Positions 1 through 64,000 of a stretch of DNA of 64,000 nucleotides are shown here, one piece after another. Location of the stretch: the NCBI GenBank assembly GCA_003554865.1, contig PWHJ01000025.1, positions 6,822 through 70,821 on the forward strand, read 5' to 3'. The notes below the pieces were generated by a model. It ran no database searches. It saw nothing but the letters and a program-made list of their open reading frames with translations, and was not told the DNA's origin. The first letter of the stretch is position 1. Every line of letters begins with the position of its first letter. The position numbers and the translations under genes were made by a program. The stretch comes from Bacteroidota bacterium (lineage in GTDB: Bacteria > Bacteroidota > Bacteroidia > Bacteroidales > PUMT01).

Positions 1-359
1 AACACATTGTTGGTGATATTTATAAGATTGTACGCTGTGTTCCATTTTCCCGATATAGTACCGTCGGTTACACTCAGGTTTTTGTCAAACATTTGCTGAT
101 AGCCGATAAAGGTACCTATCCACTCAAGCTCATCATTGTTTGCAAGCAGATCCGACTGGAAAACACTTGTTCCTGCAAATAGATTGGAGCTGCCCAAACT
201 GGCCCATGCACCGTTTATTGCATTTATAACTCCTTCGTGATCATTGTAAACCGTTTCAGCACTAACCGACTGCTGTGGCTCAACGTCGAGCAACTTGTCA
301 CATGATAACATCAGCAGGAACATTGAAACAGCCAATGTGATGAATTTTATATTTTTCAT
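1..359 (-). CDS. SusD/RagB family nutrient-binding outer-membrane lipoprotein (5' part; runs off the window edge)
   Basis: Translated by hand from ATG at 359: MKNIKFITLAVSMFLLMLSC-DKLLDVEPQQSVSAETVYND... It has a lipobox and the SusD-typical 'LDxxP' N-terminus, and lies 30 bp downstream of susC. Not in the ORF track. Confidence 0.88.
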   Translation of the reverse strand, partial: MKNIKFITLAVSMFLLMLSCDKLLDVEPQQSVSAETVYNDHEGVINAINGAWASLGSSNLFAGTSVFQSDLLANNDELEWIGTFIGYQQMFDKNLSVTDGTISGKWNTAYNLINITNNV

Positions 360-389
360 AATTATTTATTGTTTTATATTTAATTCCGA

Positions 390-3300
390 TTAAAATTCCA
401 GGTTTACACCAAATGTTATTGTCCTTGGCTGTGGGGCAGTGTAAAAATCATACCCCTGGGTCAGGTTCATTGTCTGGGCACCCGGACCTGTTCCTGTAAA
501 GTTGGCTTCAGGGTCCCATCCAGGATAATCGGTAATAGTGTAAAGATTAAGCGCTTTTACAAATATCCTGGCACTGGAAATATTGGCCCTTTGAACCAGC
601 TCCCCGGGTAACGTGTAGCCAAGTGTAACATCTTTGAATCTCAGGTAGGAACCGTCAAACACCTGCATTGAGGATATCCCGTAACCGTTGCTTAAACCGA
701 GCCTTATCTGGGGTACATCGGTTATGTCACCCGGATTCTGCCACCTGTTTTCATAGACATATTTTACTTTGTTGTCAAGTGTGGCAAAACTCTCAGCCTG
801 CCATTGGTGACCGCCGTTACGGAGATCGTTGCCATAAACAAACTGTGCCAGCACACTTAAATCAAATCCCCTGAACCTGAAAGTATTGGTGATGCCACCG
901 ATAAAATCCGGATTGGGATCTCCAACTATCTGATCAGCAGCAGCGGCAATATTGTTGGTTGTTTCAGTTCGGGTATCATCTACATAAAACAACGCATCGC
1001 CGTTATCTGGATCAACACCGGCAAATTTGGGCATCCAGAAAACACCCAGTGGCTGCCCTTCCATTGCCCTCCAGCGAACACCGATTATCTGCCCGTCAAG
1101 ATCAGTCACCTTGTTTCTGTTAAAAGCGATATTGAAATCGGTATTCCACGAGAAATCACCTGTAAGGTTTGCGGTATTGAGCACAAACTCCCATCCTTTG
1201 TTCTCCATTCTGCCTACATTGCTGGTTACTGTTGTAAACCCGGTAGTTGCAGGAACCTGGACATCCAGCAGCATATCTTCGGTATTTTTTAAATAATAAT
1301 CTATCTCGCCTGTTATGCGGTTGTCAAGAAACCCGAAATCAAGTCCAATATCAAACTGCGAGGTAGTTTCCCATTTCAGGTCAGGACTCGGGATACTTGT
1401 CGGCACCATGCCGGGCAATCCTGCATAATTGCTTCCCGAGTACAAGCCGCGCGAACTGAAATCGCCAATTTCCGCATTTCCTGTAAGTCCCCAGCTTGCA
1501 CGCAGTTTTAAAAAGCTTATAGCATCCATACCGGCCATGAAATCTTCCCTTGAAATTATCCATGCCCCAGAAGCAGCAGGGAATAACCCGTACCTGTTGT
1601 CCGCTCCAAAACGTGACGAACCGTCAATCCTGCCGCTCAGAGAAGCAATATACCTTTCCCTGTATATAAGGTTTGACCTTAAGAAATAGGACAAAAAGCT
1701 GAATTCCGTACCCGAACTGGACGCTGAAGTTATATCGGATGCACTGGCCAGACGCCTGAAGTTGTCATTCGGAAATCCTCTTCCTGTAATGGAGGCAAAA
1801 TCGGTATCGGCATACTGAAAGCTTGTACCCCCCACTAAGCTCACATCAAAATCGCCAAGCAAATTTTCATAAGTAAGATAAGTGTTGGAGGTAATATTTT
1901 TTCTTGTAACAGTCCGGTCATACCCCAGTCCATCGGGCCCGCCGTCAGCCGTCAACCGTCCATAGTACATCTTATCCCTGTGGTTGAGAATGTCAATTCC
2001 AAGGTCAGATCTAAGGGTAAGCTCAGGCAAAATGTAATAGTTTGCAAAAAGGTTGCCGATATTGCGGAAAATTTCTGTATCCTCGTTGCTGTACTCCAAT
2101 GGAAACAGGCCGCTGTCATAAAGTGTCGAGGGATTCAGTTCCGGCGGGTCTGTATCGGGAATATGTGTAGGGTCAAGAGGTGAAAGAGCCACCATTTGCA
2201 ATGGTGTTGCAAATGCATTATCATTTGCCACCCTGAAATGGCGCGTTCTTGTAAGGCCCAGATTCACACCCAGGTTCACCCTGTCGGAAGCCCTGTGATC
2301 TACATTGATGCGACCACTTGCCCTGTCAAACGAGTTCCCGACCAGAATCGATTCCTGGTCATTCCACGACAAAGAGGAATAGATCCTTGTCGCTTCAGTA
2401 CCTCCCGAAACGGAAAGGTCATACTGCTGCTGACCAGCCCTGCGTAATGCCTGGTCTTCCCAGTTTGTGTTGGGCTGAGATTCATGGTCCCAATAAGGAT
2501 ATATCCACCCAAGAAGCTGCTCATAACTTGTGGAACCCCACGGACCGGTAGGATAACCCAGAGCAAGCCGGTTTTCAAAACCTTCGGCTACAAGATCAAT
2601 ATACTGATCCCTGTCAAGAAACCCAACCTTCCGGGCGGGATCACTGAAACCACTCTGAACATTAAAATTAAACCTTGTTACATCATCGCGCCCCCTTTTG
2701 GTTGTAACAAGTACAACGCCGTTGGCTGCCCTTGCACCGAAAATTGCAGATGCGGAAGCATCTTTGAGAACCTCGATGGACTCTATGTCGGCCGGGTTCA
2801 GATCGGCCAGCGGATTAAGAGCCTCATTGCCAGGTCGTCCTAGGTTCTCGTGTGTAACAGGGAACCCGTCAATAACATAAAGCGGCTGACCTGAAGCAGA
2901 AAGTGAAGAAACACCGCGAACCCTCATCTTAACTGACTGGCCAACTTTGCCGCTTCCGCCCGTTATAAGCACACCTGCCGCCCTGCCCTGAATTGCCGAT
3001 TCAAAACTGGGCTGTGTTGAACCTGCAATATCCGAGGCACGAACCGATGCTATTGAGCCGGTCAGCTCCGAACGCAGCCGCGTACCGTATCCGACCACCA
3101 CAATCTCGTCCAGTCCGACAAGCCCGGGTTCAAGAGTTACATCTATCACCCTTTGGTCTCCCACAACAATGTCCTGCCTTGTCATTCCCACAAAGGAAAA
3201 CCTTAAAACATCTTCTCCGGAGCGGACATTAATAGAATAGTTGCCGTCGACATCGGTAACTGTTCCGATAGTAGTCCCCACAACAGAAACGGAAACGCCC

Positions 3301-3422
3301 GGTATAGGCATCTCATCGTCGGCAGATAGAACCTGACCTGTGACGGTAATCTGCTGTGCCCAGGCTGCTGTAAAACCAAGCATTAACAGCAGCATGAAAC
3401 TTACATACAACTTCTTTCTCAT
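390..3422 (-). CDS. SusC/RagA family TonB-dependent outer-membrane transporter
   Basis: 1010 aa. Signal peptide AWA-Q, N-terminal carboxypeptidase-regulatory-like domain, VVVGYG, SusC signature DIESIEVLKDASASAIFGARAANGVVLVTTKRG, LKWETT motif, C-terminal Phe. Confidence 0.96.
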   Translation of the reverse strand: MRKKLYVSFMLLLMLGFTAAWAQQITVTGQVLSADDEMPIPGVSVSVVGTTIGTVTDVDGNYSINVRSGEDVLRFSFVGMTRQDIVVGDQRVIDVTLEPGLVGLDEIVVVGYGTRLRSELTGSIASVRASDIAGSTQPSFESAIQGRAAGVLITGGSGKVGQSVKMRVRGVSSLSASGQPLYVIDGFPVTHENLGRPGNEALNPLADLNPADIESIEVLKDASASAIFGARAANGVVLVTTKRGRDDVTRFNFNVQSGFSDPARKVGFLDRDQYIDLVAEGFENRLALGYPTGPWGSTSYEQLLGWIYPYWDHESQPNTNWEDQALRRAGQQQYDLSVSGGTEATRIYSSLSWNDQESILVGNSFDRASGRINVDHRASDRVNLGVNLGLTRTRHFRVANDNAFATPLQMVALSPLDPTHIPDTDPPELNPSTLYDSGLFPLEYSNEDTEIFRNIGNLFANYYILPELTLRSDLGIDILNHRDKMYYGRLTADGGPDGLGYDRTVTRKNITSNTYLTYENLLGDFDVSLVGGTSFQYADTDFASITGRGFPNDNFRRLASASDITSASSSGTEFSFLSYFLRSNLIYRERYIASLSGRIDGSSRFGADNRYGLFPAASGAWIISREDFMAGMDAISFLKLRASWGLTGNAEIGDFSSRGLYSGSNYAGLPGMVPTSIPSPDLKWETTSQFDIGLDFGFLDNRITGEIDYYLKNTEDMLLDVQVPATTGFTTVTSNVGRMENKGWEFVLNTANLTGDFSWNTDFNIAFNRNKVTDLDGQIIGVRWRAMEGQPLGVFWMPKFAGVDPDNGDALFYVDDTRTETTNNIAAAADQIVGDPNPDFIGGITNTFRFRGFDLSVLAQFVYGNDLRNGGHQWQAESFATLDNKVKYVYENRWQNPGDITDVPQIRLGLSNGYGISSMQVFDGSYLRFKDVTLGYTLPGELVQRANISSARIFVKALNLYTITDYPGWDPEANFTGTGPGAQTMNLTQGYDFYTAPQPRTITFGVNLEF

Positions 3423-3511
3423 AATAAAATTTTTTGGATTAATAATGGTTGGTTATTTGTTTAATATTTCAGTAAAGAGCGACAGGTTTTAATTATTAAT
3501 TAGATTTAAAC

Positions 3512-3519
3512 CAAATATA
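3512..3519 (-). promoter_or_regulatory. Putative Bacteroidetes sigma-A -7 element (TATATTTG) for susCD
   Basis: Exact TAnnTTTG match on the minus strand, about 90 bp upstream of the susC ATG. Confidence 0.5.
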
Positions 3520-3789
3520 AGAATAAAATTTAGATTAATTGTATTGTTTTAACAATATACAGCATTTTTTTTAATTAAATATTAATTAGAAATATTATGA
3601 TTTTTGTCCTTAAAATAAAATATTTTCACATTTTGAGATATACCAGCATTTTTAACCATTATGACAAACTATTTGAAAATTTATACATAATAAATATATT
3701 ATAATATTTGCATTTACGCAACATGCAAATTATTTTTTTCAACCCGCTGCATCCTGCCTGCAGATATTTCGAGAATCGTTATAATATTG

Positions 3790-3797
3790 TATTTTTG
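3790..3797 (+). promoter_or_regulatory. Putative -7 promoter element (TATTTTTG) for mutS
   Basis: TAnnTTTG match 15 bp upstream of the mutS GTG start. Confidence 0.5.
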
Positions 3798-3812
3798 CCT
3801 TAAACTAAAGAT

Positions 3813-6431
3813 GTGGAAAACAATACGGCAAAAAATACGGAAACGCCTTTGATGAAGCAGTACAACAGCATCAAGGCAAAAAACCCTGACGCTTTGCTAT
3901 TATTCAGGGTGGGTGATTTCTACGAGACATTTGGTGAGGATGCCGTTAAAACATCCCGCCTTCTTGGAATCACACTGACACGCCGGGCAAATGGCGCCGC
4001 ATCTTATGTTGAGCTGGCAGGATTTCCCCATCACGCCCTTGATTCATACCTGCCCAGGCTGGTGCGTGCAGGAGAACGGGTTGCAATCTGTGAGCAACTG
4101 GAAGACCCAAAGACGGCAAAAAAAATTGTAAAACGCGGGATAACCGAGCTGGTAACTCCCGGGGTAACTTACAATGACAATGTTCTTGACAGAAGCAAAA
4201 ACAACTTTCTTGCATGTGTTCACCTCGGGAATAATGTTGGAGGGGTTGCCTTTCTGGATATATCCACGGGTGAGTTTATGGTTGCCCAGGGCGGGATAGA
4301 TTACATTGACAAGCTGCTGAACAGTTTTGAACCGAAAGAGGTTCTGTTGCAAAAAGATTATAAAGAGAGATTTTCACAATTGTTTGGGCAGGGGTACAAT
4401 GTTTATTCTCTTGACGGATGGGCATTTAACGAAGAAACAGCCAGAGAAAAGCTAACCGGCCATTTTGAAACCTCCTCGCTTAAGGGTTTCGGTATTGAGG
4501 GGCTTTCATATGCAATAACAGCGGCAGGGGCAGTTATTCATTACCTTGAATACACCGAGCATCATAAAAGGTCCCACATATCATCTGTTTCCCGTATAGA
4601 CGAGGAGGAGTATGTTTGGCTCGACAAGTTTACCATAAGAAACCTGGAGCTGTTCAGTTCAATTAACGAGGGAGCCAAAACATTGATTGAGGTAATGGAC
4701 TGCACTCTCTCCCCCATGGGCAGCCGCATGCTCAGGCGCTGGATGTCCCTGCCTTTGAAAGACCCGGAACAAATAGAGGAGCGTCTGAATGTAGTTGAGT
4801 TTATAATCCGAAACAAAGAGTTCAGCCAGACTGCAAAAAGCTCAATAAAACAAGTGGGCGATCTTGAAAGGCTTGCTTCCAAAATATCCACAGGCCGCAT
4901 AACCCCCCGTGAGCTGGTTCACCTACAAAAGGCCCTGGATGCTTTAACCCCGCTGAAGGAGGCATGCATCTCAAGCGGGGAGGAAACTATAGTTAAAACG
5001 GGCGAGCAACTGGATGTCTGCAAAAATCTTAGAAACCGAATTGCAAAGGAGATAAACCCAGACCCGCCGGTTTCTGTACAAAAAGGGAATGTCATTGCAG
5101 ACGGAGTCTCAGAAGAGCTGGACGAGCTGCGGAGCATACTATACAGCGGGAAGGATTACCTTATAGAGATGCAGCAAAGGGAAACCACCCGAACCGGCAT
5201 ATCTTCGCTTAAAATAGGTTACAACAATGTATTCGGCTATTATATAGAGGTTCGCAATACACATAAAGATAAAGTGCCCGAAGACTGGATCCGCAAGCAA
5301 ACCCTTGTAAGCGCGGAACGTTACATTACAAAGGAGCTGAAAGAATATGAGGAAAAAATTCTCGGAGCCGAAGAAAGAACTGCCGTTTTAGAGGAAAAGC
5401 TTTTCAACGAGTTGGTTGTTGCAGCCGGCAGGTTTATCGGTGTAATTCAGCAAAACGCATCACTTACAGGACGCCTGGACTGCCTTATGTCCTTTGCGGA
5501 GCTTGCATGCAGGCAAAAGTATAGCAGACCTTCGGTCAATGAACAGGAGAGTATAAACATCAAGCAGGGGCGCCATCCTGTGATCGAATTGCAGCTGCCT
5601 GCAGGAGAAGATTATGTAGCGAACGATGTTTACCTGGACTGCACAGAGCAGCAGATAATGGTGGTTACAGGGCCCAATATGTCGGGCAAGTCCGCGCTTC
5701 TCAGACAAACGGCACTGATCGTGCTGATGGCACAAATGGGCTCTTTTGTTCCCGCAAAATCGGCTCAGATAGGTTATGTTGACAAGATTTTCACAAGAGT
5801 AGGAGCCTCCGACAATATCTCACTTGGCGAGTCTACTTTCATGGTAGAAATGAATGAGGCGGCCAGCATACTGAACAATCTCTCGGCCAGAAGCCTTATA
5901 CTGCTTGATGAAATTGGGCGGGGCACAAGTACCTATGATGGCATTTCCATTGCCTGGGCAATGGCGGAATATATACATGAACATCCCTGTGGCAAAGCAA
6001 AAACCCTTTTTGCAACACACTATCATGAGCTGAATGAAATGGAAAACTCCTACTCGAGGATAAAAAATTACAATATCTCGGTCAGGGAGACAGACAACAA
6101 GGTTATTTTCATCAGAAAGCTTAAACGCGGGGGAAGCGAGCACAGCTTTGGAATACATGTTGCCCGTATGGCAGGAATGCCCAAAAGCGTTGTAACAAGG
6201 GCGGGAAAGATACTTAAAGAGCTGGAACAACCCCACCGGAAAAATTCGCTTACAAAACCGGTTGCCGGCATTGCTGAACACCGTGAAGGCCTTCAGTTAA
6301 GCTTCTTTCAGCTTGACGACCCTGTATTAAAACAAATACGCGATCAGATCAGGGACCTCGATATTGATAATCTCACGCCTGTTGAAGCGCTCAATAAGCT
6401 GTACGAAATAAAAAAACTGTCAGGACAATAA
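3813..6431 (+). CDS. mutS: DNA mismatch repair protein MutS
   Basis: TPLMKQY...FRVGDFYE mismatch-binding motif, Walker [33 protein letters not shown], and clamp motif QLSFF. Confidence 0.98.
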
Positions 6432-6456
6432 AATCCTGCAAAAAAACATTAATATT

Positions 6457-6487
6457 TTTGAATAAAAAAAATATTTGAATAAATTTG
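6457..6487 (+). promoter_or_regulatory. Bacteroidetes -33/-7 promoter of the tRNA pair
   Basis: TTTG (6457-6460), 19 nt spacer, TAAATTTG (6480-6487), 11 nt before tRNA-Gly. Confidence 0.7.
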
Positions 6488-6498
6488 CAGCACCGTTT

Positions 6499-6571
<73 letters not shown>

Positions 6572-6654
6572 CAATTTGTTCCCGATGTAGCTCCGGTTTA
6601 ATCGGAATAATCGGGATTTTTTTTGGCCGTTTTAAAAAAAGAAAAGCCGAATTT

Positions 6655-6739
6655 GCCCGGGTGGTGGAATTGGTAGACACGCAGGACTTAAAATCCTGTG
6701 GCCATTGCGGCCGTGCGGGTTCAAGTCCCGCCCCGGGTA
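6655..6739 (+). tRNA. tRNA-Leu (TAA)
   Basis: GCCCGGG...CCCGGGT-A acceptor, TGGTGGAATTGGTAGACAC D-arm, CAGGA-CTTAAAA-TCCTG anticodon arm, long variable arm GGCC-ATTGC-GGCC, T-loop TTCAAGT. Confidence 0.97.
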
Positions 6740-7014
6740 CATTCACAATCAAACACCCTCCATTCTCTGCATCCTAAAGTTAAAAGTTACTTTAAACCCG
6801 GGATTTAATAAGCCGGGGTTCCTGCTGCAACCAGTCTGATCCTGCTCCATACAGCTTCACAATCCAGCAAGAACAATCCATAAAACAAAATGCTAAGTTA
6901 AAAACAGTTAAATTTAATTTTTCATTATTAAACCATAACGGAATATTTTTATCTAATACGTAAATCCTGACCACAAAAGGGTTGTTGTTATTAATTTTGT
7001 CAAATTATGCAAAA

Positions 7015-9909
7015 ATGAAAATTAAATTTTTTTTAATACTGCTTTTATTATATTCAGCAGGGGTCTTTTCTCAGCATTCCGTTGAGCAGCGGGGCCGGGA
7101 GCTAAGCGATGAACAGGTAAAGGTTTTTGGGATAGTTGTCGACGAAGAGGACAAAACTCCTATGGCAGGAGCACATGTGTCACTTACCCGCTTAAGCGAC
7201 ACCTCGATTGTTTACCATGCAGTTGCAAACAATAAAGGAGAGTTTTCTTTCACTTTGCCTCGTGGAAGATATATACTTAAAGCTTCATTTATTGGTTACC
7301 GGCCCGCAGTTCTTGATGAGCACATCCAGGCAGCTGAAGCTGAAAACAATGTGGGGGTGATACCAATGCGCGAAGGTGCGATGCTGGATGAAGTGCAGGT
7401 GACCGCATTACGACCGCGGGCTGTTCTAAGGGGCGACACCCTTGATTACGACGCAGGTGCCTACAGGGTTGCCCCCGATGCAAGCACTGAAGATCTGATA
7501 AGGAGAATGGCGGGAATAACCGTTGAAGACGGCAGGGTAACCGCCCAGGGGGAGGATGTGAGAAGGGTCCTTGTTGACGGCCGCGAATTTTTCGGCGACG
7601 ACCCTTCAATAGCTTTGCGCAACCTGCCGGCTGAAATCGTGGAAAGAATTGAGGTATACGACCGGATGAGCGATCAGGCTGAGCTTACAGGGTTTGACGA
7701 CGGACAAAGAAGCAAAACCATAAATATAGTTACCCGCCTGGACACACGCAGCAGTCAATTTGGCCGGGTTTACTCGGGATACGGCGGAGACGAACGCTAT
7801 CAGGCGGGGCTTACAACGAATATCTTCAGGGAGTCGAGCCGCATCTCAATAATCGGGATGACAAACAATATAAATGAGCAGAACTTCTCAAGGGAGGATA
7901 TTATAACCCTGACAGCAGGGGCAATCAGGGGAGGAAGGAGCACAGGCGGAGGTATGGGGGGAGGCCGGGGGACAAGCGGCGGAAGCCGTATGCCGGATAT
8001 GGGAGGCATGATGCATTTTAGCGATTTCCGTCTCGGCACGCAATACGGAGACAATACCACCCACGCACTGGGCTTGAATTACAGTAATGTGTGGGTGGAT
8101 AACAAGTTGAACCTTACGGGAAGCTATTTTTTCAACATGTCAGACAATCACACCGATCAGCTGACAGACAGGAAATACATGCTGGATGAGACAGATAACC
8201 AGTTTTATTTGGAAGAGAGTGAAACATCGGGCCAAAACATTAATCACCGGTTCAATGCCAGATTAAGGTATGATATAGACAATAACAACTCTGTAATATT
8301 CACGCCAAGGCTGACACTTCAGGGAGGCAGCTCAGAGAATCATCTCTATGCACAAAACCTGCTGGATGTGAACAGTCCGTTAAGCTTTTCCGAAACCCTC
8401 TACGATTCGGATCTGAGCGGCTACAATTACAGCAGTTCTCTAATTTACAGACACCGCTTCAATAAAACCGGCAGATCCTTATCAGCCAACCTTGGCGCGA
8501 ATTTTAACAACAATGAAAGTCTTTATCATATGGATGCGGTCAATGAATATTTTTCCGGCAGCGATGATCAACTGACAGACGAAACTGTGATAAGCGATTA
8601 TCTGAACCAGAGATCGGATTCGGAAACAATCAGCAACACTCTTTCTTCCAACATCACTTATACAGAGCCGGTAGGGGAAAACGGACTGCTGCAGGCCGGC
8701 TATAACATTTCACGTGCGGCAAGGGAGTCGGACAGGATTACAAACGCCTGGGAAGAAGCTACCCAATCCTATGGAATTTTTGAGCCCGGACTTTCAAGCA
8801 GCCTGAAAAGCTATTATCTGACAAACAGAGGAACGCTTGGTTATCGCCTCAGGGGCGACAATTTCAACATGACACTTGAGATGGGTTATCAGCACGCCCG
8901 CCTTGAGGCAGATCAACAATTCCCATACGAGCATACTCTGGAGAGAAATTTTCAGGATTTCCTGCCGGGGGCAATGCTAACCTATAACATTGAACAGGGC
9001 AAAAGCCTGAGATTTTCCTACAGGACAAGCACAAGCGCCCCTTCGGTAACCCAGCTTCAGGATGTGGTCGACAACTCCAACCCCGTGCTTCTCTCCTCGG
9101 GTAACCCGGATCTTGACCACAGTTACAGCCATTTTTTGATGACCCGCTACAACTCTGTAAATACAACCAGGGCAACAAATTTCATTGCCGTGCTCTTCGG
9201 AAATTTTACAACAGATTACATAGGCAACTCCACACTGATTGCACGCAGGGACACAACCCTGGCAAACGGGTACGAGCTATACAGGGGGTCACAGTTTTCG
9301 ATGCCGGTGAACCTTGACGGCTTTGCAAATATACGTTCGCATCTAAATTACGGTTTCCCGGCCGGTTTTTTAAAAAGCAATCTTAACCTGAATGCAGGGG
9401 CAGGATACATTCGTACGCCGAGTCTAATAAGCGGGCAAAAGAATATTGCAAATTCCTGGTCACTTTCAGGTGGAGTTATGTTGTCGAGCAATATCAGTGA
9501 AAATGTGGACTTTACACTTTCATACAACACTAACTACAACATGGTTGGAAACTCCCTGCAGCCCCAGCTGGACAATAATTACCACCTGCATACGGCACGT
9601 TCAACTTTCAGCCTGATATTCCTGAACAACTGGGTGTTACGCAATGATTTAAGCTACCGGTATTTTGGCGGATTAACAGATGATTTTAACCAGGACTATA
9701 CGCTCTGGAACATGAACATCGGAAGAAAGCTTTTCCAAAACAACCTGGGTGAGATAACCCTGAGTGTTTTTGACCTTCTCGGTCAAAATGACAACATTGT
9801 ACGCAATGTCTCGGATTCCTACATTGAAGATCTCCGCACAAATGAGCTGAGCCGCTTCTTTATGCTCACCTTTACCTATAACCTGAGGAATTTTAATTTA
9901 AGGGAGTAA
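7015..9909 (+). CDS. Outer-membrane beta-barrel / TonB-dependent receptor-like protein with N-terminal carboxypeptidase-regulatory-like domain
   Basis: Signal peptide (VFS-Q) from ATG 7015. Plug-like block GDTLDY...EDLIRRMAG...VLVDGREFFGDDP..ALRNLPAEIVERIEVYD, alternating beta-strands, and C-terminal RFFMLTFTYNL. Confidence 0.85.
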   Translation: MKIKFFLILLLLYSAGVFSQHSVEQRGRELSDEQVKVFGIVVDEEDKTPMAGAHVSLTRLSDTSIVYHAVANNKGEFSFTLPRGRYILKASFIGYRPAVLDEHIQAAEAENNVGVIPMREGAMLDEVQVTALRPRAVLRGDTLDYDAGAYRVAPDASTEDLIRRMAGITVEDGRVTAQGEDVRRVLVDGREFFGDDPSIALRNLPAEIVERIEVYDRMSDQAELTGFDDGQRSKTINIVTRLDTRSSQFGRVYSGYGGDERYQAGLTTNIFRESSRISIIGMTNNINEQNFSREDIITLTAGAIRGGRSTGGGMGGGRGTSGGSRMPDMGGMMHFSDFRLGTQYGDNTTHALGLNYSNVWVDNKLNLTGSYFFNMSDNHTDQLTDRKYMLDETDNQFYLEESETSGQNINHRFNARLRYDIDNNNSVIFTPRLTLQGGSSENHLYAQNLLDVNSPLSFSETLYDSDLSGYNYSSSLIYRHRFNKTGRSLSANLGANFNNNESLYHMDAVNEYFSGSDDQLTDETVISDYLNQRSDSETISNTLSSNITYTEPVGENGLLQAGYNISRAARESDRITNAWEEATQSYGIFEPGLSSSLKSYYLTNRGTLGYRLRGDNFNMTLEMGYQHARLEADQQFPYEHTLERNFQDFLPGAMLTYNIEQGKSLRFSYRTSTSAPSVTQLQDVVDNSNPVLLSSGNPDLDHSYSHFLMTRYNSVNTTRATNFIAVLFGNFTTDYIGNSTLIARRDTTLANGYELYRGSQFSMPVNLDGFANIRSHLNYGFPAGFLKSNLNLNAGAGYIRTPSLISGQKNIANSWSLSGGVMLSSNISENVDFTLSYNTNYNMVGNSLQPQLDNNYHLHTARSTFSLIFLNNWVLRNDLSYRYFGGLTDDFNQDYTLWNMNIGRKLFQNNLGEITLSVFDLLGQNDNIVRNVSDSYIEDLRTNELSRFFMLTFTYNLRNFNLRE

Positions 9910-9956
9910 AATTTTCTTACAATTGCAGTTTTCACTCTGATGCCCCGGCCCCCATT

Positions 9957-10000
9957 TTATCAAAAATACCCCGCAACAATGAGCGGGGCATTTTTGATAA
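9957..10000. terminator. Bidirectional intrinsic terminator between convergent genes
   Basis: TTATCAAAAAT(A)CCCCGC - 8 nt loop - GCGGGG(C)ATTTTTGATAA. Confidence 0.75.
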
Positions 10001-10030
10001 GGGGTCATTTTAAGTTTAGCTGCCATTACT

Positions 10031-11536
10031 TTACATGCAATGCAGGTATTTTTCAACCATTTCGCGAATAATCTCCTCTTTCCCGTAAACCCTTTCACTT
10101 AAGTCCCTGTCTTCGTATGACTTGAGCTTTTTTATGACGCTGTCTATCATCCCCCGGGGAAAAACTCCATCCCTCTCAAATAAATCACGCTTTGCCGAAA
10201 GAGCTTCCGCCGCTTCCCAGCAGGAAGCAGGGAGCCTCTCGAGCCGCTCCATTTCCTCCCTGTGCTCTTCCCTGAAAATATTAACATCCACATAAAGCTC
10301 ACCGGCTCTTTCCAGGGCATCTTCCATCTGCAATCCATGTTGCGCGGCAACCACCAGTCCAGCCATAAGACTGTAAAGATCGGCAGAACCGTCCGGCGAA
10401 CGAAACTCGACTGTTTGCTTCTCTTCCTGGCTGGGCAACCGGTCAACCACACCCGGATTGGCATCCTTTATCATATCCTCAGCCCCATGCCAGCCCAGTG
10501 GAACGCGCACCAAAACCGAACGGTTGCGGTCACCCCAGCATATACTCGTGGGAGCTTCCTGATGCGGCACCAGGCGAAGGTAAGATATGGGAATGGTATT
10601 GCCAAATGCACACAAAGCCTTTGCACAATCGAGCCATCCTGCAACGAGCCTTTTCGCTGCATCGCTTAACTTGCCGTCTTCAACCATCATATTCCTCCCC
10701 TCCTTTTCCAGATAGGTGTGAACATGCATTCCACTCCCGGCCTTTCCGACGGATATTTTGGGAGCAAAACTTATCTCAACGCCATATTCATATGCAAGCA
10801 TGCGCATTATCCACTTGGCAACCACCAGCTGGTCAACAGCATCTTCGGGATCACAGGGTAAAAACTCTATTTCATGTTGTTCGTACATGCGGTTTGCCGA
10901 GGTAAAATTGCCCACCTCGGCATGGCCGTATTTTGTTTTTCCCCCCGCAGCGGCAATAAGGCGCAAAGCCTCTGACCTCAGATTACCCCACTTGGCAAAG
11001 GGGGCGGAAGAATGGTACCCTTTCTGATCGGGTATGGGAAAAGTCTCTTCCGCGGGACTTGTAACATAATATTCAAGCTCCCCGAAAGCTTTGAAAGTAT
11101 AACCGGTAGTTTCCTTAAAACGTGCGGCTGCTTTGCGCAAAATGTTCCGCGGGCAGTTCCCGAGGGGGTTGCCTTCGTTGTCGTAAAAGGAGCATAGTAT
11201 GTCAAGTGTTGGAATATCCTCAAAAGGATTTACAAAAGCGGTTTTGTAACGGGGTACTACGTAAAGGTCACTCGATCCGGCTTCGATCGAAGAAAAAAGG
11301 CTTGACCCGTCAATCCTCTCACCTGCCGAGAGTACACTTTCAAGATATTCTTTCCCGGATACTGCAAAATTGAGAGTCTTTAGCTTACCGTCTTCAGCTA
11401 CGTACCTGAAATTTATCATCTCTATGCCATTACCTTCCACAAACCTGACTATATCGTTCATTGTGAATTCAGATTCGGACTTATTAAGGAATCTGACAAG
11501 CTCATTGGGGTTGAGAGAATATTGTGTTTTTTCCAT
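10031..11536 (-). CDS. glnA: Glutamine synthetase (Bacteroidetes ~500 aa GSI-like)
   Basis: IDGSS, GELEYY, HAEVG, EQHEIEF, FAPK...GSGMHVH, SYLRLVPHQEAP, WGDRNRSVLVRVP and VEFRSPD motifs. Confidence 0.9.
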   Translation of the reverse strand: MEKTQYSLNPNELVRFLNKSESEFTMNDIVRFVEGNGIEMINFRYVAEDGKLKTLNFAVSGKEYLESVLSAGERIDGSSLFSSIEAGSSDLYVVPRYKTAFVNPFEDIPTLDILCSFYDNEGNPLGNCPRNILRKAAARFKETTGYTFKAFGELEYYVTSPAEETFPIPDQKGYHSSAPFAKWGNLRSEALRLIAAAGGKTKYGHAEVGNFTSANRMYEQHEIEFLPCDPEDAVDQLVVAKWIMRMLAYEYGVEISFAPKISVGKAGSGMHVHTYLEKEGRNMMVEDGKLSDAAKRLVAGWLDCAKALCAFGNTIPISYLRLVPHQEAPTSICWGDRNRSVLVRVPLGWHGAEDMIKDANPGVVDRLPSQEEKQTVEFRSPDGSADLYSLMAGLVVAAQHGLQMEDALERAGELYVDVNIFREEHREEMERLERLPASCWEAAEALSAKRDLFERDGVFPRGMIDSVIKKLKSYEDRDLSERVYGKEEIIREMVEKYLHCM

Positions 11537-11557
11537 AAAATATTTAATTTGAGATTA

Positions 11558-14200
11558 TTACTGTTTCATTTTTTTCAGTGAATTTAGCTTTTCCTCCATC
11601 AGTTTCAGCTTGTTTTCGGCATCTTCCTTCTTTTTCTTTTCCTGGCTGACCACCTTTTCAGGTGCATTTTCAATAAAACGCTTATTTTCCAGCTTTTTCA
11701 TCACCGACTCCAGGAAACCTCTTGTATAGGTGATCTCTTTTTCTACTTTTTCTATTTCTTTACCTACATCAATCTCCTCAGCAAGGGGGACAAAAAATTC
11801 GGTAGTCCTGACCATAAATGAAAGGGCTCCCTCAGGCTTCTCTCCGGCGGGGGTGAACCCTGACAAGTTGCACATTTTGGAAATCACCTCCCGGGGCATT
11901 TTTAAAAACTCCTCTTCATCCATCCCGGCAAGAAGAGTAACAGGCTTTGCCTGAGGTATGTTATTTTCAACCCTGAGTGAACGAACCGATGTTATGATCT
12001 CCCTTGCAAAGTCAAACTGCCCTGTCAGTTCACTATCGACCTTCCCGGCCTCAGGCATCTGTGCAACCATTATACTCTCCCCGCTCTCCCTTCTATCCAT
12101 CAGTTGCCATATCTCCTCGGTTATAAAAGGTATAAAAGGATGAAGCAGCCTTAAGAGCTTGTCAAAGTACATCATTGTGGCATCATGTGTTTTTTTGTCG
12201 AGTGACTGACCGCGGGGAGGTTTTATTATTTCAAGATACCAGGAGGAAAAATCTTCCCAGAAAAGCCGGTACAGGGTCATTAGAACTTCGGAAAGACGGT
12301 AGGCGTCGGAGTTTTTGTTAACTTCCCCGATTGACCTGTTCAGGATGCTTGAGAACCACTCAACTGCTGCTTTGCGGTGTGCAGGCTGCGGTATGTATTC
12401 ATCGGCTTCCCAGCTTTTAACAAGCCGGAATGCATTCCATATCTTGTTTGAAAAATTTCGGCCCTGCTCGGTCAGGTTTTCATCAAAAAGTAAATCACCG
12501 CCGGCCGGAGAACAAAGCATCATGCCCACCCTTACACCATCGGCCCCGTATTTATTAATCAGCTCAAGAGGCTCAGGGGAATTCCCAAGGGATTTTGACA
12601 TTTTCTGACCAAATTTGTCCCTGACAATCCCGGTGAGATAAACGTTCTTAAAAGGCCTCTGACCGGCATACTCATATCCTGCCATTATCATGCGTGCAAC
12701 CCAGAAGAAAAGTATTTCGGGGGCCGTAACAAGATCATCTGTGGGATAATAGTATTTGTAATCGTTGTTTGAGGGGTTCCTTATACCGTCAAACACGGCT
12801 ATCGGCCATAACCAAGAAGAAAACCATGTATCTAGAACATCTTCATCCTGACGCAAATCAGAGGCTTTCAGGTTATTGTTGCCGGATATTTCAACCGCTT
12901 CAGAAAGGGCCTCCTCAGCCGTTCCGGCCACAACAAACTCATTGCTGCCGGGCAGGTACCAGGCGGGTATACGGTGGCCCCACCACAACTGACGGGAAAT
13001 GCACCAATCCTTTACATTTTCCATCCAGTGCCTGTATATATTTTTAAATTTTCCGGGGTGCAGCTTTATTGAATCATTCATTACATTTTCAAGAGCCGGC
13101 GCCGCCATCTCCTTCATACGGCAAAACCACTGCATAGAAAGCTTCGGCTCTATGGGTGCATCGGTACGCTCGGAAAAGCCGATCTTGTGAGTGTAATCTT
13201 CAACCTTAACAAGCCTGCCTTCATCCCTCAGGCGGGCAACAACTGCCTCACGTGCCTGAAAGCGGTCCATTCCCACGAAAACTTCCGCCTTTTCACTCAA
13301 TGTCCCATCTTCATTTAAAATGTCAATAACAGGCAGGTCATGGCGAATTCCTATCTCATAGTCATTAATATCATGGGCAGGGGTTATTTTCAAAGCCCCG
13401 GTTCCAAATTCCATATCTACATAATCATCTTCAATCAAGGGAACCTCACGTTCTACAACCGGTATGACAACCTTTACCCCCTTCATGCTCCTGTAGCGGG
13501 CGTCCCCGGGGTTTACGCAAACGGCCGTATCACCAAGGATTGTCTCCGGACGCGTAGTGGCAATAACAATACCCTCTTCCCTGCCTTTTACATCATAGTA
13601 TACATGGTATAATTTTGAGCTGACCTCCCTGTGGTTCACCTCCTCGTCAGAAAGGGCTGTCTTGGCCTGCGGATCCCAGTTAACCATTCTCACACCACGG
13701 TAAACGTAGCCTTTACGGTAAAGGTCAATGAACACATTAATAACACTCTCGGAATAACCCTCATCCATAGTAAAAACAGTACGCTCCCAGTCACACGAAG
13801 CACCCAGCTTTTTAAGCTGCTCCAGAATAATATCCCCGTGCTTGCGTCTCCACTCCCATGCATGCTCCAAAAACTCTTCCCGGGTGAGATCGTATTTGTT
13901 TATCCCCTCCTCTTTTAGTTTTGCAACAACACGGGCTTCAGTTGCAATGGAAGCATGATCCGTTCCCGGCACCCACAAGGCATTCCTGCCCATCATCCTG
14001 GCCCTGCGCACAAGTATATCCTGTATTGTATTATTGAGCATGTGCCCCATATGTAATACACCCGTAACATTGGGAGGAGGAATAACCACGGTATAAGGTT
14101 CCCTTTCATCTGGCTCCGACCTGAAAAGACCGTGCTCAAGCCAGTAATTGTACCATTTTTTTTCCGTTTTACCGGGATCGTACTTTGAGGAAATCTCCAT
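11558..14200 (-). CDS. valS: Valine--tRNA ligase
   Basis: [13 protein letters not shown] (HIGH), [21 protein letters not shown]-terminal coiled coil. ATG at 14200 (MEISSKYDP). Confidence 0.98.
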
Positions 14201-14433
14201 TTTATCTCTTAATCTTTTTTGCATTTATAATAATACAGCTGCTGAAAGTCATTTCAGGTCAGCCGTATTCAAAATTTTGTAAAAATAAGCATTTTGACTT
14301 AATCCTCCATTGCAGATCAATTTTATAAATAAACCCGGATTTTAAATTAATACTAAAATGGCATTAAAAAATTTTATGACAATACCCTTCTTCAAATATG
14401 CCTTTCATCATTCTTTTATTTAACAATTAAAAT

Positions 14434-14441
14434 TAAATTTG
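14434..14441 (+). promoter_or_regulatory. Putative -7 promoter element (TAAATTTG) for the aminotransferase
   Basis: TAnnTTTG match 62 bp upstream of ATG 14504. Confidence 0.45.
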
Positions 14442-14503
14442 TATAATATTGTATGGAGATTCTCTCCCTGCAAAGGAATAATAACACAAAAAAACAAAAT
14501 ATT

Positions 14504-15703
14504 ATGCCACAGATCTCAGAAAAAGGAAAGTCAATGCCCCAGTCGCCAATAAGAAAGCTGGTGCCCTATGCAGAAGAAGCAAAACGAAAAGGACGTAAGA
14601 TCTATCACCTGAACATCGGTCAACCCGACATCCCTACTCCGGAAAATGCAATGAACGCCCTGCGCAACACACCGGTAAAAGTTGTGGAGTACAGCCATTC
14701 GGCGGGTAACGAATCCTACCGCCGCAAACTTGCCGAATATTACCGGAATATCGATATAAATGTTGATCACACGGAGATTATAATTACAGCCGGTGGTTCG
14801 GAAGCTATACTGTTCGGTTTAATGTCCTGCCTGAACCCGGGTGACGAGGTGATAGTGCCGGAGCCTTTTTATGCAAATTACAACGGATTTACAGTTACAG
14901 CGGGTGTAAAAATCGTGCCCGTCACATCCTGCATTGAAAACGGGTTTGCCCTTCCTCCTGTAGCGGAACTGGAAAAACTGATAAATCCCAAAACAAAAGG
15001 TATAATTATTTGCAATCCAAACAACCCTACCGGTTATCTCTACTCCCGGGAAGAAGTCGAACAACTTGGGGAGATCGTAAAAAAACACGACCTCTATTTG
15101 TTCTCCGATGAGGTTTACCGCGAATTTTGCTATGACGGCAACACCCATTTTTCGGTAATGCACATTAAGGGAGCGGAAGAAAATGTTGTGCTTGTGGATT
15201 CCATATCCAAACGTTACAGTGCTTGCGGGGTGCGGATAGGAGCCCTTGTAAGCAAAAACAGCGAGGTAATGGCAACAGCAATGAAATTTGCCCAGGCCAG
15301 GCTCAGTCCCCCTTCCCTTGGCCAGATAGTGGGTGAAGCCGCTCTTGATGTTCCGCAGGATTATTTCAACGAAATGGAGGATGAATATACAGGGCGCCGC
15401 AATCTTATGGTCGAGGCCCTCAACAACATGGAGGGGGTTGTCTGTCCCGTTCCCAGGGGTGCTTTTTACGCCACGGTTAAGCTGCCGGTTGATGACACCG
15501 ACAAATTTTCCCAATGGTTACTTTCAGATTTTGAGCACAACAATGAAACAGTAATGCTTGCCCCCGCTTCCGGGTTTTATTCAACACCGGGTTACGGGAA
15601 ACAGGAAGTGCGCATAGCCTACGTCCTTAACAAGGACGACCTTAAAAAGGCGATGGAATGCCTGGAGCTGGCATTGAAAAAATATCCGGGACGAACGGTT
15701 TGA
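14504..15703 (+). CDS. PLP-dependent class I/II aminotransferase (aspartate aminotransferase-like)
   Basis: LNIGQPD, CNPNNPTG, SDEVY, PLP-lysine motif SISKRYSACGVRIG. Likely start MPQIS at 14504. Confidence 0.92.
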   Translation: MPQISEKGKSMPQSPIRKLVPYAEEAKRKGRKIYHLNIGQPDIPTPENAMNALRNTPVKVVEYSHSAGNESYRRKLAEYYRNIDINVDHTEIIITAGGSEAILFGLMSCLNPGDEVIVPEPFYANYNGFTVTAGVKIVPVTSCIENGFALPPVAELEKLINPKTKGIIICNPNNPTGYLYSREEVEQLGEIVKKHDLYLFSDEVYREFCYDGNTHFSVMHIKGAEENVVLVDSISKRYSACGVRIGALVSKNSEVMATAMKFAQARLSPPSLGQIVGEAALDVPQDYFNEMEDEYTGRRNLMVEALNNMEGVVCPVPRGAFYATVKLPVDDTDKFSQWLLSDFEHNNETVMLAPASGFYSTPGYGKQEVRIAYVLNKDDLKKAMECLELALKKYPGRTV

Positions 15704-15756
15704 ACCCCGAAAGTCAAGATCAAAAAACTGATCCCTGGATGCTGAATGATACAACA

Positions 15757-15787
15757 AAGGCCACCGTACCAGCCATGCGGTGGCCTT
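15757..15787. terminator. Hairpin between the convergent aminotransferase and TPS genes
   Basis: AAGGCCACCGT - 9 nt - GCGGTGGCCTT, abutting the TPS stop codon. Confidence 0.55.
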
Positions 15788-17975
15788 ATACTTTCAGCTT
15801 CCCGAGAAGCTCAACTGCTTCCTCTTGTTTATCAAGGACATAGTTGGCAGCAGTATGAACTTTGCCTACCCTGAAAGTAAAAGCATCCCGGGGGAGTGTG
15901 TGAAAAAGCAGCTCATCTGCCCATCCTGCGCCAATGGCCATAATGAAGTCATAATTTTTCATTGACAACCAGTGAAGAGCAATCTCACCCTTGTTTATTC
16001 CGGAATTGCTTATCTCTATCACTTTGTTCCCGTGAAGTACCTGTACATCAAGGTTGGAAGTAAGGTTCAAAAGGTGTTCGTTCACTTCACGGGCAAGAAA
16101 TTTAGATTGCTCAATGTCGGCCTTGTAATAATGCCAGGCCACAGAAAACTCCTTTTCCTCGACAAAGGAGCCCGGCAATCTGTCGGTATACATCTCCAGT
16201 ATATCAAGAACTTCTTCTTTCCATTCGACAGAAAGGGGCTTTAGCTGATACCACTCCTGCTGTGAGGCTTTTTTTATCCACGAGCCGTGCTCGGCTGTCA
16301 GGTTAACATTTATCCCTTTCAGCAAATATTCGAGATTATCCTTGCTCCTGCCGCTAAGGATCACAATATCGGTGTCGGGTTTGTCATTTATTTGCTGCAG
16401 GAGCTTCAACAATTCCGGGCGTGGTTTTGCTTTTGAAGGGTCACGGGAGAAGGGGACAAGTGTTCCGTCATAATTTACAAAGATTATCCTGTTGGCAGCC
16501 CCTTCATATTTTTCCATCAGGTTACCGGCCACTTCAGCTGTAAATCTCTTTTTTTTGAACGTGTGTTCAGAATCCCTCCTTATTTCGATCAGAGTATCCA
16601 CAAAATCCCCGGCCCATTTGGTAACATTATACCTTTTAAGGCGTTGCTGCATAATGGTATTTCGCCTTTTCTGCTCATCAAGGGGCACTTTGAGAGCCTC
16701 CAGGATAGCATCTGCTATTTCATCAATATTGTTGGAATTGATTATAATGGTTTCGCTCAGCTCTCTTGCCGCCCCGGCAAATTCGCTTATGATCAGAACA
16801 CCTTTTTTGTCGGACAGTGAAGCAACATACTCCTTGGCAATAAGGTTCATCCCATCCCTCAGCGGGGTAAGAAGAGCAACGTCACTCGAGCGGTACTGAG
16901 CAATAAGCTCTTCGTGGGGCAGTGAAGTAAACTGATATATAATAGGAATCCAGTCGACACTTCCGTAAGTGCCGTTAATATAACCCACAAGCTCATCCAG
17001 GTTCCTTTTTATTTTCTGGTACATATAAACCCCTGTGCGGGAGGGTACAACGATCATGTTCATACAAACCTTACCCTGCCACCCGGGATTTTCCTTTAAA
17101 AACATCTCAAAACCGAGCAGCCGGTTGATAATGCCCTTTGAATAATCAAGCCTGTCAACAGACAAAATGGTTTTCATATTATTCGAAGGAAGCTGTGACT
17201 TTTTCACCCTGCTTGTGTCCATGCCGTTGAATTTCTCAAAGTCAACTCCCATGGGAAATGTATCAACCCTCACCATCCTTCCCGGTAAAACAATCTTTCC
17301 CATATGATTGTCAATTCCCAGTATCCTGCGGACACAACCCAGGTAATACTGCGAATAATCATGTGTGTGAAACCCAACCAGGTCCGCCCCTGCCAGTCCT
17401 TCCAGTATCTCACTGCGGCTTTCCTTCGGCAGCAGCCTGTACATTTCAAAAGACGGAAAAGGAATATGGAGGAAAAAACCCACGGGGTTGTCAATTTTCT
17501 CCCTCAGCATACGGGGGAGCAGCATAAGATGGTAATCATGAACCCAAACAATATCATCCGGCTCTATTATTCTCAGCAGCTCATCGCGGAACAGGGCATT
17601 AACCTCCTTGTACTGATGCCAGTATTCGGTATCGAATTTAACATACGTGGGGAAATAATGAAATAAAGGCCATATGGTCCTGTTGCAAAAGCCAAGGTAT
17701 ACATTGTCCATCAACTGCTTTGACATAAAAACCGGAGATGCATTATGGTAATCTTTTACTTTGCCCCTTACAGTTTCCTCATCTTTTTTGGGTACGCTAA
17801 TGCCCGGCCATCCGACCCACTTATACTCCTTAATTGCCGAACCGGATTTCCCCAGTGAATCGAGAAAATCACTCAACCCGGAAACGAGTCCGCCGGCCCC
17901 TCTCTTTAGCGTGTATCCCTCCTTCTCCTTTGAAACTACTACCGGCAGACGGTTAGATACTATTATCAATCTCAT
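15786..17975 (-). CDS. Trehalose-6-phosphate synthase (GT20) fused to a degenerate trehalose-phosphatase (HAD IIB) domain
   Basis: OtsA motifs intact: SNRLP, GGLV, IWPLFHY, HDYHL, FLHIPFP, VDRLDYSKG, VPSR, RDGMNLIAKEY. C-terminal HAD domain reads FVNYDGTL / LSGR / NKG / IGAGWADE. Confidence 0.92.
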   Translation of the reverse strand: MRLIIVSNRLPVVVSKEKEGYTLKRGAGGLVSGLSDFLDSLGKSGSAIKEYKWVGWPGISVPKKDEETVRGKVKDYHNASPVFMSKQLMDNVYLGFCNRTIWPLFHYFPTYVKFDTEYWHQYKEVNALFRDELLRIIEPDDIVWVHDYHLMLLPRMLREKIDNPVGFFLHIPFPSFEMYRLLPKESRSEILEGLAGADLVGFHTHDYSQYYLGCVRRILGIDNHMGKIVLPGRMVRVDTFPMGVDFEKFNGMDTSRVKKSQLPSNNMKTILSVDRLDYSKGIINRLLGFEMFLKENPGWQGKVCMNMIVVPSRTGVYMYQKIKRNLDELVGYINGTYGSVDWIPIIYQFTSLPHEELIAQYRSSDVALLTPLRDGMNLIAKEYVASLSDKKGVLIISEFAGAARELSETIIINSNNIDEIADAILEALKVPLDEQKRRNTIMQQRLKRYNVTKWAGDFVDTLIEIRRDSEHTFKKKRFTAEVAGNLMEKYEGAANRIIFVNYDGTLVPFSRDPSKAKPRPELLKLLQQINDKPDTDIVILSGRSKDNLEYLLKGINVNLTAEHGSWIKKASQQEWYQLKPLSVEWKEEVLDILEMYTDRLPGSFVEEKEFSVAWHYYKADIEQSKFLAREVNEHLLNLTSNLDVQVLHGNKVIEISNSGINKGEIALHWLSMKNYDFIMAIGAGWADELLFHTLPRDAFTFRVGKVHTAANYVLDKQEEAVELLGKLKV

Positions 17976-17986
17976 GGTTTTTGCTT

Positions 17987-20383
17987 TTATAATTTGAACT
18001 GCTTTTTATTGCCGGTTTCGAACCTGAACTTTTCTCCCTTTACTCCTACACAGACCGGTTCGGCATAACCTTTGTCAAATTCGATCTCCAGTATCCTGTG
18101 ATCAATATAAAGCTTTATCCAGTGTCCGCGATAACGGACATAAAAAGAGACCGAATTAATGTCATCCGGAAGACAGGGGTTGAGCCATAATACATCATCC
18201 CTTATCTCCAGTCCCGAATAGCATCTTTGTATTATATCGGTTGTTCCTGCCATGGCCCCAAGATGGATACCCTCATGGGTAGTGCCTCCCTGTATATCTT
18301 TAAAATCGCTCATAAGGGCTCTTCTGAAATTTTTCCATGAGCGGTAGCGGTCGGAACGCGCAAAAACCCATGCATGAATAACCTGGCTCAATGTAGAGCC
18401 GTGAGATGTTATCTCCTGATAATAAGATATATTATCAGGAATAATATCCGGGTTGAACCTGTATCCCAGTTTATTGAATATAGCCTCAAGCTCTTCAGTT
18501 GAAAAAATATAAAAGAGCATAAGCACATCAGCCTGCTTGGTTGCCTTGTACCTGTTGGGAGTATCGTTTTCCTTCTCCAGTATCCTGTCCAGCCTCATTA
18601 TATTACCGTATTTTTTACGGTATTTTTCCCAGTCCAGATCCTCCAGGCTGCAAAAGCCTTCAAACTGCTCGATAATATTGCCCCCATTATAAAAGGGGAT
18701 AAACATCTTGCCTGTAATATCTTCCCATTTGTCAATATCTTCTTTTGTAAACCCGACTTTTTCAGCAACCTCCTCTACACATGAATCATCCAGCAACCTG
18801 CAAATCTCAAGTGCTTTTTGCATTACCCATACAGCCATAATATTTGTATAGGCATTATTGTTAAGACCCTGTGAATTGGAATCCGGATACTTTTCATGGT
18901 ACTCGTCGGGGCCCATAACGCCCATTATCTCATACCGGTCGCGCCTGGGGTTATAAGTGGCGATAGTGGACCAGAAAAGTGCAGTGGCACATATTATTTC
19001 GGCCCCGTAAGTTGTGAGAAAATCAATATCTCCCGTACTCTGGTAATAATGCCATACATTGTAGGGGATCGCTGCATTGATATGGCGCTGAAGTCTTGAA
19101 TTGTCTGGTATCCAGCGCCCAGATTTAGGGTTGAGATGTATCTCCTGTGTTTCTTCCCTTCCGTTGCTTCCGCTTTGCCAGGGATACATTGCTCCCCTGT
19201 ATCCGGCTTCCCTTGCAGCATGGTACGCCTCCGGCAATCTTCGGTAACGGTATAGCAGCAGTGAACGGGAAAGCTGGGGATTGTGAAGGTTTATAAACGG
19301 GAGTATATAAAGTTCATCCCAGAATATATGCCCCCTGTATGCCTCCCCGTGCCAGCCGCGTGCCGGAACCCCAATGTCGTAATCTATGCTGTTCTTTGAT
19401 ACAGTCTGATAAAGATGAAAAATATGCAGTCTCAGTATCAGCTGATCGCTGTTTGCAGAATTGAGCTTCATATCATTATAGCTCCATATCTGCGACCAGG
19501 CAGTACTTTGTTTTTCGGCTATATCAGAAAATGTTGCAAGCCGTTCTGTTTTTGTCAAAGCCTCAGTAAGTGGGTCGCTTATTGCAAAATCTCTTGAAGT
19601 ATAAATTGAAACAAGCTTTTCTATTCTGACCGGTTGAAGCCTGGAGCACTCGATTTTTATATCCTTTGCAATAAATCCCTCCCGCTGAAAAGTTTTCTGC
19701 GGAACATCGGCCTTTCTCTGGTTTATGTAAACATCTGTTTTGGCCGCCTGGGTCATCTGTATTTTGGACTGCTTGGAGCGGCTTATAAGGTAAACCGAGT
19801 TATCGTTAAAACTCCCCTTTTCTGTAACCTCTATATGATCCTGATTAAGGTCCCTGTAGCGCGCAACATTATTGTTAATTATGTTTCCGTCAATGCCGGA
19901 GCGGAGAGTAATTTCACCCGACCAGTTTTCGGGAATCAAAGTCCATTCCAGTCCACCAACATGATAATCATACATACTGACTATCCTGCGGCTGATAATG
20001 GATGTTACATTGCCTTCATCATCCCTTACCCTCATTTTACGCTCCAGTATCCCCTCCAGCATGTTAAGGGAAGTTATATGCCCGATCACATCCATTTTGC
20101 TGATATCCAGCCACTTTCTTTTTCCTATCTTAAAAGTAAGGTAAAGCCAATTAGGCCAGTTTACAAGATCCTCATTTTCCACCGTCCTGCCCTCTATTTC
20201 CGATTTCATACGATTGTAGCCTCCTGCAAGGTAAGTACCGGGGTAATTATACTCATTGTCGGGCACTTCCTCAAAAGCCCCCCTGGTTGCAAATACCCCG
20301 TTTCCAAGAGTGCACAACGCCTCCCTTAAAGAATGATTTTCCGAACTCCAGTCATCGTATCGCAATATCCAGTTGTTATCCAT
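17987..20383 (-). CDS. Glycoside hydrolase family 65 protein, trehalose-6-phosphate phosphorylase-like
   Basis: EALCTLGNG..TRG, PARGWHGEAYRGHIFWDE, catalytic GPDEYH, NNNAYTN, KQAD, HGSTLS and EGIHLGAMAG motifs. Confidence 0.9.
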   Translation of the reverse strand: MDNNWILRYDDWSSENHSLREALCTLGNGVFATRGAFEEVPDNEYNYPGTYLAGGYNRMKSEIEGRTVENEDLVNWPNWLYLTFKIGKRKWLDISKMDVIGHITSLNMLEGILERKMRVRDDEGNVTSIISRRIVSMYDYHVGGLEWTLIPENWSGEITLRSGIDGNIINNNVARYRDLNQDHIEVTEKGSFNDNSVYLISRSKQSKIQMTQAAKTDVYINQRKADVPQKTFQREGFIAKDIKIECSRLQPVRIEKLVSIYTSRDFAISDPLTEALTKTERLATFSDIAEKQSTAWSQIWSYNDMKLNSANSDQLILRLHIFHLYQTVSKNSIDYDIGVPARGWHGEAYRGHIFWDELYILPFINLHNPQLSRSLLLYRYRRLPEAYHAAREAGYRGAMYPWQSGSNGREETQEIHLNPKSGRWIPDNSRLQRHINAAIPYNVWHYYQSTGDIDFLTTYGAEIICATALFWSTIATYNPRRDRYEIMGVMGPDEYHEKYPDSNSQGLNNNAYTNIMAVWVMQKALEICRLLDDSCVEEVAEKVGFTKEDIDKWEDITGKMFIPFYNGGNIIEQFEGFCSLEDLDWEKYRKKYGNIMRLDRILEKENDTPNRYKATKQADVLMLFYIFSTEELEAIFNKLGYRFNPDIIPDNISYYQEITSHGSTLSQVIHAWVFARSDRYRSWKNFRRALMSDFKDIQGGTTHEGIHLGAMAGTTDIIQRCYSGLEIRDDVLWLNPCLPDDINSVSFYVRYRGHWIKLYIDHRILEIEFDKGYAEPVCVGVKGEKFRFETGNKKQFKL

Positions 20384-20540
20384 ATAATCACATTTTTATT
20401 ATTTATTTTAAAAAACCTCATCCCTCTTAAAATAATGTAACTTTAAGGGGCAGATCCATAAAATTAATATTTTATTAGCAAAAGTGTATCCCGGGCACAT
20501 ACAACTGACGGTTTAAGCAATAAAATATTTTATCGCTTAA

Positions 20541-21458
20541 TCATTTGTTTTCGTTCACCTCAAGCTTAAGAGGGTCGATTTCTTCTCCCCAGTAAACGGT
20601 TGTATGGGGAAAGGGGATTTCTATATTCTCGCGGTCAAAAGCTTTTTTAAGTCTTCTGCGGTACTCCCTGCCGGTAAACCACTGCTCTATTGGCCTGGTC
20701 TTTATCCGGGCCCTTATTACCAGGGCGCTGTCGGCAAATTCGTTCAGACCGAAAATTTCAATCGGCTCAATGATCTTTTCAGCAAATTCAGGATCGGCTT
20801 TCAGCTCATCACCAACCTCTTTCATGATTTTCATTACCTTGTCAACATCCTCCTTGTATGCCACGCCTATATCAAGCACAATAGCCGACCACTGTTTTGT
20901 CATATTAGAGATTGAGTTAACTTTTCCATTCTGAAAAATGTGTACCACACCCGAGAGGTCGCGAAGGGTTATGGTCCGCAGCTCAATTTTTTCGACAAGT
21001 CCGCCGGTCCCGTTTATTATAGCCACATCCCCCACTCTTACCTGATCTTCCAGCAGCATAAAAAAACCGGAAATATAATCCCGCACCAGCTCCTGGGCGC
21101 CAAAACCCACGGCCAGTCCAACGATACCGGCACTTGCAAGAATCGGCCCGATCTCCACACCCACCTTAACCAGAACTATCATAATAAATACGGTCAAAAT
21201 TATAACCCTTGCCGTTCCGTTAACAATACCCATCAAAGTATTTATTCTTTTGCCGGCCTCTTCCTTATCGACACCCTCTTTTTCCGTGGCACGCCTTATC
21301 AGGGTTTTTTTTAGTTTCCCTATTGAAAAGCGGATTATGCGAAGCAGCACAAAAGTTGCAGCCACGGCTATTAAAAGTCCGGGCATCTGGTTAATTACCC
21401 AGCTTTTGAGATTTTCTGTTAAATCATTAAAAAAAGTAGTGTTAATTACCTCTTCCAT
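20541..21458 (-). CDS. Small-conductance mechanosensitive channel (MscS/YbiO family)
   Basis: TM helices with ASAGIVGLAVGFGAQELVRDYISGFF, VRVGDV, GLVEKIELRT, and C-terminal FDRENIEIPFP. Confidence 0.93.
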   Translation of the reverse strand: MEEVINTTFFNDLTENLKSWVINQMPGLLIAVAATFVLLRIIRFSIGKLKKTLIRRATEKEGVDKEEAGKRINTLMGIVNGTARVIILTVFIMIVLVKVGVEIGPILASAGIVGLAVGFGAQELVRDYISGFFMLLEDQVRVGDVAIINGTGGLVEKIELRTITLRDLSGVVHIFQNGKVNSISNMTKQWSAIVLDIGVAYKEDVDKVMKIMKEVGDELKADPEFAEKIIEPIEIFGLNEFADSALVIRARIKTRPIEQWFTGREYRRRLKKAFDRENIEIPFPHTTVYWGEEIDPLKLEVNENK

Positions 21459-21670
21459 AATTCAATTGATTTAAGTTTATTAATATACTCTTCCGGTAAA
21501 AGGATAAACCTTCCTTTCTCACTCTTTTCACTCTCAGGTTTTTCAATCATTTTATAATACTTGCAGGATTGAATTGATCAGATATTCCAATTTACCCCGA
21601 TGATTGTAAAATTAAATTTTTATAAATTTACAACTCATATTTGTTTTATCAACCAAAAACCAAAAGAGTC

Positions 21671-22699
21671 ATGAGAAGAAAATGGAATCATTTATCAGCA
21701 ATTATCTGCTGGCAGCTTATTAAAAGAGTGCCTGCAACCGCCGTTTTAATTACAGGTTTACTGATCTTTTCAGTCGCCTCAACAGATGCAGCAGCCCAGG
21801 GCGACAGGCTGCAGCCTCTTGAATACAACAAGGATCAGCTCGTTAAAATGGCTGTTCAGGGTGTAATCGGCGAGGCAAGAATGTCGTATCCTCCATACAG
21901 GATCGGTGCCGACGGTGAACTTCCGGTTGTACCCGGGACAGGAAGCATAACATATAATTTCCGCACAGGTGATTCGGCCGTTGATATGGCCGGTGACCAT
22001 ATAGAACCGGCCGTAACCCTTTATCACCCTAACGGGCGGGCCAGCTCAGAAAGCCGCGGACTTAACGTGCTCTCATGCATAGGCAACAAAGTAAAAGTTA
22101 TTTCCGGCGATGCAAAGGGTGAAACAGGTTATGTGATTGGAAAGCACGGAGGCTCCGAACATGTTATGGTTGACTTTGAAGATCCGGCAGTTTTTGACAA
22201 GCTGCTGCTGGGTGACAGAATGCATATATACGGCCTCGGTGTAGGAATGGAACTGACGAATGTTGAAGGGGTGAAAGCCATGAACATCAGTCCGAAGCTT
22301 ATTGAAGCCCTGACTGATGCCGGTATGGGGGTTACCCCTGAAGGGAAGCTTAAAATAGACGTTGCCGTTGAAATACCCGCCAAGATAATGGGATCCGGAC
22401 TGGGCAGCAATCATGCACACAGCGGCGATTACGACATACAGATGTTCGATGAGGAAGTAAATGAAAAATACGGACTGGATGAGCTGAGATTCGGTGACAT
22501 AGTGGCAATAATAAATGCTGACACAAGCTACGGGAGAATATATAAAACCGGAGCCGTTACCATAGGTGTTATAACTCACGGAAATAGTGCAGTTGCCGGT
22601 CACGGCCCGGGTGTAACAACCCTGTTTACTTCAACCGAAGGCAATATTGAAATTGAAAAAAACCCCCGCGCCAATCTGAAGCATCTGCTTTTAGAATAA
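21671..22699 (+). CDS. DUF4438 (TM1086-like) domain protein with N-terminal signal peptide
   Basis: Recognised motifs PGTGSITYN, GDHIEP, SCIGNKV.VISG, GKHGG, MGSGLG, GDYDI, LRFGDIVAI, AGHGPGVT. Hydrophobic leader ending AAA-Q. Confidence 0.75.
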   Translation: MRRKWNHLSAIICWQLIKRVPATAVLITGLLIFSVASTDAAAQGDRLQPLEYNKDQLVKMAVQGVIGEARMSYPPYRIGADGELPVVPGTGSITYNFRTGDSAVDMAGDHIEPAVTLYHPNGRASSESRGLNVLSCIGNKVKVISGDAKGETGYVIGKHGGSEHVMVDFEDPAVFDKLLLGDRMHIYGLGVGMELTNVEGVKAMNISPKLIEALTDAGMGVTPEGKLKIDVAVEIPAKIMGSGLGSNHAHSGDYDIQMFDEEVNEKYGLDELRFGDIVAIINADTSYGRIYKTGAVTIGVITHGNSAVAGHGPGVTTLFTSTEGNIEIEKNPRANLKHLLLE

Positions 22700-22710
22700 C
22701 TTTAGCCCCA

Positions 22711-22771
22711 AATAAAAACAACAGCGCAATTATATCACTACATCTGTAAATATTTGCGCTGTTGTTTTATT
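22711..22771. terminator. Bidirectional terminator-like hairpin between convergent genes
   Basis: AAAACAACAGCGCAA ... TTGCGCTGTTGTTTT inverted repeat with A and T flanks. Confidence 0.7.
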
Positions 22772-22773
22772 GT

Positions 22774-23253
22774 TTACCTGAATGTGTATCTGCCCGAAAT
22801 CGCTACTCCGTCGCCCCACCAGTGAAAATCGCCGAAAACATTAAAGGCCGGCTTCCAGTCAATCCCAATGGAAACGGGAAATTCCTCAAATACATATTCT
22901 GCGCCAATTACCAGGTCGAATCCCACAATTGTCTGGGCATCACTGTTCTTGTGGTGATAGTCCCCCCTGCCCCAAAAACCGATATGCGCACCTGCTCCGT
23001 AATACCACTCAAGGAATTCAACGTCGGGAATATCATTATGAATTTCATACAAACCTGTAATTATAAAGCCATTCCAGCGGGTAGATAAAATACCTTCAAC
23101 CGCCCTGTTCTCCTGAAAAAAATGCTTGGCAGTTAAACCGTTAAAGAATCCTGCCCTTGCCCCAAGGCCGGTATCATAAAGCTGAGCCGAGGCAGTAAGT
23201 GATACTCCCGCAAAAACAACAGAAATAAGCAAAAATTTAAATGTCCTTCTCAT
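22774..23253 (-). CDS. Small exported outer-membrane beta-barrel-like hypothetical protein
   Basis: Signal peptide MRRTFK...ASA-Q, amphipathic strands (WYYGAGAHIG, IGAEYVF, IGIDWKP), C-terminal GRYTF. Confidence 0.75.
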   Translation of the reverse strand: MRRTFKFLLISVVFAGVSLTASAQLYDTGLGARAGFFNGLTAKHFFQENRAVEGILSTRWNGFIITGLYEIHNDIPDVEFLEWYYGAGAHIGFWGRGDYHHKNSDAQTIVGFDLVIGAEYVFEEFPVSIGIDWKPAFNVFGDFHWWGDGVAISGRYTFR

Positions 23254-23467
23254 AACCTTTTTTATTTTTATCGAATCGTTTAACAAATATACATGATTTT
23301 TTTCCCCTGCCTAAGGATTACCTGATAATATCCCTAACTATAATACAAAAATAATATTACTTTTACAGAAAAAATGCAAAGTTAATATTTTTTTCAGCAT
23401 GGGTCTGAACCCCCATCAGACTTAGGCAAACAAAACAAGATGAACAAACATCTACGAACATCTACGA

Positions 23468-24211
23468 ATGAACTTATGCATTGATATAGGAAACACATCA
23501 GTAAAAGCCGCATTGTTCAGAGGGGAAAAGCTGCGGGAAATGTACAGGTTTGATACTTCCCTGATAAATGAGATAGCCGGCATAAAAGAAAAGTATCCTG
23601 TCACGGACAGGTTAATAGTAAGCTCTGTCAGGCCCCTGAGCAAAGCAATTTATGAGGCTCTTGAAAACAGCTTCTCGAAATTTGTTTTTTTGGATCACAA
23701 AACTCCTCTCCCGCTAACTAATCTATACAAAACGGGCGAATCACTCGGATCTGACCGTCTTGCCGCAGTTGTGGGAGCAAACAATATTTATCCCGAAAGC
23801 AACGTTTTGGTTGTTGATGCAGGTACCGCCCTGACTTTTGACGTAGTTACAAAAAACAGGCAATATCTCGGGGGTACAATATCGCCGGGGATAAATACCA
23901 GGTTGAAGGCCTTAACTGAATTTACCGCCAGATTACCGTATATTTCAGACAATGAAGAGGTGCGGAACAATTACGGCGAAATTCTGACGGCCGACAATAC
24001 TAAGGATGCAATACGGGCAGGAGTATACAATTCGATTGTTTATGAAGTTGAAGGCTATATAAGCCGGCTGATGGAGCAGTATAAACCCCTGAAGATTATT
24101 TTCACCGGCGGGGATGCCAATTTCTTTGATAAAAGATTAAAATACCCCATATTTGTGGATTTAAATTTGATTTTCACCGGATTGAACAGAATATTGGAAT
24201 ACAATGATTAA
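23468..24211 (+). CDS. coaX: Type III pantothenate kinase
   Basis: IDIGNT, LGSDR, VDAGTALTFD, GGTISPG, TGGDA. Confidence 0.95.
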   Translation: MNLCIDIGNTSVKAALFRGEKLREMYRFDTSLINEIAGIKEKYPVTDRLIVSSVRPLSKAIYEALENSFSKFVFLDHKTPLPLTNLYKTGESLGSDRLAAVVGANNIYPESNVLVVDAGTALTFDVVTKNRQYLGGTISPGINTRLKALTEFTARLPYISDNEEVRNNYGEILTADNTKDAIRAGVYNSIVYEVEGYISRLMEQYKPLKIIFTGGDANFFDKRLKYPIFVDLNLIFTGLNRILEYND

Positions 24212-25472
24212 GAGACTATTATTTTTAACATCTGTGGCATTGCTTACGGTTGTGGCCTCTTTTGGCCAGCAAAACACCTTTTCTCCCTACTCCCGTTTCG
24301 GAATAGGGGATATTTCAAACAAGGGTTTTGGCAGGTCACAGGCGCTTGGAGGCATAGGGATCGGATTGCGCGATGGAAAACATATAAACTACCAGAATCC
24401 TGCTTCATATACATCCCAGGATACGCTCTCCTTCATTTTCGATATCGGCATTTCAAGCAACGCCACTTTATTTGAAACTGAAACCAGAGAACACACCATG
24501 GTAAGCGCGTTTCCGAGTCACCTGGCACTTGGTTTCCCGGTAACCGACTGGTGGAAGGCCAGCGCAGGCCTTGTTCCCTTCAGTAAAGTAGGCTACAAGA
24601 TTGAAGACTCAAGGAGTGTTGACCGTATCGGACTGGTAGACTATCTCTATGAAGGCTCGGGAGGTATAAACCGTGCTTACATTGGTAATGCATTCCGGTT
24701 GCATGATAATGTCTCAGTTGGAATTGACATTTCCTATCTTTTTGGATCCCTTACAAGAAGCAGCAGTATTGACTTTCCTTTTGACGAGCATGCATACAAA
24801 ACAAAGAGTGAGAACAGGGTTGTGGTAAGGGATTTTCATTTCAAATACGGTGTGCAATATTCAAACAGAATTAACGAGGATTATTCATTTACAGCAGGAG
24901 TGGTTTTTGAAAACAGCACCCCCCTGGATGCCAGGGAGGACAGATTTGTCATAAATGAAGTTACAGTACCCGAAGGGGTTTCACGGGACACTATTCTAAA
25001 CCACTCGGGCGAGAAAAACCACATTGACCTTCCCCTGGGATGGGGTGCCGGGTTTTCAGTCACAAGAGGAGAAAATCTTGTTGTGGGTGCCGACTACAAA
25101 GCACGTAACTGGTCAGATGCCGAATTCATGGGACATCAGGACTCACTGGCAAATTCCGGCATGTTAAATGTTGGAGTTCAGTATACTCATGATCCGGATG
25201 ATTATGAAAGTCTCCTTAAACGTACATCCTACCGGCTGGGATTTCATTACGAAAATACTTACCTGCGTCTAAATGAGCATCAGCTGACCGACTACGGAAT
25301 AACTCTGGGCTTCGGAATACCTTACAGAGACAGGGATACTTCATTTAATTTTGCAATTAATTTAGGTCAAAGGGGAACCATTGAAGACAATCTTGTAAAG
25401 GAAAATTACGTTGTCTTCAGCTTCAGTACATCTCTTTACGATTTTTGGTTCCATCAGCGCAGATATGAATAG
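24204..25472 (+). CDS. Conserved Bacteroidetes outer-membrane beta-barrel protein (FadL/Toluene_X-like)
   Basis: Signal peptide SFG-Q, SPYSRFGIG, NPAS hatch-like motif, GSGGINRAY, C-terminal WF..RRYE. Overlaps coaX by 8 bp. Confidence 0.75.
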   Translation: MIKRLLFLTSVALLTVVASFGQQNTFSPYSRFGIGDISNKGFGRSQALGGIGIGLRDGKHINYQNPASYTSQDTLSFIFDIGISSNATLFETETREHTMVSAFPSHLALGFPVTDWWKASAGLVPFSKVGYKIEDSRSVDRIGLVDYLYEGSGGINRAYIGNAFRLHDNVSVGIDISYLFGSLTRSSSIDFPFDEHAYKTKSENRVVVRDFHFKYGVQYSNRINEDYSFTAGVVFENSTPLDAREDRFVINEVTVPEGVSRDTILNHSGEKNHIDLPLGWGAGFSVTRGENLVVGADYKARNWSDAEFMGHQDSLANSGMLNVGVQYTHDPDDYESLLKRTSYRLGFHYENTYLRLNEHQLTDYGITLGFGIPYRDRDTSFNFAINLGQRGTIEDNLVKENYVVFSFSTSLYDFWFHQRRYE

Positions 25473-26037
25473 GATCAGAAAAAATACTTACTTTGGTTTT
25501 TTTGCAATTCCGGTCATTTTTATATCATTTGCATTTTTATCCTGTGAAAGCGATATAGAAACTGTCAAGTCTTTTTCCGGGGAAGAAGATATGCCTCTTC
25601 AAACGATGAAAAATGCCGAAATCGTTTATTCCGATTCCGGAAGGGTTCAGATCAGGATCATGGCGCCGCTTATCCAAAATTACCCCCAGTTAGAAGAGCC
25701 TTATCTTGAGATGACCGAGGGAATTCATGTGCTTTTCCTTGACAGGGAAGGAAATGTTGAATCGGAGCTCAGTTCAGGTTATGCTAAAAATTACACCGAG
25801 GAGAAACTCTGGGAGGTGCGGGACAGTGTTGTGGTTGTCAACAAACTGGGTGAAGTGCTAAACACGGAACAGCTCTTCTGGGATGAAGACCGCCGGATTA
25901 TATATTCCGAAAAATTTGTGAGAATAACCCGCCAGAATGAAATTATAATGGGCGAAGGACTTGAGGCCAACCAGGATCTCACTCAATGGAAAATTGACTC
26001 TATTCAGGGAACCATATATTTAGATGACGATGAATAA
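25465..26037 (+). CDS. lptC: LPS export periplasmic protein LptC (lipoprotein type)
   Basis: Lipobox FLSC, YSDSG, LNTEQLFWD, IYSEKFVRI, GEGLEAN beta-jellyroll motifs. ATG 25465 overlaps the upstream gene. Confidence 0.85.
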   Translation: MNRIRKNTYFGFFAIPVIFISFAFLSCESDIETVKSFSGEEDMPLQTMKNAEIVYSDSGRVQIRIMAPLIQNYPQLEEPYLEMTEGIHVLFLDREGNVESELSSGYAKNYTEEKLWEVRDSVVVVNKLGEVLNTEQLFWDEDRRIIYSEKFVRITRQNEIIMGEGLEANQDLTQWKIDSIQGTIYLDDDE

Positions 26038-26221
26038 AAAATTAGTTTATATTCTGGAAATTGTATGGCTGGCTCTGGCCGTTTTAAGTTTCCTTGCCGG
26101 ATTGTTCATCTGGTATGTTGAAGAATTTAACGAAAGTCTGATGCTGTTTGCTATAACGGTTATTTCTTTGTTTATGTACTTTTACAGGCGCAGGCTCCGT
26201 AAATCAGGAAGAGGTTATTGA
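26030..26221 (+). CDS. Small two-TM membrane protein
   Basis: 63 aa with two hydrophobic helices and a basic tail (YRRRLRK). 8-bp overlap with lptC, 12 bp before the next gene. Confidence 0.7.
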   Translation: MNKKLVYILEIVWLALAVLSFLAGLFIWYVEEFNESLMLFAITVISLFMYFYRRRLRKSGRGY

Positions 26222-26233
26222 TCTGCCTGCTTT

Positions 26234-27505
26234 ATGAGTCACATTGTAACCATAATCATAACATTATTTTTTTCAGCCTTTTTCTCAGGCATGGAAATAG
26301 CATTTGTGTCCTCCAACAAGCTGAAAATTGAACTTGACAAAAAGCGCGACACTTTCTCATCAAAGATAATTGATATTTTTACCCGAAATCCCGGTCAGTA
26401 TATTGTAACAATGCTTGTGGGGAACAATATTGCACTGGTTGTCTACGGCATGACAATGGCAATTGTACTTGAACCTGTATTTTTTGCCCTCACCGATTCG
26501 GAAATAACTGTATTTGTACTTCAAACCATTCTGGCAACTTTACTTATATTGCTTGTTGCGGAATTTCTTCCCAAAGCACTCTTTCTGCTGAAATCAAACC
26601 TTGCTTTGAATGTTTTTGCCGTTCCCCTTTTGTTTTTTTATATCTTGTTTTATCCTGTAAGCAAGGCAACAATAGGTATTTCAAATTTTCTGCTCAAATA
26701 TGTTTTAAAGGTTAAAACCACGGCAGGCAAAGAGAAATCAACATTCGGAAAAACTGACCTGGATCATCTTGTCAGGGAAAGTAATGAAGATCTCCATGAG
26801 GATGATGATATAAAAAATGATATCAGGATATTCCAGAATGCGCTTGACTTTTCCAGTATAAAGCTGAGGGAATGCAAGGTGCCGCGCCCTGAAATCCTGG
26901 CTTTCGAACTGAACACCTCTGTTGATGAAATAAAACAGGCGTTTGTTGAGACAGGATATTCAAGGATCCTTATATACAAGGATACAATAGACAATGTGAT
27001 AGGTTATGTAAATTCCAAGGATTTTTTCAAAAACCCAACCAACGCCAGGGATGTCATTAACCGCATAATAATAGTGCCCGAGACGATGCCTGCAAATAAA
27101 CTTTTAAGTCTTTTCATAAAGGAGAAAAAGAGCATAGCCGTTGTAGTTGATGAGTTCGGGGGAACAGCAGGGATGGTAACTATAGAGGATATTATGGAGG
27201 AAATTTTCGGTGAAATTGAAGATGAGCATGATACAACAGAGCTTGAGGAGAGGCAAATAAGTGAAAATGAGTTTATCTTTTCCGGCCGTCTTGAAATCGA
27301 CTACCTTAATGAAAAATATAAGCTTGACATTCCCAAATCGGATGACTATGAAACTCTAGCCGGTTTCATTCTGTATCACCACGAAAGCATACCGAAAACA
27401 AACCAGAAGATCACAGTCAATCCGTTTTCATTTAAAATACTTAAAATGACCAAAACCAAAGTGGATCTGGTAAAGATGGAAATAACGGGGATAATAAAAC
27501 GATAG
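26234..27505 (+). CDS. Hemolysin/CNNM family protein (DUF21-CBS-CBS-CorC)
   Basis: FSAFFSGMEIAF, LVGNNI, AEFLPK, GYSRI, VVVDEFGGTAGMVTIEDIMEEIFGEIEDEHD, YETLAGFI. Confidence 0.92.
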   Translation: MSHIVTIIITLFFSAFFSGMEIAFVSSNKLKIELDKKRDTFSSKIIDIFTRNPGQYIVTMLVGNNIALVVYGMTMAIVLEPVFFALTDSEITVFVLQTILATLLILLVAEFLPKALFLLKSNLALNVFAVPLLFFYILFYPVSKATIGISNFLLKYVLKVKTTAGKEKSTFGKTDLDHLVRESNEDLHEDDDIKNDIRIFQNALDFSSIKLRECKVPRPEILAFELNTSVDEIKQAFVETGYSRILIYKDTIDNVIGYVNSKDFFKNPTNARDVINRIIIVPETMPANKLLSLFIKEKKSIAVVVDEFGGTAGMVTIEDIMEEIFGEIEDEHDTTELEERQISENEFIFSGRLEIDYLNEKYKLDIPKSDDYETLAGFILYHHESIPKTNQKITVNPFSFKILKMTKTKVDLVKMEITGIIKR

Positions 27506-27636
27506 GTAAGGATATATTTAATCTTTGGCACAGCGTTTGCTCTTATCGTTATAAAACCAAAAGGTGATCACAAAGTTTTTTTTTTTAAAAAAAAACATTT
27601 TTTGCATAATTAAATCAAGGTATTTAAAGTTTATAT

Positions 27637-27644
27637 TATATTTG
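27637..27644 (+). promoter_or_regulatory. Putative -7 promoter element (TATATTTG) for the TPR gene
   Basis: TAnnTTTG match 40 bp upstream of ATG 27685. Confidence 0.5.
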
Positions 27645-27684
27645 GCGCGTTAAAATGGAACAAAAAAGTAAATATAAAAGCAAA

Positions 27685-28998
27685 ATGAAAAAATTAATCC
27701 TAAAAGGAAGCATATTGGTTTTCCTTGCTTGCATGGGGGCTTCCGATATGTTTGCCCAGCAATTTGAAAGTGAAGAAGACAGCCTTGACTGCCTTAGAAA
27801 TTATTCACTCTATTATGAATATTACAGGCAGGGAGATTATGAAAGGGCATTTCCCTACTGGGAAACAGTATATGAAGAATACCCCTTTTTCCGAAGGAGT
27901 GTATTTATACACGGTGAAAGAATGCTGGATGCCAAACTCGAGGAACTTGAAGAAGATAAGGAAGAACATGAAAAACTTCTTGAAGAAGCCATGAGACTGT
28001 TCGATCGAAGAATTGAATATCATGGTGACGAAGCAAATGTTTTGGGGCGAAAGGGCCGGTTTTATTTCAGGCACAACAACGTTATAGAGGAGGCCGGACC
28101 CGGATACCAAGCCCTTGAAGAGGCACTTGAGGCCGGGAACAGGAGTGCACCGGTAATGGTTTTATACATGAATGTGACAGTGGGCAAATTCCATGCTGAT
28201 TTGCTGGATAATGAAGACGTGATAAACACATATGTCCACCTCTCTGATCTTATCAACGAGGCCATTGAAGAAACCGACAATGATGATCTTTTCGAGGCAA
28301 AGGATGTTGTCGAAGATTTGTTTGCCGATAGTAATGCAGCCGACTGTGATGCACTGATAGATATTTTTGGTGAAAGAGTGGAAGAGTCACCCGAAGATAA
28401 GGAACTGATCTCCAGGGTGCATGATTTGCTTGATGAAGCGGGTTGTACCGAGGAAGACCTTTATTATTACACAACCGAAAGGCTGTATGAGATGGATCCC
28501 TCAGCCTCCTCAGCAATGAATCTGGCAAGGATGCACAGGGCAATTGATGAGCTGGAGACAACAAGGGAATACCTTAAGGAAGCTATAGAGCTGGAAGAGG
28601 ACAGTTCAAACAGGTCCAGGTACTACCTGGAACTTGCAGAGCTTGTAAACAATCTGGAAGACGATCCCGAGCTTGTGCGAGAATATGCAAGGAATGCCAT
28701 TGAGGACGACGAAAGTAACGGTCAGGCCTATATGCTGATAGGTCACCTTTATACCGAGGCAACCGATTGTTTTGAAGACGAGTTTGAACAGGAGACTGTT
28801 TACTGGGCTGCAGTTGATAAATTCATCGAGGCGAAGGAAGCGGATCCTGAACTGGAGGAACGAGCTAATGAATTTATTGAAGCATATGAGGCACGTTTCC
28901 CTGATCAAGAAACTCTCTTTTTCCATGATTTTGAAATAGGTGAATCCTACACAGTGGGTTGCTGGATAAATGAAACAACCACAGTGCGTGCCAGATAA
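27685..28998 (+). CDS. Exported tetratricopeptide-repeat-like helical protein, extremely acidic
   Basis: Signal peptide MFA-Q, helical repeats, conserved Bacteroidales C-terminus VYWAAVDKF..AK...FP...FF.....G..YTVGCWINE.T.VR. Confidence 0.8.
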   Translation: MKKLILKGSILVFLACMGASDMFAQQFESEEDSLDCLRNYSLYYEYYRQGDYERAFPYWETVYEEYPFFRRSVFIHGERMLDAKLEELEEDKEEHEKLLEEAMRLFDRRIEYHGDEANVLGRKGRFYFRHNNVIEEAGPGYQALEEALEAGNRSAPVMVLYMNVTVGKFHADLLDNEDVINTYVHLSDLINEAIEETDNDDLFEAKDVVEDLFADSNAADCDALIDIFGERVEESPEDKELISRVHDLLDEAGCTEEDLYYYTTERLYEMDPSASSAMNLARMHRAIDELETTREYLKEAIELEEDSSNRSRYYLELAELVNNLEDDPELVREYARNAIEDDESNGQAYMLIGHLYTEATDCFEDEFEQETVYWAAVDKFIEAKEADPELEERANEFIEAYEARFPDQETLFFHDFEIGESYTVGCWINETTTVRAR

Positions 28999-29009
28999 GA
29001 TTTAATATC

Positions 29010-29049
29010 CCATAAAAAAAACCTTCCCCGGGGAAGGTTTTTTTTATGG
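29010..29049. terminator. Intrinsic terminator formed by a perfect 40-bp palindrome
   Basis: CCAT-A8-CCTTCCCC|GGGGAAGG-T8-ATGG, 11 bp after the TPR stop. Confidence 0.85.
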
Positions 29050-29142
29050 CCTGGCAAAGAGCAACAATGTCTGTAATTTTTTTTATCTTCGTGCGATAAA
29101 TTTTAAAATCTTTTTATATTTCCAAAAACACCAGAAACATAA

Positions 29143-31260
29143 ATGGGAACATTAGAGAACATAAGAAACAGGGCAGGGGTTTTGGTAACAGTTGTTATAG
29201 GATTGGCTCTGGTCGCTTTTATACTGGGTGATATACTTGGCACAGGAGGACAGTCCCTTTTCACAAGAACTCAGTTTGAAATAGCGGAGATCGCCGGAAA
29301 GTCAATATCTTACCAAAATTTCCAGGAGAGGTTTGACAATTTGGCCGAAATATACAGGCTAAACACAGGAGAAGAAAGCCTGGATGAGGGTACACGCAGC
29401 GAACTGCTGGACGATACCTGGGAGATGCTTTTACGTGAAATTATACTTGAGGAGGAATATCAGGAGATCGGCCTTGCTGTCACTTCAGAAGAGATGTACG
29501 ACATGATACGTGGCGAGCATATCCACCCAATAGTACGCCAGCTTTTTACTGATCCTTCCACGGGGATGTTCGACGAGGAGCATGTTACGCAGTTCCTCAG
29601 GTCGATGGACCAGGACCCGTCGGGCCAGCAAAGGGCTTACTGGTTATATATTGAGAACGAAATTATGCGTGAGAGAAAGAAAACAAAATATAACAACCTT
29701 CTCAACAAAGGTCTTTATATTACCTCCCTTGAAGCTGAAAATGCTGCTCAAAACAGAAACAGGAGGGTTGACTTCGAGTTTATCTCAAAGCCTTACACAA
29801 CTATAAGCGATGATGAGGTTGAGGTCAGCAACTCAGAGATCAGAAGATATTACCGCAGAAATAGTGATAAGTTTCACCAGGAGGCATCAAGGGATATAGA
29901 ATATGTTTCATTTGATGTAGAGCCTTCCGAGGAAGACGATATTGAAGCCAGAGAGTGGATAGAGAATATAAAGGATGATTTCAGGGAAGTGGAAACTGAC
30001 AGGCTTAGTCAATTTGTCAGGGCAAACTCTGATGAGCCTTTTGACCGTACTAATTACAGCTACGGCGAGTTACCCGATGAAATTAATGATTTTATGTTCA
30101 ATGCCGATCCGGGCGACATTTACGGGCCTTATTTCGATGAAGGAGATAATACTTATAAGCTTGCCAGATTGGCAGAGATCAATTATATGCCCGATTCGGT
30201 AAGGGCAAGGCATATTCTCATTCAGCCCGACCGCGAGCTTTCACATGAGGAAGCCGATGAGCTGGCCGGGGAGCTGCTTGATAAGATCAACCGCGGCGAA
30301 AGTTTTGAGGAGCTTGCAATAGAGCACTCTCAAGACGGCGGATCTCGTTTTGAAGGCGGAGACCTCGGCTGGTTCAGTCAAGGTGAAATGATTGAAGAAT
30401 TCAGCAGGGCAAGCTTTGAGGCTGACATTGGAGAAACTTTTATTGTGGAGACTGATTTCGGTTTCCATGTTGTAGAAATTTTAAACCGTTCAAGTGAGGT
30501 AAAAAAGGTACAGGTTGCCAAACTGGTACGTGAAGTTGTTCCGGGATCGGATACTTATCAGGAAGTATACCGCAAAGCGGTGGAATTTGCGGGCAACGCC
30601 AACACATATGAAGATTTTGTTAATATCATAGAAAAAGAGGGCCTTACCAAAAGAACTGCAAACAATGTGCGTGCATCTGACCGGAGCATTCCCGGGTTCG
30701 AATCACCACGGGAGCTTATAAGATGGGCATTTGAAGCTGAAGAACACGATGTTTCTTCCATACTGGAGCTTCAGGACAGGTTTGTAATTGCAGCTATTCC
30801 TGAAGTAAGAGAGGAAGGAACCCGGCCTTTGGAGGAAGTAAGGGATGAAATAGTTCGCTCCATAAGAAAGGAGAAAAAAGGTGAAAAAATTGCCGGCGAA
30901 CTGAGAAGGCAAATTAATGAAGCAGGCTCCTTTGAAGAGCTTGCTCAAAGTTTAAACAAGCAAATTGAAGAGGCTTCCGGTATAAGTTTTACTTCATTCT
31001 CAGTTCCGGGAGCCGGAACTGAGCCGAAGCTCATAGGTGCAGCAGTTTCGCTTGAAAGCGGCGAAATGTCGCCTCCCGTTACTGGAGAAAACGGGGTTTA
31101 TGTTGTAAGGTTAAATGACACTTACCTGACTCAAGAGCCCGATTATGAGAGGGAAAAAGAGCGGCTTCGGGATGCGGCACGGTCAAGGGTGAACAACGAA
31201 GCTTTTGAAGCTCTGAAAAAACTTGCAGATATAAAAGATAAGCGCTATAAATTCTTTTAA
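29143..31260 (+). CDS. ppiD: Periplasmic folding chaperone / peptidyl-prolyl isomerase PpiD (SurA N-terminal + parvulin)
   Basis: N-terminal TM (LENIRNR..L...IGLALVAFIL), SVRARHILI, FEELA..HSQD, GGDLGWF, ETDFGFHVV. Confidence 0.88.
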   Translation: MGTLENIRNRAGVLVTVVIGLALVAFILGDILGTGGQSLFTRTQFEIAEIAGKSISYQNFQERFDNLAEIYRLNTGEESLDEGTRSELLDDTWEMLLREIILEEEYQEIGLAVTSEEMYDMIRGEHIHPIVRQLFTDPSTGMFDEEHVTQFLRSMDQDPSGQQRAYWLYIENEIMRERKKTKYNNLLNKGLYITSLEAENAAQNRNRRVDFEFISKPYTTISDDEVEVSNSEIRRYYRRNSDKFHQEASRDIEYVSFDVEPSEEDDIEAREWIENIKDDFREVETDRLSQFVRANSDEPFDRTNYSYGELPDEINDFMFNADPGDIYGPYFDEGDNTYKLARLAEINYMPDSVRARHILIQPDRELSHEEADELAGELLDKINRGESFEELAIEHSQDGGSRFEGGDLGWFSQGEMIEEFSRASFEADIGETFIVETDFGFHVVEILNRSSEVKKVQVAKLVREVVPGSDTYQEVYRKAVEFAGNANTYEDFVNIIEKEGLTKRTANNVRASDRSIPGFESPRELIRWAFEAEEHDVSSILELQDRFVIAAIPEVREEGTRPLEEVRDEIVRSIRKEKKGEKIAGELRRQINEAGSFEELAQSLNKQIEEASGISFTSFSVPGAGTEPKLIGAAVSLESGEMSPPVTGENGVYVVRLNDTYLTQEPDYEREKERLRDAARSRVNNEAFEALKKLADIKDKRYKFF

Positions 31261-31282
31261 GCAGCACACAAACACAAACGAC

Positions 31283-31325
31283 AAACTGGGGCGTCTCAAA
31301 CAGCGGGACGCCCCCTGTTTTTATT
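31283..31325. terminator. Terminator between convergent ppiD and ftsZ
   Basis: GGGGCGTCTC - 7 nt - GGGACGCCCC followed by TGTTTTTATT. Confidence 0.7.
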
Positions 31326-31339
31326 GAGAATGACCCTTT

Positions 31340-32821
31340 TTAGTCGACATTGTCATGGAGATAGGAATTGTCCGGCCTTATCTTTGGTCCCTCCTCATCA
31401 CTATCTGAAAGCGTATACCTGGAGACTTTGCAATCATTTGAAAATCCGCTAACGCTGATATCAATCTTTTTTCGCTTATAGGCAGGCTGATCCTCCAGCT
31501 CATCAATTTCCTCTTTTTCATTAATATTAAGGTATTTTTTATCCCTGAGCTTGCTTTGCGCCTCCTTTAGCTTCTGCAAACGGTTACCTGCGGTGGTTTC
31601 ATCAACAGGCTTATAACTGCCGGTCTCCTCTTTTTCAGATTCTTCGGTTTGTCTGTTGTAATTGTCTTCAATATCAAACTCGATCTCCTTTTGCTTAACT
31701 TTAAATTCAAGCTCCGGGGAAGTATCCCCTATGCTTTCATCTGCAGGTGAAACAGGCTGATCTGCATCTCTGTCTTTTTCATTAAGAGGGGTATCCTCTA
31801 GCGGGATCTTTTCAGATTTGTTTTTCTCCTTGTACAACTCGGGAATTGTACCGGACTCAAAACCGGTAGCAATAATTGTTACCGATAAAGCTTTATTCAA
31901 TGACACGTCACTGCAGGTTCCCCATATAATATTTGTGTTGGCTGCTGTCTCATTTGTAACATAGTCAGTAATATCTCCTATTTCGTCCATGCTGACCTCT
32001 TCGCTGCCGGAGGCAATATTCAGAAGTATATTCTTTGCTCCCCTTATATCATTATTGTTCAACAAAGGAGATGATATTGCTTCCTGTATGGCTTTAACAG
32101 CCCTGTTCTCACCTTCAGCGGCTCCCGAGCCAAGCAAGGCAACACCGCTGTTGGTCATAACGGTTTGAACGTCTGCAAAATCAACGTTAACATGACCGTG
32201 CACCGTTATGATTTCGGCTATTCCCTTGGCAGCGGAAGTAAGAACATTGTCCGCTTTTGAGAAGGCATCGCTCAGTCTGAGATTACCAAACACCTCCCTT
32301 AATTTTTCATTGTTTATAACAAGCAAAGAATCAACATGCTGCCTTATTTCCCTGATGCCGTTTATTGCCTGGTTTATTCTCAGCTGACCCTCGAACCGGA
32401 ATGGTATTGTAACAATAGCAACAGTAAGAATACCCATTTCTTTGGTCGCTTTTGCTATAACCGGCGCTGCACCGGTTCCTGTACCACCACCAAGCCCGGC
32501 AGTAATGAAAACCATTTTGGTGTTGGCCTTAAGGCACTCGGTCACATCATCCAGACTTTCAATGGCAGCCTGTTTGCCTATCTCGGGTTTGTTACCGGCT
32601 CCCCTTCCTTCAGTTAAGGTTTCCCCAAGCTGAACCTTAACGGGTACCGGACTGTTGACCAGGGCTTGTGAATCTGTATTGCAAACTATGAAATTCACAT
32701 CTTTTATTCCCATTTCAAACATGTGATTCACGGCATTACCCCCACCTCCGCCAACACCAAGTACTTTTATCATTGATGAACGATCGGCGGGCAGATCAAA
32801 GTTTATTAGTTCTTCGGCCAT
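31340..32821 (-). CDS. ftsZ: Cell division protein FtsZ
   Basis: GVGGGGGNAV, NTDSQAL, tubulin motif GGGTGTG, NVDFADV, Bacteroidetes C-terminus NSYLHDNVD. Confidence 0.99.
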   Translation of the reverse strand: MAEELINFDLPADRSSMIKVLGVGGGGGNAVNHMFEMGIKDVNFIVCNTDSQALVNSPVPVKVQLGETLTEGRGAGNKPEIGKQAAIESLDDVTECLKANTKMVFITAGLGGGTGTGAAPVIAKATKEMGILTVAIVTIPFRFEGQLRINQAINGIREIRQHVDSLLVINNEKLREVFGNLRLSDAFSKADNVLTSAAKGIAEIITVHGHVNVDFADVQTVMTNSGVALLGSGAAEGENRAVKAIQEAISSPLLNNNDIRGAKNILLNIASGSEEVSMDEIGDITDYVTNETAANTNIIWGTCSDVSLNKALSVTIIATGFESGTIPELYKEKNKSEKIPLEDTPLNEKDRDADQPVSPADESIGDTSPELEFKVKQKEIEFDIEDNYNRQTEESEKEETGSYKPVDETTAGNRLQKLKEAQSKLRDKKYLNINEKEEIDELEDQPAYKRKKIDISVSGFSNDCKVSRYTLSDSDEEGPKIRPDNSYLHDNVD

Positions 32822-32859
32822 ATAAAGAGAGTTTAGATTTTTTCACATTTATTTATTTG

Positions 32860-34191
32860 CTACATTTCCACATCTTCATCATCAAACAGATCGGTTATAG
32901 TTTTCTTAAGGTTATCAAAGAGGCTTTTTGAAGCTTTGCTTTTTTCACTGTCAGAGTCAGGCTGTTTTTCTTCCTCCTGATCTGTTTTAACCTCTTTTAT
33001 TGCCGACTCGGCTTTCTGTTCCCTTTCGTAGAACTGATAACCCTTCAGGATCAGTCCCACAGCAGTTGAATAAGTCGGATGATTTACTTCCTGTTGTGCA
33101 TCACCGGCCAGATGCTCATTGGGTAACCCAACCCTAACATCAAGACCCGTTTTGAACTTTACAAGCTGAGGCAAATGTCTTAACAAAGCACCGCCTCCGG
33201 TTATAACTATTCCGGCACTTAACCTCTCATAAAACCCGGAACCTTCTATCTCAAAAAGAGCAGCATCGATAATCTCTTCCATGCGGCTTTGTATTATATA
33301 CGCCAAATTCTTAAAGGAGATCTCCTTCGGCTCTCTTCCGCTTATTCCGGGGATGGTTACCACTTTGTCTTCCGGGGCGATCTCTCCCAAAGCCGAACCG
33401 AACTGTTTTTTCAAAAGTTCCGCCTGACGGTGCAATATGGAGCAACCCTTTTTTATATCCTCGGTCACCACATTGCCGCCAAAGGGAATTACGGCTGTAT
33501 GCCTTATAATACCGTCATAATACACAACAAGATCACTTGTTCCTCCCCCAATGTCAATAAGTGTAACACCGGCTTCCTTCTCATCTTCAGTCAGAGTTGC
33601 TTCAGCCGAGGCAAGGGGTTCAAGTATAAGGTCAATAATTCTCAAACCTGCCCTGCCGACACATTTTTCTATATTTTTTGCCGATGCCTGTTGTCCGATT
33701 ACAATATTAAAATTCGCCTCAAGCCTTTTGCCGTTCATTCCAACAGGATTTTTAATCCCGTGCTCATTGTCGACAATGTAGCTTTGAGGCAGTACATGAA
33801 TAATCTCTTCCCCGGTATCAATGGGAATTTTATGCATATCATTAATAAGGGCGTATATATCTTCCCTTGTTATTTCAGTATCATAGGAATCGCGGTTTAT
33901 GTAACCCCTGTTGCGAATGCTTTTTATGTACTGGCCGGCAATACCGACAAAAACTTCATTGATATTACTAATACCCGCCTGACGCCAGGCTTCATCAACC
34001 GTTTTTTGGATTGCATTTACCGTTTCCTCAATATTTAAAATAGTACCTCTTTTTACTCCGGTTGATTCTGCCCGGCTAAGACCCAGAACATCTATCCTTC
34101 CCTTCTGGTTCTTCTGACCTATGATGGAAACGATCTTTGTCGTTCCAATATCGATTGCGGCCAGCATTTGAGTTTTCTTTGACGTCTGCAT
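32860..34191 (-). CDS. ftsA: Cell division protein FtsA
   Basis: IDIGTTKI, LEPLAS, IDIGGGTSD, VITGGGA, and position in the dcw cluster. Confidence 0.97.
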   Translation of the reverse strand: MQTSKKTQMLAAIDIGTTKIVSIIGQKNQKGRIDVLGLSRAESTGVKRGTILNIEETVNAIQKTVDEAWRQAGISNINEVFVGIAGQYIKSIRNRGYINRDSYDTEITREDIYALINDMHKIPIDTGEEIIHVLPQSYIVDNEHGIKNPVGMNGKRLEANFNIVIGQQASAKNIEKCVGRAGLRIIDLILEPLASAEATLTEDEKEAGVTLIDIGGGTSDLVVYYDGIIRHTAVIPFGGNVVTEDIKKGCSILHRQAELLKKQFGSALGEIAPEDKVVTIPGISGREPKEISFKNLAYIIQSRMEEIIDAALFEIEGSGFYERLSAGIVITGGGALLRHLPQLVKFKTGLDVRVGLPNEHLAGDAQQEVNHPTYSTAVGLILKGYQFYEREQKAESAIKEVKTDQEEEKQPDSDSEKSKASKSLFDNLKKTITDLFDDEDVEM

Positions 34192-34206
34192 AAATATTTA
34201 GTTTTT

Positions 34207-34992
34207 TTACCTTCTGGTACAAACAACCTGATTATCAAATCTTAAATCTATTATTTCATAACTATTCCATCCTTTCTCTCCAAAATCATGATCATAAAGC
34301 GCCCTGAGCTTTTTAAACTTAACCTTATAATCTTTTATGTCTCCCAATTTTATAATGTGCGCACCAACCCTGGGCACAAGCTCAAAACCGCCATCTTCAC
34401 GAACATAAACCTGAGTTATCTGCGAGCGCCAAAAATCATCGCTGTCAATAAACCTGGCAAGGGTATAAAGCTCCTCTGCAATACCTTCATAAGTTCCCGA
34501 TCCGTCACTTTCGGAAAAGACTTTTTCGCCGGGATTGAGTTTATCCGGGATATGGCCGTTAGCTATAAGTACACGACTGGTGTATCTTGAAGAAACAGGA
34601 AGAACAACTCCTTCTTTATCAATATAATAACCATCTCCTTCACTGTCAATGATACGCAAAACCGGATCCCTTTGATAAACATCAACTACAAGCCTGCCGC
34701 CTGATGTTTTATATATATCCGTTTTTTTTACAAAGGGCTGACGGTCAACTGCTCTTTCAAGCTCTTTTGCATTTATTGAAGAAAGGGGATATCCCAGCAG
34801 ATTTTCATTTTTTTCATTGAGTATTCCATTTATTTCTTCATTTGTTACAAAGGAATTTCCTGAACTTTCGGGAATCCTTACTTCAATATTTTCGCAAACC
34901 GCCTCTTCGTGCCTTGAGATCAAAAAGCCGGGCACTACAAAAAGATATGCAATAAAGATAACCCACCACGATATGATTTTAAATCTCTTCAT
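34207..34992 (-). CDS. ftsQ: Cell division protein FtsQ/DivIB
   Basis: N-terminal TM, POTRA-like region, C-terminal IDLRFDNQVV, located between murC and ftsA. Confidence 0.88.
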   Translation of the reverse strand: MKRFKIISWWVIFIAYLFVVPGFLISRHEEAVCENIEVRIPESSGNSFVTNEEINGILNEKNENLLGYPLSSINAKELERAVDRQPFVKKTDIYKTSGGRLVVDVYQRDPVLRIIDSEGDGYYIDKEGVVLPVSSRYTSRVLIANGHIPDKLNPGEKVFSESDGSGTYEGIAEELYTLARFIDSDDFWRSQITQVYVREDGGFELVPRVGAHIIKLGDIKDYKVKFKKLRALYDHDFGEKGWNSYEIIDLRFDNQVVCTRR

Positions 34993-36392
34993 TTCATATT
35001 TAATTTTTCAGTTTTCAGCCGTTTTTCCAAAGGTCCGACAAGTTTGTCAATGTCTCCCGCCCCTATTGTTACAAGCAGATCAAATTTGAAATTACCGATA
35101 ATATTGAGCAATTCATTGTAATTACACATATACTTCTGTTTCAAATTAACTTCTTTAAAAATTATGCCCGAATTTACCCCTTCAATGGGAGCCTCCCTTG
35201 CCGGGTAAATATCGAGCAATATCAAACAATCCAGCATCTCCAGGCTCCGTGCAAATTCTTCGGCAAAATCCCTTGTACGGGAATAGAGATGAGGCTGAAA
35301 TATGCCGGTAATTTTCCTGCCTGGATATATCTCCCTGAGTGAACTGATAAATGCATTAATTTCCTTAGGATGGTGTGCATAATCATCGATAAACACTATT
35401 TCGGGAGTGTTTATCCGAACATCCATACGGCGGGACACACCCTGAAAACTTTTTACAGCTTTTTTTACCTCCTCCCGTTTTACCCCGTTTATCAAGGCAA
35501 CAGCCGATGCTGCAATAATATTTTCCACGTTTATTAATCCGGGCACACCTGTTTCAAGGCCTGTTATATTCCCTGAAGGGGTAACAAGATCAAACCTGTA
35601 TAAACCGTTGCCGGTAATTCGTAAATTGACAGCATAATAATCGGCTTCTTCTTTGAGAGAATAAGAAAATACATTAGGGCCGGTGGAGAGATTTAAAATA
35701 CGGGTCACATCTTTGTGCAGGAGCAGATCACCTTTTTCTTTTGCAACTCCTGCAAATTTGGTGAACGTTTCCTTAAGCTCACCGAAGCTTTTGTATATGT
35801 CAAGATGATCGGTATCAACAGATGTGATTACTGCCGATTTCGGTGAAAGTCTCAAAAGGGAACGGTCAAACTCATCAGCTTCGGCAACTATTATATCCGA
35901 ATTTTCAGCCATCAGGAAATTGGTATTGTAATTCCTGGAAATACCTCCCAAAAACGCGGTGCAGTCGACTTGCGACTGTTTAAAAATATGGGCGGCCATT
36001 GTTGAAACAGTTGTTTTACCATGTGTACCTGCAACCGCAACCCCGCAGGCATTGTTGAATATCTTTCCGAGCAATTCAGCCCTTTTGAGGAGGTTGTAGC
36101 CATTTTCGCTGAAATATTTCAAAAGAGGGTTGCCGGCCGGTACTGCAGGAGTATATACAACCATAGTGGTGCCCCGGTTTTCCGGGAGTTTAAACTCCAC
36201 CGGCAACCGGTCGGGTTCAGAACCGTATGTCATAACAACACCCTCGCTTTTAAGCTGGTCTGTCAGTGCAGTTTGCATACGGTCATACCCGGCCACATGT
36301 TTGCCGGTTTTTTTAAAATACCTGGCCAGGGCACTCATTCCAATACCACCTGCACCAATGAGATAAACATATTTGACCTTTTTAAGCTCCAC
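34989..36392 (-). CDS. murC: UDP-N-acetylmuramate--L-alanine ligase
   Basis: GAGGIGMSALA, AGTHGKTT, EADEFDRS, DDYAHHP, FQPHLYSRT. GTG start. Confidence 0.97.
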   Translation of the reverse strand: MELKKVKYVYLIGAGGIGMSALARYFKKTGKHVAGYDRMQTALTDQLKSEGVVMTYGSEPDRLPVEFKLPENRGTTMVVYTPAVPAGNPLLKYFSENGYNLLKRAELLGKIFNNACGVAVAGTHGKTTVSTMAAHIFKQSQVDCTAFLGGISRNYNTNFLMAENSDIIVAEADEFDRSLLRLSPKSAVITSVDTDHLDIYKSFGELKETFTKFAGVAKEKGDLLLHKDVTRILNLSTGPNVFSYSLKEEADYYAVNLRITGNGLYRFDLVTPSGNITGLETGVPGLINVENIIAASAVALINGVKREEVKKAVKSFQGVSRRMDVRINTPEIVFIDDYAHHPKEINAFISSLREIYPGRKITGIFQPHLYSRTRDFAEEFARSLEMLDCLILLDIYPAREAPIEGVNSGIIFKEVNLKQKYMCNYNELLNIIGNFKFDLLVTIGAGDIDKLVGPLEKRLKTEKLNMK

Positions 36393-36399
36393 CTCTGCT

Positions 36400-37518
36400 T
36401 TACCTTTTTATATACGACAATATTATCTCTGTGATCTTTTCAGCCGAATCACTCACAGACATTGCTTTTGCATTATTTTTCAACATCTCCAGCTTATCAT
36501 CGTCTTTTATAAGTGACAATAGCTGAGGGACCATTTTTTGCTCCGCTTCACTGTCAGAGACCATCAATGCGGCATTTTGCCTTACCATGGACATGGCGTT
36601 TTTTTTCTGATGATCGGCGGCAACATTTGAAGAAGGGACGAGAATGGAAGGTTTTCCGGCATTTTGCAGCTCGGAGACTGTCAATGCCCCTGCACGTGAT
36701 ACCACAAGATCGGCAGCCGCATAAGCCAGGTCCATCCGCTCTATAAAATCAAAAAGATAAATATTTGATGCACCTGAGTCTTGCAGATCAGAAAAAGCAT
36801 CTTCATAATAATTCATGCCGCATTGCCACAGTATATCTATCCCGGCACAGCCAAGCCGGCCGAGATTTTGACGCATTATTTTATTGATTATTCCGGCACC
36901 GCCGCTGCCGCCGAGAACAAGGAGAACTTTTTTATTCCCATTAAGACCGAAATAACTGTATGCATCACCTTTTTTCTTATCTGCATTTTGCAAATCTTTT
37001 CTTACCGGGTTGCCGGTGAGAACAATCTTATCGGAAGGAAAATATTTTTCCATGCCGCCATAGGCAACACAAACCTTTCTGGCTTTTCTTGCAAGAAACC
37101 GGTTTGTTATGCCCGCATGGGAATTCTGCTCCTGCAATACAAGCGGCACATTACTGCGTAAAGCGGCCAATCCGACCGGTCCGCTTGCATATCCGCCCAC
37201 CCCCACCACAACATCGGGCCTGAAAGATCTAACTATTTTACCGGCCTTTACCATACTTTTAAAAAGCTTCGTAAAAAACTGTAAATTGCGAATCGAAAAT
37301 GATCTGTGAAAACCCATAACCGGGATCCCCTCAATGCTGAAACCGGCCTCGGGCACTTTTTCCATCTCCATCCTCCCGTTTGCTCCCACAAACAATATTT
37401 CCAAAGCGGGATAAGCTTTCTTAAGCTCCCTGGCAATGGCTATTGCAGGGTAGACATGACCGCCGGTCCCGCCCCCGCTTATTATAACCCTGGCGCTTAT
37501 GTTATCACCTTTTTTCAT
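36400..37518 (-). CDS. murG: Undecaprenyl-PP-MurNAc-pentapeptide GlcNAc transferase
   Basis: SGGGTGGHVYPA, GGYASGP, QEQNS, GNPVR, SRAGA, DHQ..NA. Confidence 0.97.
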   Translation of the reverse strand: MKKGDNISARVIISGGGTGGHVYPAIAIARELKKAYPALEILFVGANGRMEMEKVPEAGFSIEGIPVMGFHRSFSIRNLQFFTKLFKSMVKAGKIVRSFRPDVVVGVGGYASGPVGLAALRSNVPLVLQEQNSHAGITNRFLARKARKVCVAYGGMEKYFPSDKIVLTGNPVRKDLQNADKKKGDAYSYFGLNGNKKVLLVLGGSGGAGIINKIMRQNLGRLGCAGIDILWQCGMNYYEDAFSDLQDSGASNIYLFDFIERMDLAYAAADLVVSRAGALTVSELQNAGKPSILVPSSNVAADHQKKNAMSMVRQNAALMVSDSEAEQKMVPQLLSLIKDDDKLEMLKNNAKAMSVSDSAEKITEIILSYIKR

Positions 37519-37548
37519 TGTATTTACAAAACTTTTTAAAGCCAAAAT

Positions 37549-38760
37549 TCATACATTAGGGTTTATGCTGGCAGAAATATCTTCCGGCTCAATTCTCTGT
37601 TTAAGTATTGTTTCGGTATTTTCAACAAAATCTTCTCTTTTGTTGACACCATGACTAACACTCAGTATTATTCCAAATGCTATACTTGTGAACAGAAGAG
37701 AAGACCCTCCCATGCTGACAAGGGGAAGGGGCTGGCCTGTAACAGGCAGAAGGTTGACCGAGACAGCCATATTTATAATAGCCTGGAAAACAATTATCAA
37801 AGTCAGGCCAATAGCAAGAAACGCCGGAAATGTGCGTTCACTTTTTCGCACAATCACACCGGCACGGTAAAGAAGCCAAAGGTAAAAAAACAATATTGTC
37901 ACACCACCCACAAGACCATACTCTTCAACAATTATTGCATAAATAAAATCGGAATAGGGATAAGGCAAAAAGTTGCGCTGGGTGCTTTTGCCGGGACCCT
38001 TTCCAATGACCCCGCCGGTGGCAATTGCAATCTTCGACTGCTCAACCTGATAACTGTCGGTTTCCTCTGTCCCCACATAATTGACAACCCTGCTTTTCCA
38101 TGTACCTATCCGGCCTTCACTGTGGGTGTAAACGGCTACGGATATAAAAATGCCAACCAGCAGTATGCTGACACCCGCGAGCGATAGCAGATAGCGTGAG
38201 CGGATGCGTCCTATAAACATCAAAACCACACAAGTGGAAAAAAGAATAATTGCCGTTGAAAGATTTGCAGGCATGATCAAACCACAAACAATCAACACAG
38301 GCAGCAAAATGGCAAAAAATGAATGTTTCAGGTCTTTTATGTTGTTTTGTTTCATTGACAGCAACCTTGCAAGGTACATCACAAGGGATATTTTTGCCAG
38401 GTCACTTGTCTGCAATGTTATCCCAAGTCCGGGAAGCGTAAGCCAGCGTGTAGCCTCGTTAATGCTTGTCCCCATGAAAAGGGTTACCACCAGCATGACG
38501 GTTGAAATAAGCAAAAATAACTGGGAAAGCTTTGAATAGAGCCTGTAGGGAATAAGATGAACCACATAAATGATAAACAGACCGAGCATCAGTATTGAAA
38601 AATGCTTTATTATATAGTATGCCGTGTTACCGCCCTGAAACCGGTAAGCAAGAGTGCCGGTTGAACTGTATACTGCAAGCAGTGAAACGATCGAAAGGAA
38701 TATAATTACCGACCATATAACCTTGTCGCCTTTCAGGTATTTGTTGAATATTTCAGACAT
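37549..38760 (-). CDS. ftsW: SEDS peptidoglycan glycosyltransferase FtsW
   Basis: Multi-TM, ATRWL, YQV.QS.IAIATGG..GKG, SDFIYAIIVEEYG, PVTGQPLPLVSMGGSS. Confidence 0.95.
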   Translation of the reverse strand: MSEIFNKYLKGDKVIWSVIIFLSIVSLLAVYSSTGTLAYRFQGGNTAYYIIKHFSILMLGLFIIYVVHLIPYRLYSKLSQLFLLISTVMLVVTLFMGTSINEATRWLTLPGLGITLQTSDLAKISLVMYLARLLSMKQNNIKDLKHSFFAILLPVLIVCGLIMPANLSTAIILFSTCVVLMFIGRIRSRYLLSLAGVSILLVGIFISVAVYTHSEGRIGTWKSRVVNYVGTEETDSYQVEQSKIAIATGGVIGKGPGKSTQRNFLPYPYSDFIYAIIVEEYGLVGGVTILFFYLWLLYRAGVIVRKSERTFPAFLAIGLTLIIVFQAIINMAVSVNLLPVTGQPLPLVSMGGSSLLFTSIAFGIILSVSHGVNKREDFVENTETILKQRIEPEDISASINPNV

Positions 38761-38770
38761 AACCAATTAT

Positions 38771-40111
38771 TTATAAATTTCTCACACACTTTTTAAATTG
38801 ATTACCACGGTCTTCAAAGTTTTCAAACAGATCAAAACTTGCACATGCCGGCGACAGCAACACGGAGTCGCCCTCTTTTGCCAGGTAATAGGCACTCCTG
38901 ACAGCCTCCTCCATAGAAGTTGCCTCCACTATTGTGGGAACAACATCAACAAAAGCAGAACGTATTTTGGAGTTATCCTTTCCAAGGCAAACAACAGCCC
39001 TGACCTTATCCTTCACAAGGGGAGAGATCATAGAATAATCATTCCCTTTGTCAACACCTCCGGCTATCCATACTACTCCTTTATGCATACTTTCAAGGGC
39101 ATACCAGGTGGAGTTGATATTGGTCGCTTTTGAATCATTTATGAAATCGATCCCCCGGATACGCAAAACATGCTCCAGCCTGTGCTCTACCCCTTCAAAA
39201 CCGGAAAGGCTTTCACGAATTATTTCTTTGCGGATCCTCAGGATCTGTCCGGTTATCCCCGCCGCCATAGAGTTATAAGTATTATGCCTTCCTTTCAGTG
39301 CCAAATCGTCTTTTAACATAATTAATTTGTCGTTTATGGTTTTTATGACAATATTTTTACTTTCCAGCCATGCACCCTGATTACCCGGCAGCTTTTCAAT
39401 TGAAAACGGCAAAAGCTGCGCCTGTATATCTCTTTTTTGCACCTCTTCGTTCAACACAGGATCATCGATACAATAAACAAAAAAGTTTTCCCGGCTCAGA
39501 TTTTTTGCAATGCGGAACTTTGAATCTGTATAAACACCCATATCGTTGCCGTAACGGTCAAGGTGATCAGGAGTTATGTTCATTAAAACTGCAATATGGG
39601 GATTGAAACTTACAATCCCGTCAAGCTGAAAACTGCTGAGCTCGATAACATAGAAATCATAATCGGCTTCAGCCACCTGCATTGAAAAACTTTTTCCCAC
39701 ATTTCCGGCAAGTGCCACATTCAGTCCGGCCTTTTTCAATATATCGTATATTAGCAATGCAGTAGTTGTCTTTCCGTTGCTGCCGGTAACACCGATTTTA
39801 ATACCGGAAGCGAATCGTGAGGCAAACTCTATTTCTGAAATAACGGGCACTCCTTTTTCATAAAGACTGCGCACTATGGGGATATTGTCAGGTATACCGG
39901 GACTCTTAACCACCTCGCGGGCATTCATGACAGAGGCGGCTGAATGTTTCCCCTCCTCCCACTCAATACCGCTGGCAACAAGAATATCCCGGTATAAAGG
40001 CTTTATAACCCCCGAATCCGAGAGGAATACATCATACCCCTTTTTCTTTGCCAGAACAGCGCAACCGGTTCCGCTTTCACCTCCGCCCAGTATGACTACT
40101 TTTTTATCCAT
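38771..40111 (-). CDS. murD: UDP-MurNAc-L-Ala--D-glutamate ligase
   Basis: KSPGIP, TGSNGKTTT, ELSSFQL, PDHLDRY, NDSKATN, LLSPACASFD. Confidence 0.97.
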   Translation of the reverse strand: MDKKVVILGGGESGTGCAVLAKKKGYDVFLSDSGVIKPLYRDILVASGIEWEEGKHSAASVMNAREVVKSPGIPDNIPIVRSLYEKGVPVISEIEFASRFASGIKIGVTGSNGKTTTALLIYDILKKAGLNVALAGNVGKSFSMQVAEADYDFYVIELSSFQLDGIVSFNPHIAVLMNITPDHLDRYGNDMGVYTDSKFRIAKNLSRENFFVYCIDDPVLNEEVQKRDIQAQLLPFSIEKLPGNQGAWLESKNIVIKTINDKLIMLKDDLALKGRHNTYNSMAAGITGQILRIRKEIIRESLSGFEGVEHRLEHVLRIRGIDFINDSKATNINSTWYALESMHKGVVWIAGGVDKGNDYSMISPLVKDKVRAVVCLGKDNSKIRSAFVDVVPTIVEATSMEEAVRSAYYLAKEGDSVLLSPACASFDLFENFEDRGNQFKKCVRNL

Positions 40112-40124
40112 TCAGCAATAATTA

Positions 40125-41375
40125 TTATCTTACCTTTAAAGTAAGTACCGCAAGAACAGCCAGAAAGATCCCTACAATCCAGAAACGTGTAACTATCTTC
40201 GCCTCCGGGTAACCCTTCAGCTGATAATGATGATGAAGAGGCGCCATTTTGAATATCCTCCTTCCTTCACCATATTTCCTTTTGGTGTATTTGAAATAAC
40301 CCACCTGTATGAGTACCGAAAGACTTTCAACAAAAAAGACACCGCAGAGGATAGGTATCAGCAACTCTTTTCTTATTAGAATAGCATAAACAGCAATAAT
40401 ACCTCCGATTGACAGGCTGCCGGTGTCGCCCATAAATACCTGTGCCGGATATGAATTATACCATAAAAACCCGATAGCCGCACCGGTAAAAGCGCTCATG
40501 AATATAACAAGCTCTCCGGTATAGGGTATATACATAATATTGAGATAATCGGCATATATAATGTTACCTGACAGATATGCAAGTATTCCGAGGGTAATCC
40601 CGATGATTGTAGACAACCCCGTTGCCAGTCCATCGAGCCCGTCAGTCATATTGGCTCCGTTTGAAACGGCTGTTACCACTATTATTATTACTATTACAAA
40701 AACAACCCACCCCCACTTGCCAGCCTTCTCCCCGAGAAACCATAAAAACTTTGAATAATCAAGCTCATTGTCTTTCAAAAAAGGTATTGTAGTTATGGTA
40801 TCCTTTACGTCCCGGGTAACATATCCGGAAGAGCGGGTTACCTCCTCATAAGTCTGGGCTTCTTCAATCCCCTCCTGCTCCTCATCCATCATAACCCTTT
40901 CACGTACAACAATGTCGCTGCTCAAATACATTGTCAATCCGACAACCAGCCCGAGAGTAACCTGGCCCAGTATTTTAAGCTTCCCGCTCAGGCCCTCCTT
41001 ATCCTTTTTGAATACCTTTATATAGTCATCGGCAAAACCGACCAGTCCGAGCCAGATAGTTGTGAAAATCATAAGCCGGACATACACGTTTTCAAGATTT
41101 CCAAACAAAAGTGTGGGGATCAGAATTGAGATAAGTATAATTATCCCGCCCATTGTGGGTGTACCCTCTTTGCGCAGCTGCCCTTCCAGTCCGAGATCCC
41201 TGATACCCTCACCTATCTGCTGCCTCTGCAAATATTTTATCACGCCTTTGCCAAACAAAAGAGAAATGGCCAGCGAAGTTATAACAGCCATTGCAGAACG
41301 GAAGGTTATGAACTGAAATACTCCCGCTCCCGGAAAATCTATACTTTGTAACCAGTCAAACAAATAATGCAGCAT
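40125..41375 (-). CDS. mraY: Phospho-N-acetylmuramoyl-pentapeptide transferase
   Basis: [39 protein letters not shown]. Confidence 0.98.
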
Positions 41376-41379
41376 TATA

Positions 41380-42846
41380 CTATTTTTTTGCTGTAGTTTT
41401 GAATATTGATTCTATAACTTCCCTGTCATCAAAATGATAACGCTCACCTTTTACTTCCTGATATGTTTCATGGCCTTTACCAGCAACCAGGACAATGTCA
41501 CCGGGGGAAGCCATCATACATCCGGTCTTTATGGCTTCCGCCCTCCCTGTAATGCTAAGCACTTTTGACATCTGATCTTTTTCAACACCTTCCATCATAT
41601 CCCTTATGATCACTTCGGGATCTTCATTGCGTGGATTGTCGGAGGTGAGTATCACAATATCGCTGAAACTAATTGCTATGCCAGCCATAACAGGCCGCTT
41701 GGCTTTATCCCTGTCACCTCCTGATCCTACGACGGTTATAACACGCTGTTGTTTGTTTTTAAGCTTGTCTACAGTTTTTAATACATTTTCCAGTGCATCG
41801 GGTGTGTGTGCATAATCCACTATTGCGGTCACATTATTATCCGAACGGATATATTCGAATCTCCCGGGCACCATGTTAAACGAGCTGGCAATCTGAAGCA
41901 CCCTCTCCCTGTCAGCTCCAAGCAAATCAGAAACAGCATATATCCCCAGCAAATTGTAAGCATTGAACTCACCTATAAGGTGGGTCCACAACTCGGTGCC
42001 TTCAATATTGATAAGGGTCCCGTCAAAGCGGCTCTCAACTATTCTGGCCTTATAATCGGCCATAGACCTGACTGCAAAAGTTTTTTGCTGCGCCACGGTA
42101 TTTTGAACAATTACGGAAGCATTTTTGTCGTCGGCATTTACCAGGGCAAACGCATTTTGGGGAAGATTATCAAAAAACTCTTTTTTAGATCTCAAGTAGC
42201 TTGCAAAATCACTGTGATAATCAATATGGTCATGAGTTATATTGGTAAAAACAGCGCCAGTAAAAAAAAGTCCGGAAATCCTTTTCTGGGCGATGGAATG
42301 AGAGCTGACCTCCATGAAACAATATTCACAACCCCGGGAGACCATTTCTCCGAGAAGCCGCTGAAGCATCAGTGAATCCGGCGTAGTATAAAAAGCGGGG
42401 ATACTACTGTCATTAATAAAATAATTTACCGTTGAGATCAAACCCGCTTTATACCCAAGCTGCCTGAAAAGCCTGTGCAGGAGAACCACTGTGGTTGTCT
42501 TTCCGTTTGTGCCGGTTACACCAACCACCTTTAATTGCTTTGAGGGATATCCATAAAACGCGGAGGCTATTTTCCCCATTTCCCGGGCCGTATCCCCAAC
42601 CCTTATGTATGTAATGTTCCCCGGCCTCTGCTGAGGCAGTTTTTCACAAACAACTGCAACCGCCCCCTTCTCTGTAGCTTCGTTAATATAATCATGACCG
42701 TCATATGCCATACCTTTTACAGCAAAAAACAGACACCCTTTTTCAGCCTTTCTTGAATCGGATACCAAAGAGCTAACCTCTTTGTCCTCATCTCCGGTAA
42801 TTTCCACAACTTCGGCCGGAATTATTATTTCATTCAATTTTGGCAT
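41380..42846 (-). CDS. murE: UDP-MurNAc-dipeptide--meso-diaminopimelate ligase
   Basis: [25 protein letters not shown]-specific DNPR, AGKGHE. Confidence 0.97.
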
Positions 42847-42868
42847 TAGCAGCTCATTTTAAATTAAC

Positions 42869-45019
42869 TCATTCATTTCGGCTCATCCTGATAACAATCC
42901 TGTCTCCCTCGCTTATATGTTTGCCCGGCGCCAGAGACTGGTCAGCCACCCTGCCCCTGCCCCTTGCCTCCACCTTTAATCCTTCATTTTCAAGAAGATA
43001 AACTGCATCCTTGAGAGACATATCAACCACATTAGGTACTGTTCCCGGTATATGCATTATCTGTCTCAGCTCAACTAACGAATCGCGCCTGAAGGTTGAA
43101 ACCCACGGGGAAATTTCACCGCTGTCGTTATCGTCATCATTATTATTGCCTGCCATCATATATTTAATGTTCAAAGTGGCTAAAACATTGCTCAGATCTG
43201 AAAAATTTCCGGATTTGGAAAAAGGAGGCTCTGAAAGACCGTCGGCCTTTTGGAGGGGATCGTGCATATCCAGTCTGGTGGCATATACCTTATCGGCAAT
43301 TTCCCTGAATACAGGGCCGGCAACCAGATTGCCGTAATAAACATTTTTGGTGGGTGAATTGACAACCACTATACATGAATACATCGGATCATCTGCAGGA
43401 AAATAGCCAACAAATGAGGCCTGATAGCTGACCATTTCATCGCGACGATATCCGTACTTTTCATTGGCTATCTGGGCTGTTCCGGTTTTTCCGGCTATAC
43501 TGTACTGGGTATTTCTCAAATTGCTTGCAGTACCGCTATCGACCACACCCTCAAGCATACTCTGGACACTCTTTATTGTGGAGGGTGAAGCAACTGAAGA
43601 ATTTATAATTTCAGTGGGTATTTTCCTGAGCGTCTCACCGTGTGATTTGATGGCTGAGGCAAACCTGGGGCGAACCATTTTCCCGTCATTGGCAATTGCA
43701 TTGTAAAATGCAAGAATCTGCAGCGGGGTTAGCCTTACTTCATACCCGATTGACATCATTGGCAATGAAACACCCGACCACAAATTATCACCCGGATACT
43801 TAATTTCCGGTGCTCCCTCCCCCCTTATCTCCACCCCGAGCTTTTCATTCAGATTCATCTCATAGAGGTGATTAATGAAATCTCTTTCATTTCGACCATA
43901 ATACTGATCTATCAATTTGGCAACTCCCACATTGGAGGAAACTTCAAAAGCCTCCCTTACGGAAATTTTGCCCAGGCCTCCTTCCTCTCCGTCTGATATC
44001 GTCTGGTCGTAAAAGCTTACTCTGCCGTCACCGGTATCAACTGAATCTGACGGACTTACAAAACCGTCTTCCATTGCCGCCATCAGTGACATAAGCTTGA
44101 AGGTTGAACCCGGCTCCGTACTTTCACCAACGGCAAAATTATAAGCTTCAGAATAACTTCCGTCACTGTTTCTTTTAAGGTTGGCTATAGCCTTAACCTT
44201 ACCAGTTTGCACCTCCATTAAAACAGCTGTGCCGTGATTTGCCCTGTGACGCCTCAATTGTCTCAAAAGAGCGTTGGTAGCCACATCCTGCACCTCTACA
44301 TCTATTGTTGATACTACATCATAGCCGTCCCTGGGCTCAACCTCATTGCGGTCATTAAGGGGCATCCAAACATTCCCCGATATCCTCTGCATCAGTTTCA
44401 GACCGACTACCCCGCTTAAATGCTCATCATATGCCCCTTCAATACCAACTACATTCCCTCCCTCGTCTTTGGTTGTATAACCTATTGTCCTTGAGGCAAG
44501 ATTGCCGTGTGGCAATATGCGCCTGTCATTCTGAACCACTATCAGTCCACCGGTATTTCTGCCCAGACGAAACATAGGCAAGTTTTTAACCTCGCTGAGC
44601 TTATTGAATGAGACACCTCTTTTGATCAGGTAATAACGCCTGTTTTCCCGCCTTGCCTGTAAAAGTTCACTCTTATAGGCAGATGCCGGTTTGTCGCCAA
44701 ATAACCGTTGCAATCCCAGGGCAAGTGAATCAATATTTGAATAGAAAATCTCATCAGTGAGTCCTCTTGCCCTGAGATCCACCCTTATATCGTAATAGGG
44801 AAGCGACGTGGAAAGCAGGCGGTTATTGGCATCATAAATATCCCCCCTGTTAGGCTCAATAATAATATCCCTTAAAATAAGATTTTCAGCCTTTTCTTCC
44901 CATTTAGCACCCTCTGCAAACTGAATCCAGAAAATCTTACCGATTATAACAAGTGCAAAAGCCAGCACAAAGATATAAACAATTCCTACACGCCATATTA
45001 TGTCTTTTTTCAGTGACAT
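42869..45019 (-). CDS. ftsI: Class B penicillin-binding protein FtsI with C-terminal PASTA domain
   Basis: RGDIYD, EPGSTFK (SxxK), SSN, GKTGTAQ, PASTA VPNVVDM... Confidence 0.93.
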   Translation of the reverse strand: MSLKKDIIWRVGIVYIFVLAFALVIIGKIFWIQFAEGAKWEEKAENLILRDIIIEPNRGDIYDANNRLLSTSLPYYDIRVDLRARGLTDEIFYSNIDSLALGLQRLFGDKPASAYKSELLQARRENRRYYLIKRGVSFNKLSEVKNLPMFRLGRNTGGLIVVQNDRRILPHGNLASRTIGYTTKDEGGNVVGIEGAYDEHLSGVVGLKLMQRISGNVWMPLNDRNEVEPRDGYDVVSTIDVEVQDVATNALLRQLRRHRANHGTAVLMEVQTGKVKAIANLKRNSDGSYSEAYNFAVGESTEPGSTFKLMSLMAAMEDGFVSPSDSVDTGDGRVSFYDQTISDGEEGGLGKISVREAFEVSSNVGVAKLIDQYYGRNERDFINHLYEMNLNEKLGVEIRGEGAPEIKYPGDNLWSGVSLPMMSIGYEVRLTPLQILAFYNAIANDGKMVRPRFASAIKSHGETLRKIPTEIINSSVASPSTIKSVQSMLEGVVDSGTASNLRNTQYSIAGKTGTAQIANEKYGYRRDEMVSYQASFVGYFPADDPMYSCIVVVNSPTKNVYYGNLVAGPVFREIADKVYATRLDMHDPLQKADGLSEPPFSKSGNFSDLSNVLATLNIKYMMAGNNNDDDNDSGEISPWVSTFRRDSLVELRQIMHIPGTVPNVVDMSLKDAVYLLENEGLKVEARGRGRVADQSLAPGKHISEGDRIVIRMSRNE

Positions 45020-45026
45020 AGCACAA

Positions 45027-45416
45027 TTATTCTTTTACAACAATTTTTACAGGTGGCTCCAAAGATTCCTCAATATCGAGATCCTCCTTTTCAAGCAACC
45101 TTAGCACTTCCGACTGCCTGCTGATATCCATCAATTCGGCAGAAACGGTTATGGCCTTGGCACGCAAGTGCTGCAGCTCAGACTGAAGCTCACTTTCCTG
45201 TCTGACAAGCTTTTCGGCATGATAGCGATTTCCAATGTAGATAAATGCAAGCAGGGTCAAAAAAACGATATAAGGAAGCTGCCTTATCACAGAACTGCGG
45301 GTTATAAGGCTCCCGTCTATGAGTTCCTTTAAAAACCCTTTTCCAGAAGGTTTATGATCGTGTTGTTCCTGTTTTCTCTCTTCTTCAAATTCTATTTGTT
45401 CACCGTAAAGAGACAT
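45027..45416 (-). CDS. ftsL: FtsL-like cell division protein (Bacteroidetes type)
   Basis: Single TM followed by YIGNRY and a coiled coil, between rsmH and ftsI. Confidence 0.8.
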   Translation of the reverse strand: MSLYGEQIEFEEERKQEQHDHKPSGKGFLKELIDGSLITRSSVIRQLPYIVFLTLLAFIYIGNRYHAEKLVRQESELQSELQHLRAKAITVSAELMDISRQSEVLRLLEKEDLDIEESLEPPVKIVVKE

Positions 45417-45484
45417 AACCGTATTTTTTTATTTATCCAACCAATAAACAATTATTTCTGGTGAGTTTGCCTCAACAATTTCAA

Positions 45485-46402
45485 CTAAAAAACGCGCTCT
45501 GCAATTCTCAGCCTGGCACTGCGCGCCCTGTTGTTTTCTTTAATCTGTGATTCATCCGGAACTATCACCTTTCTGTTAACCGGCCGGAAAGGTGATTTCG
45601 GTTCACCGTAAAAATCTCTTTCCAGCTTTCCCTCTACATTTCCGGCCCTCATAAAATTCTTGACTAACCTGTCTTCGAGAGAATGATAAGAAATAACTAC
45701 CAACCTGCCGCCCTTTTTCAGAGTTGAGAGAGTTTCGCCGAGCATCTCCCTGAGCGAATCAACTTCTTTGTTTATCTCTATACGGAGCGCCTGAAACACC
45801 TTTGCATAATATTTATTCCGTTGTCTGGGCGAAATTCTTTCCGGAATACAACTGTCAACTATCCTCACCAGACCCTGAATTTCTTTAATGGGCTGCTTTT
45901 CCCTTGTCTCTGCAATTGCCCGTGAAAGCTTCCTGCTATTTTTCAGCTCTCCGTACCGGAAAAAAACCTCTGCCAATTGCTCCGGCTTATAACCGTTTAC
46001 AACATCGGCGGCCGTTGTTGAGCTGCTCTTGTTCATTCTCATATCCAGAGGCCCTTCCATACTGAAGGAAAAACCTCTTTCCGGTTCATCGAAATGATGG
46101 GAAGATACTCCCAGGTCAGCGAGTATACCATCAACTTCATAAATTTCATAATAACGCAAATAGTTTCGAAAAAACCGGAAATTGCCGCTTATGAACAAAA
46201 ACCTTTTGTCATTAATTTTTTCTGCCTCGGTCATACTGTCCTGATCCTGATCAAAAGCAACAAGGCGCCCCCCTTTCAGCTTTTTCAGGATTTCCGCAGA
46301 ATGGCCTCCCCCGCCGAATGTGAGATCAACATAAACTCCCCCCTGACGAAGCGCCAATCCGTCAATGCTTTCCCTTAAAAGAACAGGTTTGTGATAAGCC
46401 AT
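45485..46402 (-). CDS. rsmH: 16S rRNA (cytosine1402-N4)-methyltransferase
   Basis: YHKPVL, DLTFGGGGHS, DLGVSS, LDMRM, FQALRIEIN, SYHSLEDR, NRARSARLR. Confidence 0.98.
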   Translation of the reverse strand: MAYHKPVLLRESIDGLALRQGGVYVDLTFGGGGHSAEILKKLKGGRLVAFDQDQDSMTEAEKINDKRFLFISGNFRFFRNYLRYYEIYEVDGILADLGVSSHHFDEPERGFSFSMEGPLDMRMNKSSSTTAADVVNGYKPEQLAEVFFRYGELKNSRKLSRAIAETREKQPIKEIQGLVRIVDSCIPERISPRQRNKYYAKVFQALRIEINKEVDSLREMLGETLSTLKKGGRLVVISYHSLEDRLVKNFMRAGNVEGKLERDFYGEPKSPFRPVNRKVIVPDESQIKENNRARSARLRIAERVF

Positions 46403-46405
46403 TGC

Positions 46406-46867
46406 CTATTGTTTTTGATCCTGGTCTCCCAAAATTTTTTCAGCCAGACTGGCAAAATCATCGGCATCATCCACGACCTTTTCATAAAACTCCCTGTTCC
46501 ATATCTCAATTTTACCATCCTGTCCCGCCAGAATGGCCTCTGCTCCAATTTCCGCCTGATCCAAAAGTCTTTTGGGGATCAGCAATCTGTTATTGCCATC
46601 AAGCATTATTTCAGCCGTTCCTTTATAAAATCCCCTTATAAATCTGCTGTGCTCCTTATTATAAGGATTGATTCTCTCCCTGATCAGTTCGTTCTGACGC
46701 TGCCATTCATCCATCGGATATAATACAAGACACTTCTCAAATATGTCTTTTTTCACAACGAACCTGTCGAGGGCAGCAGCCGGCATCTGCCTTTTGAAAG
46801 CCGAGGGCAGGACTATCCGACCCTTGGCATCAACTTTGCACAAAAAATCACCGATAAAGCCAGCCAT
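46406..46867 (-). CDS. mraZ: Division/cell wall cluster transcriptional repressor MraZ
   Basis: Two SpoVT/AbrB repeats (VDAKGRIVLP, LDGNNRLLIP), IEIW, first gene of the dcw cluster. Confidence 0.95.
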   Translation of the reverse strand: MAGFIGDFLCKVDAKGRIVLPSAFKRQMPAAALDRFVVKKDIFEKCLVLYPMDEWQRQNELIRERINPYNKEHSRFIRGFYKGTAEIMLDGNNRLLIPKRLLDQAEIGAEAILAGQDGKIEIWNREFYEKVVDDADDFASLAEKILGDQDQKQ

Positions 46868-46904
46868 AACACAACAATTTTACAAAGTAAAAATATATAA
46901 AAAT

Positions 46905-46944
46905 TTTCCACTTTCAACCACTTTATCCCATTTTTTTCCACTTT
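46905..46944 (-). promoter_or_regulatory. MraZ-binding direct repeats (4 x [G/A]TGG at a 10-bp period)
   Basis: Minus strand AAAGTGGAAAAAAATGGGATAAAGTGGTTGAAAGTGGAAA. CCA[C/T] on the plus strand at 46908, 46918, 46928 and 46938. Confidence 0.8.
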
Positions 46945-47128
46945 GTTAATAACTTTTTTGAAAAATCATTTTTATCTTTTACTATCTTCCCTGTCTGTCA
47001 AAATATTTAACAATTTTAAGCGGATTGATTTTTACCCCATTGTTTGAACCCAGGTCCAGTTTTTGGGATATAAAGGCAATTATTTTTGTAATTTTAAAGT
47101 TTTATTTTTTAAAAATGTTTTGTGTTAA

Positions 47129-47983
47129 ATGGAAGAGCAAACAGTGAAACAAAAAGTTGAGCTGGTGGATGTCGACCGTATATTCAGGGAGAAGAACCCC
47201 CGGCTTTATAAATTGCTCCCAGGGTTCATAACCGGTTTTATTAAACGGATCATTCACCAGGATGAAGTAAACGAAGCACTGACAAGGTACCATGACCGGT
47301 ACGGGGTCAGCTTTGTTAACAGCATTCTTGACTATATGGATATTCAATATTCGGTAACCGGGGAGGAAAACATTCCCGGAGAGGGGAGGTTTATCTTTGT
47401 TTCAAATCATCCTCTCGGGGCACTGGACGGGATGATATTCATTGAAATTATAGGGAAGCATTTCAAAGAAGTCAGGTTTATTGTTAACGACATTCTTTTG
47501 AACCTTAAGAATCTCGAATCGATCTTTGTGCCTGTAAACAAACATGGCAAGCAATCGTCAGAATATGCAAAAAGGATCGAGGATGTTTACAGATCGGATG
47601 CTCAGGTGCTGTACTTTCCCGCAGGAATGTGTTCAAGAAAAGTAGGAGGCAAAATAGTTGATCTTGAGTGGAAAAAAAGTTTTATTAAAAAAGCTGTTGA
47701 TCATAAACGTGATATTATTCCCATGCATTTCAGCGGCCAAAATTCTAAATTTTTCTACCGTCTGGCAAATTTAAGAAAAACGCTGGGTATTAGCGCAAAC
47801 ATTGAATTATTCTTTTTTCCCGATGAAATGTTTAAGCAAAAACGAAAAAAGATTGATGTAAAAATAGGGAAGCCTATACCCCATACATTACTGGACAACT
47901 CAAGGAGTCGCTCCGAATGGGCCAAATGGGCCAGTTATGTTAAAAAAGTTGTTTATGATATGGGGGGCGTTGATCTTGCATAA
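47129..47983 (+). CDS. PlsC-like acyltransferase, probable glycine-lipid O-acyltransferase (GlsA/HlyB-like)
   Basis: HxxxxD motif SNHPLGALDG, FPAG, DLEWKKSF. Paired with a GNAT-5 gene, divergent from mraZ. Confidence 0.8.
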   Translation: MEEQTVKQKVELVDVDRIFREKNPRLYKLLPGFITGFIKRIIHQDEVNEALTRYHDRYGVSFVNSILDYMDIQYSVTGEENIPGEGRFIFVSNHPLGALDGMIFIEIIGKHFKEVRFIVNDILLNLKNLESIFVPVNKHGKQSSEYAKRIEDVYRSDAQVLYFPAGMCSRKVGGKIVDLEWKKSFIKKAVDHKRDIIPMHFSGQNSKFFYRLANLRKTLGISANIELFFFPDEMFKQKRKKIDVKIGKPIPHTLLDNSRSRSEWAKWASYVKKVVYDMGGVDLA

Positions 47984-48131
47984 AGTTTTTATTATTTTGG
48001 TTAAATTTGAGAGGATTTAATTATGCCGGTCCGGCAACAAAAAGACCGGCTTTTACCGCCGGTCCCGGATCCGGCAAAACGAAACAGGCTTTATTGTGTT
48101 TTAAATGCCGGCTAAATAAACCTAATTAAAG

Positions 48132-49079
48132 ATGCAAAGTATCATACCACCAGTTGACAGGAACAATATAAAAGCCGAATTAAGTGCGGCTAAATTCATC
48201 AGAAAAACAAACAATGCAAATAATGAGCTCTACATTGTAACCTCAGGCGATTCGCCCAATATAATGAAGGAAATAGGTCGCCTTAGAGAGCTCAGTTTCA
48301 GGCATGCCGGCGGAGGAACAGGTAAAGATATTGACATTGACAGTTACGATACACGGGAGGATCCCTATAAGCAACTTATTGTATGGGACCCCAAGCACAA
48401 TGAAATTCTCGGAGGATATCGCTTTTATATTCCGCCTGCCGATAAGCAGATTGATCCTTCAAAACTGGCAACTTCAAAACTGTTCGATTTTTCAGAGACA
48501 TTTAAAAAGGATTATCTCCCTTACATGATTGAACTGGGACGCTCATTTGTACAGCCGGCCTATCAGAGTACTTCAAGGGCAAGAAAAGGGCTTTTTGCCC
48601 TTGACAACCTGTGGGACGGTCTGGGTGCCATCGTTGTAGACAATCCTGAAATGAGGTACTTTTTCGGCAAAGTGACCATGTATCAAAAATTTAACAACCA
48701 GGCTCGAAACCTGATACTATATTTTCTCAACAAATATTTTGCAGACAACGAAAAGCTGGTTACCCCGAAAAACCCGCTGGATCTTGACATTGATGACGAA
48801 TCAATGAAATCGGTCTTTACGGGCAAGAATTACAGGGAAGACTATAAAATTCTTTCTCACAAAGTAAGAAGTTACGGGGAGGTTATTCCGCCACTTATAA
48901 ATGCCTATATGAACCTTTCGCCTTCAATGAAGGTGTTCGGGACCGTTATTAACAAAGATTTCGGGAATGTTGAAGAAACAGGCATTATGATCACAATTAG
49001 TGATCTTTACAAAAAGAAGGTGGAAAGACATGTTTCAACATACCAGAGGGTAAAATACTATATCCACACCAACCTTTAA
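48132..49079 (+). CDS. GNAT (OlsB/acetyltransferase_5) N-acyltransferase, probable glycine-lipid synthase (GlsB/HlyA-like)
   Basis: EIGRLRELSFRHAGGGTG..DID.YD, ILGGYR, IELGRSFV, LDNLWDGLG, YFFGKVT, IPPLINAY. Confidence 0.82.
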   Translation: MQSIIPPVDRNNIKAELSAAKFIRKTNNANNELYIVTSGDSPNIMKEIGRLRELSFRHAGGGTGKDIDIDSYDTREDPYKQLIVWDPKHNEILGGYRFYIPPADKQIDPSKLATSKLFDFSETFKKDYLPYMIELGRSFVQPAYQSTSRARKGLFALDNLWDGLGAIVVDNPEMRYFFGKVTMYQKFNNQARNLILYFLNKYFADNEKLVTPKNPLDLDIDDESMKSVFTGKNYREDYKILSHKVRSYGEVIPPLINAYMNLSPSMKVFGTVINKDFGNVEETGIMITISDLYKKKVERHVSTYQRVKYYIHTNL

Positions 49080-49084
49080 ACGGC

Positions 49085-50986
49085 TCAATAAGCCCGGGTT
49101 TCTTTTGATTCAATGAAATTTATAAAAGATGAGTTAACTACCTTGTTGCCTCCAGGTGTGGGATAATCGCCGGTAAAATACCAGTCGCCACGGTCATTGG
49201 GACATGCTGTATGAAGATTTTCGATCGACTGGAAAACCACATCCACTCTAATTTTTAAGTCGACAGGCTTCAGCAATTCTGCTATTTTAAGGGAAATCTG
49301 ACCGGTAGTGAAAGGTCTGTAGATCTCCTTTACATAGTTTACAATTTTATCTGCAGGCAAACCTTCCTGCTGCTTTGACTTTTTATATATTTCATTTATA
49401 GTATTCTCCCTTCCCGTTTCCTTCAGCAATTCAATAGCCGCTCTGAATGCGACAAAATCACTCAGTTTTGTCATATCAATGCCATAACAATCGGGGTACC
49501 TGATCTGAGGTGAAGATGATACCACAATGATCCGTTTCGGACCAAGGCGGCCCAGTATCTTCAATACACTTTTTTTGAGTGTGGTGCCTCTCACTATTGA
49601 ATCGTCAATTATTACAAGGTTATCTTTTCCTGGTTTTATGGTGCCGTATGTTATATCGTACACATGTTCGACAAGATCCTCACGCCCCTTCTGCTGTGTT
49701 ATGAATGTGCGAAGCTTTACATCCTTGACAGCTATATTCTCAACCCTCGGCCGGCGACCAATTATTTTTTTTATTTCCTTCTCTGAAAGATCGCGGCCCC
49801 CTTCAATTATATCCCTGGCCTTCTGTCTCATCATATGTTCTTCAACACCTTTAACAAGTCCCAGAAAAGCAGATTCGGCCGTATTGGGAACATATGAAAA
49901 AACGGTATTGTCCAGCTCTTTTCCAACAATATCCATAACTGCAGGGGTAAGAAGTTCGCCCAGTTTTTTTCTTTCACTGTAAATATCCCTGTCACTTCCC
50001 CTTGAAAAATAAATTCTCTCAAATGAACATGACTTACGGGGAGCAGGTGACCTGACAAGCTCCTCTCCCACATTCCCGTCTTTTGATATAATAAGTGCAT
50101 GACCGGGTTTAAGCTCATTAACCTTATCAGATGCAACATTCATAACTGTCTGTATAACGGGTCTTTCAGAAGCGGCAACTACCATCTCCTCGTCATAATA
50201 ATAAAATGCCGGCCTTATTCCCCAGGGATCCCTGTTTACAAACATATCTCCGTGACCCAGTATGCCGGTTATAACATACCCCCCGTCCCAGTCACCGCTG
50301 GAATCCATAAGGATCTTCTTCAAATCCAGGCTTTTTTCAATCAACCCTGAGATCTCTCTTGTTGGCACACCCTCTTTTTTATACCTACGATAAAGAATCT
50401 GGTTTTCCTCATCAATAAAATAACCCATTTTTTCAAGCACCGTAACCGTATCGGTATATTCTTTGGGATGCTGTCCCAGTTCAATAAGACGGGAAAAAAG
50501 CTCTTCCACATTGGTGAGATTAAAGTTCCCCGCCAAAACAAGATTCCTTGACTTCCAGTTATTTTCGCGCATTACAGGGTGCACATACTCTATACTGTTT
50601 TTACCGAAAGTCTCATATCTGAGGTGCCCCATGTAAATATTGCCGGCAAAGGGGATATTGCTCAGGGCATAGGAAGCGTCATCTATTAATCCCGGATGTT
50701 TCTCCTTTACTTTTTGAAAATGGGAATGGATATTTTGAAAAACATCATTTATAGAAGTTGAGGTATTTGAACGCTGGCGAAATATATAAGGCTTGCCGGG
50801 CTCGCGGTTTAATTTCAGGCTAACTACCCCGGCTCCGTCCTGGCCCCGGTTTCGCTGTTTTTCCATCAAAAGATACAGCTTGTTTAGTCCATACATCCAG
50901 GTACCGTATTTCAGCTGATAATATTCCAGAGGCTTTAAAAGACGTATTACTGCTATTCCGCAGTCATGGGTTAAAAGATCAGACAT
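49085..50986 (-). CDS. purF: Amidophosphoribosyltransferase (long Bacteroidetes type)
   Basis: Ntn propeptide before Cys (HD/CGI), NRGQDGAG, RDPWGIRP, CSFERIYFSR, PRPP loop IIDDSIVRGTT, YGIDM. Confidence 0.93.
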   Translation of the reverse strand: MSDLLTHDCGIAVIRLLKPLEYYQLKYGTWMYGLNKLYLLMEKQRNRGQDGAGVVSLKLNREPGKPYIFRQRSNTSTSINDVFQNIHSHFQKVKEKHPGLIDDASYALSNIPFAGNIYMGHLRYETFGKNSIEYVHPVMRENNWKSRNLVLAGNFNLTNVEELFSRLIELGQHPKEYTDTVTVLEKMGYFIDEENQILYRRYKKEGVPTREISGLIEKSLDLKKILMDSSGDWDGGYVITGILGHGDMFVNRDPWGIRPAFYYYDEEMVVAASERPVIQTVMNVASDKVNELKPGHALIISKDGNVGEELVRSPAPRKSCSFERIYFSRGSDRDIYSERKKLGELLTPAVMDIVGKELDNTVFSYVPNTAESAFLGLVKGVEEHMMRQKARDIIEGGRDLSEKEIKKIIGRRPRVENIAVKDVKLRTFITQQKGREDLVEHVYDITYGTIKPGKDNLVIIDDSIVRGTTLKKSVLKILGRLGPKRIIVVSSSPQIRYPDCYGIDMTKLSDFVAFRAAIELLKETGRENTINEIYKKSKQQEGLPADKIVNYVKEIYRPFTTGQISLKIAELLKPVDLKIRVDVVFQSIENLHTACPNDRGDWYFTGDYPTPGGNKVVNSSFINFIESKETRAY

Positions 50987-51065
50987 TGGTAATATTGGTA
51001 AAAGTTATATGGCTTTTGCATACACATGATATGGTGAATTCCTGAAGCTACCGGTAGCCGGTTTT

Positions 51066-51515
51066 TTAATCATTGTTCTCCTCAAGAGGGGGAGGATCAA
51101 TATATGTACTTACTATAAAAGCACGCGGATAATCTTTATCAATTTCCGAGAGTACCTTAAGAGCCTGGCTTTTTGTTCTGAAATCACCCACATAAACCTT
51201 AAAGTTGGGCTCGTCATAAACCAGATGAGCTTCAATGTCGGGATACTTCTCATAAAATTCCGCTCTTGCATTAGTGGCATTATTACGTGCTTCATGTCCC
51301 GACTCTGAAAAAATCCTGATCCTGTAGCCGGGTATACCCTCCTTCTCGCTGTTAATGAAAGCATGTCTTTTGAGCAGCTCTTCCAGACGTGAGTCCTGCA
51401 TCACATTAACCTCCCCCTTGCCGCTCCTTTCCTGTGCAAAAACCTCCCCGTCGGATAGGCAGTAAATTCCAGCGAAACACAAAATTGATAACAAAACAAT
51501 ATTAATTCTTGTCAT
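51066..51515 (-). CDS. SPOR domain-containing exported protein
   Basis: Signal peptide VFA-Q, GYRIRIFS, YDEPNFKVYVGDFRTK..A, AFIV. Confidence 0.85.
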   Translation of the reverse strand: MTRINIVLLSILCFAGIYCLSDGEVFAQERSGKGEVNVMQDSRLEELLKRHAFINSEKEGIPGYRIRIFSESGHEARNNATNARAEFYEKYPDIEAHLVYDEPNFKVYVGDFRTKSQALKVLSEIDKDYPRAFIVSTYIDPPPLEENND

Positions 51516-51731
51516 AAGCTTTCAAATGCCGTTAAAAAAAAGCGCTCCTGCAAACTTCATTCCCTCCCCGTTTAAAAATACGGGGTAAAATTATAAAAAA
51601 TTACTTTAACCTGAAATCTCACTCTAAAAACGCAAACATTTGCAAATTAGTTTGATTAATTTCATTAAACACTCTCTACTGCCAACCCCGGGCAAACAGC
51701 TTTATTTTGCAAACGAATTGACAATGGGGGG

Positions 51732-52193
51732 TTAAAAGTCAAGAGGAACAGTTTCTTTGACCTCAAGGGTGCGGGGTACAAGAAAAGCCCTGAATTTTAT
51801 TTTTCCCTCAACGGTAACAGTAGCACTCCTCTCAAACAAAAACCTCATTATTGCAACTCTCCCGCCTGAAAAATCTTCAATATCAATATTAACGTTTAAA
51901 GGATAAACGGCGGATGAACGTCCCTGAATTACAACATCTCCCATTTCGGTTATTTTGCCGAGCTGCCTGTTGTTGAGAAAAACATCAATATCCGCATCAA
52001 CAAGACGCACCCGGAAAGCATTGGGATTATCGACAGGAACATGCAGCTCCAGTTCAATGCCTTTTTCACCGAATCCTATGAACTCAAAATGCTCAATCTC
52101 GCCGACTTCGATCTCTTCAATTTTTGTGCAACCGGCCGATAAAAGGATCAGGAACCCCAAAAAAGCAAAAAAGTAAATCCGGTAAAGGGTCAT
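51732..52193 (-). CDS. LEA type 2 / WHy domain lipoprotein
   Basis: Lipobox LSAGC, V.VDNPNAF.V.L motif, LNNRQLG. Confidence 0.8.
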   Translation of the reverse strand: MTLYRIYFFAFLGFLILLSAGCTKIEEIEVGEIEHFEFIGFGEKGIELELHVPVDNPNAFRVRLVDADIDVFLNNRQLGKITEMGDVVIQGRSSAVYPLNVNIDIEDFSGGRVAIMRFLFERSATVTVEGKIKFRAFLVPRTLEVKETVPLDF

Positions 52194-52410
52194 TGATAAA
52201 ATTTTAATTTGAAAGGGGAAAAATAATAAAAAAAATTGAATTGCATCCGGTCAAGGGAACAGCTGAAGAAAAATTCGGAATCTGCACAATTATCTCAACA
52301 ATACTTCCCTGCACAATTTTACCGGGAATTGCATGAATAGCAATATTGATGATCTGGATGTGGCCGGGATTCGAGTTGGGACCTGGCGCACCCTTTACCT
52401 GAATTAATGA

Positions 52411-53157
52411 TCAGCTTTCCAGGGCCTCAATTACCTCGTCGGTAATTTCAAGGTTGTGGTATACATTCTGTACATCGTCGTCTTCCTCAAGCTCTTCAAT
52501 TACCTTGAGCACCTTGAGGGCATCGTCGCGCTCCAGCTGTTTGTATTCAAACGGTATTCTCCTGAGTTCGGAGTTTTCCGGCTCGATACCCATTTCTTCA
52601 AGTTTTTTTCTCACCTTTCCGAATGATTCAAGTGAAGTGGTTATAGAAAGGGAGTTGTCAAAATATTCGATATCTTCGGCACCTGCGTCAATAACTTCAA
52701 GCTCAAGCATTTCCCTGTCACCAACAGCTTCTTTATCAATGGTAATAGAGCCTTTTCTCTCAAAAAGGAAGCTGACAGAACCGCTGGTAGCCAGGTTGCC
52801 TCCCTTTTTATTGAAAATGGCTCGTATATTACCTACAGTTCTTTGATTATTATCTGTTAATGACTCGATAAAAACGGCTATTCCATGGGGAGCATAACCT
52901 TCGTAAGTTATCTCCTGGAGATTTGATGAATCTTTGTCGGCTTTACTGATGGCCCGTTCAATATTGTCTTTGGGCATATTGGCCCCTTTTGCATTGGCAA
53001 TGGCCATGCGAAGACGCGAATTTTTCGCCGGATCGGCTCCTCCTTCCTTTATGGCTATTTCTATCTCTTTGACAAGCCTTGAGAAGAGCTTTGAACGCCT
53101 TGCATCCTGCGCCCATTTTTTCCTTTTAATTGAAGACCATTTATTGTGTCCAGCCAT
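52411..53157 (-). CDS. YebC/PmpR family protein
   Basis: MAGHNKW..IK.KK, NMPKDNIERAI, YEGYAPHG, TDNNQRT, LEEDDDVQNVYHN. Confidence 0.96.
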   Translation of the reverse strand: MAGHNKWSSIKRKKWAQDARRSKLFSRLVKEIEIAIKEGGADPAKNSRLRMAIANAKGANMPKDNIERAISKADKDSSNLQEITYEGYAPHGIAVFIESLTDNNQRTVGNIRAIFNKKGGNLATSGSVSFLFERKGSITIDKEAVGDREMLELEVIDAGAEDIEYFDNSLSITTSLESFGKVRKKLEEMGIEPENSELRRIPFEYKQLERDDALKVLKVIEELEEDDDVQNVYHNLEITDEVIEALES

Positions 53158-53192
53158 ATTCTATTGCCTGAAAGTTTAACATTAATTTTTGC

Positions 53193-53200
53193 CAAAAATA
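53193..53200 (-). promoter_or_regulatory. Putative -7 promoter element (TATTTTTG) for the yebC-family gene
   Basis: TAnnTTTG on the minus strand, 35 bp upstream of the ATG. Confidence 0.45.
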
Positions 53201-53317
53201 CAAGTCTGTAAAATTGCACTTTTTTTACAAACTATTATACCCCCGTCTTTATTTTAAAGACTTATTCTGCAATCTTAAAGAAAAGCTGCCGTTATTTAAT
53301 ATCCGGAATGCAATATG

Positions 53318-53325
53318 TATCTTTG
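53318..53325 (+). promoter_or_regulatory. Putative -7 promoter element (TATCTTTG) for miaB
   Basis: TAnnTTTG match 20 bp upstream of the ATG. Confidence 0.55.
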
Positions 53326-53345
53326 CATAAATCTCTCAATAAAAG

Positions 53346-54752
53346 ATGCTAAAAGAAAAACCCGTAAATAAAACAAACCCGGCCGCTCATGTAACTCCTG
53401 CCGAATATGGGAGGGTGTATATAGAAACTTTCGGTTGTCAGATGAATGTAAGTGACAGCCAGGTGGCAGTTTCGGTATTGAAGAAGAAGGGGCTGGAGGT
53501 TACAGACAACATTGGCGAAGCTGATGTTATCCTTGTAAACACCTGCTCAATAAGAGAAAATGCTGAAAAGAGGGTTTGGGGGCGTCTGCAGGTTTTTGCA
53601 GGGGAAAAAAAGAGGCGGCCCGGGGTAATAGTGGGGGTAATAGGATGCATGGCTGAACGACTTAAGAGTCAACTCCTTGATAATAGCGCAACTGTTGATA
53701 TAGTGGCAGGTCCGGATGCATACCGCAAGCTGCCCGAACTGATCGAAGAGGCCTCTTCCGGCCAGCAGGCAATAAATGTATTGCTCAGCCGTGAAGAAAC
53801 ATATGCTGATATAGAGCCTGTCCGTTCAGGGAAAAACAATGTTACCGCATTTGTCTCTATTATGCGGGGATGCAACAATTTCTGCTCGTACTGTGTTGTC
53901 CCCTTCACAAGGGGCAGGGAAAGAAGCCGTGCCCCCTCCACAATTCTCGGGGAAGTGAGGACTCTGATAGAAAATGGATACAAAGAGGTGACCCTTTTGG
54001 GGCAAAATGTCAACTCGTACAGGTGGACTGACTCTCAGGGAGATGAAGTTATGGATTTTCCCGAACTGATCGAAAAAGTGGCCCTCCTGTCTCCCGATCT
54101 CAGAGTACGTTTTTCCACATCACATCCGAAAGATATAAGCGACAAGCTGCTTTACACCATAGCAGCACACAAAAATATATGCAAACACATTCACCTGCCG
54201 GTGCAATCGGGCAGCAGTCGTATACTGAAACTGATGAACAGGGCTTACACCCGTGAAAGTTATATGGAAAGGATCAATGCTGTAAAAACTATAATTCCCG
54301 GTTGTACAGTTACAACTGATATTATAGCAGGCTTTTGCTCGGAAACTGAGAAGGATCATCAGCAAACCATTTCACTTATTAAAGAGGCAGGTTTTGATTT
54401 TGCATTTATGTTTAAATACTCGGAACGCCCCGGAACACCTGCCGGAGATAAACTGACCGACGATGTGGCGGAAGAGGTAAAAACAAGAAGGCTCAACGAG
54501 ATTATAGAACTGCAAAACAGCTTGTCAGCAGAAAGTAAAAAAAATGATCTGGGAAAAGTTTATAAAGTGCTGGCCGAAAGTTTTTCCAAAAAATCAGAAA
54601 ATGAGCTTTTCGGACGCACCTCACATAACAAGTCAGCAGTATTTCCCAAACAGAATTACCAACCGGGTGATTATGTAAATGTGAAAATTACAGGTCACAC
54701 CTCGGCAACACTGATAGGCTGTCCGGAAAAAACCTTGTCACCGGTGCTCTAG
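53346..54752 (+). CDS. miaB: tRNA-2-methylthio-N6-dimethylallyladenosine synthase
   Basis: ETFGCQMN, NTCSIRE, GCMA, radical SAM CNNFCSYC, RGRERSR, FKYSERPGT, TRAM domain. Confidence 0.96.
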   Translation: MLKEKPVNKTNPAAHVTPAEYGRVYIETFGCQMNVSDSQVAVSVLKKKGLEVTDNIGEADVILVNTCSIRENAEKRVWGRLQVFAGEKKRRPGVIVGVIGCMAERLKSQLLDNSATVDIVAGPDAYRKLPELIEEASSGQQAINVLLSREETYADIEPVRSGKNNVTAFVSIMRGCNNFCSYCVVPFTRGRERSRAPSTILGEVRTLIENGYKEVTLLGQNVNSYRWTDSQGDEVMDFPELIEKVALLSPDLRVRFSTSHPKDISDKLLYTIAAHKNICKHIHLPVQSGSSRILKLMNRAYTRESYMERINAVKTIIPGCTVTTDIIAGFCSETEKDHQQTISLIKEAGFDFAFMFKYSERPGTPAGDKLTDDVAEEVKTRRLNEIIELQNSLSAESKKNDLGKVYKVLAESFSKKSENELFGRTSHNKSAVFPKQNYQPGDYVNVKITGHTSATLIGCPEKTLSPVL

Positions 54753-54822
54753 ACAGCAGAGCTTTAGGATAATTAATTGCTCAGCTGGCGGCCGGCAGGT
54801 AATCATTGGCAGGTCTGCACGG

Positions 54823-56571
54823 CTACTTCTCAACCTTTATTTTCAATTCCTTTAGCTGCTCCTGTGATATAGGAGAAGGAGTGTTTATCATCACATCACG
54901 GCCGGCATTGTTTTTGGGAAATGCAATATAATCGCGAATTGATTCAGACCCGCCAAACAAAGCCACCCAGCGATCGAAACCAAAAGCGATCCCTCCGTGA
55001 GGGGGAGTGCCATAGCGCAAAGCATCCATAAAAAAGCCGAACTGCTCGCGGGCCTGCCTGGGAGTAAAGCCCAGAATTTCAAACATTTTTTGCTGCAATT
55101 GAGAATTATGTATCCGAACAGACCCCCCCCCGATTTCCACACCGTTTATTACCAGATCGTATGCATTTGCACGAACATTTCCAGGATCGGTATCAAGGAG
55201 TGGAATATCCTCATCTTTAGGAGAAGTAAAAGGGTGATGCATTGAATAGTATCTTTGCGTTTCATCGTCCCACTCCAAAAGGGGAAAATCAACAACCCAC
55301 AGCGGGGCAAACTCTCCATCCTTTCTCAGTCCGAGCCGCCCGGCCACTTCAAGCCGCAGCTCACCCAAAGCTTTAAGTGTCTTCCTCCGTTCGCCGGCCA
55401 ATATTAAAAGCATATCTCCTGTCCCTGCATTAAATTGATCCATGAGGCTTTTAAGCTTCTCTTCACCGAAAAACTTATCGACAGAGGAGCTCACAGACCC
55501 GTCCTCTTTGAATTTTACATAAACCAACCCTTTTGCACCTATCTGGGGTTTTTTCACAAAGGAGGTAAGCTGATCCGTCTCTTTCCTGGTAAAGGAAGCT
55601 CCCTGCCTTACACATATCCCCCCGATGTATTCGGCATTGTCAAATATTGCAAACCCCTCTCCCTTTACAGCAGGTGTTATCTCCCTTATTTTCATACCGA
55701 ACCTGATATCTGGCTTGTCGGTACCGTAGCTGTCTATAGCCTGCCGGTAAGGAGTGCAGGGAAAAGGACCGCTGAACTCATGCCCTTTCAGCTTCATAAA
55801 AAGGTGCTTGGTCAGGCCTTCAAATGTTTTAAGCAGATCTTCCTGCTCAACGAAAGACATTTCACAATCCACCTGTGTAAACTCAGGTTGCCTGTCCGCC
55901 CTCAAATCCTCATCCCTGAAACACTTCACTATCTGGTAATATTTGTCATAACCGGAAATCATCAAAAGCTGCTTAAACATCTGGGGCGACTGGGGCAGGG
56001 CATAAAACTCACCGGGATTCAGCCTTGAGGGAACAACATAATCCCTTGCTCCTTCAGGAGTAGACTTAATTAAAAAAGGGGTTTCAACCTCCATAAAATC
56101 CATCGAGTTAAGATAAAACCTTACCTCGGAAGCCATTCGGTGTCTCAGATACAGATTTTTTTGAAGGGCCCCCCGTCGCAGATCAAGATAGCGGTACTTC
56201 ATTCGCAGCTCATCCCCACCGTCGGTTTCATCCTCGATTGTGAAAGGAGGCAGTTCGGAAGTATTGAGCAGGTCCAGGCGTTCAACCTCAATTTCAATCT
56301 CACCGGTTGGCATCTTCGGGTTTTTATTGCTTCTCTCGCAAACTTTTCCCCTGACAGAGACCACGTATTCTCTTCCCAGCTCGCGTGCCCGCAAACACAA
56401 ATCTGCATTTGCATCCATGTTGAACACCAGCTGAGTGATACCGTAGCGGTCACGCAAATCGACAAATGTCATACCCCCAAGATTGCGTATTCGCTGAACC
56501 CATCCGCTTAATGTCACTTCCGAGCCAATATTGCTTATATTCAGCTCTCCACAGGTGTGTGATCTGTACAT
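54823..56571 (-). CDS. aspS: Aspartate--tRNA ligase (probably discriminating)
   Basis: [10 protein letters not shown] start at 56571, RNLGG (Leu rather than His), [43 protein letters not shown]. Confidence 0.97.
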
Positions 56572-56671
56572 TGTCTCAAATTTTGTTATTTTGCGAAAAT
56601 AAGAAGAATTTTGCACTTACTTTATGACCGTTATAAAAAATTGTATTTGCTGACTTTTATCCCGATAGGCA

Positions 56672-57121
56672 ATGGACCCTATGCCGTTAAATGATGACCA
56701 TTTCATGAAGGAAGCCCTCAAGGAGGCACACAAAGCCCTTGCAAAAGATGAAGTTCCCGTCGGAGCGGTCATTGTATGCGATAAAACCATAATTGCACGG
56801 GCCTTCAATATGACTGAAACACTTAACGACCCGACAGCACATGCTGAAATGCAAGCTTTTACAGCCGCATCTAATTATCTGGGAGGAAAATACCTTACAG
56901 ATTGCATACTTTACGTAACACTCGAGCCATGTCTAATGTGTGCCGGAGCATCTTACTGGACCCGGATAAAAAAAATAGTCTACGGGGCAGGTGATCCCAA
57001 GCGGGGCTACACAGTAACGGGAGGTGATCCGCTTCATCCCCGGACCACCGTAGTTTCAGGTGTTCAGGAAAAAGAGTGCTCGGGGTTACTTGAAGATTTC
57101 TTTAAAAGCAAAAGAAAATAA
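56672..57121 (+). CDS. tadA: tRNA adenosine(34) deaminase / nucleoside deaminase
   Basis: EVPVGAV, DPTAHAE, TLEPCLMCAG zinc motif. Confidence 0.88.
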   Translation: MDPMPLNDDHFMKEALKEAHKALAKDEVPVGAVIVCDKTIIARAFNMTETLNDPTAHAEMQAFTAASNYLGGKYLTDCILYVTLEPCLMCAGASYWTRIKKIVYGAGDPKRGYTVTGGDPLHPRTTVVSGVQEKECSGLLEDFFKSKRK

Positions 57122-57328
57122 AATTAACATTATAAGACTCTTTTTTATTGCTTTTATAATTGACATACTCTGCTCCACCAGGCGGTCAGACAAAACAAGA
57201 CGGACGAAAACGGGAGGTTTACCACATTCGATTTTCTTTTTACAGGGATGCAAACTGCTTATTGTAAAAATCCAAAGAAACAGTTAGCTTTATAACAATT
57301 TTATTATTAACCTGAAAATAAATTTTTC

Positions 57329-60178
57329 ATGAAAAAGTTCAACTTGTTACACAAGAGGCTTCCCTTGCTTGTTATGTTTTTTTGCCTGGCAGCCTCCGCA
57401 TCTCTGAATGCCGAAAACGAACTCCCCCCGGTAAGCTGGTACGACGTACCGGATTGGAAACATATTCCGGGCGGATCGGTAACCCTTTCAAATGACGGCA
57501 ACTGGCTTGCCTACTGGTACAGTCCGAATAACGGCAATTCCCAGCTTGTGCTCCAGCACACTGTTGACACAACGAAAAAGGTGTTTGAAATTGGTGAAAC
57601 ATCACGTGGTGCAAATGCAATCCAATTCAACGAATCCTCCGATCACCTTGCCTTCATTGTTTTTCCCACACAAGAAGAGAAAAAGAAGGCTCCCCGTGAC
57701 AACCCTCCGCAAAACGATGTCAGGTTAATTGACCTTGGCAGTATGGAGGAAAAAGTTTTTGAAAATGTTAAGGATTTTTCCTTTTCAGGAGAAAATCCCA
57801 AATGGCTGGCCGTACATCTTACAACCCCCGAACCTTCAAATGACGAGGATGCAGGCAGCGGCACCGACCTGCTGCTTTATAACCTTCAAAGCAGCAATCA
57901 GCTGAGCTTTGGCAATGTATCAGACTACAGCTTTGACAAAAAAGGAAACTGGCTGGCCTGGCTGATTGACACATACGGCAAATCCGGCAACGGAGTACAT
58001 TTCCGCAACATGAACACAGGAACAGTGATCCCGGCAGAAAGCGGTAAGGCAAAATACAGGTATCTAAACTGGACGGATGAAGGCGAAGGACTTGCGGTTC
58101 TCAAGGGCAAGGAAGACGAGAACCGGGAGGATATGCTATACAGCGTTGTCGCTTTCAGGGATTTTGAAAACGCCCCGGTTAAAGTGGAATACGACCCACA
58201 CAAAGATGAACAGTTCCCTGAAAAAATGACAATCAGTCCGAACCTGGCACCACGATGGTCGGAAAATATGGAAACACTTTTTTTCGGAATTCACGAGGCT
58301 GAAAGAAAACAAAACGGTGATACAGAAGAGACAGAAGAGGAAACCGGAGAAGAAAGGGCTACACTTGAGGAAAGCGAAGAGGAAAAACCGGAGGTGGTAA
58401 TATGGCACTGGTTGGATGACAGGCTGCAGTCAGTTCAGCAGCGCCAGGAAAACCGTGACAGGCGCTTCAGTTACCTTTCAGCCTACCACCTGGATGAAGA
58501 GCGGTTCGTACAGCTTGCAGACGACAATATACGTTCTGTGGATGTAGCACCAAAAGATAATTTTGCATTAGGCACCGACGTAACGGATTATCAGCTAAAA
58601 GCCGGATTGAGCGGGCGCAGTTATGCGGATGTCTATTCAATAGATGTATCGACCGGAGAAAAAGAGCTGATACTTGAAGAACACCGCATGCTGGGTGGCC
58701 TCAGGCCATCGCCGGGGGAAGAGGTCTTCCTTTTTTACAGGGAGGGGGATTATTACACATATAATTTAAAAACAGGGGAAAAGATTAACATAACTGAAAA
58801 CCTGCCAACCCATTTTACAGACGACACTTTTGACCGAAATGTTAAATTCCCTCCAACGCCGGCATGGGGATGGACAAGTGATTCAAAATATACTCTTATA
58901 AGAGATAACTGGGATCTCTGGAAGATTTCCTCCGACGGCAAAGAGTTTGAAAACCTCACACAAAACGGCGCGGAAAACAAATGGCGCTATCGTTACCATT
59001 TCCGGCTTGATCCCGGCGAAGAGGGTATCGATTTAAGCAAACCTTTGTACTTAAGCGTTTTTGACGATACAAACAAACAAACCGGAATTGCCAGAATAGA
59101 TAACGGAGAGGCAGGTGCAAAAATATTAATGATGGATGATGCCGTGTACGGAAACCTCAACAAGGTTGAGGATGAGGATATTTTTTACTTCACCAGGCAG
59201 ACCTCCACAGATCCGCCCGATTATTATATAAGCAGGGAGAAAAATCTTACCGGAGCCGAGAAAGTTACCGAGATCTACCCCGAAAGTGAAAATTTTGCCC
59301 TTTCACCCGGCTCCAGGCTGATATCTTTTGTAAGCGACAAGGGAGACACCCTTGATGCGGCACTTTTCCTGCCGGCAGGATACGAGGAAGGAGAAAAATA
59401 CCCCACTGTCGTTTACATTTACGAACGCCTCACACAGGGTCTGAACAGCTATACAAGACCATCCATACCAGGCGGGGGGTTTAACAGAGAAATGTACACC
59501 AGTAACGGATATGCAGTTTTAATGCCTGATATTGTCTACAGTAGTAACGACCCCGGCATGTCTTCCGTATGGTGCGTATTGCCAGCCGTAGACGCCGCCG
59601 TTGAGACCGGTGTGGTTGACCCTGACAATATCGGCATTCACGGGCATTCATGGGGTGGTTACCAAACCTCATTTTTAATAACACAGACCGATATATTCAA
59701 GGCGGCTGTGGCAGGGGCACCCCTGACCAACATGATCAGCATGTACAGTCTCATATACTGGAATACAGGCAGCACTAACCAGCCGATCTTTGAAAGCAGC
59801 CAGGGGCGCTTTGAAGGAGGCTACTGGGATCACTGGGAAGCATACAAACGGAATTCACCGGTTTATTATGCCGAAAATGTAGAAACCCCGCTTCTTCTCA
59901 TGCACAATGATGAAGACGGTGCTGTTGACTTCACCCAGGGTATCGAATATTACAACACTTTGCGCAGGCTGAGAAAACCGGTCGTTATGCTCCAGTACCC
60001 CGGTGAGAACCATTCTCTTGCAAAAACCCCAAACAGGATAGATTATGCTTTCCGCATGATGGAGTTTATGGATCATTACCTGAAAGGGGCAGATGCTCCC
60101 GGGTGGCTTGAAGATGGCATACCTTTGCTGGAAATGGAAAACCACCTGAAAGAGCGGCCGGCAATACTTGACAGATAG
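57329..60178 (+). CDS. Exported S9 (prolyl oligopeptidase / acylaminoacyl peptidase) family serine peptidase
   Basis: Signal peptide, beta-propeller-like N-terminal region, GHSWGG nucleophile, DEDGAVD Asp, ENHSL His. Confidence 0.92.
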   Translation: MKKFNLLHKRLPLLVMFFCLAASASLNAENELPPVSWYDVPDWKHIPGGSVTLSNDGNWLAYWYSPNNGNSQLVLQHTVDTTKKVFEIGETSRGANAIQFNESSDHLAFIVFPTQEEKKKAPRDNPPQNDVRLIDLGSMEEKVFENVKDFSFSGENPKWLAVHLTTPEPSNDEDAGSGTDLLLYNLQSSNQLSFGNVSDYSFDKKGNWLAWLIDTYGKSGNGVHFRNMNTGTVIPAESGKAKYRYLNWTDEGEGLAVLKGKEDENREDMLYSVVAFRDFENAPVKVEYDPHKDEQFPEKMTISPNLAPRWSENMETLFFGIHEAERKQNGDTEETEEETGEERATLEESEEEKPEVVIWHWLDDRLQSVQQRQENRDRRFSYLSAYHLDEERFVQLADDNIRSVDVAPKDNFALGTDVTDYQLKAGLSGRSYADVYSIDVSTGEKELILEEHRMLGGLRPSPGEEVFLFYREGDYYTYNLKTGEKINITENLPTHFTDDTFDRNVKFPPTPAWGWTSDSKYTLIRDNWDLWKISSDGKEFENLTQNGAENKWRYRYHFRLDPGEEGIDLSKPLYLSVFDDTNKQTGIARIDNGEAGAKILMMDDAVYGNLNKVEDEDIFYFTRQTSTDPPDYYISREKNLTGAEKVTEIYPESENFALSPGSRLISFVSDKGDTLDAALFLPAGYEEGEKYPTVVYIYERLTQGLNSYTRPSIPGGGFNREMYTSNGYAVLMPDIVYSSNDPGMSSVWCVLPAVDAAVETGVVDPDNIGIHGHSWGGYQTSFLITQTDIFKAAVAGAPLTNMISMYSLIYWNTGSTNQPIFESSQGRFEGGYWDHWEAYKRNSPVYYAENVETPLLLMHNDEDGAVDFTQGIEYYNTLRRLRKPVVMLQYPGENHSLAKTPNRIDYAFRMMEFMDHYLKGADAPGWLEDGIPLLEMENHLKERPAILDR

Positions 60179-60229
60179 ACAAAAGAGATAAAATCCGGAC
60201 AAAAGATACTGTCCGCCCAAAGCTCCGTT

Positions 60230-60265
60230 AAAAAGCCCTTTCGTAACTCACGAAAGGGCTTTTTT
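60230..60265. terminator. Bidirectional intrinsic terminator
   Basis: AAAAAGCCCTTTCGT - AACTC - ACGAAAGGGCTTTTTT between convergent genes. Confidence 0.85.
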
Positions 60266-60338
60266 GCATTCACACGAATCAGATTTACCGAACTAATATT
60301 CAGCAAGTTATCACTTAACAAGGACTAGCGGTAGAAAG

Positions 60339-61790
60339 TCATGAAACCTGCTTTATAGCCCAGTCAAATGCCTCATCAACCATTTCCGGGGGGGGTTGCT
60401 GGATGTATCCCTCATTTATCAGTTTTTGTGTCATGTTCCTTGCCAGCTCGATATCTTTTTGAGCCTGATTGTATGCTTCATCCCATGTAAGGGTTTTACG
60501 TGCCACACCGTCTTCTATAGCCTGCATTGCCACATCGGCTGCTTCATGTGGGAATACTCCGTGCTCCTGCATCGAAGGTATAATATTGTCAGGCTTAATA
60601 CCCCGCTTCTCGGCAAATTTTGCAAGGGATCCGGCGGCAGCAATGGCCATTTCATCGGTAATACCAGTGGCATTGGTAAGCAACGCACCTTTCAGTATGC
60701 CGGGGAATCCGAGAGAATTGTTCACCTGATTCGGGAAGTCACCCCTGCCGGTTGCAGTTATAAAAGCACCCTGCTCTTCAGCCTCATAAGGGTACATTTC
60801 AGGTACAGGATTGGCACAAAGGAAGACTATCGGCTTGTCAGCCATTTTCTTAACTAACGCGGGATCCAGGCTCGGGCCGGGCTTGGATAGTGCAACAAGG
60901 GCGTCGGCGCCTTCAAGAGCTTCTTCAATTGTCTCGACACAGTCCGGATTAGTAGCTGTACAAACCTCCCATTTCGGATAAAATCTTGGATCATCCTCTA
61001 TATCTTTTCTGTTTTTGTGCAACCCGCCCTTGGAGTCAAGCATAATGGTTTTCTTCGGATCTGCCCCTGCTTTGAACATTATTCTTGCAACGGCAGTATT
61101 GGATGCACCTGCACCGAAGAGGACTATCTTGGAATCTTCCATTTTCTTGTCAGCCAGCTTAAATGCATTAAACAAGGCGGCCAGTGTCACACATGCAGTC
61201 CCCTGCGCATCATCATGCCATACAGGGATTTCACACTCTTCCCTTAAGGTGTCAAGCACTTTATAGCAATTCGGTGAAGAAATGTCCTCCAGATTTATTC
61301 CGCCGAAACTGTATTGCGACATTTTCACGAAATCTATGATCTTGTCGGGATCATTCATTCCGCTCTTGTCGCGGCTGTCAACACACAAGGCAACAGCATC
61401 AACCCCGCCAAGGTATTTCATCAAAAATGCCTTACCTTCCATAACACCCAGTCCGCCTGGGGGAGTAACGTCACCGTCGCCCAAAACCCTGGTAGAATCG
61501 CTGACAACGGCCACAAGATTGCCCCTGTTGGACAATTCATATGATAGCTCGTTATTGTCGCGAATTTCAGTGGAAATTTTAGAAACACCCGGCGTATACC
61601 ATACATTGAACCAGTTGAACCCAATAACCGGAGCCTTGGGAATGGTCTGCATTTTACCTTTGTAATAATTGTGGGAAAGCTCAGCAAGCCGCTTTAAAAA
61701 CAATGTTTTTGCTTTTGCGATTTGCTCCTGGGTAAAGTTCCCAGGAAATACTTCATTTAAATTGTCGAGGGTCAGATTAATTTTTGCCAT
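60339..61790 (-). CDS. NAD(P)-dependent malic enzyme (stand-alone, no PTA domain)
   Basis: YTPGV, VMEGKA.L.K, GGINLEDI, WHDDAQGT, GAGAS, ANPVPE, TGRGDFPNQVNN. Confidence 0.93.
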   Translation of the reverse strand: MAKINLTLDNLNEVFPGNFTQEQIAKAKTLFLKRLAELSHNYYKGKMQTIPKAPVIGFNWFNVWYTPGVSKISTEIRDNNELSYELSNRGNLVAVVSDSTRVLGDGDVTPPGGLGVMEGKAFLMKYLGGVDAVALCVDSRDKSGMNDPDKIIDFVKMSQYSFGGINLEDISSPNCYKVLDTLREECEIPVWHDDAQGTACVTLAALFNAFKLADKKMEDSKIVLFGAGASNTAVARIMFKAGADPKKTIMLDSKGGLHKNRKDIEDDPRFYPKWEVCTATNPDCVETIEEALEGADALVALSKPGPSLDPALVKKMADKPIVFLCANPVPEMYPYEAEEQGAFITATGRGDFPNQVNNSLGFPGILKGALLTNATGITDEMAIAAAGSLAKFAEKRGIKPDNIIPSMQEHGVFPHEAADVAMQAIEDGVARKTLTWDEAYNQAQKDIELARNMTQKLINEGYIQQPPPEMVDEAFDWAIKQVS

Positions 61791-62134
61791 AGCCGAAAAC
61801 GATTTAATTTAGATTAGGAAATACATTCTATATGGTAGTAATGTAAAAAAGTGCTTCCTACAAAATTCGGCCTTTCAAAACCCTCTTCCAGCTTTTCGAT
61901 ACCTGCATGCCATTAATAAATTAGCATCATCGTCTGTTTTGAAGGGGAAAAATATTCACAATTTATCAAATATACTAAAAGTGTAAGATTTTTTTATACC
62001 CTCACGAAAAAATCATAAAAAAGTTAATAGTGTTTGACAACCCATGGATCATCTCCCGGTTTTACAGGCGTGAAGAATACAATTCAGTCCTGTTGGTCTG
62101 CCCCCTGCAAGAGGCTTTATAAAACCTCTGAAAG

Positions 62135-63196
62135 TTACTCACCGCTTTCATTTTCATCATTATTGCCGGCCAGCTGATTGGCTGTCAGCTCCTCATACAT
62201 TCTCCGGTTTCTGAAAACATCACATGCAAGATAAAGAGATTTACGGAAGGAGTCGGGGCAGGCCTGGTTCTTTCCCGCAATTTCATATGCCGTTCCATGT
62301 GCAGGTGAAGTACGCACAACAGGAAGACCGGCCGTATAATTAACACCTGACTCGAACACCAGCGCCTTGAAGGGGGCAAGTCCCTGATCATGATACATTG
62401 CCAGTATCGCATCAAACTTGGTAAAATTCTCCGAGCCGAAAAAACCGTCAGCCGGATAAGGTCCGATAGCCATTATACCCTCTTCACGAGCCTGCTCTAT
62501 GGCCGGAATTATTACATCAATCTCCTCACTGCCAATAAGTCCGGTATCACCCGCATGGGGATTAAGCCCCAGAACAGCTATCAACGGCTTGCGGAGAGCA
62601 AAATCCTGTATAAGAGACCGGTTGAATATACGCAATTTATCAAATATTTTATTTTTTGTAACTGCACCCGGCACATCCGACAGAGGTATATGGTCCGTTA
62701 CCACGCCAACTTTAACTATATCACTGACCATGATCATAAGCACCTCTTCGGTATCGAAGTTTGAGGCAAGGTATTCTGTATGTCCCCTGAAATTAAATTT
62801 ATCGGATTGAATATTATGTTTGTTTATAGGAGCGGTTATTAATACATCTATCAAACCTTCATTCACATCATTGACAGCCCTGTCCAATGCCAAAAGAGAA
62901 GCTTCGCCGGCCTGGGTGGTTGATTTGCCAAGCTCCACGCGAACATTCTCATCCAGGCAGTCAATTATATTGGCCCGTTTGGGATTGGCTTCTTCAGCAG
63001 ATTTTATAAGATGAAAACTGAAATTTGTCACGTTCAAGGCTTTGCGATGGTATGCCCCCACCTTTGGTGAGCCATAGACCACAGGTGTACACAGGTCAAG
63101 TATACGGCTGTCCATTAAAGTTTTAATTATTATTTCATAGCTGATCCCGTTGATATCACCATGTGTTATTCCAACCCTTATCTTTTTGTTTTCCAT
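62135..63196 (-). CDS. pdxA: 4-hydroxythreonine-4-phosphate dehydrogenase
   Basis: THGDINGI, TAPINK, GHTEYL, GLNPHAG, PADG, MYHDQGL, RTSPAHGTA. Confidence 0.95.
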   Translation of the reverse strand: MENKKIRVGITHGDINGISYEIIIKTLMDSRILDLCTPVVYGSPKVGAYHRKALNVTNFSFHLIKSAEEANPKRANIIDCLDENVRVELGKSTTQAGEASLLALDRAVNDVNEGLIDVLITAPINKHNIQSDKFNFRGHTEYLASNFDTEEVLMIMVSDIVKVGVVTDHIPLSDVPGAVTKNKIFDKLRIFNRSLIQDFALRKPLIAVLGLNPHAGDTGLIGSEEIDVIIPAIEQAREEGIMAIGPYPADGFFGSENFTKFDAILAMYHDQGLAPFKALVFESGVNYTAGLPVVRTSPAHGTAYEIAGKNQACPDSFRKSLYLACDVFRNRRMYEELTANQLAGNNDENESGE

Positions 63197-63280
63197 AAAT
63201 ATACTACTTGTAAAAATTTAATTTCAATAAAAATTATTATAGTAAAACACTTTTAAAAACGAAGGATTTTGCGGCATTAT

Positions 63281-64000
63281 TTATAATTTTTTCAAAAAAT
63301 CATATATCAGTCTTACTCCAACACCACTGCCTCCTTTGCCCCTGTAGCTTTCACTCTTGTGCAGGTAAGCCGGACCGGCAATGTCAATATGGATCCAGGG
63401 GTAAGAGATAAAATGCTCCAGAAACTTCCCGGCTGTAATCGTACCGGCCGTTCTGCCCCCCACATTTTTTAAGTCTGCGATATCTGACTTAAGCTCTTCT
63501 TTATAATCATCCCATAAGGGAAATTCGACTATCCGCTCATATACATTCCATGCACTTTCTGTGAATCTTCCATAAAGTTTATCGTCGGCTGTACGCATCA
63601 CTGCAATCCCTTTAGTACCCAGGGCGGCTTTTGCCGAACCTGTCAGGGTAGCAATATCAATAACCATGGAAGGATCATATTTTTTGGCATATGCAAGAGC
63701 ATCTGCCAGCAACAGACGCCCCTCGGCATCAGTATTTAAAACCTCAACGGTAGTTCCGTCAAACATTTTGACAATATCACCGGGGACAATGGCATTTCCG
63801 TCAGGACGGTTATCCGTGGCCGGTATTAAACCGACAACATGAACGGGCAGCCTGTTCTTGGCAACTGCATATATAACTCCAGCAACAGATGCACCCCCGG
63901 CCATGTCAGATTTCATATAGTCCATACTGTTATATGTGGGCTTAAGGCTCATCCCCCCGGTATCGTACATCACTCCTTTCCCGGCCAGAACTATGGGTTT
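63281..64000 (-). CDS. pepA: Leucyl aminopeptidase (M17), 3' part; the 5' end lies beyond the window
   Basis: Frame is open to the edge: KPIVLAGKGVMYDTGG, MKSDMAGG, NTDAEGRL, DIATLTG, WIHIDIAG. Confidence 0.93.
   Translation of the reverse strand, partial: KPIVLAGKGVMYDTGGMSLKPTYNSMDYMKSDMAGGASVAGVIYAVAKNRLPVHVVGLIPATDNRPDGNAIVPGDIVKMFDGTTVEVLNTDAEGRLLLADALAYAKKYDPSMVIDIATLTGSAKAALGTKGIAVMRTADDKLYGRFTESAWNVYERIVEFPLWDDYKEELKSDIADLKNVGGRTAGTITAGKFLEHFISYPWIHIDIAGPAYLHKSESYRGKGGSGVGVRLIYDFLKKL

Follow-up and report, generated by a model that had tools for sequence, protein, structure and literature searches.

Does a bacterial protein that is built and named as a bifunctional trehalose-6-phosphate synthase/phosphatase, and that carries an asparagine where the phosphatase nucleophile should stand, still dephosphorylate trehalose 6-phosphate (T6P), and if not, what is its phosphatase domain kept for? 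The question is raised by a 729-aa reading frame in the window (the whole 64,000-nt stretch of Bacteroidota DNA analysed here), in which a trehalose-6-phosphate synthase (TPS) domain is followed by a trehalose-phosphatase (TPP)-like domain; it is called N-type below, and its features are listed in Table 1. The frame was open throughout, with no stop or frameshift, as the first-pass annotation had stated. The NCBIfam equivalog model NF011071 (“bifunctional TPS/TPP”) matched residues 1-727 of 729 with a score of 905.5 bits (cut-off 634), TIGR00685 matched the TPP-like domain with 116 bits (cut-off 68), and the PF02358 (Trehalose_PPase) match spanned profile positions 1-233 of 235. Profiles, solved TPPs, and an AF2 model agreed that the C-terminal domain has the HAD-IIB trehalose-phosphatase fold, with both core and cap; the solved TPPs 5dxi, 5dxl, and 5dx9 matched it with E-values of 1e-28 to 1e-33, and the AF2 model had a mean pLDDT of 90.5, with block means of 82-96 across this domain.

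Table 1. Features of the N-type locus and its upstream neighbors (window coordinates).
Feature	Position	Strand	Basis or remark
N-type TPS-TPP fusion gene	15786..17975	(-)	ORF; Pfam GT20 + Trehalose_PPase; NF011071, 905.5 bits
GT20 trehalose-6-phosphate synthase domain, residues 2-462	16590..17972	(-)	Pfam GT20, 464.6 bits
HAD-IIB trehalose-phosphatase-like domain, residues 499-716	15828..16481	(-)	PF02358, 148.4 bits
Motif I FVNYDGTL, residues 499-506	16458..16481	(-)	Asn501 = AAT, 16473-16475; nucleophile position
Motif IV IGAGWADE, residues 681-688	15912..15935	(-)	Ala683-Gly684 = GCA GGA, 15924-15929
Cap Tyr617 in WHYY (614-617)	16125..16127	(-)	codon TAC; canonical fusions: Arg
Cap Ser656 in VIEIS (652-656)	16008..16010	(-)	codon AGC; canonical fusions: Arg or Lys
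GH65 gene, phosphorylase-type	17987..20383	(-)	three GH65 Pfam domains; 11 bases upstream of fusion
MscS-type mechanosensitive channel, upstream of GH65	20541..21458	(-)	PF21082, PF00924, PF21088
Terminator-like hairpin directly past stop codon	15759..15774	(-)	consensus scan, pattern match only

Canonical domains read DYDGTL at motif I and GDDxTDE at motif IV; the fusion reads NYDGTL and GAGWADE. The DxD nucleophile of bifunctional TPS/TPPs is replaced by NYD, and of the Mg2+-holding acidic residues of motif IV the last Asp-Glu (Asp687-Glu688) alone is left. Asp503, SGR 541-543, and Lys662 (in INKG) are retained, leaving an incomplete HAD tetrad in which motifs II (S541, R543) and III (K662) are present and motifs I and IV are disabled. 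The cap departs at two further positions: in a set of 112 canonical sequences, which was picked for Asp and GDD and so cannot vary in those three columns, position 617 is Arg in 107 and position 656 is Arg (55) or Lys (38) in 93; in motif IV, position 686 is Thr in 99 of the same set. The first-pass annotation had read the same asparagine codon, the same motif IV, the same two cap departures, and the same retained SGR and motif III lysine. According to the available text of PMC4081830, Mg2+ in the Brugia malayi T6P phosphatase (T6PP) is held by Asp213, Asp215, Asp424, and Asp428, and replacement of Asp213 or Asp215 leaves no detectable activity; the cap residues given there are Gln332, Lys334, Asp336, and Arg337, and their mapping to the E606/K608 region is tentative, the same text calling the cap sequence alignment unreliable. 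With Asn in place of the nucleophile Asp and Ala-Gly in place of the motif IV Asp pair, the domain would neither form an aspartyl-phosphate intermediate nor hold Mg2+, and we infer, by homology to the mutagenized enzymes, that it is catalytically inactive.

These replacements are shared far beyond the single genome. When the best 120 database homologues (query included) were aligned, Asn stood at the nucleophile position in 120/120, motif IV read G[A/S/V]G, and GDD occurred in none, the identical replacements extending to homologues of as low as 50% identity. Among genome loci at 61-69% identity, 13 of 15 read N and G[AS]G, the remaining two being cut before the domain; at ≤54% identity, Asp was found in 60 of 65 loci and Asn in none. 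These motifs were read by alignment, since regular-expression matching overlooked many of the rows (38 of 150; 8 of 80). In a FastTree phylogeny with weakly resolved deep forks, the N-type sequences were monophyletic (35/35 rows, support 100, stem length 0.40), and the rows nearest to them were canonical fusions of other lineages. An origin as a recent duplicate of the D-type fusion (TPSP) found in the same family, described below, was rejected, the two forming separate clades in that tree. A search of 1.84 billion representatives listed no N-type clade representative (best match 46% identical) and therefore served only for canonical outgroups and for scattered degenerate TPPs; the degenerate TPP domains found elsewhere in that search were scattered and independent.

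Within the clade, the altered and the retained positions behave differently across the 117 full-length members. Asn501 and Gly684 are present in 117/117, position 683 is Ala in 104, Ser in 12, and Val in one, position 656 is Ser in 106, and position 617 is His in 97, Lys in five, Tyr in three, Asp in three, and other residues in nine. The retained phosphate-site residues are D503, S541, K662, and E688 (each 117/117), D687 (116), R543 (115), and T505 (114), values that are inflated to some degree, the clade being less diverse than the canonical set. At E606, K608, H615, and R617, four cap positions that hardly vary among canonical TPPs, the clade is relaxed or altered.

The motifs are likewise independent of this assembly. 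Contigs from four other public runs in three studies (X2, X3, X4, and X7) cover 16473-16475 without difference, and X2, X3, and X4 do so at 15924-15929, which X7 does not reach; Asp codons are absent from the contigs covering these sites. Since 120/120 homologues share the motifs and four other runs show the same codons, neither error nor private decay accounts for them, and the earlier argument against a single sequencing error holds. The TPP-like domain is under purifying selection across the clade. Its dN/dS was 0.165 and 0.150 in two unsaturated pairs, where the TPS domain gave 0.058 and 0.075, and 0.052 in the pair L004/L005; of 14 pairs, nine were dS-saturated in both domains and two more in the TPP-like domain alone, so that usable ratios came from three pairs only. 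Strain differences in the TPP-like domain comprised nine synonymous and no non-synonymous changes. Between genera, the TPP-like domain is 55-59% identical and the TPS domain 62-68%. Neutral evolution of the HAD domain, with ratios of 0.05-0.17, was not seen.

The synthase half keeps all catalytic residues examined and looks active. It matched the fungal Tps1 structure 5hvm at 408.6 bits and, by Foldseek, aligned to 5hvl with a TM-score of 0.94 (target-length normalized) and an rmsd of 1.8. The GG loop, the Arg-Lys pair, the G6P-binding Arg of PSR, and the Asp/Glu of RDGMNL..KE are all in place: R9, G28, G29, Y93, D147, R275, K280, S312, R313, D374, and E382 each occur in 115-117 of the 117 N-type members, and G28, G29, D277, K280, P311, S312, R313, D374, G375, N377, and E382 are invariant in an 80-row alignment (A1). 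The roles of these residues follow the available part of PMC10054996, R313 being equated by hand with CnTps1 R453 from its spacing (K+33).

A working T6P phosphatase is predicted, from intact motifs, to be encoded in trans. The same genome has a second PF02358 match on another contig (C85), a D-type TPSP paralogue with FLDYDGTL and GDDWTDE; its TPP motifs are intact, and its TPS half lacks residues that are invariant elsewhere, with a dN/dS of 0.067. TPP loss in the N-type protein and loss of TPS residues in the paralogue therefore amount to reciprocal decay. In 9/9 relatives with a long enough contig, a fusion of beta-phosphoglucomutase and TPP (bPGM-TPP) lies two genes upstream of the N-type gene, and motifs were canonical in all ten such fusions examined (those nine plus locus L079 of genome G306, where the order is TreS-Mak, bPGM-TPP, GH65, N-type). 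Of 18 genomes of the family with an N-type gene, 16 also have a D-type TPSP and one has another TPP domain; in one, G008 (90% complete), none was found.

The GH65 gene and the fusion are probably co-transcribed. The best solved relative of the GH65 protein was 9lb6, named “Trehalose-6-phosphate hydrolase” (457.3 bits), for which a search of the literature on T6P phosphorylase and GH65 returned no paper. In the available text of PMC11442529, the phosphorylase-type phosphate site comprises Lys/Arg, two Ser, and His (K330, S631, S632, and H675 in CsKP); aligned by hand to CsKP, the GH65 neighbor has R, S-T, and H, with Thr second as in 9lb6. At CsKP positions 64, 392, 394, 402, 416, and 585 it reads D, Q, G, Q, W/D, and E, the fifth being loop-ambiguous. 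The signatures given in the parts available of PMC8537180 and PMC11442529 are DQGQDE for T6P phosphorylase, TRIGPP for phosphorylases of trehalose, and EEAPxx for those of kojibiose; five of the six positions are clear, in a hand reading rather than the authors’ alignment, and by this signature the protein would resemble a T6P phosphorylase. The clusters of relatives also include beta-PGM-like HAD domains fused to TPP or to GH65. Loci L081 and L084 lack the GH65 neighbor, and the N-type gene of the sister genus g2 has unrelated genes around it; the operon link is therefore frequent and not universal.

Several known systems resemble this arrangement in part. Plant class I TPS proteins (AtTPS1 type) and eukaryotic TPS-only fusions likewise join an active GT20 domain to a phosphatase-dead C-terminal TPP-like domain, and separate TPP enzymes complete the plant pathway, as here; the first-pass annotation had drawn this likeness, which the source passage available upholds. 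Unlike the plant proteins, the N-type fusion is of independent origin, nested among prokaryotic fusions, and, set against the plant proteins as generally pictured, its HAD motifs are almost complete, with no general erosion; its replacements (D to N, DD to AG, R to H/Y, K/R to S) are fixed and specific. In yeast, the trehalose synthase complex, described in part in PMC3634074, consists of Tps1, Tps2, and Tsl1/Tps3. Yeast and fungal Tps2, like the D-type paralogue of this genus, combines a degenerate TPS-like half with an intact TPP, and labor is split between paralogues with dead domains, as here, but in the present case both putative partners are full TPS-TPP fusions of one bacterial genome. 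Matches to structures touch the same proteins: the query TPS domain scored 231.1 bits against 5dxf, which is named a trehalose-6-phosphate phosphatase and, in the available text of PMC10054996, is called the CaTps2 N-terminal domain and spelled 5XDF, and the TPP-like domain scored 39.1 bits against 5hus, a “trehalose synthase regulatory protein”.

Among prokaryotes, the TPSPs of Cytophaga hutchinsonii and Thermoproteus tenax share architecture and family with the N-type protein (NF011071, tree); both are bifunctional enzymes whose TPP motifs are complete, in line with what had been claimed for characterized prokaryotic fusions, whereas the N-type protein lacks the nucleophile and GDD. In the available part of PMC3634074, the T. 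tenax gene shares its operon with a gene for a mechanosensitive channel (compare the MscS gene here), and its product needs an activator GT. The engineered substrate trap D24N of the Cryptococcus neoformans Tps2 phosphatase domain (Tps2PD; 5DX9) has a motif I, NYDGTL, identical to that of the N-type protein and was crystallized with bound T6P, according to the accessible portion of PMC11997177; the mutant keeps GDD, Mg2+, and a canonical cap, whereas the N-type domain lacks the motif IV Asp pair and a basic cap residue. The neighboring GH65 resembles the T6P-acting GH65 of the Lactococcus-type pathway of T6P phosphorylase (EC 2.4.1.216) and beta-phosphoglucomutase. Lactococcus obtains its T6P through PTS uptake, whereas the only evident source here is the synthase itself. 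OtsB1 of Mycobacterium tuberculosis contains a GH65 part. As far as the available text of PMC11046441 goes, OtsB1 is a large homologue of TPPs that lacks their activity and has no known function.

Taken together, the N-type gene probably encodes a dedicated T6P synthase with a selectively maintained pseudo-phosphatase domain, T6P being dephosphorylated in trans. The domain would have the fold of a T6P phosphatase without forming an aspartyl-phosphate or holding Mg2+, a disabled state that would have arisen once and then been retained under purifying selection across a clade made up mainly of Bacteroidales proteins. A separate enzyme would dephosphorylate the T6P, namely the bPGM-TPP of the same cluster in most relatives and the D-type TPSP paralogue in the present genome, and the adjacent GH65 probably also splits T6P (T6P + Pi <-> beta-G1P + G6P). 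The earlier proposal that the protein makes T6P and cannot dephosphorylate it thus fits the intact TPS residues and the replaced nucleophile and two motif IV aspartates, as read from sequence. That the domain still hydrolyzes T6P or another phosphoester non-canonically, through Asp503 or without metal, leaving the protein bifunctional, is very improbable: Asp503, Thr505, Ser541, Arg543, Lys662, and Asp687 are retained and the NCBIfam “bifunctional” cut-off is exceeded, but replacement of the nucleophile Asp leaves the B. malayi enzyme without detectable activity (available text of PMC4081830), a fungal TPP with Asn at this place serves as an inactive substrate trap, two Mg2+ carboxylates and a basic cap residue are gone, and TPPs with intact motifs are encoded beside the gene or elsewhere in the same genomes. 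Such trans TPPs would render the cis domain dispensable for catalysis, as expected if it were functionless through neutral decay or an assembly or sequencing artefact; this is hardly credible, however, given a frame intact over 729 aa with the TPP profile matched nearly end to end, the same replacements in the best 120/120 homologues to 50% identity, dN/dS well under 1 with the nine-to-none strain differences, and the same codons in four other runs.

What the pseudo-phosphatase is kept for can be answered only tentatively. The role we favor, at less than even odds, is binding of a phosphosugar without turnover, which would tune the fused synthase or T6P partition; it is suggested by invariant phosphate-site residues combined with remodeled sugar-facing cap residues. 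The relaxation or change of four cap positions argues against the canonical T6P pose and weakens a reading as a T6P sensor. Somewhat more doubtful is a ligand-free scaffold or docking module that ties the synthase to bPGM-TPP, the D-type paralogue, or GH65. Purifying selection despite lost catalysis would fit it, as would clade-specific conserved residues such as K579 and W669 and, in this genus, the conserved reciprocal dead domains of both paralogues (including the D-type TPS-like half); the same has been proposed for those parts of the yeast complex, whole subunits as well as domains, that are not catalytic, and T. tenax TPSP requires a partner protein, with complex formation shown (PMC3634074, available part). 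However, the strictest conservation falls on the phosphate site (N501, D503, S541, K662), which is more than a mere docking surface would need, and the trans partner varies by lineage (bPGM-TPP or D-type TPSP), so that no one conserved interface is apparent. A more specific version of phosphosugar binding, in which the pseudo-phosphatase is a dedicated receptor for T6P or a pathway neighbor and couples the synthase to a T6P hub of T6P phosphorylase, beta-phosphoglucomutase, and trans TPP, we regard as unlikely. If true, soda-lake Bacteroidales would sense T6P and partition it toward trehalose, hexose-phosphate recycling, or UDP-glucose-independent synthesis, and the receptor would offer a genetically tractable parallel, in bacteria, to plant and fungal T6P control by non-catalytic TPP-like domains.

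The literature searched yielded no earlier account of a bacterial TPSP whose TPP is dead, and the N-type fusion is a new, bacterial form of the arrangement seen in plants and yeast, in which a synthase goes with a non-catalytic phosphatase. The role of non-catalytic TPP-like domains in plant class I TPS proteins and fungal regulatory subunits is still unsettled, and bacteria have reached the same solution on their own, in a compact cluster of synthase, T6P-phosphorylase-like GH65, bPGM-TPP, TreS-Mak, and MscS. Because the replacements are sharply defined, selection is strong, and the cluster is compact, binding, regulation, and complex formation are directly testable. There is also a consequence for annotation, as the equivalog model places this protein far over its cut-off and databases name proteins of its type bifunctional; pathway reconstructions that score them as TPPs go wrong wherever a trans TPP is absent. 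At least 119 database proteins besides the query carry the dead motifs, and of the 28 named rows among the best 120 (hand count), all but one, whose label is uninformative, read “trehalose 6-phosphate synthase/phosphatase”, “bifunctional ... synthase/trehalose-phosphatase”, or “trehalose-phosphatase, partial”.

The fusion gene encodes a protein in which Pfam places a GT20 trehalose-6-phosphate synthase (TPS) domain at residues 2–462 (464.6 bits) and a Trehalose_PPase domain at residues 499–716 (148.4 bits, 233 of 235 profile positions covered), and it scores 905.5 bits against the NCBIfam equivalog model for bifunctional TPS/TPP (cut-off 634). The first-pass annotation had described its phosphatase domain (TPP, for trehalose-6-phosphate phosphatase) as a full-length pseudo-enzyme, and every motif it named was found at the position given: FVNYDGTL, IGAGWADE, WHYY, and VIEIS, as well as SGR (residues 541–543) and Lys662, which are kept along with Asp503 and Asp687-Glu688. 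The nucleophile of motif I and the acidic residues of motif IV, two features that define bifunctional TPS-TPP fusions (TPSPs), are missing, yet the protein passes the profile cut-off; database names such as 'bifunctional' are therefore misleading for such fusions. An AlphaFold2 model of the whole protein had a mean pLDDT of 90.5 and a pTM of 0.79, with 10-residue block means of 82–96 throughout the TPP-like part.

Features of the fusion gene, its surroundings, and the paralogous locus (L033, on contig C85 of the same genome)
Feature	Location	Strand	Remark
TPS-TPP fusion ORF, 729 residues	15786..17975	-	uninterrupted; ORF translation
Motif I FVNYDGTL	residues 499-506	-	Asn501 = AAT, 16473-16475
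WHYY	residues 614-617	-	read in window fusion
VIEIS	residues 652-656	-	read in window fusion
Motif IV IGAGWADE	residues 681-688	-	Ala683-Gly684 = GCA GGA, 15924-15929
GH65, 798 aa	17987..20383	-	11 bases upstream of fusion gene
MscS-type mechanosensitive channel	20541..21458	-	upstream of GH65
888-aa ORF	11558-14224	-	flanking; valyl-tRNA synthetase by eye from translation; no evident trehalose link
Class I/II aminotransferase	14453-15703	+	flanking; no evident trehalose link
DUF4438 protein	21641-22699	+	flanking; no evident trehalose link
Canonical paralogue, 735-aa fusion	L033 8242..10500, likely start 10449	-	second PF02358 match
807-aa ORF, beta-phosphoglucomutase (bPGM)-like HAD with GH65 N- and C-terminal domains	L033 10674-13097	+	adjoins canonical paralogue
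PRK/uridine-kinase-family P-loop kinase	L033 13123-13884	+	follows 807-aa ORF

The substitutions recur in contigs of other sequencing runs and are not an artifact. Ten public DNA runs (X1–X10), from three studies of 2012–2022 and all labeled as salt-lake or soda-lake metagenomes, contain the gene; one of them may be the window's own source. Contigs of four other runs (X2, X3, X4, and X7) were aligned to the gene; no difference was found at the Asn codon in any of the four, nor at the Ala-Gly codons in the three that cover them (X2, X3, and X4); X7 covers the Asn codon only. X7 represents a strain variant, 95–99% alike.

Used as a database query, the TPP-like part recovered 566 proteins at E ≤ 0.001. 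Among the best 120 of the 566 (query included; 50–72% identity to the query in the domain), Asn occupies the nucleophile position in all 120 and Asp is found at neither of the two motif IV positions in any, the reading being G-[A/S/V]-G; fusions of this kind are referred to here as Asn-type, and canonical fusions with an Asp nucleophile and GDD as D-type. Across whole genomes of the window's family (f1), a match at 53–74% identity was present in 17 of 19 relatives and in the window's genome, and the Asn and Ala-Gly motifs were confirmed in loci of 16 genomes. Named genome records contributed 15 loci at 61–69% identity, 13 with the motifs and two cut before the domain, under the titles 'Bacteroidales bacterium' (12), 'Bacteroidetes bacterium' (2), and 'Cloacimonadota' (1). 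At ≤54% identity, 60 of the 65 named-record loci have Asp, none has Asn, and five were unresolved by the script; later reading of the alignment gave Asp and GDD in one locus (L119) and GDD alone in another (L146). An order-level sample of 301 genomes contained a TPP-like match in 64, and the Asn type, with motifs checked, in only three: the window's genome, a second f1 genome (G003), and one of family f33 (G306).

Phylogenetic analysis of 164 fusions with FastTree, a quick method with weak deep forks, placed all 35 Asn-type rows in one clade (support 100, stem 0.40) whose nearest rows are canonical fusions; because these rows form a single clade, the Asn-type change arose once and was inherited thereafter. 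The canonical paralogues of f1 grouped apart in a clade of their own (support 100, stem 0.32), which ruled out that the Asn-type had recently been duplicated from the canonical gene resident in the family. One Asn-type fusion (L081, 66% identical) lies on a contig labeled Candidatus Cloacimonadota, where neither GH65 nor TPP was found in the 7 kb to each side of it; a binning error or transfer could account for the label.

The residues of 117 full-length clade members were compared with those of 112 canonical fusions, the latter picked for Asp and GDD and thus fixed by construction in those three columns. D501 is replaced by N and D684 by G in all 117 members, and D683 by A in 104, S in 12, and V in one; T686 and K/R656 are each replaced by S in 106, and R617 by H in 97 (Y in the window protein). 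Cap positions are relaxed, with E606 in 109/112 canonical fusions vs. 40/117 clade members, H615 in 107/112 vs. 82/117, and K608 in 112/112 vs. 36/117 (R in 79). Phosphate-site residues are retained by the clade: D503, S541, K662, and E688 in all 117, D687 in 116, R543 in 115, and T505 in 114. The Mg2+ ligands of B. malayi T6PP are Asp213, Asp215 (main chain), Asp424, and Asp428, and no activity could be detected once Asp213 or Asp215 was replaced (PMC4081830); mapped by spacing, Asp424 would match the leading Asp of GDD (Ala683 in the window protein) and Asp428 would match Asp687. C. neoformans Tps2PD carrying the D24N mutation was crystallized with T6P (5DX9; PMC11997177), and its motif I, NYDGTL, is identical in the alignment to the natural motif of the window protein.

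The TPS half matched A. fumigatus Tps1 (5hvm) at 408.6 bits, and the model superposed on C. albicans Tps1 with a target-length-normalized TM-score of 0.94 (rmsd 1.8 Å). Invariant in an 80-row alignment of the clade and canonical fusions were G28, G29, D277, K280, P311, S312, R313, D374, G375, N377, and E382. Activity of C. neoformans Tps1 requires each of K420, D514, E522, and the G6P-binding R453 (PMC10054996); in our reading R313 probably corresponds to R453, the spacing being +33 in both (K280 to R313, K420 to R453). The synthase half keeps intact catalytic residues.

Selection was assessed by Nei-Gojobori dN/dS in 14 pairs, of which nine were saturated in both domains and two more in the TPP-like domain alone. 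In the three usable pairs, dN/dS of the TPP-like and TPS domains was, respectively, 0.165 and 0.058 (L006/L007, dS 0.39–0.50), 0.150 and 0.075 (L008/L009, dS 0.57–0.82), and 0.052 and 0.075 (L004/L005, dS about 1.5–1.7, near saturation); the range of 0.052–0.165 for the HAD domain is not neutral, contrary to the simple decay that the first-pass annotation had held out as a refutation. Strain differences in contigs of the other runs numbered nine synonymous and no non-synonymous in the TPP-like domain, three and one in the linker, and 20 and six in the TPS domain. Between the two genera of f1, the Asn-type is 62–68% identical in the TPS half and 55–59% in the TPP half, and the canonical paralogue 56–58% and 70–77%; the paralogues mirror each other, the dead-looking or less constrained half being the faster-evolving, yet clearly constrained. 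The dead-domain condition is monophyletic, of long standing, and under selection.

TPP domains of the canonical kind are encoded in trans. In the window's genome (96% complete), PF02358 matches exactly twice, the second match belonging to a D-type fusion on contig C85 with the motifs FLDYDGTL, WHYR, VIEIK, and GDDWTDE. Of the 18 f1 genomes with the Asn-type gene, 16 also have a D-type fusion and one (G019) has another TPP-domain match; no other TPP domain was found in the last (G008, 90% complete). Throughout the window's genus (three genomes), the TPS-like half of the D-type reads G-[T/S/I]-F vs. invariant GGL, N-A-G-F vs. Y-x-G-F, P-A-[H/N/Y] vs. invariant P-S-R (the Arg being G6P-binding), and SEHTGAS vs. 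SEFAGAA. This half is still conserved, species being 72% and 82% identical in it with dN/dS 0.067 at dS 1.6; the sister-genus D-type keeps GG and PSR, with SNK for SNR. The window's genome looks to have one TPS+/TPP- and one TPS-/TPP+ fusion, the arrangement of yeast Tps1/Tps2. The 807-aa ORF beside the D-type had no GH65 catalytic-domain match and is 42–44% identical to an intact bPGM-GH65 fusion (1057–1060 aa; L038 and L041) in the same place in the sister genus, which carries the same T6P-phosphorylase-like residues; the ORF is its decayed counterpart. The kinase that follows might, at a guess, phosphorylate a sugar that feeds T6P.

Upstream of the Asn-type gene, the commonest neighbor is a T6P-phosphorylase-like GH65. 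Apart from that of the window's GH65, no intact GH65 catalytic domain was found in the window's genome, nor was a GH37 trehalase, and bPGM-like matches fell below the family cut-off. The best solved relative of the window's GH65 is 9lb6, an entry named 'Trehalose-6-phosphate hydrolase', at 457.3 bits, followed by kojibiose phosphorylase 3wiq (370.8 bits). Its phosphate site is phosphorylase-type by the criteria of PMC11442529: Arg stands at CsKP K330, Ser-Thr at S631-S632, and His at H675. De Beul et al. (PMC8537180) give DQGQDE for T6P phosphorylase at six specificity positions (CsKP 64, 392, 394, 402, 416, and 585); read by hand from the alignment, the window's GH65 has D, Q, G, Q, W-or-D, E there, matching at five of six, the fifth position lying in a loop and being ambiguous. 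A terminator-like hairpin, a pattern match only, follows the fusion gene.

In G306, a head-to-tail cluster (contig C76; L079 155–10932) comprises TreS-maltokinase (1092 aa), a bPGM-like HAD fused to a canonical TPP (545 aa; DLDGVVT, FFLDYDGTL, and GDDITDE), a GH65 of 811 aa that shares 64% identity with the one in the window, and an Asn-type fusion of 733 aa. A divergent MscS gene stands at its start; MscS also lies upstream of GH65 in the window, and a mechanosensitive channel gene is included in the T. tenax TPSP operon (PMC3634074). Thirteen named Asn-type loci had 1.3 kb or more of DNA upstream; GH65 (64–69% identical to the window's) was the immediate upstream gene in 11 of them (not in L081 and L084), and bPGM-TPP came next in all nine loci extending past it, counts that are descriptive only because the loci are kin and partly overlap those searched before. 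These nine (L080, L082, L083, L085–L087, L089, L090, and L092) share the G306 order. TPP motifs were canonical in all ten bPGM-TPP fusions read (the nine and L079), and the bPGM DxDG motif was readable in nine, L080 being cut at its 5′ end. Outside f1, the phosphatase supply usually differs from the D-type, being the bPGM-TPP fusion in the cluster. The bPGM-TPP and GH65 pair is not confined to the Asn-type clade, because an Actinomycetota-labeled MAG (L144 356–8719) has both (42 and 51% identical) near a canonical TPSP (ALDYDGTL, GDDWTDE), on the opposite strand.

The window fusion joins a folded HAD domain without its nucleophile and two metal ligands to a synthase with intact catalytic residues. 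It would release T6P, which a TPP in trans, here the C85 paralogue, would dephosphorylate to trehalose; alternatively, GH65 and bPGM might split or make T6P (T6P + Pi <-> beta-G1P + G6P). An osmotic-stress module would fit the MscS gene and the salt- and soda-lake run labels. For the dead domain, we tentatively favor a regulatory, phosphosugar-binding role: because the phosphate-site residues and the Asn itself are invariant, it may bind a phosphorylated ligand without turnover, as a natural 'substrate trap', and because the cap is remodeled, the ligand or its pose may not simply be that of canonical TPP. A pure assembly role is rather unlikely.

Plant class I TPS and yeast Tps1-Tps2 would be functionally the same solution as the Asn-type fusion, which by phylogeny is a separate bacterial invention within the prokaryotic TPSP family. 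In the literature searched, no bacterial TPSP whose TPP domain is dead was found described, and the only characterized prokaryotic fusions met there were bifunctional (PMC3634074). The Asn-type is in principle unsurprising, yet it has a sharp definition, is widespread within a single lineage, sits in an unusual T6P-centered gene cluster, and can be tested directly. Among fusions at large, a few of the 125 full-length representatives of 50% clusters have independently degenerate TPP motifs, and the cis phosphatase seems to have been lost several times. Degenerate fusions outside the clade are the proteins P0139, P0145, P0149, P0153, P0161, P0164, P0181, P0188, P0228, P0231, and P0245 and locus L066, with motifs such as LLNYDGTL with GDGRSDE, LLEAEGLF, FITYDGTL, and FLDYNGTL with GDEWSDE.
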